Numbered from the whole stretch's first letter, positions 1-63,928 are shown. The stretch is DNA of 63,928 bases, filler included, from Craspedostauros australis (GCA_030167865.1; 9 parts of 9 records of this genome joined end to end with filler, not necessarily neighbours in it); one strand, 5' to 3'. Translations and numbers: made by a program. The notes: generated from the letters alone by a model not told the origin.

Positions 1-1592
1 GTCATTGGCATTGGCACACAGTGCAGGACATGTCGAACACGTACGTAAATAAGCGCAACGTCATGTTGACACGGGAAAGGCGTGATCTAGTAATCCCATT
101 AGTGCTTGACTCGACAGATCCCAAAACCGTACAACACGCCTCAAGCGTGAGCAAAGCAAAATCCGACCATTATATGGTCTTTACCGCGGTTCCCATGTCT
201 TGTCTTTGTTGTACCCACAAGTTTGTCCGGTCAGCAGGGCACTATTCCCCTTCGGCAGGACGATCATAAGCGGCGGTCTTGGGTTTCTGTTCTGCGCCTC
301 ACTACGTATTTCAATTTTAGCGAAATGATGTCGCAACACGAAACCAACACAGAAGGATCGTCGAAGCTCACGAAACAAACCAAACAGTAAAAACAGATGG
401 CGGGCTGATTCCACTGATCTCTGGATCAAGTCACCAATCGATGGATCGACTGGTTGATTGCGTTGGTTGGTGCGTATCTACGTGCACGTACCCAAGTTGT
501 CACGAATCGAAGAGACGCCAGTACGAACGGGAAGGCGCAGACAATACGAATGCTCCGCTGCCGGGGTGGATAGAACAGTGTACGACGAATGGTGGAACAA
601 GGAAGAAGGGAGAGGATCTTGCTGCGCGTGTTTGCGCATCTTCCCCCACAAAGAACGATTTGTTGGCGCAACCACTTGGTGCGAATGGAGCGCGAGCGCT
701 CGCAAGTACCTCACTTGCACGGCATTCGCAGGAGCCAACCAAGCACAACATCAAATGCACTCGTGGCCTCCCCCGTCGAGAGGTGCAGGTATTGCAGTTC
801 CGCACGAAGGCACGACCGGTTCGGCACGAATGTAACAAAAAGAAGACGGATCGTCTCCATCGAGATGTCATGGTGCGGTGTATGTCAGGGTCTCACCAAC
901 ACTAGTCAAGCGATGTGGAGTGGGTGAGCGTCCACATCATGCCTACACGAGTGCGGTACAATACATATACATTCATTCTCCTATCTACCATACCGACGTA
1001 CGAGGAATATGCTCGCATTGGCGCGTAGGCGTGTGTGGACTAGATCGATCGCGGTGTAGATAATGTGCCATGGCTGAAACGGAGGGAGAAGAAGGCTCAG
1101 CTTTGGTCCCAGTCACTTTGTCCAGTCGCCGTTGTCGTCACGCCCAAGGCAAAACGCGAAGGGAGTCGCAGCGCTTCATCTTGAAGAATGCTCTACTCTA
1201 CTCAAGCTTCTTCCACACACAATCCATGTTGTGATTCCGGTTGCAATCCGATCCAATGTAGGCGTCAAGGGATGAGGTCGCCAGAGCTAAGCGAAACGAG
1301 ACCCGCATCGATCTCATGTTCTCCGAGTGCATTTCTCACCCCAAGGCGCATCTTTGTTTTCTCTTTCTGGCATCACAGTAATCCATGGAACGCTTTGTGC
1401 ATGGATGTCTCCTGGTTGATCACAGTTTCCTTTCTCCCCCAGCCACCCGTGCCACCCCTGGCACCCATCCACTCACTATCTGAGAGAGAATAGGACGAAA
1501 GGATCTGCCGTCCACCGCTGACAGCGCCAAGTATCCTGCCTCCTTCGCAACATCTCCAGGGACATTCATTGGTTCGTTGGGTTCGTCCACCA

Positions 1593-2273
1593 TCACGCAT
1601 CGGCTGATCCGGCGCCATTCGCCTCGATCCGCTTCAGGATGCGTGCTGGCACCCCGCCGATCACAACATCGTCCGGGAAATCCTTGGTCACAACTGCCCC
1701 TGCCCCCACCACGACGCGATTGCCGATCGTGACGCCCGGCAGGATGGTGGCATTGGCCCCGATCCACACATCATGCCCGATGCGGATCGGCGCCGTGAGC
1801 TCATCGCCGGCCGACCGCACGGCCGCCTCCAGCGGATGCGTCGCCGCGCTGATGCAGACGTGAGGTGCCAGCAGGCAGTTGTCACCGACCGTGATGGTGT
1901 TGCAATCCAGGATGGTGCAGCCGTGGTTGGCGTAGAAGTTCTTGCCGACGATGAGGTTGTATCCGTAGTCGACGTGGAAGGGTGATTCGATGCACATGCC
2001 TGCCTGCGAGTGGACGATGAGCTGGCGCAGGATTTGTTGGCGCTTGTCGGGGTGGGCGGGCGAAGTTTGATTGAGCTGGAAGCACAGCTCCTTGGCGTGT
2101 ATGCGTTCCGCCAACAGCTCCTCATCGAAGGCTTGGTACAGATCGCCGGCCATCATCTTCTCCTTCTCGCTGCGTCCATCCTTCTTCTTTTCATTGCCGC
2201 CGGCGTTGCCGCCGCTGCTGTTGGCATTGATGGAGGGATCTGCCACAGTTGGCGTTGTTGATTCGCTTGCCAT
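1593..2273 (-). CDS. maa: Maltose/sugar O-acetyltransferase (Mac domain + hexapeptide left-handed beta-helix), intronless
   Basis: SEKEKMMAGDLY...IESPFHVDYGYN...FYANHGCTILD...IGHDVWIGANATILPGVTIGNRVVVGAGAVVTKD...GGVPARILK are hallmark Maa/LacA-family motifs. Likely start is ATG 2273 (MASESTT); the ORF is open to 2396. Confidence 0.9.
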   Translation of the reverse strand: MASESTTPTVADPSINANSSGGNAGGNEKKKDGRSEKEKMMAGDLYQAFDEELLAERIHAKELCFQLNQTSPAHPDKRQQILRQLIVHSQAGMCIESPFHVDYGYNLIVGKNFYANHGCTILDCNTITVGDNCLLAPHVCISAATHPLEAAVRSAGDELTAPIRIGHDVWIGANATILPGVTIGNRVVVGAGAVVTKDFPDDVVIGGVPARILKRIEANGAGSADA

Positions 2274-4555
2274 CCTTCCTTCCTTCCTTTCGATCGTCGA
2301 ATGCTCAATAGCGGTGAATGTCTGTTGGTTGATTGCCTGTTGCTGCCTCACGAGGGGTGCGCATACGGACTCGCAGTGAGACCATTTGGAATGCATTATC
2401 CGCCATCATCGCCATCTCGATCCGCTGAACCTCGAAGGCATCACGACCGCAGAAAACATGCTCAACCAAAACAAGAAAGATACGGTTTCGCCGATGTTGT
2501 CCCATTCACGACCCAGACCATCCGCAACGACCCATTCGATCGAATTGTCGGATCGATACACGAACGTTCCAATCCTGCTGCGACACAATGACTCGTCCGA
2601 CCGTACGGTCACTGCGAAAGGCACGAGTCGTGCGCAGAAGGCGCCCCAGCAGATTTGTTTGAATGGCGCGCACGTATGCAAGATGTGGCGTTTCGGGGGT
2701 TGTATTCATCATCTGTTCGTACTCGTATTCGTAGTTTTGCGTCAGGTTGCTGTGCAAACACATGGAAGTGGATGGAAGTGGATGGACTGGTGGGAATGAT
2801 GTGGTTTGCGGATGGACAAGCCAGGCACGAGTAGTCGTACGGTTACGAGGAGTTTGTGAGTCTGTGTGTACCAGTGGACGGATACAGGGGTGGTCGACGG
2901 TGGGATAGATGAAGATGTGGAAGGAGCAGGCGTATTCGATGCACCAGTATCGATGATGGGAGAACAAACAGATGTAAATGCAAGGCCAAAATACAATGGA
3001 TGCAGCGATGTACGATTAGAACAAAGAGACAGAGAGAGAGAGATGACTAAACTGTGAATAGGAGAGCTGCATTTTTGTCGAAGGCAGCTGGTGAATGGAG
3101 AGAGAGAGAGAGATGGAACAAGAAGAAGCTGCGGTTGCACTGGTCCACGTGATGAAGGATACTAATACATGTGCCTCTGCAGTACGAGGATGGGGATGGA
3201 CATGGTGTAAACACAGGTGAAGATGAACACATGATGGTGTTTGAAGTTTGCGAAGGCAGGCGATACCGCGGATTGGCAAAATCGGATTGCTTGGAGTCTT
3301 GGTTGCGACGAGGAGGTTCCGCTGTGTCGTGACACAGAAATGTCGCAGTGCTCTATGTAGCTGCTTATTTGACTGGGCACATTAGTCGTGTGGGACATGG
3401 AAGCGACATGGTAGTGACACATAGTGTTCACATGTTAGTACCACGCAAAAGAGACGCGAACGAGGAAATACTACATAAGCGAACAACGTGGCGGCAACCA
3501 CAGCGACATCACGAACGACACAGGCAACGATAAGAGAAAAGGCGAGAGCAAGAACACAACCCTCGCGCCCCAACAGAACACGACACGAAGCAAGACAGAA
3601 GGCATCCGTAGCGATTGGAGTTGCCATCCTCATCGACACTCACAACCGCAACAGCCGCAACAACAACAACGAAGAAGCAACAAGACAGAAGCGGACACCG
3701 AAGGCAACGGTCATCGAAGTGCATCACAACTCCGCCCATTCCCATCGAGGCAACACAAAACCGTCCACAACATCCGTGATGGTGTGAGTCTTGAAAGGAA
3801 GACTGTCATCACAAGTACAAGAGCAGGTACAATCGCAAGTGAGAGTGCTCGCACAAGTAGACATACCATCATCTTCCCTTCACCTCCATCTCCACGGACA
3901 TCCATGCGAAGGCGCATAGCAGTGGTTGTGTAGTCGTACCATACAGCCGCAACACCAGTATCATCAAAAGGAACAACAGCGGCACCCACATTCATGCACT
4001 GAGAACGCAAACCCAACACGCAAACAAAGCATAATTCATACCATCACCCACACAACCGCGCGTTGCACCAAGAACTCCACCAAGAACTGCGACAACAACT
4101 GTGACAACGACAGCGTCTGCATCGCTCCGTTCGTATCATTGCCGCTTCGACTTTGTCTCTGCCATTGGCATTCCCTCTGCTCATACTCCGAGTACATCCG
4201 CAGAACGAAAGGTCCACGAACATCGTCGCACGGCAACGACCATAAATCAGCAGAACCGCCAAACGGAAGCAGTCAGGCAGGCAAACAAGCAAGCAAACAA
4301 GCCCCTGTCTGTCTTTCTCTCTCTCTCAAACACGAATACATCGCTCGCACAAACGCGCACCCTCCAGACACTGTTTCACACCGCCTCCTTGGCATACCAT
4401 CACAGCAGCGACAACAGCAACAACATCATCATCATCACAAGACCACAAATGCATACTGCCACAAAGGCAGACGGACCACAACATCACAATACGACTACAA
4501 GGACGAGCACCAGCACGAGCACTAGCACTAGCACTAGCCCTAGCACTAACACAGT

Positions 4556-5443
4556 ATGAGCAACTTCCATCAGATGGCAATGGCCAGCGCTGCTGCTGCA
4601 GCCGCTGCATCTTCGTCGCCCTCATCACAGGACGACCCAATGCGCAAGGTCAGCCTGGAACCGGACGATGAGGACGATTGCACCATGGCAACCATGGCCA
4701 TGTCCATCGACACCAGCACCGTCGCTAGCTCCGTGGGCGTAAGGCTCATGGATGACGATGATGGTCAGCCAAACGCAATGTCCCGCCATTCAGCCCATCG
4801 CCACCAGCAACAGCAGCAGCAACAAAGAGAGAGGAGTGCAAGGCAGTTGTCAGCCTACGGTCAACAACAGCAGCAGCAGCACCAACAGCACCAACCCCAG
4901 CAGCACCAACAACAGCAACAACAATATCGCGCTTCTTCATCTCAGCCACCGCGCGTCAACGTCTTCGCGCAACTGGCAAAGCAGTACGTCCAACGCCTTT
5001 GCGCAGAGGTCTACGAATGCTACACGCCGCGATTCCAGCAGATACGCGGTCCCCACCCTGCCTTCAACTTCAGCATGAAACCAAACCAGAACATCGCGGT
5101 GCATCTACAACCCACCAACCTGCGTTCGGCCACCGTGCGCTCCGCAGAAGCCGATTCCATCCTCCTCACCGTCTACTACCCCATCGCCATGGAGGTCGTC
5201 GGCGATGCCATCCTCCGACAGTCGCAGTTCGTGCAGAGCCTCATCTCACTCGGATCCTTGCGACAGCAACCAGGCAACAACGCAGGCTACGTCCTGCAGG
5301 CCACCATCACGCTCAGCATGGACGACATTGCGCCCCAGACCCTTCTGGAGTACGATGACTTCCGCGACACCGTCGAGAGCCTCATCGATACGGCAGAGTT
5401 CATCCAGTTCGAATCGTGCAAGGTGCCGGTTGTTATGGATTGA
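4556..5443 (+). CDS. Hypothetical protein with a low-complexity poly-Q/poly-A N-terminus and a ~150-aa globular C-terminal domain
   Basis: 295-aa ATG-initiated ORF with coding-like, C/G-ending codons in the 3' half. No motif recognised with certainty. Confidence 0.65.
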   Translation: MSNFHQMAMASAAAAAAASSSPSSQDDPMRKVSLEPDDEDDCTMATMAMSIDTSTVASSVGVRLMDDDDGQPNAMSRHSAHRHQQQQQQQRERSARQLSAYGQQQQQQHQQHQPQQHQQQQQQYRASSSQPPRVNVFAQLAKQYVQRLCAEVYECYTPRFQQIRGPHPAFNFSMKPNQNIAVHLQPTNLRSATVRSAEADSILLTVYYPIAMEVVGDAILRQSQFVQSLISLGSLRQQPGNNAGYVLQATITLSMDDIAPQTLLEYDDFRDTVESLIDTAEFIQFESCKVPVVMD

Positions 5444-5892
5444 GGATCAGGGGGAATGCACATTTCACGTGGAGCCATTTGGGAACAACGAGGGAACGAC
5501 CACACGGGTCGTGGAAGCTAAACAACCACACAGCTCGATCCTAATCGTGAGGATGTGAGAGCCTCTGTCGCAGTCATTAGTGCAACCGAGCAATTGCCAT
5601 CGTACAGTAAATGGTTCCTATTTTTATGCACTGCCTTGTCGAAGAGTCGTGCGACTGCCGACCACGGATGGCTGTTCAACCCGATTCTGCAAAGACGTGC
5701 AGGGACGGTTCCTGAGGAGGACGGACTCCTCCAAAGCGAGAGAGATATGCTCCACCTCGATGGGTATCGAGGAAACAGCATACAAAGTAACAACGATTTC
5801 ATAACAAGATATTATTATATTCTATAATAATACATTTACATACATTCGGAACATGAAGACTCTGTGCTCCTGCTGGTTAGTGGCGCCACCGC

Positions 5893-8800
5893 TTAGATGG
5901 TGATGTTGAACACGGGGTCGTCCACCAACGTATCGTTCAACTCTATTCCATCCACCAACGTCTCATTGAACGCGGTCTCGTTGAACAAAGTCTCGTTGAA
6001 TGATGTGTTGTTCACCTGCTCGGCGGCATCCTCCAGGTCTTCCACCGTATTCCCGGTCGTCTCCGTGAAATACTCCAACGGATCGTCGCACGTGCCGGAC
6101 AGGAAGCAAGTGGCAGTACCGCGGGCCTCCCTGTGAGCTTCCTCAGCTTCCTTGATGCGGCTGTCGAGGGGAGCGTCGCGCACCATCGTCCAGCACGTGA
6201 AGCCGAACAAGCCGAGCAGGACCGCCCAGAATCCAAGGAACGCGTACAGCGATCTCTTCTCATTCTTGATGGTGAACAGCAGCGGCTTCTTCGTCTGCTT
6301 GCCGCGGTTGAAGCCGTGCATCGCACCGGCGGCGGCGAAGCGGATCGTCACGCCCACCATGACGGATGGCAGAACGCCCCAGTACCAGCCGGAGCAGGAA
6401 CGGATGGTGGCGTTCACGTCGTGTCCTGCCATGCCCGCGATCGACATGGCGGATTGGTCGCGTGGGAAGCCAATCGTGTCGGGGTGCACCGTCAAGCCGC
6501 TCTGCTCCGGCATGCAGCGGTACTCGCCCACTGAGATGGACTCGATGAAGAAGCGCAGTGGGGAGACCCAGCCGGCGAAGAGCTCGATGAACCCGCCCTC
6601 GTAGATGGCTGCGGGTAAATGCATACGGGCAAGTAAGCAACGGGTGATTGGATTGGATTGAATTCGATTGAATTCCATTGGATAGATTGTATTGATGGCG
6701 AAGAATAGAAATGGGAAGGTTTGCAACCAGATGTATGTGAGCTACAGTGAACACGCCGCATCGCATCGCATCGCATCACATCATCGCAAACATACACAAA
6801 CAACAACAATCACAGTGCCTCAGACAACGCTGGATGTTGGCACGCAGCTGAACAACCAGCAATACTCGCAATACTCGCAATACTCGCAATACCAGCAAGT
6901 ACTCACTCTCGTAGGTCAGTGGTGGGAATGCACCACCCAGCAACAGACCGCAAAAGGCAAAGTAGAAACCCAGCACCACCACGACGTTGTCTGCTGGAAT
7001 CACCTGCGGGAAGAACAACGCCCACGAAACGCTGATCCATGTCAGCGCCAAGAAGTGGACGAAGTACGAGAGCCAGCTGCCGAACGGGTTGCGGATCCAG
7101 ATGGAGAAGAACGATGCCAGGATGATCTGGATGGAATGCTCAAGCGTGCTCACGATGTTGATGGCCAGGAAGTAAGCGTTGAGGTCGTAGCCGCTGGCTG
7201 CCTCGCGGAAGAATTCGACGCGCTTGTTGATGGTGGTCTTGGCGGCTTGCAATCCGATCAGAACGGCGACGATCAGTCCTGCCTTCAGCGCAAAGCTTAA
7301 GTGAGGCACCAGAGCGTAATTGAACAGCTCCAAGAAGAACTTCTCGATCTCCTTGTTGTTGGGACGCACGGCCTCCTCGAAGTCCAGCTCGGGATCGCTG
7401 CCGCGACTTGCGACGACCACGTCCTCTAACAGGCAAATGGTGATCATGGCTCCGATAACGACAAGGCTGTCGATGATCTTGCTGAATCGATTGCGATACG
7501 ATACCAGCATGGCACGTGTGATCTGAAAGTACAGCTGGACGAAGAAGTTGGCCTTGGTGACGGATTTCGGCACATCGTACTGTTCGGGGACGGCGTAGAT
7601 TTCACGTTCCTCGCCGTCCAGTGCTTCATAGTGCACCTTCCACTCTTCGTACAACCAGGCCCGCCTCGACTTGGGGTCATTGATGCCTTCCGTTTGGTTG
7701 TGTGCGCCGCGTCCCTGATTCGCTGCCGTTGCGTCCCTCACCAGCGGCTGCGTCTCATTGAGGGTCTGTTCGACACCGTCATCATCATCGCCCGTTTCCG
7801 ACCCATCGGTAATGGCATCTTCTTCTGCCACTTCTTCCGGTTCCATTCGTCCAGAACTGATGTCGATCAGCCAATCGGCCAAACTCTCACCAAGCGGGAG
7901 GACGTAGTTGCGTTGCTCGAAGTAAGGACGGGCCTCCGGGACGGGACCATGGTACACCATCTTTCCACCAACACCGAGAAGGATTAGACTGTCGAAGAGA
8001 TCGAAGATGAACTTGCGTGGCTGATGGATCACAGAAACGATAGTCATGCCCTGATCGTCGACGAGATTCTTCAGCGACTGCATCACCAGCAGAGCAGAGC
8101 TCGAATCCTGTTGTGATGTTGGGAATGGACATGGCAGCAAATGGAATATGATCGATCATCGTGGCAGCAAGGCCATAAGAAAGCGCAGCGCCAATAGCAA
8201 CAGCGATGACAATTGTGAGAGACATTATTGTTGGTGATGGTGGGATTTGCGACGATATCTTTCCAACATCTTTCCGACTCTTTTCCAAGCCACCGAGGCA
8301 ACAGAGGAGACCAGCAAGAGGACGCATCCCAGCAATCCAATCCAATCCAATCCAAGCAACAATTCAATGCAACGTACCAATCCCGAAGTGGGCTCATCCA
8401 AGAACAGGATGGACGGACATGCCATCAATTCAAGCCCGATGTTCACGCGCTTCTTCTCTCCACCCGACACACCGCGGCGGTGCACATCACCGACCATGCT
8501 ATTCGCAACGCGGGACAAACCGAGACTGGCCAGCGTGTCGTCTGCCAGATCGTTAATGACGCGGTCCGGTGTGCCCTTGGGGAGCCGGAATTTGCCGGCG
8601 TACATCAGATTCTCGCGCACGGTCAGCTCGGCGTACACCACATCATCCTGTGGCACGAAACCGACGCGATCCATGATACGCTCGATCTCCATCACCTGCC
8701 CGTTGATGTGGATGGTGCCGGAGGTTTCTCCGTAGTAGGCTCGTCCGCACAGAGCGTTGAGCAAGGAGGTCTTACCGGCGCCGGAGCCGCCCATCAACGC

Positions 8801-10516
8801 TGTCATGGTCTGGGCTTGGACGCGGCCGGACACGTGGTCGACGACGTTGATCTTGCTGTCGCCGACGGAAACGGTCAAGCTGAGATCCTCGAAGCAAATG
8901 TCAACGCCGAGCTTGGCGCGTGCGGACATGCTGGTTGGACCATCGGCGCTGGCGCTGTTGAGAACCTCATTCGGCAAACGGGATGGCTGCAAGTCAAGGG
9001 TGACTTGTTCCAAGAACGAGGGGTAGTATTCGACGAAGTCCGCACGTGTGATCATGGAAGCGAACTTGCTGGACTGACCCAAGGTGATGCGGCTGCTTGC
9101 GAGATTTCTTCGATTCTTGATGTGGTCTCCGTCACTCTCGCGTTCGCTCAGTACATCTGGACGCTCGGACATCATCTTTGGGCTGCCGGATGCGCTGCGG
9201 AAAAGCTTGATCATGGCATTGATTTGCGTGTCGCTGAGGTAATTGGAGATGGAGGAATTGTAGAGCTCGCGCGGGCGAATCTCGGTTGGGAGATCATTGG
9301 ATGCATCGCGTCTGGTGCGCGTGAAGAAGTTGTCATCTACCTCCGCCATGGCAGCGATCTCGTCGAAGAGATTTCCAGCTTCTTCCGGTGTGACGGTAAA
9401 ATGCGTCGTCTCCTCCAGCACCTGCAAGAAATGCCTGACGAATGTGAGCTTGGAGACTTGGCGGGAATCCTTGTTGACCTTGTCAAGCTCATTCATGCGA
9501 CGCACGAACTCATGTAGCTCGACTCGGTTGAGCTCCATGACCATGTTGAGTTCCTCGAAGGAGAGGTACTGGTCGTTGTTGGCATCCAAAATGCGGAACA
9601 TTTGCAGTGTGTCAAATGTGAACTGGTTGGTCGTGCTGCTGGTGTTGGTATCCTCCTTGCTGGAGATGCGTCTGGAGTTGGCGGTGAAGATGGACTTTCT
9701 GTTGCTACTGCTCCTGCTACTGTTCGTGCGGGTGCTTTGCTTGTCCAAACGAGCCGAGATGATCTCGAGCTTGGGTCGAAGGCGTTCCAAGCGCTGGTTG
9801 TCGCGTTGCTTCGTGCGTTCCATGATGAGGCGCAGACTGTCGGTTTTGCGTTGCTGCAGCTCGACGAGCTTGGCGAAGAGGTCCTTTTGGTATCTCTTGA
9901 GCATGTAAAACAGAATATATGCGATGCCTACGAACAGGAAGAGGCTCATGATCACGTATCCGTAGTAGTCGCGTTCCATCTCCGTCGCGCCCTCGTCGCA
10001 TTCCTCGCAATCGAAGAGATCGGGATCGCGCGATTTGAAAGGGCAGAAGTGACCGGCTGGGCAAGGCAAGGACTCCTCGGGAGTTGGACAGTAACGACCC
10101 CTGGGACAGTTGAGGATATCCGACCCTCCGAGCGGGCAGTAGACACCTCCGTAGACATCGCCGACCTGATACAGCTCGATGGCAGCCTCCTGCAGCTGCG
10201 TGCAGTTCGCCATGCGGTTCTCGCCATCGCACACGTAACCGTGGGGACAGGACAGCCTGCCATTCACGTCAGTGCCGCGGAATGGGACGATTTCGGGACG
10301 GCAGATCTCGGTGGCGAGCAATGCGCAAGTGATATTCCACTCAGTTTCACAGCAACCCTCGTAGGCACGGCAGATGTAGTCGGAGCAGGTGGTGTCGAAA
10401 CACCCAGCCTCGTCGCTCGCGACGTTGCAAGAGTTCTGGTTGGGTTGCGCATTGGCGATCGTTGAGACGATGACGACCAATGATACAAAGGGAGTTGGCA
10501 AGCCAAACAACTTCAT
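5893..10516 (-). CDS. ABCG (White-family) half transporter with signal peptide, Cys-rich ectodomain, extra TM and cytosolic EF-hand; 3 exons (10516-8378, 8107-6907, 6608-5893)
   Basis: Walker A GGSGAGKT, Q-loop VPQDD, signature VSGGEKKR, Walker B LFLDEPTSGL|DSSSA (intron in the D-loop), H-loop IHQP, then TM domain (FFREAASG). The GT-AG introns keep the frame. EF-hand loop DANNDQYLSFEE. Confidence 0.9.
6860..6895. repeat. Intronic minisatellite (CAATACTCG)x~4
   Basis: Read directly from the sequence; lies just inside the ABCG intron 2 donor. Confidence 0.8.
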
Positions 10517-11861
10517 GTTTGTGCACGTATGTATGGTACGTAGGTATGTGCGATTGCTTGGATGCTGCCGTAAGATAGTGTGGTCGAATGTGCGGTTGCC
10601 TTGCTGCGATGAGAAAGAAAGTGAGAAAGTGGAAATTGGAGCGTGCGGAGTCGTGAAGAATTGAGGGTCGACAGGTGAGAGATGTGTCAGAGATGCTCGC
10701 GAAGAATTGCTGGTCTCTCGAGTGCGGTAGAACTCGTATTGGTATGGTGCCCATGAGCACATTTGAGCCCAGCTCAGCTCACTTCAGATCGTTATCATAG
10801 CCATCCATCTCCATTGTCAACTCCATTGCCAAACAATATGCCACATACCTGCTCGTTCTCTCAGTGGTGGTTCTTCTTTTGTTCTTTCAGATAGATCGCG
10901 AGACGAAGGATGTGGATAGTTGGCTGTCGGAGCAGTTTGATGTCGAAGTTGACCAGTAGTGCTGAAGAAGAGAGAATCTTCCAATGTGGCGCAAGTAGAG
11001 AAGAGAGCAGATTCCTCCACGAGTATTGTGTGGTAATAGGATCCCAGTTGCGTGTAGTATTATGACTCTGTGGAGCAACCTTGTGAACGATGGGTCAAAT
11101 GTTTCGACTTCCAATGCCGCAAAGTTTGGGCTTTGCTGATTTGTGAACAGTGATGGAGGACAGCACCAACGGCAATTGTCACAATCACAACACCGACACC
11201 AAAGACACATGCGATGTCCACACCCGCACGTGCGCAACAGCAACAACGCTTCCGTTTTGGTGTTCTACCCGATCCGGAAGCGACACCACTTCGCCAGTAC
11301 CACCGATGGCGTTCACGAGTCAATCTCCAATCGATCCGACTTGACAAAAGACTTCAAATTTGTTCCCCGCTAACACTTCGCACAGATTTTTGTGATGTTG
11401 CTCGAGTCGTGAAAAAGCGACGAAAAAGCACGAAAGCAGTCGCATGAGTCATCCGTTTCACGAACAAGGTTGATTTGTGTTGTGTGATATTTATTCGTCC
11501 GAATTACCTTCTGCACGGCGTTCCACCATGATGTCATCAACATTCTCTGTGACTTTGACGAAAACCACATCCACGATGAAAGAAAATGACCAAAACCTTC
11601 GCCGAGCGAGCAAAAACAAGTAGAGTTTGCACGAACCAAGGAACCTCACCGCCACCACTGCGCACCATCGTCACTGGCATCATCTTCTCCACGCAACCGC
11701 AACAATCGCAACAACTGCGCCAACAACTGCGCCAACAGTGGCAGCAATATCAACATCAATGAACTTGCGAGACCAACTCCAACGTTCCGCTCAACCTCAC
11801 GCCGTCCAACGAAGCCAACAATCCGCCTGATGAACAAGGCGCTGTTGATGCGAGCACGAAG

Positions 11862-14426
11862 ATGAAAGACAAGACGAAGCGAGCTGTCGGTTCCAAGAAG
11901 AAAGCATCGCGATCACCACCACAGCCGCCACCACGAGGATGGCAACAACGCATCCTGGAATGCGCGCTGTCCTTCTTCATCGGGATCCACGTTGGGATGA
12001 GCGCCTGCCAAAACCAGAGCAGCTGGCAGTTCGTGGATAGTTTGATGGCAGCGGAACCCACGATCCAAGCGCAATCATCATCAGCCAATCTCGACCATGC
12101 AGGAATGACATCTTGCGAAGAACAGCATCGGCAATGGCTGATCTCATTCATGAATCAACAGAAGATGCCAATGATATCCAACGACAAGACCGTCGATCAA
12201 GAGAATCTCATCGTCACGAACACCATGGTGCTGGATGTCATCCTCGACGCTGCTCTTCACAACATCTCCATCATTCCCCATGAAAAGTGGTTGCCGGCGA
12301 TGACACGAGCGAAGGAGCGCAACAATCTGCTCAAGCAGGAGGTGGAAAACTTCAAGTTGACGTGCGTAGACGAGAATGACACACGAGCGACAGATGGTCA
12401 GCGGGAGGAAGAGGTTGTGAAACAAACGACGATTGCGGATGCATCTGCTGCAGATCCTACATCAACGAACACGGCAGAAACGGAAGCAGCAGACTTCACG
12501 GCCACAGCCAACCCGCATCCAATCTGCCAAAAGCTGCTGCCCCATCCAACGCCAACGGCGGCGTCGTTGTGGCACACGTACATGGAACACGTGCTGTATG
12601 CGACATCGCTGCCGGGGGACACGAAATACAAACTGCGGGATTTTACGTCGGAGATCTTGCAGATGCTGTCACCCAGATTGGTGCGCTCCGTCAAGTCGCT
12701 ACCGCAGCAACGACAGTGGAAGTCATTGCAGTATGCCATGGATGTACTCTACGAGCGGTATACCTACGCCGCACGCAAGGAACAAGAAAAGCAGGGACAG
12801 AAACAGCAGAGTGAGGCAGGACGGCCGGTCACGTCAACTGCAAAACACAACGATAGCGATGTGCCGCCACCACGCCCGCTCAAAATATTGGTCATGGGAG
12901 GTAGCGTGGTGGTCGGCACCAACTGCCGCAGTATCTTCAAAGAGATCAACCTGGGGGGAGGCATCCATGTTCCAAGACGAGACTGCACATGGAGCAACCG
13001 ATTGGACAAATTCTTGAACGGGATGCAGTCGGCCTTGTTCACCATGCCCAGCAGCATTCCGCCAGGGGCCAACAGCACGGACCAATTCCATTTTGGTCCC
13101 TTCACGTTGACTCAACCCGACAATCTGCTGGTGGAAGTTACGAAAGTTGCCATGGGCGGCACCAACACTCAGACAGGGTCCATCATTTGGGAATACGACT
13201 TGATTCCCCCGGAAGCACGCGATCCGGACATCGTCATCAATGCATACGCCACCAACGATATGCACATCTTGACGATGTTGGAAGCACAGGCGTCCAACGC
13301 CACGTTGCGAGACAAGGTGTTCGACATGACGCAGGACTTTGTGCGCACTGTTTTATCCACTCACGATGATGGCGTTTGTCCCGTCACCAACGATGAAAAG
13401 CAGCAGCAGCAGCAACGCGCTGACAGCAACAAGGGGAGACCTCCACCGCTGTTGATCCATTTCAATGACTATCTGGGCAACGAACAGCGCGATATCTGGG
13501 GAACGACCGAGCTGTCGCAGGGCGTCGACGTGCTGGCTAAATACTACGGCTTCGCCAGCATGAGTTACGCCGACACGGTGCGCGACATCGTGTACGGTGA
13601 CACTCACGAGGCATGGCTGTCGGCGAACTGGTGGGGTAGGAACCGCGACGGCACGTACGGCCGTGAAATCCATCCCGGCATGGGCATGCACATTGCATCA
13701 GCATGGGTGACGGCCTATAATCTGCTCAACATGGTGACAACCTTCTGCAGCTTACCACAGACGGAGGCGGAGCATTCGGTGGAAACGATCGACCCTCGAT
13801 TGCCAGGATTGCGGAGATTGCTCGGATTCTACGACGCGCCCGGCAACCGGCCCCGTCAGCAACCCAAGGGCTTGCCACCTCGTTTGACGAAGGAATTGCT
13901 GATTGAGAATGTATCGCAGCTATGGAAGGAAGCCGAGACCAACCGCGCGCAGCAGTGTGCCCAAGAGGCAGCTCAACGCCGCACGGGACTTCCCAAATGT
14001 CCATTCTCCTGGGTCAGCGGCTTATCGCAACAACAGAACAATGAAAAGTGGGTTCTGGAATACTTCCAAAGCCGCGCGAGCGTCTGGAGGGGATGGCAGC
14101 TGGAGGCCGAAGGCGGCAAGACCGGCTTTGTGCCTCAAAAGGTTACGGACGAAATCGTTCTCGACTTCGAGCTACCGCAAACCATCCGCACCGTCACCCT
14201 CTTCTGGATGAAGTCGTACGGACCCAAATGGCAGAACAGCCACGTCGATGTCGTCGTCGATGGCAACGCCCCCCGCGCGCTCGTGGGATACCACGCCAAG
14301 AATACGAGCGAGATGTACACAGAGTCCGTGCCAGTTCATATCCCAGCCAATCAACCCTTTCGGATCCAATGCAAGCTGGTGGGTGGCACGACCTTCAAAT
14401 TGATGGGAATGGCGGTGTGCAGTTGA
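11862..14426 (+). CDS. Type II membrane protein with an SGNH/GDSL hydrolase-like domain (putative polysaccharide esterase/acyl-modifying enzyme)
   Basis: N-terminal basic stretch plus TM (ILECALSFFIGIHVGM). Block I ILVMGGS, block II AMGG, block III DIVINAYATND, block V-like EIHPG. 854-aa intronless ORF. Confidence 0.75.
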   Translation: MKDKTKRAVGSKKKASRSPPQPPPRGWQQRILECALSFFIGIHVGMSACQNQSSWQFVDSLMAAEPTIQAQSSSANLDHAGMTSCEEQHRQWLISFMNQQKMPMISNDKTVDQENLIVTNTMVLDVILDAALHNISIIPHEKWLPAMTRAKERNNLLKQEVENFKLTCVDENDTRATDGQREEEVVKQTTIADASAADPTSTNTAETEAADFTATANPHPICQKLLPHPTPTAASLWHTYMEHVLYATSLPGDTKYKLRDFTSEILQMLSPRLVRSVKSLPQQRQWKSLQYAMDVLYERYTYAARKEQEKQGQKQQSEAGRPVTSTAKHNDSDVPPPRPLKILVMGGSVVVGTNCRSIFKEINLGGGIHVPRRDCTWSNRLDKFLNGMQSALFTMPSSIPPGANSTDQFHFGPFTLTQPDNLLVEVTKVAMGGTNTQTGSIIWEYDLIPPEARDPDIVINAYATNDMHILTMLEAQASNATLRDKVFDMTQDFVRTVLSTHDDGVCPVTNDEKQQQQQRADSNKGRPPPLLIHFNDYLGNEQRDIWGTTELSQGVDVLAKYYGFASMSYADTVRDIVYGDTHEAWLSANWWGRNRDGTYGREIHPGMGMHIASAWVTAYNLLNMVTTFCSLPQTEAEHSVETIDPRLPGLRRLLGFYDAPGNRPRQQPKGLPPRLTKELLIENVSQLWKEAETNRAQQCAQEAAQRRTGLPKCPFSWVSGLSQQQNNEKWVLEYFQSRASVWRGWQLEAEGGKTGFVPQKVTDEIVLDFELPQTIRTVTLFWMKSYGPKWQNSHVDVVVDGNAPRALVGYHAKNTSEMYTESVPVHIPANQPFRIQCKLVGGTTFKLMGMAVCS

Positions 14427-15074
14427 TGGCTGCGGTCCATCGGAGCTTTGTGGAGGAGTGAGCGATGACGACCATCGCGGGTCCATCGGTGATGGGCGGA
14501 AGTGGAGAGGCGTGTGAATCATGTGAGGAGATCACGGAGCTGCGCGTTGCGATGCAGAGAGCAAACGAAAGCCAGAGATCAACAAGAAAACAAGATCTTC
14601 AGACATAACCATTATTTAACGCTCAAATGTTCTTCGCGCCAAAAAGTATCCTTGTTGCAGACGTTCTTGGAGATGGCGACATGTTCATCAAACACGCCCC
14701 ACAACACGCTGATGAACATGGTGGGGGTGCGGTGGCACAGAGTCGAACCACCACCAGGTTGCGTGGGACGAGATGAGATGGGATGTGATACAGCGTGTAG
14801 TACGCGCGTCTCAGCGATATGCAACGATATATTTTATACAACGATGTGTGACGCTGTGTGACAATGAGCCATGACAGACCAAGCAAGAAAGGATGGCAGA
14901 ACAGAACGAACAAGATGACACACTACAACTATGCTCATAGTCAACCAAGCTGAGCGATGTGGCTGAAGGCGGACAGAACCAAGAACCAAGACCAACGAAA
15001 GACAACGCAAAAGCAAGGCAAGGAGACGGAAAGAGCGAGGCAAGAGCATATAATACTCGAAGTGCACCCATACC

Positions 15075-18000
15075 ATGGCCCTCCGTGCCTTCCATGCCAA
15101 CCCGCAAGTGGGTGGCTTCGGCGGAGAGAGCTCAGGCATCCTGCGGGCGACTTCAGCATCTCTATTGCGACATCAGTCTGTTGCGAGTACAACTGGCAAA
15201 GGCAGACAACACAAGCAAGATACTGCTGGCAGCACCGCTGATGCTGTTGACGACCACACAAGCGGCGATGCCTTCTGCCAGATCGTCAAGGAGCTTGTCG
15301 ACAATGCTGTTGATGCATGTGCCACTTTGCAAAGAACAACTACAACAACAGCAACAGCAAAGCAATCAGACATGAAGCGTTCCTCATCGAAGAGAGGCCA
15401 CAGTGTTGGCAATGGCAAAGCCAATGGCATACTAGTATGCAGCAAGAATGGCAGTGCCAGAGATGATCAGTCGCAACCAGGACATACCTATCAGTCCAAC
15501 CTTCGTGTGAGAGTGGAGATACAACCCTACACATCCAACAATCACAACCACGACAATGATGACAACGATGACAATGATGACAGCGATCGCAACGATGACT
15601 GTGACGACTCCATCCTCCAGGTTACAGTGTCTGATAATGGCTGCGGCATGGCGGACACCCAACGATGCGTCAACGCCTTCCACACCAGCAAGGCCGCAAC
15701 TGCCACGGCTGGTCGCTACGGAATTGGTCTCACCCTCTGCCTGGTCCACGCACAACGGCTCGTCCCCAAATCCTTCGCATGCATCACATCGGCACGAGCG
15801 GCTTCCAAGTCATTGACGAGAGCGTTCTTCATCGTCAACACTGCCAAGGACAAGGTGCTGTGTCACAAGAAGGAGAAGCTCGTCAAGAGCAACCCCAAGG
15901 AGAGCGGGACTTGCGTCAGTCTGTTAGTTCCGGTGAGTTCATTGATCTGTGCGTTCTGTCTCGCAACATAGAGACACGTTTGTTTTGGACTGCTCGTTTG
16001 CGACAGCTGACACGTGATCACAGCCATGGTTGTCTCACCTCTCTTCTGTTTTGTTCTGCTCTACTCTACTCCACTTCACTCTATTAATATGCACTCCATC
16101 GCATTCTACTCTCATATACTCTTACGTACTGATGCCAACGTTTGCATGTTGTGTCTCGCAGGGAGGGGCCGGAGCAAGAAGCGCATGGCCACGACTGGCT
16201 GCTTACTTTGCCAGATTCCAATGGATTGGACCTGATCTCCCATGCCGGCTGGAAGTCTTCGCGCCGACCCTTTCGTCTGTTCCGATCTACATTCGAACAC
16301 TCTCGCCGCACACATCGACCGCGCAAGGCGTCAAGCACCTGAATGCTGGTTATGGCCAACCGAATGTAACGAAGACTAATCATACTGCCGTGGAAACACC
16401 ACATAGCAACAGCAGCGATGATAGTGACGACGACATTGGCAGCAGCAACGGCAAAGACGAGCACAAGGTTACGCACTGGACGAATTGGGAAGATGCATTC
16501 CGAGAATGCTCCAATGATGACAATGATGATTGGAATAATCCCAACATCCGCAACGACCAATTCCCTCACCAACAGCACCATCAACATCATTCACCATCAG
16601 AACAGCAGCCAACATCTTTGCCATCGTGCAATCGACGTCAAAAGCAAATCTCGCCACACGATGCACACAAAGAACGACGTGCGCACATTCTTCAAGCAGC
16701 GTCGATGCATCTGCAACAGCCATTGCAAGTTGGTATCGAGAACGTCGCCCATTCCAAACAGGTCATTCGCCTCTCTCAACGATCTGCCCAATCAACTCAG
16801 AAGCTCGCTGTCAACAAGAGATCAGCGACCGCCAACAGCAGCGACGCTGCACAACTTCATGTCGACATGATTGTATGCGGCGCTAGTGAGCAGTCCACAA
16901 TTGATGAAGAACCCAACGAGAACGGTGATCTTTCCTTGCACGGAACATCCATCCAAGAATTTCTTCAGGATCATCATTCACCTACCCACTACGCCAACGC
17001 AACCAATATGGATGAAATGGCATCATCCGCCACAATGGAAGTCATCCGATTCGTCAACGGCATTCCATTGATGGATGGAGCAGAGGCCGTTGCTTGTGGC
17101 TTGATGCATGGGATCCGCAGCAAGACAGTGTGGGGATCCTTCGGGCTGAAAGCCATCCCGACGTCACACGGGGATGACAGGGACAGCAGCGGCAGCAGAG
17201 GCACCAGTAGTCATCCGCTCAATCATCCACTGAATCTTTCAGAGCATGCGAAACAAAATTCCGTTGCAACCACATCAACACAGACCAGGACGCAAGAACA
17301 AGTGCAAACGAGCGTGGCGGCAGCAGCAGCAGCAGCAACGTCGAGGATTTCAAACAGTCACCAAATCAAGCACAATTTCGAAATTCATGATAGTGACCAA
17401 GTCCTTCCGTTCCTTGCCGATGCCAATTCGATTCATCGAAGTGACCCGCGTACTCGTACGAATGTCACTCTCGGCTCAGGACCACTCAAGCACTCCAATC
17501 AACACAAGAGCGGGCATCAACGGAAGCGCAAGGTGGCGCATTCGCATTCGATGTACACCACCAACATGGAAGGCAGCGACGATCACATCTTCATGCCAGC
17601 GAAGGTGCGCTTGGGAAGAATCATCGTCCTCATCCATCTGCATGCAAAACCATCGCTGTTGCCACTCCCAACCCTCTCCAAGGTAAGACGCTGATGGATG
17701 TATCCCATTCAAGGATCTACCATCCAAGGAGTCAATCAAGGTGCCAACAAACGCTGAGTTTCTCACAACCACACTTGCTCTCTTCTGCATCAACTCGTAC
17801 CCACGCACTATTCATAGGGCCGACTTCCGCTAAATCATCCACCGATCCAAGCCGCGTTGCACAACGGGCTGAGAGAATGCTTGAAATGCATACAGACGAC
17901 CAACCCAAACCTGCTGCTGACTGCGCATCAACTGAGATCAGCCGAAAGAGAGTCACGATACGTACCTGCCGTTTCGTGGGCGCTATCGCGAATGATCATG

Positions 18001-18236
18001 AACTCCAGCAACCAGCACATGAAGTCGTCCGCCCTTTCCACCGTGCGTGGTTGGGATCCAACTATGAACATAGACACGCGCCAAACCAACCAACGCGCTC
18101 ACAACGATTATCCCGAGAGCGATGAGAGAACAAAGGAAGTGAACACAATCACTCCAGACACCTTGGCATCCATCATCAAGGAGCGGCTATTGGTGACATT
18201 GCAAGCTGCAGATGACGACCGCAAGAAATCGGTTGT
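15075..18236 (+). CDS. DNA topoisomerase VI subunit B-like GHKL protein; exons ~15075-15932, 16162-17682, 17818->gap (3' truncated)
   Basis: FHANPQVGGF (Top6B N-terminus-like), N-box IVKELVDNAVDA, G1 SDNGCGM, G2 GRYGIGL, G3 SGTCVS, transducer RFVNGIPL, C-terminal helix ERESRYVPAVS. GT-AG junctions preserve the frame. Confidence 0.8.
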
Positions 18237-18336
18237 NNNNNNNNNNNNNNNNNNNNNNNNNNNNNNNNNNNNNNNNNNNNTTAATTAATTAANNNNNNNN
18301 NNNNNNNNNNNNNNNNNNNNNNNNNNNNNNNNNNNN
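18237..18336. other. Assembly gap with an artificial TTAATTAATTAA linker (also at ~21986, 36541, 45143, 47856, 56272, 61539, 62845)
   Basis: The same N-run + 12-mer with six-frame stops + N-run recurs eight times. Confidence 0.97.
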
Positions 18337-18420
18337 GTGAACATGGTTGGTGGGTGAACATGGTTGGTGGGTGAACATGGTTGGTGGGTGAACATGGTTG
18401 GTGGGTGAACATGGTTGGTG
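18337..18420. repeat. Tandem 17-bp minisatellite (GTGAACATGGTTGGTGG)x~5 at a contig edge
   Basis: Head-to-tail identical units without spacers; truncated by the gap. Confidence 0.9.
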
Positions 18421-18699
18421 TTGATGTGTCTGTGGTGGCAGTGTTTGATTGTGTGAATAGTCTCTGAGCAGTTAGCGTTAGTACAAGTGTTGGGGTTGGG
18501 TTGGAAGTTCGACGTCGTTACAAACCGTGCGAGCTGCGTCACGAATATCGTTTTCATTCTCGGCGAGCTGCGTCATGATTGGGGAAGCTTTCGCGTCTTG
18601 GCAAACTGAGAAAATGTGAGTGAAGTGGAACAAGGGAATGTCGTGACGTCAACAGCAACTTATTTATGCATACGGTGTCCTTATGCTTTTCATCAAGGA

Positions 18700-21430
18700 C
18701 TTTCTTGCAGAGGTTACATTGGTTCGTTTTCAATTCGGATGGATCAATCGGATCGACGATGGGGTTGCGAAGCAGCTGGCATTGTTGCTATGGAAGATGA
18801 CCTCCTTGAGACCGTTGTGTAGTTTGGGTAGAATGTCTCTGAGGAGAAGCTTCAGCACAGCATTGACCTGCAGAGTCTCTTGTGTAGGACGGCCCTCGAT
18901 GAGCAGGTTGATGAATCAATGTTCGAATCTTCCACCCACAAAGACGACTGTCATCACACCCAGAAGTGACATTCCTGCTTTTCCAACGAACTCACTTTGG
19001 GTCTCTTCGTTCGCGGTGGGGAGGAACTTGCACTTGTGGTCAAATTTGGCTACACATGCATGTGGGTGGGTCATCAAGTATTGGTTGTTTCGCTCACTTT
19101 GCTTGAACTGCACCATCGCCCTGATCCGATGGGCCATGTACATTCTCATCTGATTGCTGCAGAAGTCGACTGCGCGTGGCATCGTTTCCACCTCCAGTGT
19201 CGTCTGTAATCCATTGCATGTCAGTTTCGACGGCTTTCTTGGTGCAGATTGGGAAGAACGTCATGGCAGCAGCGTATTTCTTGCAGACGTGCTTCGATGG
19301 CTAATAGAGCTAAACTAGTATCCACCTTAGAGAGAGAGACTACGAATCATCCGACCAGTCAGCATTCCAGTAGATCGAATGAATACTTCACCGGCCCCCA
19401 CGTTTGGGGACAGATCCAGAACATTGAAGCAGACCTTTGGAACCCGTGTCAAGGAACCAGAAGGGTTCCGATAACCAAGCCACTGACACCCATCATCGCC
19501 AAAACGCCGACACAGGGAAACAGTGCCCCAGCAACGCACATCATCGCGCCTTGTCTCTCATGGAACACAGCCAAGGGATCTTGACCCACGGTACATGGGC
19601 TACACGACCCATACACACTGTCACTCAGGACACCACAGGAGATCCTCCCTGCGGGGAAGAACTTTAGCACTAACCTCATAATCCGCACGTTTCTTCACCA
19701 TCTACCAGTATTCTCAATCGACTACTTGTGGAACAGAAGACTCTCGTTCGGACCTGCTTGTCAATCAAGCCTCTGCCCTACAGCTAAACAACAGCCAACA
19801 AGACAACAGCCATTACGTTTGGGCTCTATTAATGGCTGCTGATCACATTTGGTGAGAGCAAATGTTGCAGAGTGGAGATGGTCCTCATCACACTCAACTT
19901 GCATATGGTAGTGGGTATACTCCCATCTCACAAAGGTGAAAGTAGCGTCAGCATTGTCCAACAGCATGGCAACCCCCATGCGTGGATCTGCAGTCGCCTC
20001 GATGCTGGGGAGTAATTCCAAGATCCTTCCCATCATGAGTTTGAACTCAGTGATGACGTTCGACATGTCCATGTAGTAGGAGGACAAGGCAGTGTGTGAC
20101 GTGCCACATCTTGTCAGCAGCTTGAGGAGGTCAAGGAAGGTGGGAAAGCTGACTGCATTGTCATTGTCCTTGATGTAGTCACAGAACAGTTCCATTGGAG
20201 GAGCACTGTCATGTACAAGGAGTGGCAAGTTGTCATTGACATTGCCATCGAGCATCACAGTATGCAATCTGCCACCCTTGTGGTGCCTGATGGTTGTGAT
20301 GTACGAGATGGCGTTATTGAGGGAGTCTTTGGGTGGACGGTAAGGTTGCTCTATTTCAGGAATTGACTTTCGAGAAAGAAGCGTGTCCACCAAATCCTTC
20401 AATCGACTGTGCGTTTCTTGGCGCATGGTGATCCGAGTGTTGGCAACCCTGCGTTGTTCTTCTGCTGGCAGGGCACGATGGTGCAATTGCAGGATGAGCT
20501 TGCACTCCGTGGTGCCACTTGTGCACACCAGCATCGCACGTGCAGCTTTGGAGAAGTCGTCATTTCCAGAGAAGGCGAAGCAACAGACAGTCTCCGCCAA
20601 TCCCACAGGAGGGAGAGCCTTGTCATGCCGGACATCCTTGATGGCATTGCACAGATGGGGTGGAGCCATGGTGTTGGGAGAAGCTGTGGTCCAAAAGATG
20701 GAAGCCTGCTCTTCTCATGCTCGTTCCATGCAGCCCCAAAGGTATTTATTGGCCTTGGTCACATTCCCTGGATATCCACTCTTCAGGAAGTCTGTGAGCG
20801 TGTCCACGTCTCTGCCAGCCATACCAAAGAGGGATAGGAGCTTCCTCTTTGCAGACATATCCTTCATCCAGGTGGGCCATCCAGAGTCTGAGACTTCGTT
20901 GTTGATGATGGTGTCACCCATCATTGCATCACCATTGTGATCATTGTCAATGTTGGTCGGGACTGGAGCAGACATGATGATGCTGCGATTTGCTCGGACA
21001 TGCGGACGAGATGCTGCTTCGGAGTCATTTCGATTGCCACCATCCTGGGCAAAGCCAACCTGCCCAGCTCCTTTGTGGTTTGTTCCACATTGCGGGCAGA
21101 ACGAGAGTCTCACATATGCCGGATTGCAGCAACCGCAGAAAAAGATACCATGACCTTGACATTCCAAGTTGCCAAAGCAGGTGATTGGTACGCTGTGTGT
21201 GAATGGTGGTATTGGATAGGTGATGTATGGAGCAGGCACTTGTTGGAAATCCAGGGTGGAAACAGCAGACTAATCATTGTTAGAATCTACTTCTTCCAAC
21301 TGTGAGCTCTTCATTGCTCTCTTCTCTTGATAATCAATCTCCTGCTGGAATCCCCATGGTTGCATCTGCTAATTCAGCATGCGTCCATCTTGCATTCATC
21401 TTGCATTCATCATCATCCTGCATGCACAGC
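18700..21430 (-). mobile_element. Decayed DNA-transposon region containing a Sola3-like DDD transposase fragment
   Basis: ORF 18916-19191 has YMAHRIR...AKFDHKCKFLP...EETQSEFVGKAGMSLLG, resembling (from memory) the D-x-x-x-K-x-L-P...E-x-Q-x-x-x-x-G-K-x-G-x-S motif of Sola3-type transposases. A frameshifted HSNNASCF (~18770-18792) resembles SDNAxCY. Stops and frameshifts are present; boundaries are uncertain. Confidence 0.5.
21241..21430 (+). repeat. Dispersed repeat, copy 1 (homologous to 46250-46441)
   Basis: Shares GTTGGAAATCC.GGGTGG...TGTTAGAATCTACTTCT...AACTGTGAGCTCTTCATTGCTCTC...CCATCTTGC.TTCAT with 46250-46441. Confidence 0.75.
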
Positions 21431-22785
21431 AGGGTTGCCTATCTCGTGAATCCATTTTCTTGTCTTGCATTCATCTTGCATTCATCTTGCACTCATCTTG
21501 CATTCAACATCATCCTGCATGCACAGCAGGGTTGCCTATCTTGTGAATCCATCATCTCGTCTTGCTTCAGATAGTTTCATTGGCGTAGTCAGTTGCGATT
21601 CATAGGCATTCCTGACTTGCTTCATTCGGTCGGATTGTTGGCAAGTTCCGCTCACGGTAACCTACGATCGTGGAAGATGGTGGTGGTTGATAGTCGTCTG
21701 TTTGCTATTTCATTAGTTGGCTACTCCGATACTCTCGGTGTACACCAGTTGTCTTGCCCGATGCTCTCGGCGCTTCAATCTGTTTCGTAGATTCAGTCTC
21801 CGACTATGAGTCGGTACGCGAGATCCTCTCTCGCTCCTCTCTGTATTCTCTCTCTCCCTCTTTCTCAACATCATGTGCTCATGCTACACGATACTCCGTG
21901 TTCGATGCGTGCTCCGCATTCGACACTCCGTTCATTCAGTANNNNNNNNNNNNNNNNNNNNNNNNNNNNNNNNNNNNNNNNNNNNTTAATTAATTAANNN
22001 NNNNNNNNNNNNNNNNNNNNNNNNNNNNNNNNNNNNNNNNNTCTCATGATCGATGTCACCTTTGGTGATGTTCCAAACCTGCGGATGTTCTGATCCTTTC
22101 TGATGTTCCAAACCTGCGGATGTTCTTGTCCGCAGGAGAGGCATGTGCTGNNNNNNNNNNNNNNNNNNNNNNNNNNNNNNNNNNNNNNNNNNNNNNNNNN
22201 NNNNNNNNNNNNNNNNNNNNNNNNNNNNNNNNNNNNNNNGGGACCTCCTGATCCGCCGTGGGTGTCTTCCTTACATTACCAGAGGACAGGCTATCCTCCT
22301 CGCGGTTATACAGGTATCAATCGCGTCCGTATGCTTAGTCATAGTCATAATGACATGGTATACAAAGGTGTGACAAATAGTCTCTGAACATGTGATGAAT
22401 AATATTCAAAGCTGTGACGAACAATTTTGGGAGGTGCGGCAATTACGGGTATTCCGACAAAGTCGTACCCTCAATTCCTAACATGTATCATGTGCTTGGG
22501 TACGTTAACATCGATGAAAAAGTGCCACTCAACATTCAAAAGGCCCGTCGACTCGCTGACCTGGGTCATCGACTACCTCCGCCAACACAAGCAACATGGG
22601 GATGCGGTTTGGTAACGTGTCCAGAACAAACCAATAGACTGCGTGGCACTAACAGCAACGATCTGTGCTTTACTCCACCATGAGAACCTTTACAAACGTC
22701 GATTGCCGTTGCGCACACTCTTGTTTCCCGTAGTGCGATTCTTTCAATCAATCGCCGCATAGACAGCACCTTGTCTCGGTTACAG

Positions 22786-25700
22786 TTAGACGTACGCGGA
22801 GGATGCGTCACTCCAGCACTGGGTACAGCAGTGGCAAGATACCTGCGGCGGATGGTCGCCACAGTCAGCGTCCAGATGTTCAAAAGTCTGCTGGCAAAAC
22901 GGTCCCGGAATACTGCCAGTTAGATCATTCTTGTCCAGCGTCAAGCTGGTCAGCTTCAACAGCATCCCGAGAGATGAGGGGACGGCACCTCTCAATCCGT
23001 TCCCCGTCAATTCAAGACCTTCCAGGTTGGTGTACTCTCTGATTTCGTCGGGCAGCATCCCGCTCAAGCCACACCATCGGCCTGTTCAGCACGTTTTGCG
23101 GTGTGCGTTTGTCCACGGCACCGGCAGAGCATCGAATACAATAAAGGAGGAAGTGGGTGAGAGCAGTTGTTCGCTTGTCTCCGCCATCACATGAATGTGC
23201 TTTTGATCCGCAGCAACATGATTGTAAATAAGAACAGCAGCAGCAGCAATGCAGAAAATTCCGCACTCACATTCGAAGACCCTCAGACTTGTTGGGAGTT
23301 TCGTAGTATCCAGCACCGACTCCAACGTTTGTGAGAACGGGGAGTCGTTCCAATTCTGCATTTTGACCGCATGATAATACGGAGCAACGGCATTTGTTAC
23401 GATGTAGGAGCAAGCATGATAACCATGAATTGATATGATGTTGCGTGTGTATTATGTGACGGACAAAGAGAAAGAGAGCGTGCGCGCGTGGGTGCGTGAG
23501 CAAGCGACAGTGACGAAGAAAAGAGAAGAAAGCCAGAGGACGAGCGACAGCGTCAAGCTTCGGACAATCCATAACCTTTGGACGGAATTGCGACCAGTGC
23601 TGCACACACAACTCCAACGATAGCGACGGTGACCATCACTCGTGGTCTTTTCAAAAAAAAATCGTGTGGCAAAACTCACCAATGAAAGGACCTCCAGCCT
23701 GCCATCATTGTCACTGAAGAATGCTGGGAATGTGCCAGAGAGCTTGTTCGATGCCAGGTACAGCTCCTTGAGGTTTTTCAAGTTCCCCACGTCCTCTGGG
23801 ATCTGCCCTTCCAGATTATTAGAGTCAAGGTCGAGAACGGAAAGCAATTGCATGTCACCGACCTCTGTCGGAATCTCGCCGACTAAACCCGCACTCGACA
23901 GTTCAAGGGTGGTCATGGATTTGAATCTGCCAACAGTTGCTGGCATCGCGCTGTTGATGATGCACTCGCGGCCTGATTGATTGCGACGGTGTCATTGGAA
24001 TGTTTGCAATAGTGCGCATTCGTATGGCGGGTGGTTTGGACGTGGTGAGATAAATCGCAGTTCTCAATCAAATATGAACACAACACAACACATTAATCCG
24101 TCCAGGTAGCACTCGTATCAACCCTTGTACCAGCACATCACACCATGGATGTTTGAAGGAAATTCACGCGCATGAAAGCAGCGGGTTGGTCATCGTCACT
24201 AGTCGCTGTGCCCATCCGCGAAGCCGGATTTCAAAGGGATCAGAAAGTACCATTGGTCCCACTTACATTTGAATTCACCAAGGTCCTTCGTGAGGGTGGC
24301 GAAAAATGCATGCAGACCAACGGTCAATCCGTTCAGGGAATTCTGTTCATCGTGATCGAGGAGAGTGGAGCGCATGTATGAATGCGCCACGATGTGGATA
24401 ACATGAGCAGTTTGGCGAATTTTGAGGGGAAAAGCCCGAATGCATCGTAATGCGAGGGTTAGCCACAAGTTCTGAGAGCACACGACACCACAAACGGATG
24501 CCAAAGAGAGCAAGGACCATTTCCCGCGAACGCAAAGCTGCTGCATTTGTCTCATTCTCTCCATCAATAACACCATGAAAGCACTCATCTCGCACCAACT
24601 TACCAAATCAAGAGAGTGCAACTCTTTGGCATTTGCAAAGCTCGGAAGGCTTCCGCTGATGTCGTCGTTGTTCCGGAGAATCAACGACCGCAGGTTTTGG
24701 AGGTCTCCAATCTTTGACGGGATGACTCCAGACAGCGAATTGCCTCCAAGATTGAGGAACTCGAGCTGCTGCAACTGTGACACCTGAGTTGGTATCTTCC
24801 CCCTCAGCAAACAGGAAGATGCTTCAAACTCCGTCAGAGACTCCAGCATTCCAATTTCCGTCGGAATCACTCCTTCAACCTTCGTGTCATCGATGTTCAA
24901 TCTCCTCAGCTTGCTGTAGCCTCCAATCGCTGGGGGTAGAGACCCTCGCAACGCACAGGATCCGCCTGCATGAATTTGTTTGTGTTCGATAGAGAGACAG
25001 AGAGAGGAGAGCAGCAGCAACAACACAGTCGGCATTGGACGGAGTTAGACAACATTGTGTCTTCCACAATCAACGCACGGTGCAAATCAAAATCGCATCG
25101 TCTGTACAGTGCTGTGCTTGAGAGGACTCCTCGGTGGCATTCAGAAAGCTTGGAGGTTTCTGTACTTACAAAGGAATACTTCCAGCTTTTCTGTGGGGGT
25201 AGTTGTGAAGATGGTGTCGACGTCAGCCCAAAGGGCCATGTTGTTTGCCTAGGCGTGTTGACATCGTGAAAGAAAAACAGAGCACAAGTACATGTACGTA
25301 CGCGGAGAGTTGCACGGGATTGAAGAGTGTGAGAGACAATCTTTTCGTGGACAAAACCACCATCAGCTTGGAAGCGCTCAATCACTGCTGGATCGCAGCA
25401 ATGCCCGTGATTTCCAATGCAAGCATTACGTGCACAGAGAGAGGAACTCACCAAGTCAATGGTTGTGATCGCTTGCGCGTTCTTGGCGAAGCTTGGAATG
25501 GGCCCGATTAGATGATTGTTGTACATGACCAGTTCGCGTAGGTTCGGTAGATCACCTAAGGACTGCGGGAGCACTCCGTTCATGTTGTTGGTGTTGAGTA
25601 CGAGTGTCTCCAAGTTTTGCAAGTTTCCGATCTCCGTGGGAAGGCTCCCGTTAACATGATTGTTCGTCAGGATGAGATCGACAAGCCTAGTGAGTTCACC

Positions 25701-28700
25701 GATCTGAGATGGTATGGGACCCTCGATGTCATTTCCGGATACGACGAGCGATGACAATTTCTTGCAACGCCCGATTGTAGTTGGGAGGCTTCCCGTCAGA
25801 TGGCACGACCGACCTGCGAGAGTGATCAGAGCGTTGCAAAAAGGGAAAAACGGGAGTGACAAAACAGCAACGTGGAACGAAAACGAGTGAGAGTAGAGCA
25901 GCGTAAATGGCCACACCTTGCAATTCACAGTGTACGTGCGAGTAAGCAATGCCCATTCTAACAACAATTGTGGACTTGTTGCTTGCAGTTTGGGACCTGC
26001 GACAGCACGCACGCAAAGTTGCAATGGACCAACTTACAATCGAATCTCTGCAGATTCTCGCAGGGCATCATGTCCAACAGAATCTCGATGTCTCCGGACA
26101 GGCGGAAGTTCCTATTCTGTGGGTGCAGTGGGAAATGAGAGCAACGAATTGTTGGCGTGAGCAACGGGCAGGGTGTGAGATAGGCGCATACATGTGCGTA
26201 TACATGTACATATGCATGTACGTACAGAACGAAAGGCATCGCCATACATGTGCTTCTGATCTTTCCCATTGATGTGGCTTTCAATCACCAGACTTACAAG
26301 GTTGATTGCCAAGAGCGACGAAGAATTCGCTGTTCCAGAGAATGTCGGAATTGTCCCAGACAGATCATTTCCCCACATCTCGAGCTTCTGTAAGTTCTTC
26401 AGTTGATTGATTTCGGTCGGTATCTTCCCATTCAGCTTGTTCCCACCAAGCGAGATCCGCCTGATGAGTTCCAAATTCTCGATAGTGCGAGGGAGTCCAC
26501 CCTCTAGTCTGTTGCAGTGAAGACCCAATATCTGAAGATTGGTCAACAAGCCAATCTCGGTGGGGAAAGGGCCATCAATCCCGCCGTTCTGGTTCTGCTT
26601 AGAATCGTCCAGATTCATAATCTCCAACCGTGTGAATCGTTCTAGGTCCGTGCTCGGCATGGTTCCCTTCAGGAAACATTCATGACCTTGAGTTGGGTAT
26701 GATCAGCCAGTGGGACGACAACGTGCAGTGCACATCATCGGCAGGAACACAGTAGTAGTCGCAGTATCAAAGGATGGCCCACGGAAGATGGTACGTAGCA
26801 ATCCAGGTGCACGCAAGTACATTGAGAAGAACAAAGAGCAGATGAAGACGGCGTTGTTGTGAGCATTTTTGCATTGGGATGATCTGAGGGCGCTGAAGGC
26901 TTCATGTTTGAGGTCGTGCTCAAGTGATGGCGCGTGCTTCGACGCTGTACTTACAGAAAATGGTATGAAAGTCTTCACCGGAGACGTCTCGGAAGAATTC
27001 TTCGACATCGAAATGGAACTCGTTGTTATCCTGGACCCTTCTCTATCACCACCACGCAGGAGCAAACACACGGTAATGGAATCCAAATAAGTTTGGAGAT
27101 GGAAAATGAAGCAGGATATGGCCATGAGAAGCATGTCAACAAATTAAGGCAAACACAGGAGTTCGTCGAAACCAAAAATTCGCCCAAAGCGGCAGGACAA
27201 CGAACGCGATTCCGTCTCAATGGTTCGGCGGCACGGAATCATGAAGCACCTTTGGTTTTTCCCACTTACTAGATCGACCATTTGGAGCTTGCCACCGTTG
27301 TTTGCAAATGAAGGAATCGTCCCATTCATCTTGTTGTGGGATACCTCCAAGCTCACCAGAGTCTGGATTGATGCCACAGACTGTGGGAGTGAACCGGTCA
27401 AGCCGTTGTCGCTGAACAGAATACGTTCTAGCGCCAGGCCAAGCCCGATTTCGTCGGGGATCGGGCCATGCAGTTTGTTCGATCTGAGATCGAGCTCCTG
27501 CAACGCCTGCAGTGTTCCAAGCACCGGAGGGATCACGCCTCCCACTCCCGTATTGTAGATATCGAAAATTCGGAGATGGGCAAAGCGGGTTATGGACGGT
27601 CCTGGCAGGTCTTGATCGGCAAAGACGCATTCAGAACCTGTGAGAACCGAAATGCAAGAAGACGGCATTGCGTTAGAGATGTGGCGGGGGGTACCTTTGT
27701 GGTTCGGTGAAAGAAATGGAAACAGACAGTCATGTTGAATCCACATGCAACAAAATGAATATTCTCTGTGCCGATACGAGGCAGTACACAACACAGCGCG
27801 GTTGGGCAACAGAAGCAGACTTACAGCGGAAGCTCTCCAGATTGCCAGGTGGGATGGATTCGAGAATCTCCGACAGGTTGCCGTGGAGTCTACCCTCTTC
27901 ATGAATGTTGTCCTCCTGCGACATCGAGCGATTCAAGAGGATCAGGAACGAGGGAATGGAAGGACGAGGAGGAGTACGAGAGTGAGGAATGTGATCATGT
28001 AGAGGCGAGACTAGACAAGGTTGTGGCTGTTGAGTTCTGCATCTTGTCTGTGCGTCATACCAACCCATCCCATGCTTCGCATCTTGATTTCGCAACTTAC
28101 CATGTCGATGTTGGCAATTGTACCAGAGTTGTTGTGAAATGAAGGGATGGATCCCGACAGCATATTGCCACGCAATATGAGTTGCACCAGGTTTGGCAGT
28201 GAGGCAATGGCTTGCGGGATTGTACCGGTGAAAGCATTGTTAGCAAGGTCCAGCACCATCAGATCCTGCATTGCCGACAAATGCGTTGGTATCCCTTCAT
28301 CGATGCCATTGTTACCCAAATTCAACTCTCGGAGCTCTGTGAAATATTGGATCTCCGTTGGAATCGCGCCCTTCAGCCTGTTGCCATTCAAATTCACCTT
28401 TTCGACGACTGTATCTACCGAGCAGATAATACCGATCGTATCTCTCTGAGAACTGGGTGGCTTGTTCCAATCGCAAATGTGGCCCGCCGTCAGAAAATTG
28501 GCCCCATCATTCCACCCGACGCCTTCGAGTACGAAATACAGCAAGGCGGCCACATAGCGGCTCCTCAGCTCTTCCACAGGATAGGTGTCCACAGGCTTCT
28601 TGCCAGGGTCGCCGTGCGCGAGCCAGAAGAGCGCGCTGAACTGATGCGTTGATGGGTCGTCGAGCAACGTGCCAGACAATGGGAAGAGCAGATCTCGCAT

Positions 28701-30695
28701 CCGGTTGAAGTCTGTGCTTGTCGGGCTGGGTGTGCGAAACCTGTCTTCGGTTGGCGCAAGTGTGGGTGCCTTGGTCATGAGCGACCCAAGGATGGAAACT
28801 CTGGGAAGGTCCACAACTTGCTCGAACGCCAATTGCAGCCTGCCGTCCGTGATGGCATCATCAATGGCTCCCAGTAGTCTAGCCGGGACGATAGACAAAG
28901 GGTCCGCGCCCAGCACTTCCATTGTGGCTGTGATGCTCTCGCACCGGTCATTTGGAGTGGTTCCTTGTTGATACGGACATGCTGTAGGTACCGACGGACA
29001 TGTGCCGCAAGCGATGAAATGTGGGGGGAGAGAGAGAGGTGAGACGACATCGATGACGGTAAACTAATGGAGTACAATGCTTCGGTATCAAATCAATGAA
29101 CACGCGCACACGCACACTCCATTCATGTTCTGATTGCTTTTGATGCCATCATTCCTTTGCCTGCAGCTTCGGCGTCATACCGATGCTGCAGTGGTGGCGT
29201 CCAAGCAAACCCTGCAATGCAATTTCCACTTACCCATTCCGCCGACATTTGTTATTCTGGTTGGAAGATCGAGAGATTCGGCCAACTGACGTTGGTGTGG
29301 CTCCAAGTGACGGTATCTGAGGCGGACGCCGCCATCAGATGTTGGGCTTGGCTTGCCAATGACTTCCTGCAGAACTTGCGGCGCCAGCAAATCCATGCTA
29401 GCGATGAGAACGGGAACGTACACACTTTGATCCAGAGAATTGATGTTCGCATCCTTGACGACGACGGCATACTCCACTTCGATTTCGGTGCGTGACTCCA
29501 TCACAGGTTGAGTCGATGTCGCGTCAATCACGTCGGCGCTGGGTGCGGGCGCGGGGGTTGGTTCCAGTTCCCCGTTTTGGGAGTTGGATGCACCGCCGCT
29601 GTCGCCGCTTCCAAACACGGCAATGCCAATGCCGACTCCAGCTGCTACCGCAAGTAGCACGATGAAGATGACTATCCACGTGAGCCGGCTCCTTTTACGT
29701 TTGCCAGTGTCGCTGTCGTCATCCACAATGCGATCATCGACATCGGCAGACTTCACATTCGTGCTGTTGCGCGAAGGTCGGGTGGGACGCGGCCGGCTCG
29801 GCTGCGGCGTCTCTGCCTGGGCGATCACCTCTCCAACGGCCGCTTCTGCCAGCAGGGTCTTGCGAACCTGCTGCGTGATGCGCCTCGTCTCCTCCTGGAA
29901 TTCTTGGCGCAACCGATTCTCCAACTCATACGCATCGTCGGACGTGTTGACGACCTGCGCGGCGATGACGGCCGCAGGCATGCCACCAGAAACCGGAGTT
30001 GGCGAAGGAGGAGGCGCCGGTGCCATCCGGACAATCGCTCTGGCATCGCTCGAAGGTTCTTCTTGGGGGTGTTGCCCAGGGTAGTGCATTGGAATGGAGC
30101 TTCCTGGATCGCCCTTCAGCGGTCGTAGGTCAGGCTCCGCCATGGAGTTGCTGTAAGCAAATGCTCCCACCGGAGTCACATTGAAACCCGGAACAATACC
30201 GTTCTGCGCTCCAGCAGCGGCATCTGCGGGCGTCGGATGTTGTCCAGAGCTGGGAGATGTGCTGGAGCCTTCCGCCATCGCGGTGAGTGCCGTTGGTATC
30301 GCCGGCATTTGCTCACCAAGTCGATGCAACGCCTTGTCGGCATCGGCGGATGAAGTCCTCGCCACGCTTGGAGACGTGCGCCTCACCGATTGCCGCGACG
30401 ACGAAGCAGGGCTGCGGTTCTTCTGTTCGGGCGAAAGCGGATTGATGATTTGCGGCTTCGTCTCTCCGCTGTCCACTGCCGCCAACTTGCCTCGCGCCAG
30501 ATCGTCAGTGCCAACCTGCGCGTCGGCATCCATGGCTCTGCGCGCAGCTGCGTCGATGCTTGTGTCCAGCGCTGGCCGTCCCGATGGTGGTGGGGTTTGC
30601 ACGGATGATGACTGCGATTCGCCTCTCCTCATTGGTGGCGGCAGAGGAACGTCCGCCTCGTCCGCGGCTGCGCCCTTCTTCTTGTTCGGTGACAT
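22786..30695 (-). CDS. Large multi-exon leucine-rich-repeat type II membrane protein (diatom LRR receptor-like, no kinase)
   Basis: Exon 1 from ATG 30695 has a disordered N-terminus and a TM (WIVIFIVLLAVAAGVGIGIAVFG). It is followed by a PSTHQFSALFWL...RYVAALLYF...W...HICDW N-cap, many plant-type LxxLxLxxNxLxGxIP repeats over ~14 exons, and a C-terminal ADC...CHCCTQC cap. Stop at 22786. Confidence 0.85.
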
Positions 30696-32146
30696 GATGG
30701 GTTGCTCTGGCGTAGAGTGCTGGTCTTGGTACGCTATTGGTACGCTATTGGCACGGAACTGGAATGGAATGTTACAATGCTCTCGCAACTTGGGTTTGTG
30801 GCGAGGCGCTGTTTCGAGTGCTGTCGGTTGTTATTCGTTGATGATCCTGGCAACACCCTTGATCGAGGACGAGAAAGACAGAGAATACGCACGATTCCGC
30901 CAACACCGTGCAGGTGAGAGCAAGCGGAGATGGACGGATACCCGGTTTCCGAGGCGTGTGTCGTGTTCGTCCACAAGCCACCTTCTGCGACGTTCCAGAG
31001 GGGTGCGGTTACAAAGATCTCTCTGGAGGAATGTTGGCAGGAAGCTCCGATCGCCGCTGTCACCGTTCTTGCTGCTGTTGCCGGAAGAATTGGAGAAGTC
31101 CTCTGTTGTGGGTGGCAAGACGTTCGTTGTCGAGAGTGGGCTGACACCAAAGGAGGAGACTGGGGGAAGCAAGCCAAGGGAAACAATGGAACGGAGGTAA
31201 GTTTTGAAGAGCACAAAGAGATGGTGTTGGTGACTGACTTGGTCTTGGTGTTGCGCATCGCCGTCGGACTTTTGCGATTGTGGTGGTGTGCTGTCCGTAC
31301 TGTATGAGTTCTGACCTTCTATACCTTATCCACAACGATGATGGTGCACAACTGGCGCGAAGCAGCCGACGACAAGAATCAGATCTTGGCAGAGTGTGAT
31401 GTTTGTGTGGTTCTTGTGCCTTTCGGGTGCACACTCTCGGCTCTCTTCTTGTGTCGTACGATTGGTCCTTCCACGACACACAACAACGCGCTGCGTGATG
31501 GACACGAATGAAGTTTTTGCACGAGCGAGGAGAGATGGTGAGGAAGCGAAAGATCGCTTGTCGCGGCTGTGGACATTGTTCAGCTGTTGGTAGAACCTTG
31601 GCGCGGAGGGACAGAGTGAAAAACTCCGTGTTCTGTTGTGTGACATGTTTCGATAAGCAACAGAGACATGTAGGAGACATCAATGGGACTGTCATTGGAT
31701 GGATTATTTATGGTATTGTTGTATGCAAAGGTGACATTTAGAACGCATCCAGAGGAGGACTGGACGGAGTTCCGAGTTGGATTGTGATTGCCGTTAAGTC
31801 GTGGACACGGTACAACTAGACTGCCTGTCTCCAATCATCCACGATGCATTGACAGGTGCATCAGGGTCTACACTCGCAGATCAAGAACGATCGGTAGCTG
31901 TTCCACGTCGCCAAATCCACCAACCAAATGGAAGGAGGAGGAGTGGCCAGCCTTGTCCAGGAATATAATCGATACAACCATGTATACCCTAATCATCATG
32001 ACGTAGCAGTAGGCAGGTAACTGATCGTATCAAATCATCGTTCATGCTGCAAAGTGTACAATTACTCCCGTTCTACTATCTCCGCAGTGAGACAGTGCTT
32101 GTGTCTCATCAGTCCGGCCACCTCTCTGGAGAGACACGGAACCTGT

Positions 32147-34099
32147 TCATCTTCTTCTGCTGCTGCGGCTCTTGCTCTTGGATTTGGGTGTCGTGGCAGT
32201 TGCCGCAGCACCGAACCCAAATCCTCCCGCAGCCGGAGCGCCAAAGGCGGGAGCAGGAGCAGCAGCGCCGAACAGACCACCACCAGCCGGAGCGCCAAAG
32301 GCAGGAGCAGGAGCGGCAGCACCGAACAAGCCACCACCAGCTGGAGTCGGAGCAGGAGTAGGCGTGCTGCCGAACAAGCCACCTCCAGTGGGTGCAGGAG
32401 TGGGAGCAGGAGCACCGAACAAGCCACCTGCGGGTGCTGGAGCAGGAGTGCTACCGAACAAGCCACCGGCTGCGGGTGCCGGAGTCGAACCAAAGAGACT
32501 ACCGCCTGGCGTAGGAGCCGGTGAGCTACCAAATAGACTACCGCCCGGCGCAGGTGTGCTGCCAAACAGACTACCGCCCGGCGCAGGAGCAGGAGTGCTA
32601 CCAAACAGACTCGTAGTGGGCGTCGATCCAAACCCTGATGCTGCGGGTGCCGGTGCTTGTGGTCGCGGCATGTTCTTGACCATCGCCATGCGTAGCTGGT
32701 TCTCGATCTGCTGCTGATGCGCGACCTCCATCTGGTTGGCCTGGTCGACAACGTTCGTGCCTGTCTCGTAGTGCGAATACCTCTGTCTCAGCATATCGAT
32801 TTGGTAATGCATGTGCGTGATGGCGGATGCCAACTTGACGATGGCCTCGTTCTGGGCCTGCACAACGCCAGTGACGTTGATGTCGGAGGGCCGGGCCGAC
32901 GCAGACAGCTGCAGTTTGATCTGCTTCTCGACCGATTGGACGCTGGAGGCCAGCTGCATCAGGCGCTTTTCGAAATCCTCGAGGGTCGACCACAGGTACG
33001 GAGACGGCATGCGCTCGATTCGATCCACGTGGGCAAGCTGCCGATCCAACAGATCTTGAAGTTGTTGCTGCACCGAGGCCGCTGCGGACGATGACGAAGC
33101 TGGTGCCGTCAGCGCCGCTCCGGGTGGTGCGGTCGTTGCTGCCGTGATCGCGGTTGCTGGTGCATGGCTCGCATTCGTGTCCTTGCGAGTGAGAGTGACG
33201 CCGCGTCGCATGGCCACCGCTTCGGTCGGCCACTTCCCATGCATGATGGCTTGCGTCGTCGACGTCTCGTAGTTCGTCTTGCAGGCTGCCACGGCGTCGC
33301 GCAGATTGCGCACATCATGCTCCAATCCGTTCAACTTCGTCTTGAGCTGCTGCGTCTGCTGTTTGAGCGATGGAACTCTCGTTTTCCGGGCCGGCGATCC
33401 TGCCGCGGCGTCGGCCTGCTGCGGTGGCGCCGATGCATCCAGCAGCTTAGGTGCCATCGTGGACATCATCGCCGTCGCGCGTCTGTGCTGCATGATGGCC
33501 TCGTGCAGCGTATCGATGACCTGCCTGTGCGCTGGTGGAAGGCTTTGATACGGCATGTTGCCGGCGATGTCGGGAGGCGGTCCCATGATCTGCGCCGTCG
33601 CCGCAGCACTGAACAATCCTCCTGTCGCTGCTGGTTTGCTGCCAAACAGACTCCCGGGCGCTGGTGCCGCAGCACCGAACAAGCTCGTCGTCGGCGCCGG
33701 CGCTGCGCTTCCGAACAAACTGCCTGGTGCCGGTGCCGGGGTGCTACCGAACAGTCCACCACCCGCGCTGGGAGATGGCGCACCGAACAGCGATCCTCCT
33801 GGAGCTGGAGCGCCAAAGCCGAATGCAGCAGGCGCCGCAGCCGGTGTGGAACCGAACAAGCCGCCGCCCGCAGGTGCCGGCGTTCCACCGAAGCCGAAGC
33901 CACCTGGGGCAGGTGCGGGAGCCGCTGCACCGCCGAAGCCGAAGCCTCCTGCTGGTGATGGAGCCGCAGGGCCTGCCGCTGGAGCCGGAGCGCCGAACGA
34001 AAACGCGGACGTCATGGCGGGCGTTGGAGCGGGAGCTGTGGCAACGCTTGTGGCAACGCTTGTGGCACCTGTGATTGCACCGCGACGCGCAGCTGGCAT
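32147..34099 (-). CDS. FG-repeat nucleoporin, Nup58/Nup49-like (FG repeats flanking a coiled-coil core)
   Basis: GLFG/SLFG/FGFG repeats at both termini and a central coiled coil with PSPYLWSTLEDFEKRL. Alternative start at ATG 34015 (MTSAFSFG). Confidence 0.8.
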   Translation of the reverse strand: MPAARRGAITGATSVATSVATAPAPTPAMTSAFSFGAPAPAAGPAAPSPAGGFGFGGAAAPAPAPGGFGFGGTPAPAGGGLFGSTPAAAPAAFGFGAPAPGGSLFGAPSPSAGGGLFGSTPAPAPGSLFGSAAPAPTTSLFGAAAPAPGSLFGSKPAATGGLFSAAATAQIMGPPPDIAGNMPYQSLPPAHRQVIDTLHEAIMQHRRATAMMSTMAPKLLDASAPPQQADAAAGSPARKTRVPSLKQQTQQLKTKLNGLEHDVRNLRDAVAACKTNYETSTTQAIMHGKWPTEAVAMRRGVTLTRKDTNASHAPATAITAATTAPPGAALTAPASSSSAAASVQQQLQDLLDRQLAHVDRIERMPSPYLWSTLEDFEKRLMQLASSVQSVEKQIKLQLSASARPSDINVTGVVQAQNEAIVKLASAITHMHYQIDMLRQRYSHYETGTNVVDQANQMEVAHQQQIENQLRMAMVKNMPRPQAPAPAASGFGSTPTTSLFGSTPAPAPGGSLFGSTPAPGGSLFGSSPAPTPGGSLFGSTPAPAAGGLFGSTPAPAPAGGLFGAPAPTPAPTGGGLFGSTPTPAPTPAGGGLFGAAAPAPAFGAPAGGGLFGAAAPAPAFGAPAAGGFGFGAAATATTPKSKSKSRSSRRR

Positions 34100-34625
34100 C
34101 GCTCAGCAGTCTACCCCTGCTGGTACACAAATTGGGGAGGTCTGACGATTCAGTTGGCTGGTGCACGATGTTGATGGACGTGACTGGTGTTTGCTGTCAT
34201 TCAGAATGGAGCAAAAAGTGTTGCTGGCAATCAAAGTGAGAAGATACAACACAGGGTAAATGTTCAGAGTGGGTATTGTGACACCAATGCAAACCCAGCA
34301 CAAGAGGAGCATCGTCGTGGCGTTGCTGTCGTTGTTGTTGCTGTTCTTGTTTTGTCGCCACGAAATCCAACAGACAAGTTTTGAATTCATCACGACACTG
34401 GCGACGGTCAGGTCGAGAGCGTGACGATTAGTTTTCCAGTCGAGACAAAATTCGACATTTGAACAAATGCCGGCACACTCCATTTCCCCACTCATCACAA
34501 TTGACAAGGTTAGGAACATAACAAGATAGAATAGGTATAAGATGAAACACTACAGTAAGGTTATCATCGTTTGATCGTCGCAGTGTTTGAAAGCTGCAAG
34601 CGCCTTTCCATTCCTCCATTCATCG

Positions 34626-35249
34626 TTAGCAACGACCATCCGCGATGCTGTGAAAATCAGATTTGCGTCGTCGCGACATCCAAGACTGCAGTGCTTTCGC
34701 GACGCTGCTTGTAGCCATCTCTTCCTCGCTCGATGAGGAATCCAGACGTAGCATCCCCGGAATTTTCGCATCATCGTCATACGTGAAGGGATTCAACAAT
34801 GCGACGGGATCGCTGTCGACATGGCGATCAATGTCCTCCATGCGGTTGCGATCGTTGCGTTTCCAGAACTTCCATGTGGCCTTCTTGTCATCATCGTACT
34901 CTTCTGGTGGATCATCGAGCACGTACGTCCAGAATGACTCGAGTCCCGTCATCTCGTACAAGGCGACGACGGTGCTCTTCGATGGCGATGCTGCGTCATC
35001 GCTCTGCGACTTGATGCTTCTTTGCGATCGTTGCTGCTGCCATCTGTTCTGATTTGTATGAGAAGATTGGCGCCGCAGCAGTCCACGACTTGACTTGCAA
35101 CTTGTTCGTGGTGATTGTTGGTCTGGCTGTGAGTGTTGGTGTTGCTGATTCCTGTTTTGCTTGAGCACGACGTTTTGCCTTTGTTTCTCTTGAATCAGCC
35201 GAAGTTCGTCATGGTAGCTTCGTCTCCTGATAGTCTTCATCGTCTTCAT
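34626..35249 (-). CDS. Hypothetical low-complexity protein
   Basis: 207-aa ATG-initiated ORF; no recognised domain. Confidence 0.4.
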   Translation of the reverse strand: MKTMKTIRRRSYHDELRLIQEKQRQNVVLKQNRNQQHQHSQPDQQSPRTSCKSSRGLLRRQSSHTNQNRWQQQRSQRSIKSQSDDAASPSKSTVVALYEMTGLESFWTYVLDDPPEEYDDDKKATWKFWKRNDRNRMEDIDRHVDSDPVALLNPFTYDDDAKIPGMLRLDSSSSEEEMATSSVAKALQSWMSRRRKSDFHSIADGRC

Positions 35250-36001
35250 CGTCTTCGTGTATCAAGTGATGATGTTGATCATGGGGACAATGATAGTGAT
35301 CGCGATGCTCTCCAGAGTGACACAATCCACCCTTTCCGATCTGTTCCGTCCTTCTTCTTGTGTTGTTGGTCTTCTTCGTCTTTTTTGCACCCGAAAAGCA
35401 GCGCCGTCGAAGCGAGGTGTGTATTGGCGTGTGCATCGCATGTTGGTCACCACCTCCTTGTTGTTGCGATTGTTGCCGTCGAGTCTCTCTGCGTTGCGTG
35501 AGCAGAGACAAGATCAATGCACTCTGCACTATTTTGGGCTTTCCACACAGCAACTCACATGGCGCACCTCGCAAATCTCGCGTGCCACTTTTTTGGTGAA
35601 TGCAAAGGGTGGACAGTAAATTGAAATGGTATCCACGACATCAACAAGGCTCCAGACACGACAAAATTGCCGCCCTGATGAAACCGTTCAGTGTCTGCCA
35701 ACACTGGTCATGTCTCTCTGGTTGGCATTCTTGCATTGCATCGAGAGCAATGCCCAAACGCATCTCTCGTGTCTCTATGTATGTAGAGGAGGAATAGCCA
35801 ACAAACATTATCCCATACAATCCAATGTGAAGCGTATTGCCAATGGCTATCACTCCGAGTTGCTACTCTTGAATAAAGTGGACTGGACGTGTGCCTGCTG
35901 CCCTTGGAGAGATTTTGGCGCTCCAGACACAGAAGAAATCGAGACTTGCTGGTGCACTCACCGACCTGTTCCAACAGCCCCTCACCATCACATGAACCGA
36001 C

Positions 36002-36496
36002 TCAGCTGACCTTGGGTCTGGGAATGTCGACAGTCTCTCCAATCATGCTGTAAATGTTGCCACCCAACCGTCCCACAGGCTTCAGTTGCATCGTATCCAC
36101 CGCCGGTCTTTCCACGTCGCTGTTGGCCATCAATACTGTCGAATCCACATGCACACGCACCACCTTGGCCAGCACGATTTCAGTCGTCGCCTTTCCCGTC
36201 GCATCGTTCGTCAAGGCATGGATGTGTTGCAATTCGCATTCGTACGATACAGCAGCCTCCTTGACACGCGGAGCGTTGACAACCTCACAATCATTGATCT
36301 TCGTCATACCGGACACATCGAATTCGTCGACGGAGGATGCGAAGTTGCCGCAGCTGTGGTTGGCAGCATCGAGGTACCATTCCGAGATGATGTTGACACA
36401 GAATTGGCCGTTGTTGGATTCGATGTTTTGGAGGGAATCCTTCTTGGCACCACCATTGCGACAGAAGCCGATGGCAATCATGGGTGGATCATGGGC
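36002..36496 (-). CDS. Flavin reductase-like FMN-binding protein (DIM6/NTAB family), 5' part lost in the gap
   Basis: HDPPMIAIG...KKDSLQNI...GQFCVNII...EFDVSG...APRVKEA.VSYEC...LKPVGRLGGNIY. Confidence 0.85.
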   Translation of the reverse strand, partial: AHDPPMIAIGFCRNGGAKKDSLQNIESNNGQFCVNIISEWYLDAANHSCGNFASSVDEFDVSGMTKINDCEVVNAPRVKEAAVSYECELQHIHALTNDATGKATTEIVLAKVVRVHVDSTVLMANSDVERPAVDTMQLKPVGRLGGNIYSMIGETVDIPRPKVS

Positions 36497-36596
36497 NNNN
36501 NNNNNNNNNNNNNNNNNNNNNNNNNNNNNNNNNNNNNNNNTTAATTAATTAANNNNNNNNNNNNNNNNNNNNNNNNNNNNNNNNNNNNNNNNNNNN

Positions 36597-36679
36597 GTGC
36601 TTGACTCCATCCGGTCCTGTGAGTCTGATGCCTCTCGTGGCCGAGCGCAGTCTTACCTCCTTAGTTGAGACACGAGTGG
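36597..36679. repeat. 83-bp terminal direct repeat (3' copy, putative A2)
   Basis: Identical to 45016-45098 (GTGCTTGACTCCATCC...GAGACACGAGTGG). Confidence 0.9.
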
Positions 36680-37089
36680 GTCATCCTGCGATCGTTTCAC
36701 AACATGCTCAAACTCCATCACATAATGACACGGTGGTGCTTCAATCTTGAAGAGTGCTTTGTTACTCTACTGTATTGAAGTACTAACGTGGGGGGTAAAT
36801 CGGGGACTGGCCAGTTGTGTGCTGGCTGGGCCCACTTGCCTGTTGGTGGCTGCTCTGCTCCTCTGCGTAAGGGCGAACTGAGAGTTCGATTCCTTGTAGC
36901 ATGTCCTTCATTTGCCTTGGTAGGCCCTGGGGACGACATCGTCGAGTCCCTTGGGGTCACCATGAGTAGGATAATGTTGGACGTGTTGAGCTGCTGCAGG
37001 CACCTTGGCACAAATCGGCTCCATTGTGGCAGGCTGCAACCTGGCACAATGAAGCCGGTCTCTCCCCCCTCGTTCTCCCCACAGATGTA

Positions 37090-38661
37090 TCACATCTGCT
37101 TCGAATACTCCAATACAGCAGGTAGCAAAGACTCCAGTGCTGAGTACGTGTCCACCATGTCGAGTCTTGGGTTGCCAGCTTTGGTACTGGCTTCGGTCCT
37201 CCAACGATTGTTGGCATTGATTGTGTCTTTCGATATCTTCATGTTCACGGCGTGAGATGTAGATCCCCTCCTTGCCGAGCGGTCGAGCCCGTATTGGTCT
37301 CGAATATCGATCTCCTTGTCGATGATGTGCTGGGCTTGGAGAGCCTCCAGTGTCGCATAGACGTCTTCCTTGAATTCCACAAGCTTGGGAGGGTTGAGCC
37401 GACGCGACATCAGACGACCATGGTGTTTACCAGCTGTCTCAAGTACGCGGACCAATCTCTCCACCCATTTTCCAGGTTGGAGTCCAGTGCCGGACGTAGT
37501 TTGGACGCAAGGCACATCGAATCTTGATCCGTCGTGTCTGTTACCCTTTGTTCTGCCGATGATGGCCAGGCGAAGGTGAGGGAGAGAAGGATCATGCAGG
37601 TGCTTGAGACTTTTTGCTGTACCCAATAGATCGATCTGCAATACTTCCTCTCCGCGCAGTCCTGTGCAGAAAGCAACGATAGTGAGCATAGCAACCTCAG
37701 CCGTCCTCTTTTGTCTTGACGCGTCATTATCAATGCGCCACTCTTGTTCCAGAACAGCTTCCAGCGCATGTATGTCATCAATCGTATATGGTCGTGCCGG
37801 CTTGCGGATCTGCCCGACTCTTCGGTGAGTGCCCTCCATGAATCTTGTAAACCAGAACTGATGAGATGGTACGTCCGACGTCCACATCCGTGACCTTTCG
37901 TAGGCCATGACTGAGTCGTTGAGACCTCTCACTCCGGCTTGATGGATGTTGGTAATCGCTGATCTGGTTCTGCGAAACGTTCCCCATTGGACATTTGTGG
38001 CATATCGGCCAGCATCCAGGGACCTGTCCAACACAGCCATGGCGCCTGCCATGCCGCACGAATCTTGAAGGGGGAAGGGGCCCATGGGTGCACTGATAGA
38101 GGGAATGCTCAATCTATCAGCGAAATCCTCCATTCGCACAGCTTCTCGTAGATTTGAGGCCACTGTGGATGACTCCCTGCTCCAGAATGCGTCCAGATTC
38201 GCGCGCCTGATGTACACCAGCATTTCTGTGTCTTGGTGTCTATGGTATTGAGGACTCCTGTGCATAATATTGCGAAAATGACACACATCACATTGGAATG
38301 GGACCATCAAATGATCTCCATTCCTTGCCTCCCGAAATCTTCTAGCGTCGATAGCTGGAGTGAGGTCGATACCATCCTCGTCCGTAGCAGTTTGAATCGG
38401 AAAACGTTTGTTCCCTGTTTCACAGTAGCACGGACCGCACCAAGCTGATCTACATGGGGCAAAGGTCCCGCGCGGACTTGAGAAATTCGCACAAAACACT
38501 CCTGCACCTCGTTGGATCAGCTTGCCACATATCGCGTTGCAACAGAACCTGGCGTGGTGTTTCCAATAGCCGGTGTTGTTCCTCAAGTCTTGGATTCCAG
38601 GACAGGTAGGGTAGGCAGATGAAGACAAAGAGAGGTTCCAGAAGGTGAGTGGGCCATTCAT
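37090..38661 (-). CDS. Tyrosine recombinase of the retrotransposon, with a Cys-rich N-terminal module
   Basis: CTGLRGEE (R), GRTKG (K), DRSARRG (HxxR box with R in place of H), NNRWR (W), MVDTY (Y). N-terminal CRSAWCGPC and FQCDVCHF. First ATG is 38661; overlaps the 3' end of pol by ~210 nt. Confidence 0.9.
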   Translation of the reverse strand: MNGPLTFWNLSLSSSAYPTCPGIQDLRNNTGYWKHHARFCCNAICGKLIQRGAGVFCANFSSPRGTFAPCRSAWCGPCYCETGNKRFPIQTATDEDGIDLTPAIDARRFREARNGDHLMVPFQCDVCHFRNIMHRSPQYHRHQDTEMLVYIRRANLDAFWSRESSTVASNLREAVRMEDFADRLSIPSISAPMGPFPLQDSCGMAGAMAVLDRSLDAGRYATNVQWGTFRRTRSAITNIHQAGVRGLNDSVMAYERSRMWTSDVPSHQFWFTRFMEGTHRRVGQIRKPARPYTIDDIHALEAVLEQEWRIDNDASRQKRTAEVAMLTIVAFCTGLRGEEVLQIDLLGTAKSLKHLHDPSLPHLRLAIIGRTKGNRHDGSRFDVPCVQTTSGTGLQPGKWVERLVRVLETAGKHHGRLMSRRLNPPKLVEFKEDVYATLEALQAQHIIDKEIDIRDQYGLDRSARRGSTSHAVNMKISKDTINANNRWRTEASTKAGNPRLDMVDTYSALESLLPAVLEYSKQM

Positions 38662-41600
38662 GGCAATGTTCGACCTTGAAGTAAAAGTCACTCAATCTCA
38701 GCATCTTCCTCCGCCATCTTCCGGTCATCAATCTGGGTATGCAAACCACATGCAAGCATTGCGGCCGTTTGTGTCGTGCCTTTCCGATCTGATCAATCAT
38801 GGCATCAGCTGCCGCTGGCGCAGACTCCCACACAAAGTTGCCCATTCTCTGTCCAGTACTGTACCATCCTTCTGGTGTGAGCCATTCATAATCGATTGCT
38901 GGCATCCAGCTTTTCATCATCTGCTTGATGTTGTTTCCTTGTCGCTGCGAGGGTGGCAGATGCAGAGGGATATGCTGTAGCATGCTTTCGCCAGCCATGA
39001 CACCCGTGCTATGGTCTGCCCGCGAGAGACCGTCGGTTCCTTGCGAAATCATTCGATCACCACTAACATGTATCACATGCAGTATCATGTTGGAATTCAT
39101 TTCAAGCAACCGCATCTCCAGCACAAGCTCAGCCAATCGCTTGGAAGTCGAATTGCCTTTCCAAAAGGCGCTCTCGGCTGTGGAGTTGTCTGTGAACAAG
39201 AAAATTTCACTGCCTTCCAATCTGAGTTTCTTCGCCCACTCTTTGAGGGCTTCCACAAGGTTTTTGAGCTCTCGCCAGTTAGAGGTGCTGGCTTCGTTCT
39301 CTTCGGAGGTCCATTCTCCATAATGATAAGCAATGTCCTCGCCAACCTGTATGGAAGCGCCAAAGCCTGCCTGCGATGCATCAGCAAAGCCATACCAAGC
39401 ACGTATGGTGTGGCCCGGCCGCATGAGTCGTAGCGGAGGTTCTGGAGCAAGGAAGAATTCATGCAGAGCATGCAAATCTGACTCGAATCGTGTTGCTGGT
39501 GTGACGTAGTCGGGTGGTACAACGTCATTGTGTTCCTCACTACTCACTGTTGCTGTCCGATGGATGTAGTTTAGGATACGCCATCCTTCGGCGTCTCTTC
39601 CTTCTCGCCATCCATCGATTGTGAGGTGAAAGCCGATGAGGTAGGGTGTCATCGGCTTGTATGTCTGACACAAGTAGTTGAGGAACCCACGAATTCGTTC
39701 GAGCTTCTTTCGCTCAATGAGATTGTTTGCTGTGAGATCCGCAAGGATGGAGTTAATCTGATCCCGACCCTTGTCCCATTTTTCTTGTGTAGCTGTGGCG
39801 TACACACCTGATGGGTGAGCAACGACCACAGCTCCTGTCCATGGTCCAGGGGTCTTTGTTGCGGCGCGTCGTTTCCGAGCGGCATCTTGGATGCCAAGGT
39901 AGGCCAGCATGTGGCCTACTCTCTTGGTGGCTTGCCAACAAATGTCGCACGATCCTCCTGTGGGACGCACATCATCAACATATATGAACGCGTCGGCTGC
40001 GATGTTGTCATGGATGTCCAATTTGGATACCCAAGGCAATGAGGAGTCATAAGACGACGAGCCTGGCAGGTTCATACGAACATGCGACCATTGGAATACG
40101 TTGCAGGGGTCGGTAGGAGAACCAAGGATGGTCTCTTCGGCATATAGCATGGCTTGCACAGCCTGATAGGGCGATGACTTCAGTCCCATTGCCGCTCTGT
40201 CCCATCGTTCCCACACAAGCTTTCCTGTTGCGTTGCCAGGAACCTCAGCAAGGTAGTGTGTGAGGTCGACTCCACAGACTTGTTTCAAGCAGGGATGCAG
40301 CATAAAGTTCAGAAACATCTCACCGATGTCGTTGTCCGCCATGAATGTGTTTGTGCCGACAGCTCGTAGATGCGTATCTAGCGTTGGCAAAGGAAAGCCA
40401 GGCACCCAGACCGAATCATTGAGACCGCTGGCTGTTGCGTCATACACCATTCTGATGTCTGTCTCGCCCTTTGGTACGCCGAAGAATGACGTCAGCGAAT
40501 CAACCTTGCCTGGCACGATGTATCGTTTGTGTCGTACCTTGGCCAGCTTGGCTGCCATCATGTCCCGAATTTTGGGATCTGTGGCATTTCGTTGTGGTTG
40601 TGTGTATCGAGGTGGCGGCGACTGAAAATGAACAGGCAGACCCTCTTGGATGATTGTCTGGTATTCAACAGCCCACCTCCAGAACAATGGACGCGATCCA
40701 TCATCCCAGTTCCACCACGACGAACGGCACACACGAGCAACAGCGTCACACCCTGCATCGAATCGATCGGGTGCACAAGTTCGTTGCTGTTGCCGCCAAG
40801 CCACATATCGGCTGCGTCCATTGCGACTCCATTGTACTGATCCATCCACCGAAGCAGACACCATTTTTGCGTGATCAGGATTCTGAGGTGCGTGATGCTG
40901 ACGGTACCACTTCCAGAAGGAAGTAGTTACTCGTCTACTCCACCACCCCAACATCCGTCGCCGCAGCAGGTCGCAACCAGCTTCAAGACCAGGCATGTCG
41001 TTGTCAGACCAATGGTGACAGGATCCTTTTGTTAATTGATCCATCCATAAATGAATAGGAATCGAGGCATCATCGGCCTTCGTGGCCTTCTGGGCCCGTC
41101 GATTCCATTCGGCTTCCTCCAAGACACTGCGCCGTAGATCAGCAGGGGCTCTCCAAGTCTTGATGGGAGAGTCGACTAATTGATGTGGCGCCGTCTGTGT
41201 GGTGGGTGAAGGAGTTATGGATGCCGTATGAGAGATGCTAGCGCTTGTTGGTGCATGCTTGTCATCCGAAGATGATGTAGAGGTAGTGGTTGGGAGTCGA
41301 TCCGGAGAGGACGACTCAGCGTCGAGCTGAGAGGGAGTGACAGATGATGTCACAACAGCCGCCGTTGGAACAAACGCCGTGGCAGTAGGGTCCAGCTTCT
41401 TATCCGCGATGCCGCGGTGCGGGCCAGCCGCTCGGTGATGTGTAATGTGTGCGGCAGCTGAAGGAAATGCAGATGATGATGAATCGAAAAGAAAGATACC
41501 CCCCTCGTTGAAAGTACGTAACTGGGAAAGAACAGAGAAGAACAGTTTGCCAGGAGTGGCAGAAGCAGAAGAAGGAGACAGCGTGAGAGCGACGGTGTCC

Positions 41601-42394
41601 GGATAATCCAGGGCGCGGAGGCGCTCGAAGGACTCGAGACGCCGCGCACACCATTGACCACGACCGAACACGGAAGGAGCCAACACAAATGCCGACCGAA
41701 GATCATCGATCGGAAAGAGACCGCCAGGATGCAGCACAGGCTGACCATACACCGGTTCAACGTCCGAATGGACGACACGAACCGGGCCGATGTCCAGTGT
41801 AGGCGGAGGAGGACGCCAGTGCGCGGAAGACAGCTTGTCATCCAGCACCGAATGAAGAGTGCGAGGAACCGAATGAATCTGAAGAGGACCCTGCGGGGGC
41901 AACGACGACCTCCAGAAGAAAGACGGCCAGCCAGAGGCAGTTGTAACGCCACCAACCTGCGCGTGCGTGACGCGCCACGAGCGAGCCGACCACCCAGAGG
42001 GGAGATACCGAGACCGACGCGACGAAGCAGCCACTGACAGCGAGCTGGAACCAATCAGAGAGAAAAGAGACCTCGTGATACAACGATCGACTAAAACGAG
42101 GCTAATGCGATTAAGCTGGTCCACCGACGGTAGTGCTGCCTGCAGCACCGCCAACGGAAGCAGCCGCAGAATGATCGGCCTGTCATCATCTGGACAGGAC
42201 CAGCCGGCAATGAAGCCGACGCGCCAGCCCAACGAATCCAGATCGAACACCCAGGCTGGGCATCGCGAAGCAATGACCCCAACGTCGCAACACACCCGTG
42301 CCGACCGTCGCCGCACATTGCCACTTGTGACACCATGCAGAGATGCCCGAGGCGAGTGGCGCAAAGAACGCACCCCACCCTCAGGCCCCTGGCT
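38450..42394 (-). CDS. Pol: degenerate C5-methyltransferase-like N-terminus, S/T linker, reverse transcriptase, RNase H, DIRS MT-like C-terminal domain
   Basis: RT: FFGVPKG..DIRMVYD, DNDIGEMFLNF, MGLKSSPY, FIYVDD. RNase H: FADASQAGFG, NWRELKN, FTDNSTA, GTDGLSR. C-terminus: WESAPAAAD...HVVCIPRLMTGRW. The frame is open from the gag stop, and the first ATG is only at 41044. Confidence 0.9.
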   Translation of the reverse strand, partial: SQGPEGGVRSLRHSPRASLHGVTSGNVRRRSARVCCDVGVIASRCPAWVFDLDSLGWRVGFIAGWSCPDDDRPIILRLLPLAVLQAALPSVDQLNRISLVLVDRCITRSLFSLIGSSSLSVAASSRRSRYLPSGWSARSWRVTHAQVGGVTTASGWPSFFWRSSLPPQGPLQIHSVPRTLHSVLDDKLSSAHWRPPPPTLDIGPVRVVHSDVEPVYGQPVLHPGGLFPIDDLRSAFVLAPSVFGRGQWCARRLESFERLRALDYPDTVALTLSPSSASATPGKLFFSVLSQLRTFNEGGIFLFDSSSSAFPSAAAHITHHRAAGPHRGIADKKLDPTATAFVPTAAVVTSSVTPSQLDAESSSPDRLPTTTSTSSSDDKHAPTSASISHTASITPSPTTQTAPHQLVDSPIKTWRAPADLRRSVLEEAEWNRRAQKATKADDASIPIHLWMDQLTKGSCHHWSDNDMPGLEAGCDLLRRRMLGWWSRRVTTSFWKWYRQHHAPQNPDHAKMVSASVDGSVQWSRNGRSRYVAWRQQQRTCAPDRFDAGCDAVARVCRSSWWNWDDGSRPLFWRWAVEYQTIIQEGLPVHFQSPPPRYTQPQRNATDPKIRDMMAAKLAKVRHKRYIVPGKVDSLTSFFGVPKGETDIRMVYDATASGLNDSVWVPGFPLPTLDTHLRAVGTNTFMADNDIGEMFLNFMLHPCLKQVCGVDLTHYLAEVPGNATGKLVWERWDRAAMGLKSSPYQAVQAMLYAEETILGSPTDPCNVFQWSHVRMNLPGSSSYDSSLPWVSKLDIHDNIAADAFIYVDDVRPTGGSCDICWQATKRVGHMLAYLGIQDAARKRRAATKTPGPWTGAVVVAHPSGVYATATQEKWDKGRDQINSILADLTANNLIERKKLERIRGFLNYLCQTYKPMTPYLIGFHLTIDGWREGRDAEGWRILNYIHRTATVSSEEHNDVVPPDYVTPATRFESDLHALHEFFLAPEPPLRLMRPGHTIRAWYGFADASQAGFGASIQVGEDIAYHYGEWTSEENEASTSNWRELKNLVEALKEWAKKLRLEGSEIFLFTDNSTAESAFWKGNSTSKRLAELVLEMRLLEMNSNMILHVIHVSGDRMISQGTDGLSRADHSTGVMAGESMLQHIPLHLPPSQRQGNNIKQMMKSWMPAIDYEWLTPEGWYSTGQRMGNFVWESAPAAADAMIDQIGKARHKRPQCLHVVCIPRLMTGRWRRKMLRLSDFYFKVEHCHEWPTHLLEPLFVFICLPYLSWNPRLEEQHRLLETPRQVLLQRDMWQADPTRCRSVLCEFLKSARDLCPM

Positions 42395-44743
42395 TCAGTT
42401 GCCGCTGTTCTTCTTCTTATGCTGGTTGACCTCGTTTTTGGCGTTAGCGCCGGTGCGCTTGGCATCAGCTGCCTTCTTGCTGCTGCGTTCAGCCTCGTCC
42501 ATCGCGTCCTGTGCGAGCACACGGACATTCTTCAGCTCGGCCTGTACGGTCTTAAGCTCGGAGCGATCGACACGCTCGGTGAGCTGGTACATGGACAACG
42601 CGCGCGCGAGCGCAGGGTGGCCATGAAAATCAACCTCCACAAGCGCATCGAGGATACGATGGCATCGAAGGACGGACCAGAACACCTTCGCCTTGCTGTC
42701 AATGTCGGACATCGCTCCAGCCACCAGGCTGGACTCGGAACGAACCAGGCACATCTCATCAAACACAGAGCAGACACAGCGACCAACCAGATTCCATGCC
42801 GTTGATGCCTGGAAGTTGGATGCTGTTGTGAGGTCCTGGTAGAAGCTCTGAATGAACCCAACCAGACTGTGCCAATGAGACTCAGCTTTGCTGTAGAGGA
42901 AGCCGGCCATAGCAGCCTGCACCGGGTTGCCGCAATGCGGCGTCTGACCGCGCAGCCCGTTGAGGTAGCTGCGGTAGGAGCCTGACACGATGGATCGGTA
43001 CGAAGACATGCCATTGGCCCACTTGTTCCATGTAGCAGCGGCTGCCAGGCCTTCCTCTGGCGATGCGATCTCGCCTCGCCCGCCCTTCGCGAACAGCGCA
43101 ACAGGACGCAGATGGCCCATTGAGGCAGCCAGGTCAATCTCGTTCACCGTCGCTGAAACACGACTGGCGGAGTACCCCTCATCCGCGCGATCCTTGCCGC
43201 TCTTGTTGGTTTTCGAGTGCATGGACACGAGCAGGGAGAACATATCCCAGAAGAGCCCCACTGACTGTACGTCGTTGGACTCCATCCAATCGCGAACGTC
43301 TTCGAACGAGGCAAACGTGACCCCATCGGCGGTGATGGCATGGTCCGACTGCAAGCGGAGAGCTTGGTCCACACGGCGCTCGACGCGTGCCAGCCTGTCT
43401 TCAACGTCGTCGCCGTGCCTGCCGGCCGCGGGAGAGACAGAGGGAAAGAAGGACGACGTCCGGCCGGGATCCATCTCATGCCGCAAGTCGGCGATGCGCC
43501 GGTTCACAGCGGCCTCGACCATGTCAGCAATCACACCGGGCGACGGATGGGACGCGCGTGGACTGCTGAGGGACGGCGGAACCGCCCGAGGCGGCGAGGC
43601 GGCAGGCAAAGCAGCTGCCTTCACATCAGTTTCCAGCTGGTCGAACCGCTCGATGATGACGGCGACGTTATCAGAGTAGTGTTGAAACAGCTGGTCGAAT
43701 GCACGACCGAGGACTGGGAGGTCCGAGGACCAGCGAGTGACGAAATCGAGCACACCAGCGTCCTGGAAAAGAGCTTGCTGGCTGTGGACTGACTCCACAG
43801 CTGCACGAAGTCCGATGACCTGTTCGCTGAGCGTCTCGTCCGAACCAGCCCCTTGGCCGATACGTGCGCTGAGTAGCTGGTCTTGTGCCTGAAGCCGCTG
43901 CATCCGGCCCGCCAGCGCTTCCACGTCCGTGGCCATGCCGTCGCGAAGTGCGCGTTGTCCGCGTCGCACGCCGTTGATCGCGTTTTGCAGGTGCAAGAAG
44001 TTTGAGCGAATGGAGTCCCAATCGTCGATGATGGAAATGAAATTGGAGCGAACGGGGTCAGTCGAGGCTGCAGCATCAGGATCCTCAGACAAGGGAGTCA
44101 ACTCCTCTGGTATCTCAAGCAAGAGAGATGCGTCGTCGCTGGCAAGCGGGCTGCTACGCGCCAGACCGCGCCGAGGCGAGGCCATAGTGGCAGCCGCAGC
44201 ATACTCGGAGACATCGACGACGAGAAGATCTTCCCCTGCCTCCATCAGAGACCGAGAGGACTCAATGTCCTGCAAGAACGCACGCCACACGGCCGGAGCC
44301 TTGCGCTCAGCAAGCAAGCTGTCCTTGGTGAGAGGAGCAGGCAACCAAGAGAGCGCAACAGAAGGCTCCAGCCGTGCTTGATCCGCCTTGAGCGTGCGGA
44401 CATAAAAGTTCCCTGCGGCGAGAGGTGCCTTGTTTGCAGCATGGCTCCTTGTGGTGCAGCCATCGCTGCGTGTGCAGAACCGAACAGCCCCTTTGGCCTC
44501 CGATCCACCGATAACGCCACCGCAGATGTCCTCAACAGACTCAACCCACAACAACGAAACAACACCAGCATCACCAACCCCGCCAACAACCCCCCTCGTC
44601 GAAGAAGCCGCAGAAGAAGGCGGAAACAACCCACCGCCAGCGCCGGAAGGCGAGCCACCACCGGAGGCAGCAACCCCAGAGCCACCGGCCGCAGGGCGCG
44701 ACCGAGGGACCGAAGGAACCGAACCAAGATCGAAGGAAGGCAT
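42395..44743 (-). CDS. Gag-like ORF1 of the YR retrotransposon
   Basis: 782 aa, positioned 5' of pol. Has a CGGVIG...RFC...C...H putative Zn module, coiled coils and a helical C-terminal domain. Confidence 0.8.
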   Translation of the reverse strand: MPSFDLGSVPSVPRSRPAAGGSGVAASGGGSPSGAGGGLFPPSSAASSTRGVVGGVGDAGVVSLLWVESVEDICGGVIGGSEAKGAVRFCTRSDGCTTRSHAANKAPLAAGNFYVRTLKADQARLEPSVALSWLPAPLTKDSLLAERKAPAVWRAFLQDIESSRSLMEAGEDLLVVDVSEYAAAATMASPRRGLARSSPLASDDASLLLEIPEELTPLSEDPDAAASTDPVRSNFISIIDDWDSIRSNFLHLQNAINGVRRGQRALRDGMATDVEALAGRMQRLQAQDQLLSARIGQGAGSDETLSEQVIGLRAAVESVHSQQALFQDAGVLDFVTRWSSDLPVLGRAFDQLFQHYSDNVAVIIERFDQLETDVKAAALPAASPPRAVPPSLSSPRASHPSPGVIADMVEAAVNRRIADLRHEMDPGRTSSFFPSVSPAAGRHGDDVEDRLARVERRVDQALRLQSDHAITADGVTFASFEDVRDWMESNDVQSVGLFWDMFSLLVSMHSKTNKSGKDRADEGYSASRVSATVNEIDLAASMGHLRPVALFAKGGRGEIASPEEGLAAAATWNKWANGMSSYRSIVSGSYRSYLNGLRGQTPHCGNPVQAAMAGFLYSKAESHWHSLVGFIQSFYQDLTTASNFQASTAWNLVGRCVCSVFDEMCLVRSESSLVAGAMSDIDSKAKVFWSVLRCHRILDALVEVDFHGHPALARALSMYQLTERVDRSELKTVQAELKNVRVLAQDAMDEAERSSKKAADAKRTGANAKNEVNQHKKKNSGN

Positions 44744-45015
44744 CGCGAAGCAGCGCCGAAAGCGAGGAAGGAGGGAAGCGAGAAAAGGAAAAAGTTGACA
44801 ACAAAGAAGGGCGAGTTTTCAGTGATCAATCCTGAATCCTCGTGCTTGTTTGGTGTCTGGATGTGATGATGATTGTTGTTGTGAGAGGAGCAGGCTGTTG
44901 ATTTGGACATAAATCCTCATCCTCACCTCTGGATCGTAGACCACGCATCAAGACTTGTTCATGATCTTCATGGTGTGTTCAACTCGTGATTTGGATGGAT
45001 CGCTTGAGTCCACCT

Positions 45016-45098
45016 GTGCTTGACTCCATCCGGTCCTGTGAGTCTGATGCCTCTCGTGGCCGAGCGCAGTCTTACCTCCTTAGTTGAGACACGAGTGG
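45016..45098. repeat. 83-bp terminal direct repeat (5' copy, putative A1)
   Basis: Identical to 36597-36679; ends at the gap. Confidence 0.9.
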
Positions 45099-45198
45099 NN
45101 NNNNNNNNNNNNNNNNNNNNNNNNNNNNNNNNNNNNNNNNNNTTAATTAATTAANNNNNNNNNNNNNNNNNNNNNNNNNNNNNNNNNNNNNNNNNNNN

Positions 45199-45656
45199 GG
45201 ATTCAACGACGCTGGTGACGCGACCATGCTCTCATCGGGTCCCACCATGAGCATGATGGCCATCGCCATGTCCGTGATTCCGTATTGATGATACATCAAT
45301 CGTGCCGCATCGTCCTTCAAGACTTCGTAGGCCTTCTGCACATCTTCCAACTTCTGTTGAGCATACTCGTATGCGCTGCCTGTGTCGTTCTTCTGCGTTG
45401 ATCGGATCTTGTCGGGATGATACTTGCGAGACATCATGCGGTACTGCTTCGTGATCTCGGCTGTCGTTGCGTTGGAGCGCACCTGCAGAACATCATACAG
45501 AGTGGTGTCGTGCGGTGGTTGGGAGATGTGCTTGCGATGCATCTTGAGCAAGATCGAGGACACGTCGGGTGCCTTAGCGGCAGCCATGGTGATGGCCATG
45601 CTCAGCGCGATGCACAATGCAATCCATCCCGTCTCCATCATGGTGGTCGTTCTCAT
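45199..45656 (-). CDS. DnaJ-domain protein with signal peptide, copy 1 (3' truncated by the gap)
   Basis: TLYDVLQV..NAT..EI.KQYR..SRKYHPDK...AYEVLKD...R..Y (J-domain with HPD); hydrophobic N-terminus. Confidence 0.85.
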
Positions 45657-46249
45657 CTGAGCAAAGCTGCGACTAATCCTGGTACGGATACGGATACTCG
45701 TACGGATACAGATACAGATACGGTCACTGGTGGTTGGTTCTGCCCGTCGATGACGCTGCGCAAGTACGGATGAGATGAAAGTCAAACAGTGACGTCCCGT
45801 CGAATCATCGTTGTTTGTGTTTGAGACTTTCTGGAGAAAACTGGTCGTCCACACAAATAGTAGTAGTGCTATACGAGAACTTGTACGACTACTCGTACGA
45901 TCTATGAGGATGGTGACAACAAGATCGATGGTTGTGTGTGTTGACGATGGCAACGCAGAATTGATGAACAAAAGAGGGAAATGTGTGTTGGTTGTGGCGC
46001 CAAATCGTGTGTTGTTGTCACGTTGCGGTTCTCAAACGACCCGCTGAACTCGTTGGACTCAATGCAACACATTCGTTGGTGTTTCGCACTTCACGAACAC
46101 CTGTTGTAACCGTTGGACACAAAGATCACAGTCAACACTCAGCGATTTGCCAGAGGAGGCAAAGGAACATGTCATCATTCCACTCCCAACAAGGGAGGGA
46201 GGACAGCATCCAACTGCATTGCGCCGGTTGTGGCGGAGAAGGGGGTGCA

Positions 46250-46441
46250 TGTTGGAAATCCGGGGTGGTGTGATAGTAGAAAGCTAATCGTTTGTTAGAA
46301 TCTACTTCTCTGAACTGTGAGCTCTTCATTGCTCTCAATTGCAAAGTTCGATCTCCTCCTGAGATCTCCATGGGTCCCTCTGTTGGTCTAGCAGGCATCC
46401 ATCTTGCGTTCATTGCAAATTCATCATGGACATGCATGCAC
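46250..46441 (+). repeat. Dispersed repeat, copy 2 (homologous to 21241-21430), inside sequence specific to the DnaJ copy-1 contig
   Basis: Alignment by eye with 21241-21430. Confidence 0.7.
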
Positions 46442-47911
46442 CACCGAGCACCCCATGTTCGTGCACAAAAGCACGTTGTCCTCCTCTGATAGGTTCAATG
46501 CCTTAGACATCGCCAAGTTGTAGGCATCGCACAGGTCGGTCCATTCAACCAGATCACGATCTTCCATTCGTCATGGGAACATCCTGGTTGGGAACTCATT
46601 CAGCTCCTTGGCCATCACACATCTCCGATCATCTCCGATGTTTCGCCTGTCGTTTCTCCGCTTACTTTGCCGATCACTTCACTGGCTTCCTGGAGGTTCC
46701 TCATACCAGGTTCGTTCACAGGCCATCTCACACTTCGTGACACCGGCCATCCTCCAGTACTCTTTTCTCATTGGTTGCGACATGGGGGCCGTAGTCGCGT
46801 GCATCGTGATGTTGGTCACGATTCCAACATCCCTGCCCCCTGCGACATTCACGTGTGATTGGCATTCCTGCATTGAGGTCACGAACGCCAAGGTACGGTT
46901 CGCATTCGGCACGTGTCGTTCTCCATCATCAGAACACGTGCAGCTCACATTTTTCTGTCACAAAGATCCAAAGGTGGGAGTTGCGGTAATGTATTATATT
47001 ATGACATTCGGCTCCTTACTATTGGGAGGTGCGGCAATTCGGTGTTTCAGAACACCCGATTCCTGACAGGTGCATACAAGATGTCCTGATGTCAAAAGGG
47101 GCACATCGGTGACCATAGCACAATCGCTGGCAGCAGCAGCAGTAGCAGCAGCAGGAGGAGGAGGAGGAGCAACGTCTGTACGAACACCATGTCGTTGCAG
47201 ACGACCACCAAGTCGACCTGCACGCAAAGCGATTTTCATCCTGGCATGGTCTGCAGCCTGGGACAGCCATCCATCAATCCATCTCGCTCACTAACGTCAA
47301 CTTGGCACCAGCGTTGTATCCCTCCTCATCCGGAGCGCACACCCACCGAGACCAGCTCCGCTTTCCTGCAGTCTCTCAGAGAGGACCGCAGACAAAATTG
47401 GAAGCTTCGAGCAGCACGTCAAATGCATGAGCGTCAAACCGCAAGCAGGGCAGACTGATCAAGAAATCAAGTTTGATCTCGTTGGCTTCCTCTCATCATC
47501 CTTCGGCTCTGGAATAAGCGCAGCTATCACCGTCGTAGGCTTCATCTGCAGCTCCGTTAAGGCTTTGTGGCATGGCCGTCGCAAGTCGTACACGCACCCT
47601 CAGCACCATTCTGTGGAGGCGAAGAGCATTCCGAAACGATCACCATGGCCAAGGTGCTGTGGCGTGTTGTGGATACGTATATCGTGGATGCGTCTATCAT
47701 GGATGCGTCTATCATGGCTGCGTTACAATAACACCCAACCTGCAAGCTTGTCATCACTGGCCATTCTCTTGGTGGCGGTACGGCTTCGCTGTTGCATCTG
47801 TGGATCCATTCNNNNNNNNNNNNNNNNNNNNNNNNNNNNNNNNNNNNNNNNNNNNTTAATTAATTAANNNNNNNNNNNNNNNNNNNNNNNNNNNNNNNNN
47901 NNNNNNNNNNN

Positions 47912-48369
47912 GGATTCAACGACGCTGGTGACGCGACCATGCTCTCATCGGGTCCCACCATGAGCATGATGGCCATCGCCATGTCCGTGATTCCGTATTG
48001 ATGATACATCAATCGTGCCGCATCGTCCTTCAAGACTTCGTAGGCCTTCTGCACATCTTCCAACTTCTGTTGAGCATACTCGTATGCGCTGCCTGTGTCG
48101 TTCTTCTGCGTTGATCGGATCTTGTCGGGATGATACTTGCGAGACATCATGCGGTACTGCTTCGTGATCTCGGCTGTCGTTGCGTTGGAGCGCACCTGCA
48201 GAACATCATACAGAGTGGTGTCGTGCGGTGGTTGGGAGATGTGCTTGCGATGCATCTTGAGCAAGATCGAGGACACGTCGGGTGCCTTAGCGGCAGCCAT
48301 GGTGATGGCCATGCTCAGCGCGATGCACAATGCAATCCATCCCGTCTCCATCATGGTGGTCGTTCTCAT
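47912..48369 (-). CDS. DnaJ-domain protein, copy 2 (coding sequence same as copy 1; probable allele)
   Basis: Same translation from MRTTTMM to SPASLN, and truncated at the same base next to a gap. Confidence 0.8.
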
Positions 48370-49068
48370 CTGAGCAAAGCTGCGACTAATCCTGGTATGA
48401 ATACGGGTACTCGGACGGCCACTGGTGGTTGGTTCTGCCCGTCGATGACAGTGTGCGAGTACGGATGAGATGAAAGTCAAACAGTGACGTCCCGTCGAAT
48501 CATCGTTGTTTGTGTTTGAGACTTTCTGGAGAAAACTGGTCGTCCACACAAATAGTAGTAGTGCTATACGAGAACTTGTACGACTACTCGTACGATCTAT
48601 GAGGATGGTGACAACAAGATCGATGGTTGTGTGTGTTGACGATGGTGACAGAATCGATGGAACAAAAGAGGGAAATGTGTGTTGGTTGTGGCGCCAAATC
48701 GTGCGTTGTTGTCACGTTGCGGTTCTCAAACGACTCGCTGGACTCGTTGGACTCGTTGGACTCAATGCGACACATCAAACGTGAACCACAAATGACGAAA
48801 AAAGCCATTCACGCAAGCAACTTGACATGCGCGGAAAGATGAGGAAAGAACGAACAAATCAACAAGGGAAACAATCAACGGACAAGTCTCCATCTTGGCT
48901 ACCTGTGTACATCCATCCATCCATCCATCAATCCATCAATCCATCTTGACTTCGGAGTGTCCACATCAAGCCCAGAATCACTGGCAATCGAGGGAACGAA
49001 GGTATCCGCAAGCGGCTCTGTCCAACAGCAATCCAAATACTTCCATCTTTCAGAAGAACGTCCGTGGC

Positions 49069-50094
49069 ATGCATACTCGGACATCCTCTGCAAAGCCGTT
49101 GGCACTCATCGTGATGTGGTCGTCCTACATCGGACTGTTGACGTCGGTGGTGCAGAATCTACCGCGAACTCGGGCCTTTACTCCTGTCACAACACGATCG
49201 TGGGCCGCCACTGCGATACAGTATTCAAATTATCGCCGTTTCTCCTTCAGTGCTCTGTACGCAGCAAATGACAGCGACGATGACGATTCAACAGCGACGA
49301 CGTACAACCTGCCAGGATTGCGCAAGGAAGTGACACGCCTCGCACTGCGCGCGCACAAGAAGGTCGGCAAGGCTAACCAGCGGTTCCAAAAGGCAACGCA
49401 AGAGGTCGATCGGCTCGCATCCGACCCCGACGCCACTTTACTAGAATTGGAAAAGTGTCCCAACGTCGATGCTCTCGAAGCCGATCTGAAGGATATCCAG
49501 CTGCGCCTGAAACGACTGAACCAGCTCGAGGTGTTGCTCAGCGACGTCAAGGGCAAAAAAGCGTCGTCGCAGGATCTGTCGCAACCCATTCTGGATCTGA
49601 TCGATGAGCTGGAGGTCTCCGACGAGCCGCCGGCCAAACAGGGACGAGGTCCCAAGAAGGAGAAAGGACCGCGCAACATGCAATCATTCCGACTGCCGTA
49701 CCGGCGATTCTATACGGCAGGCAAAGTGGAGATCCGCGTCGGCAAGCAGGCACAGGACAACGACGAGCTGTCGTGCAACCCGCAACATCGCGACGGCGCC
49801 GATTGGTGGATGCACGCGTCGGGGTGCCCTGGCAGCCACATCGTGATCCGGTCGCACGATGCCAATTTACCCGACGACGTTGTACAGGATGCCGCGGCAT
49901 TGGCGGCACGGCAATCCAAGTGCTCGGGACAAGTGATCACGGTCAGCTTGACGCGTGCTCGCGATGTGAAGAAACCGCCCGGTGCCAAGGCTGGCCTCGT
50001 GCAGCTGACGGGGTCCGTCAAGACCATCCGCGTCAACATGAAGAAGGCGCAGGAACGGTTGGATCGGTTGGATGCGACCATGCTGGTGAACTGA
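49069..50094 (+). CDS. NFACT RNA-binding (DUF814) domain protein with a probable bipartite plastid presequence
   Basis: IRVGKQAQDNDEL...DWWMHASGCPGSHIVIR...AAALAA..SK...V......DVKKPPGAKAGLV. Hydrophobic N-terminus followed by TRA-FTP. Confidence 0.85.
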   Translation: MHTRTSSAKPLALIVMWSSYIGLLTSVVQNLPRTRAFTPVTTRSWAATAIQYSNYRRFSFSALYAANDSDDDDSTATTYNLPGLRKEVTRLALRAHKKVGKANQRFQKATQEVDRLASDPDATLLELEKCPNVDALEADLKDIQLRLKRLNQLEVLLSDVKGKKASSQDLSQPILDLIDELEVSDEPPAKQGRGPKKEKGPRNMQSFRLPYRRFYTAGKVEIRVGKQAQDNDELSCNPQHRDGADWWMHASGCPGSHIVIRSHDANLPDDVVQDAAALAARQSKCSGQVITVSLTRARDVKKPPGAKAGLVQLTGSVKTIRVNMKKAQERLDRLDATMLVN

Positions 50095-50775
50095 ACGCAA
50101 TAGTAGAGCATTTGTAGAGCATGTCATTCCATGATTTTACATTCCTTACGTGGTCATCATGCCGTCTGAAGAGGATTATTGTATCACGTATTATATTATA
50201 TGACACAATCCATGGTGTCATACACACGAATGCTCTGAGTTTTCGCCCCAATGTTTCCCTATCTTATTCGCCTCTCTAGATAAGATATCCGTAGAATGGC
50301 GAAGACGTTTTCGGGATACTGGATCCAATAGGTCGAATCCAAGATTCGCACACGTCAGTCCGATTGTGCGAATCCTTCTCGGTTGAGTTGGCTGATGGGT
50401 GTGACGTGATTGGGTACGTGAGAAGTGACGGTGTCAACGACGCCAGATGCCAGCGACGCGACGACAGGTCAGCAACTCCACAAGATCGACACCAACTCAA
50501 CCCACATCATCATCAACACAAGACAAACAAACAATCGACGACGACACAGTCCACATCATTCGGCAATAGCAGGAGCAGCCAGACCAGGAATCGAAGCACC
50601 AGAGCGCAGATTCGCATAGTTCCATCTCCTGTCCGATCCAACACCCTTATTCCATTCAACATTCGCATCAGTCTAAGCCACACCAATAGCAACAATAGGA
50701 GCAACAGCAACATCAATACTCTCTCAACCAGTATCAGCAACACAGAAGCAACAACAGCAACAACACAGAACAACC

Positions 50776-51396
50776 ATGATCTCAAGAACAGCAACCACCG
50801 CAGGACTCCTCGCCCTGGCTATCTGCGTCGTCACTTCCAACGCATTCTCAACACCGGGCACGTACGTCGCCGGAAGCCTGCGCAGCGGTCTGCAGCAGCC
50901 GCTGGCCACATCCTTCGCCTTGCGCATGGCCGCAGACGATGGCAAGGACGTCGCCGCCGCGACAAAGTCGGACGACCCCATGGCCGCCGCAGAGGAGGAA
51001 GAGCTCGACGAGGCAACGCGCGAGGCCATGGAGAAGGCGCGCCGTGCGGATGAACTGCGTGCGCAGGAAGTCTTCATGAAGAAATCCACGGGCGTATACG
51101 CCTGCACGAACTGCGATTGGGAGTACGACGAGGCCAAGGGCGACAGCATGATGATCGGTGGCATGATCAAGCCGGGCACCGAGTTCAAGGATTTGCCAGC
51201 CGATTGGCGTTGTCCGGTCTGCCGTGCCTCCAAGGATGCCTTTGAGGAAGTCGTTGAGGAAATTCCAGGATTCGAGGTCAATCAGGGATACGGATTCGGT
51301 ACCAACGCCTGGTCGTCCGGACAGAAGAATGCCGCCATCTTCGGTGGACTCGCCGCGTTCTTCTTGCTCTTCCTGTCTGGTTACGCGCTTTCGTAA
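50776..51396 (+). CDS. RBD1: Plastid thylakoid rubredoxin (RubA/RBD1-type)
   Basis: [11 protein letters not shown]...[20 protein letters not shown], then [12 protein letters not shown] and a C-terminal TM ([18 protein letters not shown]). Signal peptide with an SNA-FST cleavage motif. Confidence 0.92.
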
Positions 51397-51824
51397 ATGC
51401 AAAAGCGTTGGACTCTACCAAAGCATTCTCAATCTCCAGGAGTAAATGTAGCACATTCAATTTGGCAGCAGCAGCAGCACAGAAACGAGTCAAGCAGAGC
51501 ACTCTAACTGACTCCACACTCGAGACGATACCAGAGTAAGGGATCAGTTCGCGTCGCAGATTCAAGCATCCGGCGAAACAGAACTATTACTTCGCGCGCA
51601 GGAAGAACCTAAACTGAAAGAACAGGAGTGTGCAGTCGCACACTCGCTGTGTTGAACAATACAATAGAGTAAAGTACTTCCAGTTGCCACAGTTCCATAT
51701 TATATTATACTATTGTCGAGTTTCGGCTATTATATAGCATAGGAGTCGAGAGACACCCACGGTCGGAGATGTCGCGCATTGTCGCCATCTCTCCGAAGAC
51801 CAAATCGTCGAAACTCCACGATGA

Positions 51825-53213
51825 TCAGAGCAAACGCTGCTCTGCTGTGTCCCTATCAACAATACTGCTGCTGTTGTTGCTACTTCCGCTGCTGCTAGTA
51901 AGCTCGTCCCCGTCACGATTCCCGTCCGCGTACTCGTATAAGTACACACCGACCGCCACGAATAGGATTGCCACGTAGAACGACAACGTGGGAATCTCGT
52001 GCACTACAATGATGGAAAAGACCGCAGCCCACAGGCTTGACGATTGCAGGGATAGATTCAGCAGGGTCGCATCGGATTGGATCATGAAGTAAGAGGCGCT
52101 CATGTAGTACGCCACAACCGATGCAACGTACCAAGCGCTCGTCCCAACGATGTCTGCGTCCAATTGCGACGTCAACGACAACAAACGATCGCGTTCCAGG
52201 AACGGTATGAGGACGGAGGTCGTGATGGCACCCAGCAATCCAAGCATGCCCAAGTATTCGTACCGATCCACGTTCTTGACGAAGTACTCTCCCACGGCGT
52301 CGGCAGCACCGTACGTGATGGACGCCATGATAGCGAGGAAGTCACCGAGCAGCGGGTTGCTGCCGGAACCATCGGCGCTGTCGTCGGAGATGGCGCTCGT
52401 GCTGTTGCCAGTCATCGTCGCAGTCGCAAGGACGGATGTCCATGTGTCCGTGGATGATTCTGCCGTGCTGTAGTCTGACCACACGTTGCAAACTCCGCCG
52501 ACCAAGCAGAGCGCCGCCCCCACGTAATGTTGCAGATGAAACCGCTTCTTCATCAGCCACCGGCACGTCAACATCGCGGATGGAATGGTCAGCGTGCTCA
52601 GCAGCGTCGCGCTCGTCAAGGACGTGTACTGCAAGGAGCACAGCACCATGAAGTTGGGAACGATATCCATCGCCAAGATCAGCATGTATTGCCAGAGTGG
52701 TGCCTTGTGGGGGCAGCAGAAGGAGGATGGTGATTGATGTGGCTGTCGTTTGCGGAAGAAGAGATGCATCGCGAGGCAGACGTAGCAATTCCACAGCAGG
52801 AACAGCGGAACGACGATGCTCAGTTCGTTCTCCATCGTGTAGGATGCCATGTTTTGGGATGCTGCGATCAAAGCGATGACCTGACCGAACATCAGCTGCA
52901 GCCAAGCTTTGCGTTGCTGTTGATCGGGTTGCTGGTCCTGTGTGTTGCTGTTCCACCACAGCAATGATGCCTGTTCGTTCTGTACTTCGCGCTGCTGTTG
53001 CTTCTGATGGTGTTGTGGATGTTGTCCTTCTTCCACACGCACGATTGGGACACTGGGATCTCGGATGTCATGGTTGTTAGGAGCATCATTGATACTGGCA
53101 AGGCCCCCATCCACCAGATCATCGGCGGAAGATGATGAGATCAAATGAGACCTTGACATGGGAGTGTTGTTCTCGTAGTCTTGAGTACTATGATATAGCG
53201 CAGCGGTCGGCAT
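51825..53213 (-). CDS. SLC35F1/F2-like drug/metabolite (DMT) transporter
   Basis: LMFGQVIALI...WQYMLILAMDIVPNFMVLCSLQYTSLTSATLL...GDFLAIMASITYG...EYFVK...EYLGMLG...ATLLNLSL; about 10 TM segments. Start codon uncertain. Confidence 0.85.
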   Translation of the reverse strand: MPTAALYHSTQDYENNTPMSRSHLISSSSADDLVDGGLASINDAPNNHDIRDPSVPIVRVEEGQHPQHHQKQQQREVQNEQASLLWWNSNTQDQQPDQQQRKAWLQLMFGQVIALIAASQNMASYTMENELSIVVPLFLLWNCYVCLAMHLFFRKRQPHQSPSSFCCPHKAPLWQYMLILAMDIVPNFMVLCSLQYTSLTSATLLSTLTIPSAMLTCRWLMKKRFHLQHYVGAALCLVGGVCNVWSDYSTAESSTDTWTSVLATATMTGNSTSAISDDSADGSGSNPLLGDFLAIMASITYGAADAVGEYFVKNVDRYEYLGMLGLLGAITTSVLIPFLERDRLLSLTSQLDADIVGTSAWYVASVVAYYMSASYFMIQSDATLLNLSLQSSSLWAAVFSIIVVHEIPTLSFYVAILFVAVGVYLYEYADGNRDGDELTSSSGSSNNSSSIVDRDTAEQRLL

Positions 53214-54183
53214 GAAGCTGACGTTTCCGCCAGTGTCTTCTTCACTCTTCACTCTCTATGGTCTTTGGGCGTTTTCTATGATGGGAAGTCGCAATTGAGT
53301 CATAAAATACATTCTCCACTCCGTGATGGCGTCGACTTGCAATGGAATGCGTGGTCGTGCAACCCGCAGTGGCCGATGAACTGCGGAAGAGGCAGAAAGG
53401 GCCTCTGCATGTTGCGAGGGTCGCCGGGAACTGCTCTGGACCATCACACTCAAATGGCGTCTGGTCGCTCTTTGGTCCCATCGTTGCTTTTCTTCGTTGG
53501 TCTGAGTTCTCCTCACTTGATGTGTCGTTCCACGTTTTGGAAACCATTGGATGTCATGACACAGATCGCGAACACAGTTGGTTCGACTGCAACACAGCTC
53601 GAACAAAAACAGGTCAGGACCGTTTGATCGTCGTCGGTGGACTAATAAATTTGAACAATCAATACTACAACTGTCCTTGTCACGTCAATGAATAGTCTAG
53701 CGAGTCGATTGATTCTTGCGCAGCCGTTAACATCAAGCGAGGCGTGTCAGTTGACACCACAAAAACAAGAACAAGAGCGAGCTCGCCACAAAGTTGTCCC
53801 AAAACGAAAGTACGCTGACCTGCCCCAATACAGTCGCCACGAAAGTATGAGTAGTCTCGGCAACAATGCCATTTCGTGTACTCAACGAATATGTGTCGTA
53901 CTATTCTATGCGACGGGAAACCATGCGACAAAATGGGCCAAGAGGCATCTGTGCCCCTGGAGATCAGTGCGAATGAATGTATGACCTTCATCGAACTAGC
54001 TGTGTGTGCTCCGTCGAGTAGTCACAGAGGCAGTGACGCTGTCTACGATGGAAATCGTTTGAGTTTAGGTTGGTGGGTTGTCTATTGGTCTATTGGTTTG
54101 GCTTTGTTATGTTGTGCTATGACGACATGTCGTCTATACTACAAGTGCTTCAGTGCACTCCCCCTCTCCCCCTGTCTCTTTCT

Positions 54184-56147
54184 CTAGTAGTATGATACGT
54201 TGGTTGGTGTCACACGGACTGCCGAGTCCATCCCATCCATTCGACTGTCGTACGCAGCAGTCTGGTTCGCGTAACCACCATGATGTTGATGCTGATGCTG
54301 CGAATAGTGATGGTGATAGTGGAAGTGGTGGTGGTGATGACGTTGGTCGCGATCATACTCGTAGTGGTGACTATCTGTGTGGACAAGGCCCCATTGAGCT
54401 TCACTGCGCCGATGGCGTTTGTTGGAAACGTCATGAGCACGGTAGTACTCGTGTTGTCCACTGCTGTCGTACAGATCATCGCTCACGTACCCACATCCGC
54501 TGTCATAGTCGCCATTGCAATCGCAGTTGTTGTTGTTGCAGCTGTTGTAGTAGTTGGCCAACATCTGACAGTGCTTCTCGTGACGGATGCTCGATGCTGC
54601 GGCGAAGGAACTTCGCAACTTCTCAGCTTGCTCACGTGACATGGCGTTGCATCTGTCGCTGGATGGATAGTACTTCTCGATATTCATCGAAGGACTGGTG
54701 TGCAATGCATCGATGATGCTGGCGATCTCCATCTCGAACTTCATCAGCTGCTCGTCGGTCTTGCTATGGAAGCGCTGCTTCAGGTAGTTGTGCATCATGG
54801 GGCCGACGCTGCTCTTCATACTGATGCTGGAAGTGTTGCTGGCATCGGTGTGGCCACCCTCGAGGGCGATGGCAACAGCAGCGACCGCGATCTTTCCTGG
54901 TGCGTGCAGAAAGTGGACATCGGAGTAGGCAAGAGCATTCTGCGCGATGGCGAGTGCGCGTTGGCTGATGCTGGAGGTTGATGTAGCAGCAGCAGTAGAC
55001 GAAGTAGATTTCGATGTCGATGGTGTGGCTGAGAATGACGCCGTTGATACAGATGCCGACAGCAGTGGTGGTGTCATGTTTTGGTTCTGCGAGATGCATT
55101 GTTCATCAACGTAGTGGCACACTGATCGAGGCGAGTGAGCTCTTGCATTGGCTCCAACTCTGGTGGCCTCATCCATTTGCGCAGTGTTCATTGTGTTCAT
55201 GGCGTTGGTCGTGGCAGCGAATGACTCCAGCTCCTGAGACAACACCCGGATGGCCCCGTACGGGTGATGGCATCGCAGCTGGTAGTTCAAGCCAGATAGA
55301 AGGTTGCGTTCTGCTTCTTCGATTTCCCCACCGGAAACAGAACGCAACTCATGTCGGACAAGCGGCAATCGCCGTGCCTTATGCTCGATGACAGTTGTGG
55401 CATGGGACAGGACGTCGATCTGTACCATGGAATCATACAAAGAATCGTGAATAAAGTAGAGTGGTGAAGAATGGAGAATGGAGGCATCAGGAGATGGCAG
55501 AAGAGGTGGAGAGTGTGAGATGACATTCGATGGCATACTCATGGATGACCTTAGATGACACGGTTGCATTCAAAATGGGGGTTGTTTGAACTCACATTCA
55601 ACCGAGCGTCGCAGTCGACCTTGACAGCGAGCAATGCGCTAGCAGCAGCAACGTTGCGAGGGTGGAAGTCAATGACCGAGTTGGAAAGGAAGAAGCGTCG
55701 GAAGATCATGATGGCTGTGGAGACGGTGGATGTGCTGCGTCGCAGTTCAGGAAGGATGGCCTTGGGTCCAACGAGCTGCTGGATCTGATGCGCATGGAAC
55801 TGAACCAAGGATTCCTGATCGTTGGCTGAGAAACTGGAACTGGAATCCACATTGGCAGAGATTGATGGAGATGGAGATGATGGCAGTGATGATGACTTGG
55901 CGGAGAAGCCAGAAGCGAAGTGTTGTGCCTTTGGCTTGGTGGCCTGGCTCATTTGTGGCTGATGACGGCGTCTCTTGTTAGTCGCATTGCAAGATGCTGG
56001 AGACTGCGGCTGCGACTGTGGCTCTGGCTGTGCTTCTTGCTGATGCTGATGCTGAGAAACGGCCATCTGACGACATTCATCCAAAGATGATTGAGATTGA
56101 AAGATCCAGAACTTGGCCTGCGTCGACCGATCGAAGTTGACCACCAT
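54184..56147 (-). CDS. Cyclin H-like; 2 exons (56147-55596, 55419-54184)
   Basis: FDRSTQAKFWIF N-terminus, STAIMIFRRFFLSNSVIDFHPR...LLAVKVD cyclin box, E..LLSGLNYQL.CHHPY; phase-0 GT-AG intron. Confidence 0.85.
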
Positions 56148-56327
56148 CTTTCCTTCTGTTTATATCTATTCGAATGCTTGCTGTGTATTGGTATGCACCA
56201 GTGTGTGTGGATGCGGATGTGAATGCANNNNNNNNNNNNNNNNNNNNNNNNNNNNNNNNNNNNNNNNNNNNTTAATTAATTAANNNNNNNNNNNNNNNNN
56301 NNNNNNNNNNNNNNNNNNNNNNNNNNN

Positions 56328-58370
56328 TCGTCACACCCACCAACAGCATATTCGTGCCCAGACTGTCCATTCGAGGTGCTTCTCGGAAGAGGATACACCA
56401 GCATGGCCTTCGATGGAAACCAGCTCATGAATGGAGCCTGGCTTGATGATCAATACCCCTTCCTCGGCAAGATCCACTTCTGTGATAGCGCCACCGCCAT
56501 CGACCCACCTGGCGACATCAGCGTGCCAATTCAAGACCATGGGGCCTCGCCTCCGAGCGAGCGGTTTCCTCTTACACTATGTGCGGGCGACTGCGACAGC
56601 GACTCCGACTGCGCACTAGGCCTCATGTGCTTTCAGCGAGAACGTGGCGACGAAATTCCAGGCTGCGTTGGAGACTTGCGTGGGAACACCGATTTCTGCG
56701 TTTACAAGACCCGGACGCTTCAACCCACCAGCGTACCGACGACTGCGCCATCACCCGGACCCAGCTCATACCCGACCGCACCTCCGACAGCGTCTCCATC
56801 TGTGTCGCCAACCGCTCTTCCGACCAAACTTAGAAGTGCAGCACCAACTGGGTCTATCTCACCATCACACATGCCAAGCAATGCCCCAAGCGCAGGACCA
56901 AGCTCTGAACCCACTTCCGAGCCAACCTCAGCCCCCACCAAGTTGCCCAGTGCAGCACCAACTGGATCCTCCATGCCATCCTGGTCTCCAACAGAAACCC
57001 CAACAGCTGGGCCGACCGCAGGACCAACATCTGGACCAACTTCCGGACCGACATCTGGACCAACTTCGGCACCGACTGCAGCCCCCACGAAGCTGCCAAG
57101 TGCAGCACCAACTGGATCCTCCATGCCATCCTGGTCTCCAACAGAAACCCCAACAGCTGGGCCGACCGCAGGACCAACATCAGGACCAACTTCCGGACCG
57201 ACATCTGGACCAACATCAGGACCAACTTCCGGACCGACATCTGGACCAACTTCGGCACCGACTGCAGCCCCCACGAAGCTGCCAAGTGCAGCACCAACTG
57301 GATCCTCCATGCCATCCTGGTCTCCATCAGCAACCCCAACAGCTGGGCCGACCGCAGGACCAACATCAGGACCAACTTCCGGACCGACTGCAGCCCCCAC
57401 GAAGCTGCCAAGTGCAGCACCAACTGGGTCAAGCGTGCCATCGCAGTCTCCGTCAGCAACCCCAACAGCTGGGCCGACCACAGGACCAACCTCACGACCA
57501 ACCTCACGGCCAACCTCGTCGCCAACCTCGTCGCCAACCTCGCCGCCAACTTCATCACCGACCAGGCCCGAACCTGTCTTGCTCCCGCTCATCTCCTTCG
57601 GTGGATCTCCAGATCGCAGCCATTTCCCTCTCGGACGATGCGAGGGTGATTGTGATTCTGATGCAGACTGCCAGGGTGGCTTGGTCTGCTTCCAGCGCGA
57701 CGCGGGTGACAGCGTTCCAGGATGCACCGGGCTCGATCTCTCACGAACTGACTTCTGTGTGTTCGGACCTGCCACCGCATCGCCAACATCGACGCCAACA
57801 ACCCTGCCAACCAACTCGCCGACTTCTACCCCGACGATGCCGCCAACTGGAAAGCCAGTCGCTTCCTCGGCCCCAACAGCATCAGTTGCACCGACGCAGA
57901 CCGCGAGCGATTCTCCCAGCAGCCAACCCTCAGTGCCAACGTCGGCACCGTCTTCGAAACCAACTCCCTTGGAATCAATGCATCCGTCTGTCATGGCAAG
58001 CACGGATCCAACCTCAGCACCCACACCAATGCCAACGGTTACACAAAGTGAAAGCCCATCAACGACTATCATCTTACCAATCAAGGACTTTGGTGGGACA
58101 CCAGACGCCATTCACCGCCCGCTCGGACGGTGCGAGGGTGATTGCGATGCCGATGAGGACTGCAAAGATGGATTGGTGTGCTTCCAGCGCAACAAGGGCG
58201 ACATGGTGCCTGGATGTTACGGCAAGCTGGGAAGCAGGACCGACTTTTGTGTGCCGGAAGAATTGATCAACGGATATCCAATCGAGATCGAGGGCACCAC
58301 TGGTGTGAGGAAGATGTCCAGCATTCGAGGAAAGAAAGAAGGAAAGCCGTCTCGCCGCAAATGGAACTGA
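56328..58370 (+). CDS. Frustulin (diatom cell-wall glycoprotein), 5' truncated; three ACR domains with Pro/Thr/Ser-rich linkers
   Basis: C(A/E)GDCDxDxDCxxGLxCFQRxxGxxxPGC...TDFC occurs at ~56579, ~57638 and ~58130. Confidence 0.92.
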   Translation, partial: SSHPPTAYSCPDCPFEVLLGRGYTSMAFDGNQLMNGAWLDDQYPFLGKIHFCDSATAIDPPGDISVPIQDHGASPPSERFPLTLCAGDCDSDSDCALGLMCFQRERGDEIPGCVGDLRGNTDFCVYKTRTLQPTSVPTTAPSPGPSSYPTAPPTASPSVSPTALPTKLRSAAPTGSISPSHMPSNAPSAGPSSEPTSEPTSAPTKLPSAAPTGSSMPSWSPTETPTAGPTAGPTSGPTSGPTSGPTSAPTAAPTKLPSAAPTGSSMPSWSPTETPTAGPTAGPTSGPTSGPTSGPTSGPTSGPTSGPTSAPTAAPTKLPSAAPTGSSMPSWSPSATPTAGPTAGPTSGPTSGPTAAPTKLPSAAPTGSSVPSQSPSATPTAGPTTGPTSRPTSRPTSSPTSSPTSPPTSSPTRPEPVLLPLISFGGSPDRSHFPLGRCEGDCDSDADCQGGLVCFQRDAGDSVPGCTGLDLSRTDFCVFGPATASPTSTPTTLPTNSPTSTPTMPPTGKPVASSAPTASVAPTQTASDSPSSQPSVPTSAPSSKPTPLESMHPSVMASTDPTSAPTPMPTVTQSESPSTTIILPIKDFGGTPDAIHRPLGRCEGDCDADEDCKDGLVCFQRNKGDMVPGCYGKLGSRTDFCVPEELINGYPIEIEGTTGVRKMSSIRGKKEGKPSRRKWN
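56934..57560 (+). repeat. Coding tandem repeats in the frustulin linker (PTKLPSAAPTGSS.. units with a variable number of GPTS)
   Basis: Near-identical nucleotide units with nested 12-bp GGACCAACWTCN-type repeats. Confidence 0.85.
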
Positions 58371-60247
58371 GGCCGAGGAACATGGCCCAACACCAACCAA
58401 CAAGGATGCCGGTGACCGTGCAACCGCGTCCACCCCAGGAATGAGGGGAGCAATGGGTACAGGCGCAATGCCACACCTGATTCGTCGCTGGTAGACGAGG
58501 CATACCGCGCCAGTAGGAACTGCTGAAGACACGCTCGCCACCTTCAACCCCCCCCCCCCCCGTTTGATCAAATTATGCGAAGGTCGTCGTGGATCACGCA
58601 ACATGTAGCCGCACATGACAATTTCTGGAAGGATTTTGAGCATTGTGTGTCAACTTGTCTCAATCAAGGACAGTTAACGTATCGAAGTAGTAATCGTGAT
58701 ATAGTCGTAAGTGTACCGAAACACATCACGCTTTTCGTGGTCTGATCGAGCTGGCATCGAAGTTGGCGTGTCTACGTGTACGTAGATATTCACCCGCTTG
58801 CGTCTGCAACGATGCTGGTGCTGACGATTTTGTTGTTGACATCGTTGATACCCACGATGCCAAGGGTGGATTGCAGTGATATCTGTAGGCACGCATGATC
58901 ACATGATCGTGCTTGGAAGCAAGGTGAGGACACCAGCATCGCGCAGCTTGTTATGACGCATTTCATTGTCACGATGGGGAGAGACGCGGCGCAGCGCATC
59001 ACGGAGATTCGTCGACGCAGATTCAATTGGAGGATTCTGGCTCGTCTGCCGCCATGGGAATTCCGGATGGTAGAGTCCATAAAGTCTCAATTGAGTACGG
59101 TCCGAATGTACAATATGTAGTTTAGAACGTATGGGTGCACGTATTCCATATTACAGTTAATTGCCCAGGGAACAGGCCGCCTTGTTGGGGCTGACACAAT
59201 CGCCGACGTGATCGATGATGTACTTCGCTGTGTCACCTGCAACGCACAATTCTCGCTGTGCGCAGAGCTGGCGTTGCCTAGCCTTGTAGATGCTCTCCTT
59301 GATGGCAATATTGTCTGTTGGATCTCCGGCGTTGGCAAGATCACTGCAGGCATTTGTCTCTTGCAAGCATCTTTCTCGATGAACAAACTTCCTTCAACCT
59401 TCTCTCGAATCCATCATGCGCATGCCCGCAGGATGGATGCCTTCACCTTGCGTTGTGATGTGTGGAGCGTTGCCCCCATGGCATTGCTGCTGTTTCGCCC
59501 GATCAAAATGACAATGGCTTACTTCAGCCCGTGCCCTTGCCTGTTCCTTCGCTCTTGTTTATGCTCTCACTCTCACTCTCACTCTGGCTTTCGATCTTGG
59601 CTTTGTTCTGTGAATGCAGGAGTGTCATCAGAGAGAAACTCCACTCCACATCACAGCGGAGCCTGGGCGCATGTTTCCGTCAATCAGACTGGAATAGGCA
59701 TCATGCGCTGCAATTGTGCAGATATCTGGTGCCTTTTTTGGGAGATTAGAGCGAAGGATCGATGGAGAGATGGAGCAACCTCTGCATGGAGCACTCGTAC
59801 GCAGGGATTGATACGTTCGCACATTGCGTCGATCGTGTCTGGAATTGCCATTGAGTTCGTGTGGTTCTGCCGGCATACGTACCAGTAGAATGACTGGTGC
59901 CAACCTCGGAGCGTATCCCGTTGTGTTTCTTCGCTCTTGATCTTGCTTTCGACCTTGATCTTGCTTTCGACCTTGATCGTGTTCTGTGAGGGTCTCGCAG
60001 CATCAGGAGAGAGAGGCTCTTCACTTCACATCGCAGCGCAGCGGAGAGGAGTTCATGTTGCTGATTGTGGGCACCTGATTTGGTTTGTTGGTGGTTGGGA
60101 TGATAGATCCGAAACGAAACGATTGTGTCCGAAGGAGAGCGGAGTTGCGGCGATTACGAAGATACCACACCAAGCCAGCAACGATAGGAACACGATGGTA
60201 GAGTACGAGCTGGAACATGCTAGTATGTGTGACTGTGCATATGATGA

Positions 60248-61493
60248 TTAGAGTACTTCACAGGCAGATTGAAATGGCCCAGGGCAATCCGTGGCTGCGT
60301 CGTCGATTACGTACGTCTCATTGGCTGATGCACACAAGACGAGTGCGAATGCGCAACGGGAACAAGCGGCGGTTACTGTGCAGACTCCGGTTCTGATGAT
60401 GACGTCATTGGTTGCCGAAAAAATGCTGGCAATGCCACTGCATGTGCCAAAACCCGAGCAGGCACCAGCTTCGATGGTCATGCTTCCTGCAAATTTGATA
60501 TCTTGAGCCCTCCCACGAGTATGTGTCCTGGCGCAAGCGGATTCCCCTTGGCACGCATTCTTTCCGATGGAGACACTGGCCACAACTGGTGTCGTGGTTG
60601 TAGACCCTTGGTTGGTGCGATGTGCAATGGCAGTACATGCATCCCTTGTATCACATGCTCCTTCTTCTATTCGTATATCGCCAAAGGTGTTAAGTCCAAT
60701 ACCGTTGCAACTCGCGCCCGCGAGGCAAGCTCTTGGCCCGATCACCCTGAAACCGACTTGGGCACCAGCAGCTGGCTGATCTTCGAAGAAATTGCCCAAC
60801 CGAAAGCAAGAAGTTCCTCCTCTGCAACTGTCAAGTATGATGACTTCGCGACGTGCGAAGGCGCAAGCGGAACGCCCGATACATGACCCTGAGCTCACCG
60901 TGATGACACCCTCATCGATAGGATCAGTGAAGCAACTGAACTGATCAGTGCAGCATCTGCCATTGCACGCATTCGTCACCACAGTCCCACTTCCAGTGAA
61001 TAGTTTCAGGGTTGCCACTGTCTCCAGCAATGCCTTGGTCACACTTTCGTCATTCTTGATCTTATCAAAGCGTTCCTGCGCCACCTCCAACGTCACGGGC
61101 TGTGGAGGGTCTTCATCATTGCATCCAAAGATGCTCTTGATCATCTTGCTCTTCCCCTCATCAGTCAGAGCATTAACCATGGAGGCGAAGCCCGTGCATG
61201 TGCCTGTTGCACCATCGCACAATACATCACCAGTGATGAGATTGAACGTTGATGTGCCATTACCTGGTATTGAGAGACATCCAACAGTCAAGGATGCCGA
61301 TGTGGGAGCTGATGTCGGAGCCGATGTGGGGACAGATGTGGGTTCAACCGACACGGTAGGAAATGGGGTGGGAAAGAACGTCGGACACTCTGTTGGCAAG
61401 GTGTCCTTGGCAACGCAATACTCCTCCACCTTGTCACCTGTTGGAAGGAAGTTTGTGTCCCTGCCTCCCTTGGGACAAGCTTCCTCTGCATCA
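60248..61493 (-). CDS. Cys-rich, probably extracellular protein with a PT-rich stalk and (G/N)ACxGxxxC repeats; 5' part in the gap
   Basis: PTSAPTSAPT, then recurring SGSCIGRSAC, RACLAGASC, GACDTRDAC, NACQGESAC, GACSGFGTC, GVCTVTAAC. Confidence 0.7.
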
Positions 61494-63338
61494 CNNNNNN
61501 NNNNNNNNNNNNNNNNNNNNNNNNNNNNNNNNNNNNNNTTAATTAATTAANNNNNNNNNNNNNNNNNNNNNNNNNNNNNNNNNNNNNNNNNNNNCTCCAT
61601 TCTTGCTTCCTTCTTCCTTCCATCATGGCTTCAACAATGGTAGCGCCATGCTCTTGTTGATGCCTCCCTCATCTCTGCATGGCTCAGTTGGACGTGGTTC
61701 CCCTCATGTGGGATGACCTCAAGACTACCACTGACGGTGAATTCTACAATTTGCTCAACAGTGATGATGACTTGTTCCATGCCCAATTGGTGCATTGATG
61801 TGCCAATCTCGTCCATGTCCATGGCAGGTGGAAGCTTTGATCATGGTTTCATGCTTGTGGAGATGATGGCGACNANGATTGGGTNNCCAACTTCCAGGCC
61901 TGCAAGTTCNGCATGTATCTGCACCACTTCACCACTGTTCCAAGTGCCAATGGCATCACTCTGCCAACATGCATTGCGCCACCACCAGATCCCGCACTTG
62001 ATGCAGTTGACACCACTGCAGACAGTGATGCCAGGATTTCTAAGGCTCCTGCCAACAATGATGTCCCTCCGAATGAGGCTACCAATGTTGGAATGTGCAC
62101 ATGTGTATGTGCATCGCTCACTCATTGTTCTCTTATACTATATGCACAGACGGCGCAACTACATTCGTGTTGATAGTGAACTGTGATTGATCGAAATCAC
62201 ATCACGAATTCGGACACACAAAAACCACCAACATTTTGGGGAAATTTGTGAACAACCATTTATGAGAGCATAAGGAACATCGTCCGTCCATCCATCAACA
62301 AAACATGTGATATCGAGTCAGGCTTGATATATTTCCCAACTAAACCTCAAGTGACAACACCCTCACCAGACCACTGCATCATCAATGGAATCTGGAATCT
62401 GAAGGACCATGGAAGACAACAGCTGACATTGACAGGATGTCATCATGTCACCACATTGGCAGCTGTCTCCACATCAGATCAAGAAGGCAAAGATTCAATG
62501 GCCAAGCAATATCAAGATCGTAGATATACAAGGAGGAGTTTGGACAAAACATTGGCGAATACTCGCAGAGTAGTGGGCCAGTAGAGGACAAGACGGCTGA
62601 GCATGTGTCGAATACAGAGCACATATCGAGTATGCAATATTGCTTGTTGTGGACGCGAAATATCGAGAGAGAGAGAATACGAGTAATGGCGAGAGAGTAT
62701 CTAGTGTGCCAACTCATAGTCAGAGCGAGACACCAAGAGCATCAGAGGAGCAATGTCATGAAATAGCAATTGTCATCATAACAGCCATCACTGTCTTCCA
62801 CGATTGCAAGNNNNNNNNNNNNNNNNNNNNNNNNNNNNNNNNNNNNNNNNNNNNTTAATTAATTAANNNNNNNNNNNNNNNNNNNNNNNNNNNNNNNNNN
62901 NNNNNNNNNNCCTCCTGTACTATTCTTATAATATGTCGCTATTATGTATCTCGTTCAATTTGCACGATTTCGTTTCTTTGTATTGCGTCCATGAATAATA
63001 ATGCCCGCCGATCGGCTTTGAAGCCTGGCTTCCGCTGCAGCTCTTTGCGCTGCTTCCATTGCTTCATCGAGGTTGACTGCTGTGTGCCTGTTTTGGTGCT
63101 TCTGAAGTTTGTGGCATGGCGTTTGCATGCTTGAGATTCCTCACTGGTGTTTGATGGAGCNGCGTTTAAGACTGGTGGAGTGATGTTAGGGTTTGTTGGC
63201 GTCGAAATCCCTGCTGTGTTCGACTCTACAGATGAAGCATAGTCTTGATCGCTGTTGCTGTCGCTCTTGCTGTGGTTGTCGTTGTTTGGTAGATTGGTTC
63301 TTTCTTTCTTCTCCCGAGCAAACTGTGCTTTCACCTTC

Positions 63339-63928
63339 TCAGCCCAGTCCTCCCCTTCTGTGCGAGCGATGCGATGACAGCAGTTCTGGATGATGATAGC
63401 ATTGGCGCCCTTCGTTACGTTCATGAGAGCGACGGCGGGGGGATGCCACATTCTGTAACCATTCTTGCTTCTTTGGCTTGATGTATCCACATGCATATAT
63501 ATTGCATCCTGGACAAATCCATTTGGTTTGTGCATTGCACACAATACACGTACCCCTTCCCTCAGTGATGTACCTAGGGATGTGTGTTCCTTCTGTGATG
63601 TGTTTCTTCATTTTCTCTTCCTTGTTCGATTGCATCGTTGACACGGCACCAAGGATTCCTTTGATCTTCGAGGGTCATTGTGGTGAGCCTGCGGGTTGCA
63701 TCTCCCCATCGTTCACTGCAGATATTCCATCTGGTAGAACAATTGTCTTGTGGATCACCTTCTTCTTCCCAGTCTTCTTCTTGTGCTGCTTGTTCCCATT
63801 GGCAACCGCAATGTCCAACAGCTTCCACAGTCATTCGATGATCGCAGAGATAGATCATTTGAAGCTCCAGTCATGGTTCACCCTGTTGCAATAGTGTTCG
63901 ATGGTATCATCAGGTTGCACTTGGGATC
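63339..63928 (-). pseudogene. Possible piggyBac-type transposase C-terminal remnant (Cys-rich zinc ribbon)
   Basis: THIP...GRGTCIVCNAQTKWICPGCNIYAC matches the H-x-P...R-x-x-C-x-x-C...T...C-x-x-C-x-x-x-x-C pattern of the piggyBac CRD. Upstream frames are interrupted. Confidence 0.45.

Follow-up and report, generated by a model that had tools for sequence, protein, structure and literature searches.

A candidate stop-codon read-through signal between gag and pol of a tyrosine-recombinase retrotransposon from Craspedostauros australis

How can Pol be translated from a retrotransposon whose pol frame begins directly at the stop codon of gag and has no ATG for hundreds of codons? This question is raised by a locus of Craspedostauros australis (GCA_030167865.1) within a window of 63,928 nucleotides, the whole stretch of DNA that was analysed, in which parts of nine records of the genome are joined end to end with filler. 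On the minus strand, a pol open frame of 1,314 codons (38450..42394, stop to stop) shares the frame of gag and is separated from it solely by the junction UGA (42395..42397; context GGC AAC UGA AGC CAG). Counted from the gag ATG (44743) through the pol TAG (38452-38450), the frame has 2,098 positions and exactly two stops, namely the TGA of the junction and the TAG at its end, leaving one internal stop in the 2,097 codons of gag and pol. The original prediction had placed the gag TGA at 42397-42395 with a frame open from there to 38450, which our ORF calls confirmed, as they did, for this copy, its claim that the first ATG lies about 450 codons on (codon 451, at 41044) and that the DNMT-like domain has no AUG of its own.

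The 8,502-nt contig that carries these frames is bounded by linkers, and its ends share one identical 83-nt sequence (36597..36679, no strand assigned, identical to 45016-45098), giving a unit of 8,419 nt. Elements of the DIRS order characteristically end in ITR+ICR or in split direct repeats (A1-B1A2B2); on this contig the end overlap is the sole terminal structure seen, as a collapsed or circular assembly might produce, and apart from it no internal repeats longer than 26 nt were found within the 8.5-kb contig. The contig encodes three intact ORFs of 782 (gag-like), 1,314 (Pol) and 533 (ORF3) codons. The gag-like ORF1 (42398..44743, minus strand) is counted from its first ATG at 44743, within a stop-to-stop frame of 807 codons (42395..44818) that is open from 44818. 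Its product is rich in Cys and His towards the N-terminus and coiled-coil-like in the middle, and its C-terminal half is conserved and ends in a NEVNQHKKK-type tail. It has 613 relatives at E ≤ 1e-3, whereas a Pfam search at E ≤ 10 gave nothing beyond a chance DivIVA match. ORF3 (37093..38661, minus strand; ATG 38661, stop TGA 37092-37090) is in the +1 frame relative to pol, the overlap of its open frame with the pol ORF being about 240 nt, or about 210 nt from its ATG. By sequence, ORF3 gave no Pfam or PDB match. Its AF2 model (pLDDT 70.8) gave 17 Foldseek matches at E ≤ 1e-3 with Cre, XerH and lambda Int on top, and the Atlas lead was PF00589. In addition to an N-terminal Cys/His motif, ORF3 has invariant R346, K382, R471, W497 and Y516 and near-invariant R474, R475 and H480. 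Since ORF3 has a tyrosine-recombinase (YR) fold, the element is assigned to the DIRS order; neither a protease nor a DDE integrase is present in it. All relatives bearing a source name come from diatoms, and there are hundreds of environmental relatives, many of which sit on contigs of 8–9 kb. The 8.5-kb contig is best explained as a near-intact tyrosine-recombinase (DIRS-order) retrotransposon belonging to a large, mostly unannotated family.

The ends of gag in that family bear on the nature of the junction stop. In 14 of 18 aligned relatives gag terminates 3–13 residues past a Q/K-rich (K-rich) motif, the distance in our copy being nine residues, and in the remaining four it terminates 20–35 residues past it; the last residues of full-length gag relatives align at query positions of about 776–782. 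No gag-pol fusion was present among the best 150 of 613 gag matches, all of which are ≤936 aa in length, and the best 120 of 743 pol matches span 722–1,536 aa, with proteins of up to 2,300 aa having been eligible. Because fusion-sized proteins are absent from these best gag and pol matches, a sense codon at the junction is not the family norm. Judging from the aligned proteins, the junction stop is the natural, ancestral and family-wide terminus of gag, and the private nonsense mutation that the original prediction had named as a possible refutation, with a sense codon in sister copies, is excluded at the protein level.

It is quite unlikely, in our estimate, that the copy or its assembly is unrepresentative, with a frame relation that is private or a chimeric or collapsed consensus and with a Pol that is not expressed. 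This explanation draws on there being a single copy in the window (tblastn of the three ORFs against it returned self matches alone) and on the identical 83-nt contig ends, which are typical of a collapsed repeat or a circular assembly path. A scan of genome contigs likewise yielded no relative. However, all three ORFs are intact and every family-invariant residue in the Pol and ORF3 alignments is kept, the position of the stop is that of the conserved gag terminus and not a random one, and a hairpin in the top 0.1% for stability at exactly this spot, as described below, would be unlikely in a decaying copy.

The product of the frame beyond the stop begins with a domain (pol codons about 19–300; 41495..42340, minus strand) whose predicted structure is a C5 cytosine DNA-methyltransferase fold. 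Its AF2 model (pLDDT 83.4, pTM 0.80) matched M.HhaI first in Foldseek (E 1.8e-7, TM 0.56–0.61), followed by matches to DNMT2, MET1, DNMT1 and DIM2, bearing out the fold in the earlier label of "DNMT-like". In an alignment of 16 sequences (A1), 11 residues of the first 300 pol codons are invariant (H144, G149, P197, H222, G225, P228, R251, E257, D263, G298 and G299), all of which are kept in our copy, and a motif-IX-like RRLxxxExLxAxDxPD is present. The catalytic hallmark of C5 methyltransferases is the Pro-Cys nucleophile of motif IV. Across the 16 sequences no cysteine of the domain is invariant or near-invariant, leaving no conserved Pro-Cys of motif IV, and neither Pol of this copy nor those of family members matched Pfam DNA_methylase. 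"DNMT" is accordingly a description of the modelled fold and implies no activity.

The domain is joined to the stop by an 18-codon linker, SQGPEGGVRSLRHSPRAS (42341..42394, minus strand), which leads to the first conserved residues (LHG), lacks protein conservation and is predicted to be disordered (pLDDT <50 for residues 1–30). Alignment and model together indicate that, from codon 19 onwards, constraint acts on the protein encoded past the stop. Further downstream are a variable Ser/Thr/Pro-rich linker without an ATG (codons about 301–450; 41045..41494, minus strand) and, from the first ATG, the rest of Pol (38453..41044, minus strand; stop TAG 38452-38450), with a putative, divergent reverse transcriptase (RT), RNase H-like motifs and a conserved C-terminal domain, tentatively the MT of the original prediction. 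A YVDD motif for RT and a DAS...E...TDN set resembling RNase H were read by eye from alignment A1, and RVT_1 gave weak matches in five of the 16 family members (best E 0.0079) but none in our copy. Pol has 743 relatives, with a best identity of 56%.

Where Pol starts in those relatives was surveyed in the annotated proteins of the best 120 of the 743. The whole DNMT-fold domain is covered in 40 of them, 31 starting with Met and nine without; the annotated start is inside the domain in 37 and past it in 43, so that 80 of the 120 have no start before the domain. In the 40 proteins with the whole domain, between 0 and 82 aa precede its LRG motif (median 17.5), compared with 18 here, and among the 56 relatives on contigs of at least 8 kb a Met start upstream of the domain is found in 17. 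The closest relative, P0002, has a Met just before the domain (MELTNMVQVPISSNM-SLHG). These annotations indicate that the family has no conserved Pol initiator. Since 31 of the 120 relatives have a Met shortly upstream of the domain, separate initiation of Pol is possible in those elements.

Translation of Pol apart from Gag is the alternative that has most to be weighed against read-through, and we regard it as unlikely for this element. The RNA translated into Pol would be subgenomic or made from an internal promoter, or else initiation would be internal or near-cognate, at the GUG of codon 8 or the UUG of codon 11 (both in the linker) or at the CUG of codon 19 (the L of LHG), and the structure after the stop would be unrelated (serving packaging or dimerisation) or would pause scanning ribosomes over a near-cognate start. 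The presence of these three codons in frame in the short stretch from the stop to the conserved LHG is favourable to such initiation, as are the ATG just before the domain in 31 of the 120 relatives, the nine more that are called with non-ATG starts, and the Tca2 junction, which in the available part of its description carries a cryptic promoter and does not signal read-through autonomously (PMC2194720). However, in our copy 450 codons go by without an ATG, the starts of relatives are unconserved (0–82 aa upstream of the motif, with none before the domain in 80 of the 120), and the in-frame abutment of pol on the gag stop with zero gap would be left unexplained.

The linker coincides with a stem-loop that ViennaRNA predicted at 42338..42391 (minus strand), comprising 20 bp that include five G.U pairs. 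On the minus strand, a weaker outer helix (42391/42390-42387 with 42342-42338) is followed by an AU bulge, a core helix of 8 bp (42386-42379 with 42352-42345) and an apical stem of 8 bp with a 5-nt loop. The pairing put forward in the original prediction, CAGGG/GCCUGAGG ... CCUCGGGC/AU bulge/CUCUG at 42391-42338, was thereby recovered, with the apical stem in addition. The spacer between the UGA and the core helix, AGCCAGGG (42387..42394, minus strand), is 8 nt long, and its last 4–5 nt can join the outer helix; the 3-nt spacer proposed earlier holds for the outer helix (3–4 nt) but not for the core. Spacers of proven read-through stimulators are 6–9 nt in the portion of Firth et al. 2011 that covers them (PMC3159437).

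High stability was predicted for the sense strand, with a 71-nt fold at −32.6 kcal/mol (z = −2.56) that one of 200 dinucleotide shuffles equalled, compared with −18.7 kcal/mol for the antisense strand (z = −0.18; 81 of 200 shuffles equal or better). The earlier claim of a sense-strand preference agrees with these energies and with the five G.U pairs. Of all the distinct 60-nt segments of the 8,502-nt sense strand, just one is more stable than the segment that starts 1 nt past the stop, and segments that equal or exceed it in stability make up a fraction of 0.0004 overall and of 0.0012 among 848 GC-matched segments. The hairpin's stability also exceeds that of 1,985 of 2,000 synonymous recodings of its 21 codons, the other 15 folding equally well, and it fills almost exactly the 54-nt stretch that lacks protein conservation. 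When 181 nt are folded together, the core and apical helices are retained, with the whole stretch having z = −0.64 and 51 of 200 shuffles being as stable. An Rfam search of the hairpin returned no family at E ≤ 1 and no recoding element. The folding predictions support a sense-specific hairpin that is unusual by these statistics and sits where known stimulators of read-through do.

The stop could instead be lost from the mRNA if a very short in-frame intron removed it and fused Gag to Pol. A total of 27 in-frame GT..AG pairs (30–300 nt) span the stop, two of which spare the conserved residues on both sides, from GT 42430 to AG 42389 (42 nt) or to AG 42380 (51 nt). We consider such an intron highly improbable, as both candidates share the weak donor GTCAAC and would remove the conserved K-rich gag tail together with the 5' arm of the hairpin, and the usual introns of diatoms are longer than either.

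Read-through of the gag UGA to yield Gag-Pol is, among these possibilities, the best explanation, and we judge the chances that it is correct to be evenly balanced. The genomic RNA would be read in the order Gag (782 aa), Pol and ORF3 (YR), with the majority of ribosomes stopping at the gag UGA to give Gag. In a minority, a near-cognate tRNA would decode the UGA to produce an in-frame Gag-Pol of roughly 2,097 aa, ordered as Gag, the 18-aa linker, the DNMT-fold domain, the Ser/Thr-rich linker, RT, RNase H and the C-terminal domain. With the UGA in the A site, the stem-loop, whose core begins 8 nt past the stop, would be located at the mRNA entrance of the ribosome, where it may slow termination or favour decoding by tRNA and potentially set the ratio of Gag to Gag-Pol. 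Both read-through itself and this role of the hairpin are what we infer from the arrangement of the junction. To our knowledge, UGA-A is no recognised leaky context. The AAC UGA AGC found here is outside the recognised set of UGA-C, UGA-CGG/CUA, UAG-CAA-UUA and UAG-G, part of which is given in PMC3159437. The Gag-Pol read-through of the original prediction is strengthened by the conserved gag terminus, the conserved coding without an ATG, the C5-DNMT fold and the unusual hairpin, and weakened by the A after the stop and the Met starts of 31 of 120 relatives. Also counting against it are the single copy on a contig that is possibly a collapsed assembly, the 181-nt region being no more structured than its shuffles, the lack of an Rfam match and the Tca2 precedent.

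For gammaretroviruses, read-through to Gag-Pol in the presence of a 3' structure is textbook knowledge, and it is reported in some LTR retrotransposons. As in our element, Gag and Pol of the gammaretrovirus MuLV are in one frame with one stop between them (gag-UAG-pol), and a low ratio of Gag-Pol to Gag is the presumed purpose. According to the available text of PMC3159437, read-through in MuLV needs a compact structure that lies 8 nt past the stop. Our element differs in having UGA followed by A, whereas MuLV has UAG-G, in its predicted bulged stem-loop, with no pseudoknot identified in the ViennaRNA folds, and in encoding a tyrosine recombinase without a protease or DDE integrase. The stop is likewise UGA, and a 3' stem-loop follows it, in the read-through sites of alphaviruses, tobra-, furo- and pecluviruses, a coltivirus and Drosophila kelch, whose stems, in the part of Firth et al. 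2011 (PMC3159437) that treats them, have about 11–12 or more bp with spacers of 7–9 nt and raise read-through 3- to 14-fold. However, according to the same text, those stems usually enclose loops of about 100 nt after UGA-C or UGA-CGG and rest on synonymous-site conservation and covariation, whereas ours is a local 54-nt hairpin after UGA-AGC that is predicted from one copy.

The Candida albicans retrotransposon Tca2, a Ty1/copia LTR element, likewise carries gag and pol in one frame that one UGA interrupts, and a structure, in its case a pseudoknot, is predicted 3' of the stop. Its Pol comes from gag-pol RNA, and the accessible portion of Forbes et al. 2007 (PMC2194720) reports that its junction gave no read-through in an S. 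cerevisiae reporter and hid a cryptic promoter. By analogy, Tca2 is a warning that the same anatomy is no proof of mechanism.

In the literature available to us, the closest described architecture is that of the Symbiodinium element SymbioDIRS-Dnmt3 (de Mendoza et al. 2018, PMC5890265, in part). It is likewise DIRS-like, its Pol ORF combines a cytosine-DNMT-type domain with an RT that diverges too far for the Pfam seed alignments, and its tyrosine recombinase is encoded by an ORF of its own. The SymbioDIRS domains are recognisable as Dnmt3 with activity reported, according to the same partial source, whereas ours has no Pfam DNA_methylase match and no invariant cysteine, and the named hosts of its relatives are diatoms instead of Symbiodinium. 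Ngaro/PAT-like elements have the order gag, RT-RH and YR (Ngaro in a stramenopile; PMC8547959, in part), as our element probably does, and share with it the lack of a protease or DDE integrase. They differ in that RT, RH and YR of Ngaro are detected by Pfam (PF00078, PF17919 and PF00589; PMC8547959, in part), which was not so here, and in that no methyltransferase domain is described for Ngaro in the available portion of PMC3266345, whereas our Pol has the DNMT-fold domain. Within the literature searched, which included parts of PMC3266345, PMC3783388, PMC6681497 and PMC8547959, we found no description of read-through for tyrosine-recombinase retrotransposons.

The junction would be a further case of an already known sort of recoding signal. 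A broader proposal, which we advance tentatively as somewhat improbable, is that hairpin-driven UGA read-through is the family-wide route to Pol in a large, undescribed diatom lineage of tyrosine-recombinase elements whose Pol starts with a cysteine-less DNMT-fold domain; the DIRS order would thereby gain its first described recoding signal, with the domain delivered only within Gag-Pol as the N-terminal part of Pol. Translational recoding in diatoms is little studied, and the junction, if its read-through is real, would offer a compact and testable recoding signal in them as well as explain how Pol is expressed in a family with hundreds of environmental relatives and a Pol usually without an initiator. 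Recognition of the gag-pol junction would also improve the annotation of this retrotransposon family, whose elements are split by gene callers, with Pol cut at the first internal Met in 80 of the best 120 of 743 relatives.

The retrotransposon lies on the minus strand of a single contig (36597–45098; 8,502 nt) that is separate from the other parts of the window. Its gag-like frame, open from 44818 and with ATG first occurring at 44743, is closed by a TGA (42397–42395), after which the same frame runs for 1,314 codons without a stop to the TAG at 38452–38450 that closes pol. From the gag ATG to the end of pol, only the UGA at the junction and the UAG that ends pol interrupt the frame, two stops in 2,098 positions, and past the junction the pol frame has no ATG until codon 451 (41044). 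The original prediction was therefore correct to the base in its description of the frames, including the single junction UGA and the position of that ATG. As the two frames coincide, −1 or +1 frameshifting is not needed, and termination–reinitiation was ruled out by there being no AUG near the junction stop. A variant genetic code with UGA as a sense codon was also ruled out, based on the single UGA in 2,097 in-frame codons and on ORF3 ending in UGA. Selenocysteine insertion at the junction was considered and set aside. The junction is explained most economically by programmed read-through of the gag UGA aided by the stem-loop that follows it, a reading to which we give about an even chance of being correct; most of the product would then be Gag, with Gag-Pol of roughly 2,097 aa as a small fraction arising from the assisted read-through. 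Were a tiny in-frame intron responsible instead, it would be a candidate of either 42 or 51 nt, but the two share the same weak GTCAAC donor and we consider splicing very improbable.

The stop is evidently not peculiar to this copy. An exhaustive HMMER search with a 1,200-aa query, in which gag was joined through a W in place of the UGA to the first 417 codons of pol, identified 613 gag relatives at E≤1e-3, which indicates that the blank result of a word-indexed search (0 relatives among 8,000 candidates) reflected a limit of the index. Full-length gag relatives (672–936 aa) have their own C-termini within a few residues of query positions ~776–782, where this gag stops. Counted from the Q/K-rich gag tail in an alignment of 18 sequences, the proteins end 3–13 residues later in 14 cases and 20–35 residues later in the other four, the distance in this copy being 9. 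Among the best 150 of the 613 gag matches none was longer than 936 aa, and only P0203, a relative of 336 aa, matched the part of the query after the stop. Of the 743 relatives found for pol, the best 120 were 722–1,536 aa in length, although proteins of up to 2,300 aa were eligible. A private nonsense mutation, the circumstance that the original prediction had named as speaking against it, is thus not what is found, since the gag relatives end at the same place. With no fused gag-pol ORF seen among the best 150 of 613 gag relatives or these 120 of pol, the split between gag and pol here is, judging from these sequences, ancestral, the relation of the two frames being known from this copy alone. 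The K-rich N-terminal extensions of two pol relatives, P0018 and P0030, have a likeness to the gag tail that was discounted as low-complexity, and a scan of bacterial and archaeal genome contigs with the pol alignment gave 53 pattern matches and no confirmed relative.

Mapping of the best 120 of the 743 pol relatives onto a profile of the pol alignment revealed that their annotated starts are widely scattered. The whole first Pol domain is covered by 40 of the annotated proteins (31 starting with M, nine with another residue), whereas 37 start inside it (30 with M, seven other) and 43 after it (32 with M, 11 other). Similar variety was observed in the 56 relatives on contigs of at least 8 kb, a subset that omits the genome gene model P0102 and P0055, for which there is no contig size: 22 span the domain, 17 of them with an initial M, another 20 begin within it and 14 after it. 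Damaged copies can be a source of the short annotated starts. The extension upstream of the LRG motif, the first conserved residues of Pol, is 0–82 residues in the domain-covering relatives (median 17.5), and here there are 18 codons between it and the stop. Based on these varied positions the family has no conserved Pol initiator, which fits translation of Pol as an extension of Gag, and a Pol start before the domain is absent in this copy. Independent initiation of Pol, which we consider unlikely, could draw on in-frame GUG, UUG and CUG codons that lie within the linker or directly at its boundary with the domain, and the closest relative, P0002, has Met residues just before the domain.

The pairing proposed in the original prediction for the sequence after the UGA was recovered by ViennaRNA, which added an apical stem to it. 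The predicted hairpin (minus strand) has an outer helix (42391/90–42387 with 42342–42338), an AU bulge between helices, a core helix of 8 bp (42386–42379 with 42352–42345) and an apical stem of 8 bp with a 5-nt loop, for a total of 20 bp, of which five are G.U. A 71-nt sense fold has a free energy of −32.6 kcal/mol (z = −2.56; 1 of 200 shuffles as good), compared with −18.7 kcal/mol for the complementary strand (z = −0.18; 81 of 200 as good), bearing out the earlier argument from the G.U pairs that the hairpin belongs to the mRNA strand. The 60-nt window starting 1 nt past the stop is the second most stable distinct one among all sense-strand windows of the element, the fraction as stable being 0.0004 overall and 0.0012 among 848 GC-matched windows. 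Synonymous recodings of the same 21 codons with the element's own codon usage averaged −21.4 ± 3.9 kcal/mol versus −32.5 kcal/mol for the native sequence, and 15 of 2,000 were as stable. Counting against the hairpin, a fold of 181 nt of context retained the core and apical helices but was unexceptional as a whole (z = −0.64; 51 of 200 shuffles as good). No Rfam family was matched at E≤1 anywhere in the element, and inspection by eye for a pseudoknot revealed no obvious downstream partner for the 5-nt apical loop.

The core helix is separated from the UGA by an 8-nt spacer, similar in length to those of proven read-through stimulators, for which passages of PMC3159437 give 8 nt in MuLV, 8–9 nt in VEEV, 8 nt in the tobravirus group, 7 nt in furoviruses, 9 nt in a benyvirus and 6 nt in SEPN1. 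The mechanism itself is of an already known kind, and no report of read-through in tyrosine-recombinase retrotransposons was found in a search of the literature on these elements outside key subscription reviews. Our estimate for read-through is held down by the UGA-A context, by the precedent of Tca2 and by the comparison of relatives being at the protein level. To our knowledge, UGA followed by A is not among the recognised leaky contexts. In Tca2, as described in portions of PMC2194720, a gag-UGA-pol junction with a predicted pseudoknot did not direct read-through in yeast and contains a cryptic promoter, and Pol is nonetheless made from gag-pol RNA.

The 18 codons after the UGA (SQGPEGGVRSLRHSPRAS) are not conserved, were modelled as disordered (pLDDT <50 for residues 1–30) and form a linker of nearly the same extent as the hairpin. 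From codon 19, where this copy has LHG and most relatives LRG, there is a domain of ~280 residues (41495–42340, minus strand) conserved in 16 sequences, with 11 invariant residues, all of which are kept in this copy. Its AlphaFold model is confident (pLDDT 83.4, pTM 0.80) and matches C5 cytosine DNA methyltransferases, with M.HhaI as the top match (E 1.8e-7, TM 0.56–0.61) followed by DNMT2, MET1, DNMT1, DIM2, M.HaeIII and M.MpeI, and 42 matches in total at E≤1e-3. The domain also contains the stretch RRLxxxExLxAxDxPD, which we take to resemble motif IX of these enzymes. However, no invariant or near-invariant cysteine was present in the 16-sequence alignment and the Pfam DNA_methylase model had no match to the domain. 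The earlier label of DNMT-like consequently holds for the fold (M.HhaI, TM ~0.6), whereas catalytic competence is doubtful, and on the structural model this may be an inactive or repurposed DNMT carried by a retrotransposon. Downstream on the same strand are a variable Ser/Thr/Pro-rich linker, a divergent RT with YVDD (a weak RVT_1 match in five of 16 family members, not including this copy), RNase H-like motifs read by eye and, at the end of pol, a conserved C-terminal domain, which the original prediction had labelled MT. An artefact of assembly, or a copy that is dead or not representative, is a still less likely explanation of the junction than independent initiation, being weakened by the three intact ORFs and the retention of all invariant residues.

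ORF3 (38691–37093, minus strand; ATG at 38661), at the 6-kb-downstream position, ends in TGA and is in the +1 frame, overlapping the end of pol by about 240 nt (38453–38691) with an ATG of its own. Conserved Cys/His motifs in its N-terminal part (CxxC..., PFQCDxCHFRN) suggest, at the sequence level, zinc binding. In the alignment of its relatives Arg, Lys, Arg, Trp and Tyr are invariant, in the order expected of tyrosine recombinases, and a His is near-invariant. A structural model of ORF3 (pLDDT 70.8) gave 17 matches at E≤1e-3, among them Cre, XerH and lambda integrase, and a protein-atlas look-up led to clusters partly carrying PF00589, while sequence searches of ORF3 against Pfam and PDB gave no match. 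These residues and model matches identify the element as a tyrosine-recombinase (DIRS-order) retrotransposon with the order gag, pol, YR, the same gene order as in Ngaro according to parts of PMC8547959. Among described architectures the closest is that of SymbioDIRS-Dnmt3 from Symbiodinium, which, in sections of PMC5890265, carries a cytosine DNMT within Pol, has its YR in a separate ORF and has an RT unaligned by Pfam seeds; the DNMT-fold domain here is comparable to, but distinct from, that of SymbioDIRS-Dnmt3.

The relatives named by source are from diatoms (Nitzschia inconspicua and Cylindrotheca fusiformis), and the family comprises 743 pol, 613 gag and 403 ORF3 relatives, many on environmental contigs of 8–9 kb; the best ORF3 relative (69% identity) and the best pol relative (56% identity) share one MMETSP transcript label. 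No listed relative has a precomputed Pfam domain, no Pfam family was matched by the three ORFs of this copy, and PDB searches by sequence and by profile gave no match except one of low complexity. This is a large family hidden from standard annotation, with its Gag, RT, DNMT-like domain and YR all invisible to Pfam, and, being abundant and having a DNMT-fold domain, it may be more notable than the junction.

The same 83 nt are present at both ends of the contig (36597–36679 and 45016–45098; 100% identical), making the unit of the element 8,419 nt and suggesting a circular assembly path, whether from a tandem copy, collapsed terminal repeats or circular cDNA. As the contig has no other internal repeat >26 nt, DIRS-type termini are not definable on it, and tblastn of the three ORFs matched only themselves in the window, which thus has no second copy. 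The most stable 60-nt window of the element (~37010–37066, minus strand; −34.7 kcal/mol) is ~24 nt past the ORF3 stop (37092–37090); a 101-nt fold there gave a near-perfect hairpin of 13 bp and 5 bp (−40.7 kcal/mol, z = −2.24; 6 of 200 shuffles as good) that may be a 3′-end, terminator or recombination-site feature. Eight 100-nt linkers, N44-TTAATTAATTAA-N44, starting at 18237, 21942, 36497, 45099, 47812, 56228, 61495 and 62811, place a stop in all six frames, and since they join small contigs any "genes" on either side of a linker are physically unlinked. The starts of two neighbouring contigs (45199–46060 and 47912–48754) are related to each other, with identities of 100% over 200 nt, 94% over 257 nt and 97% over 95 nt, in a repeat that is unrelated to the retrotransposon.
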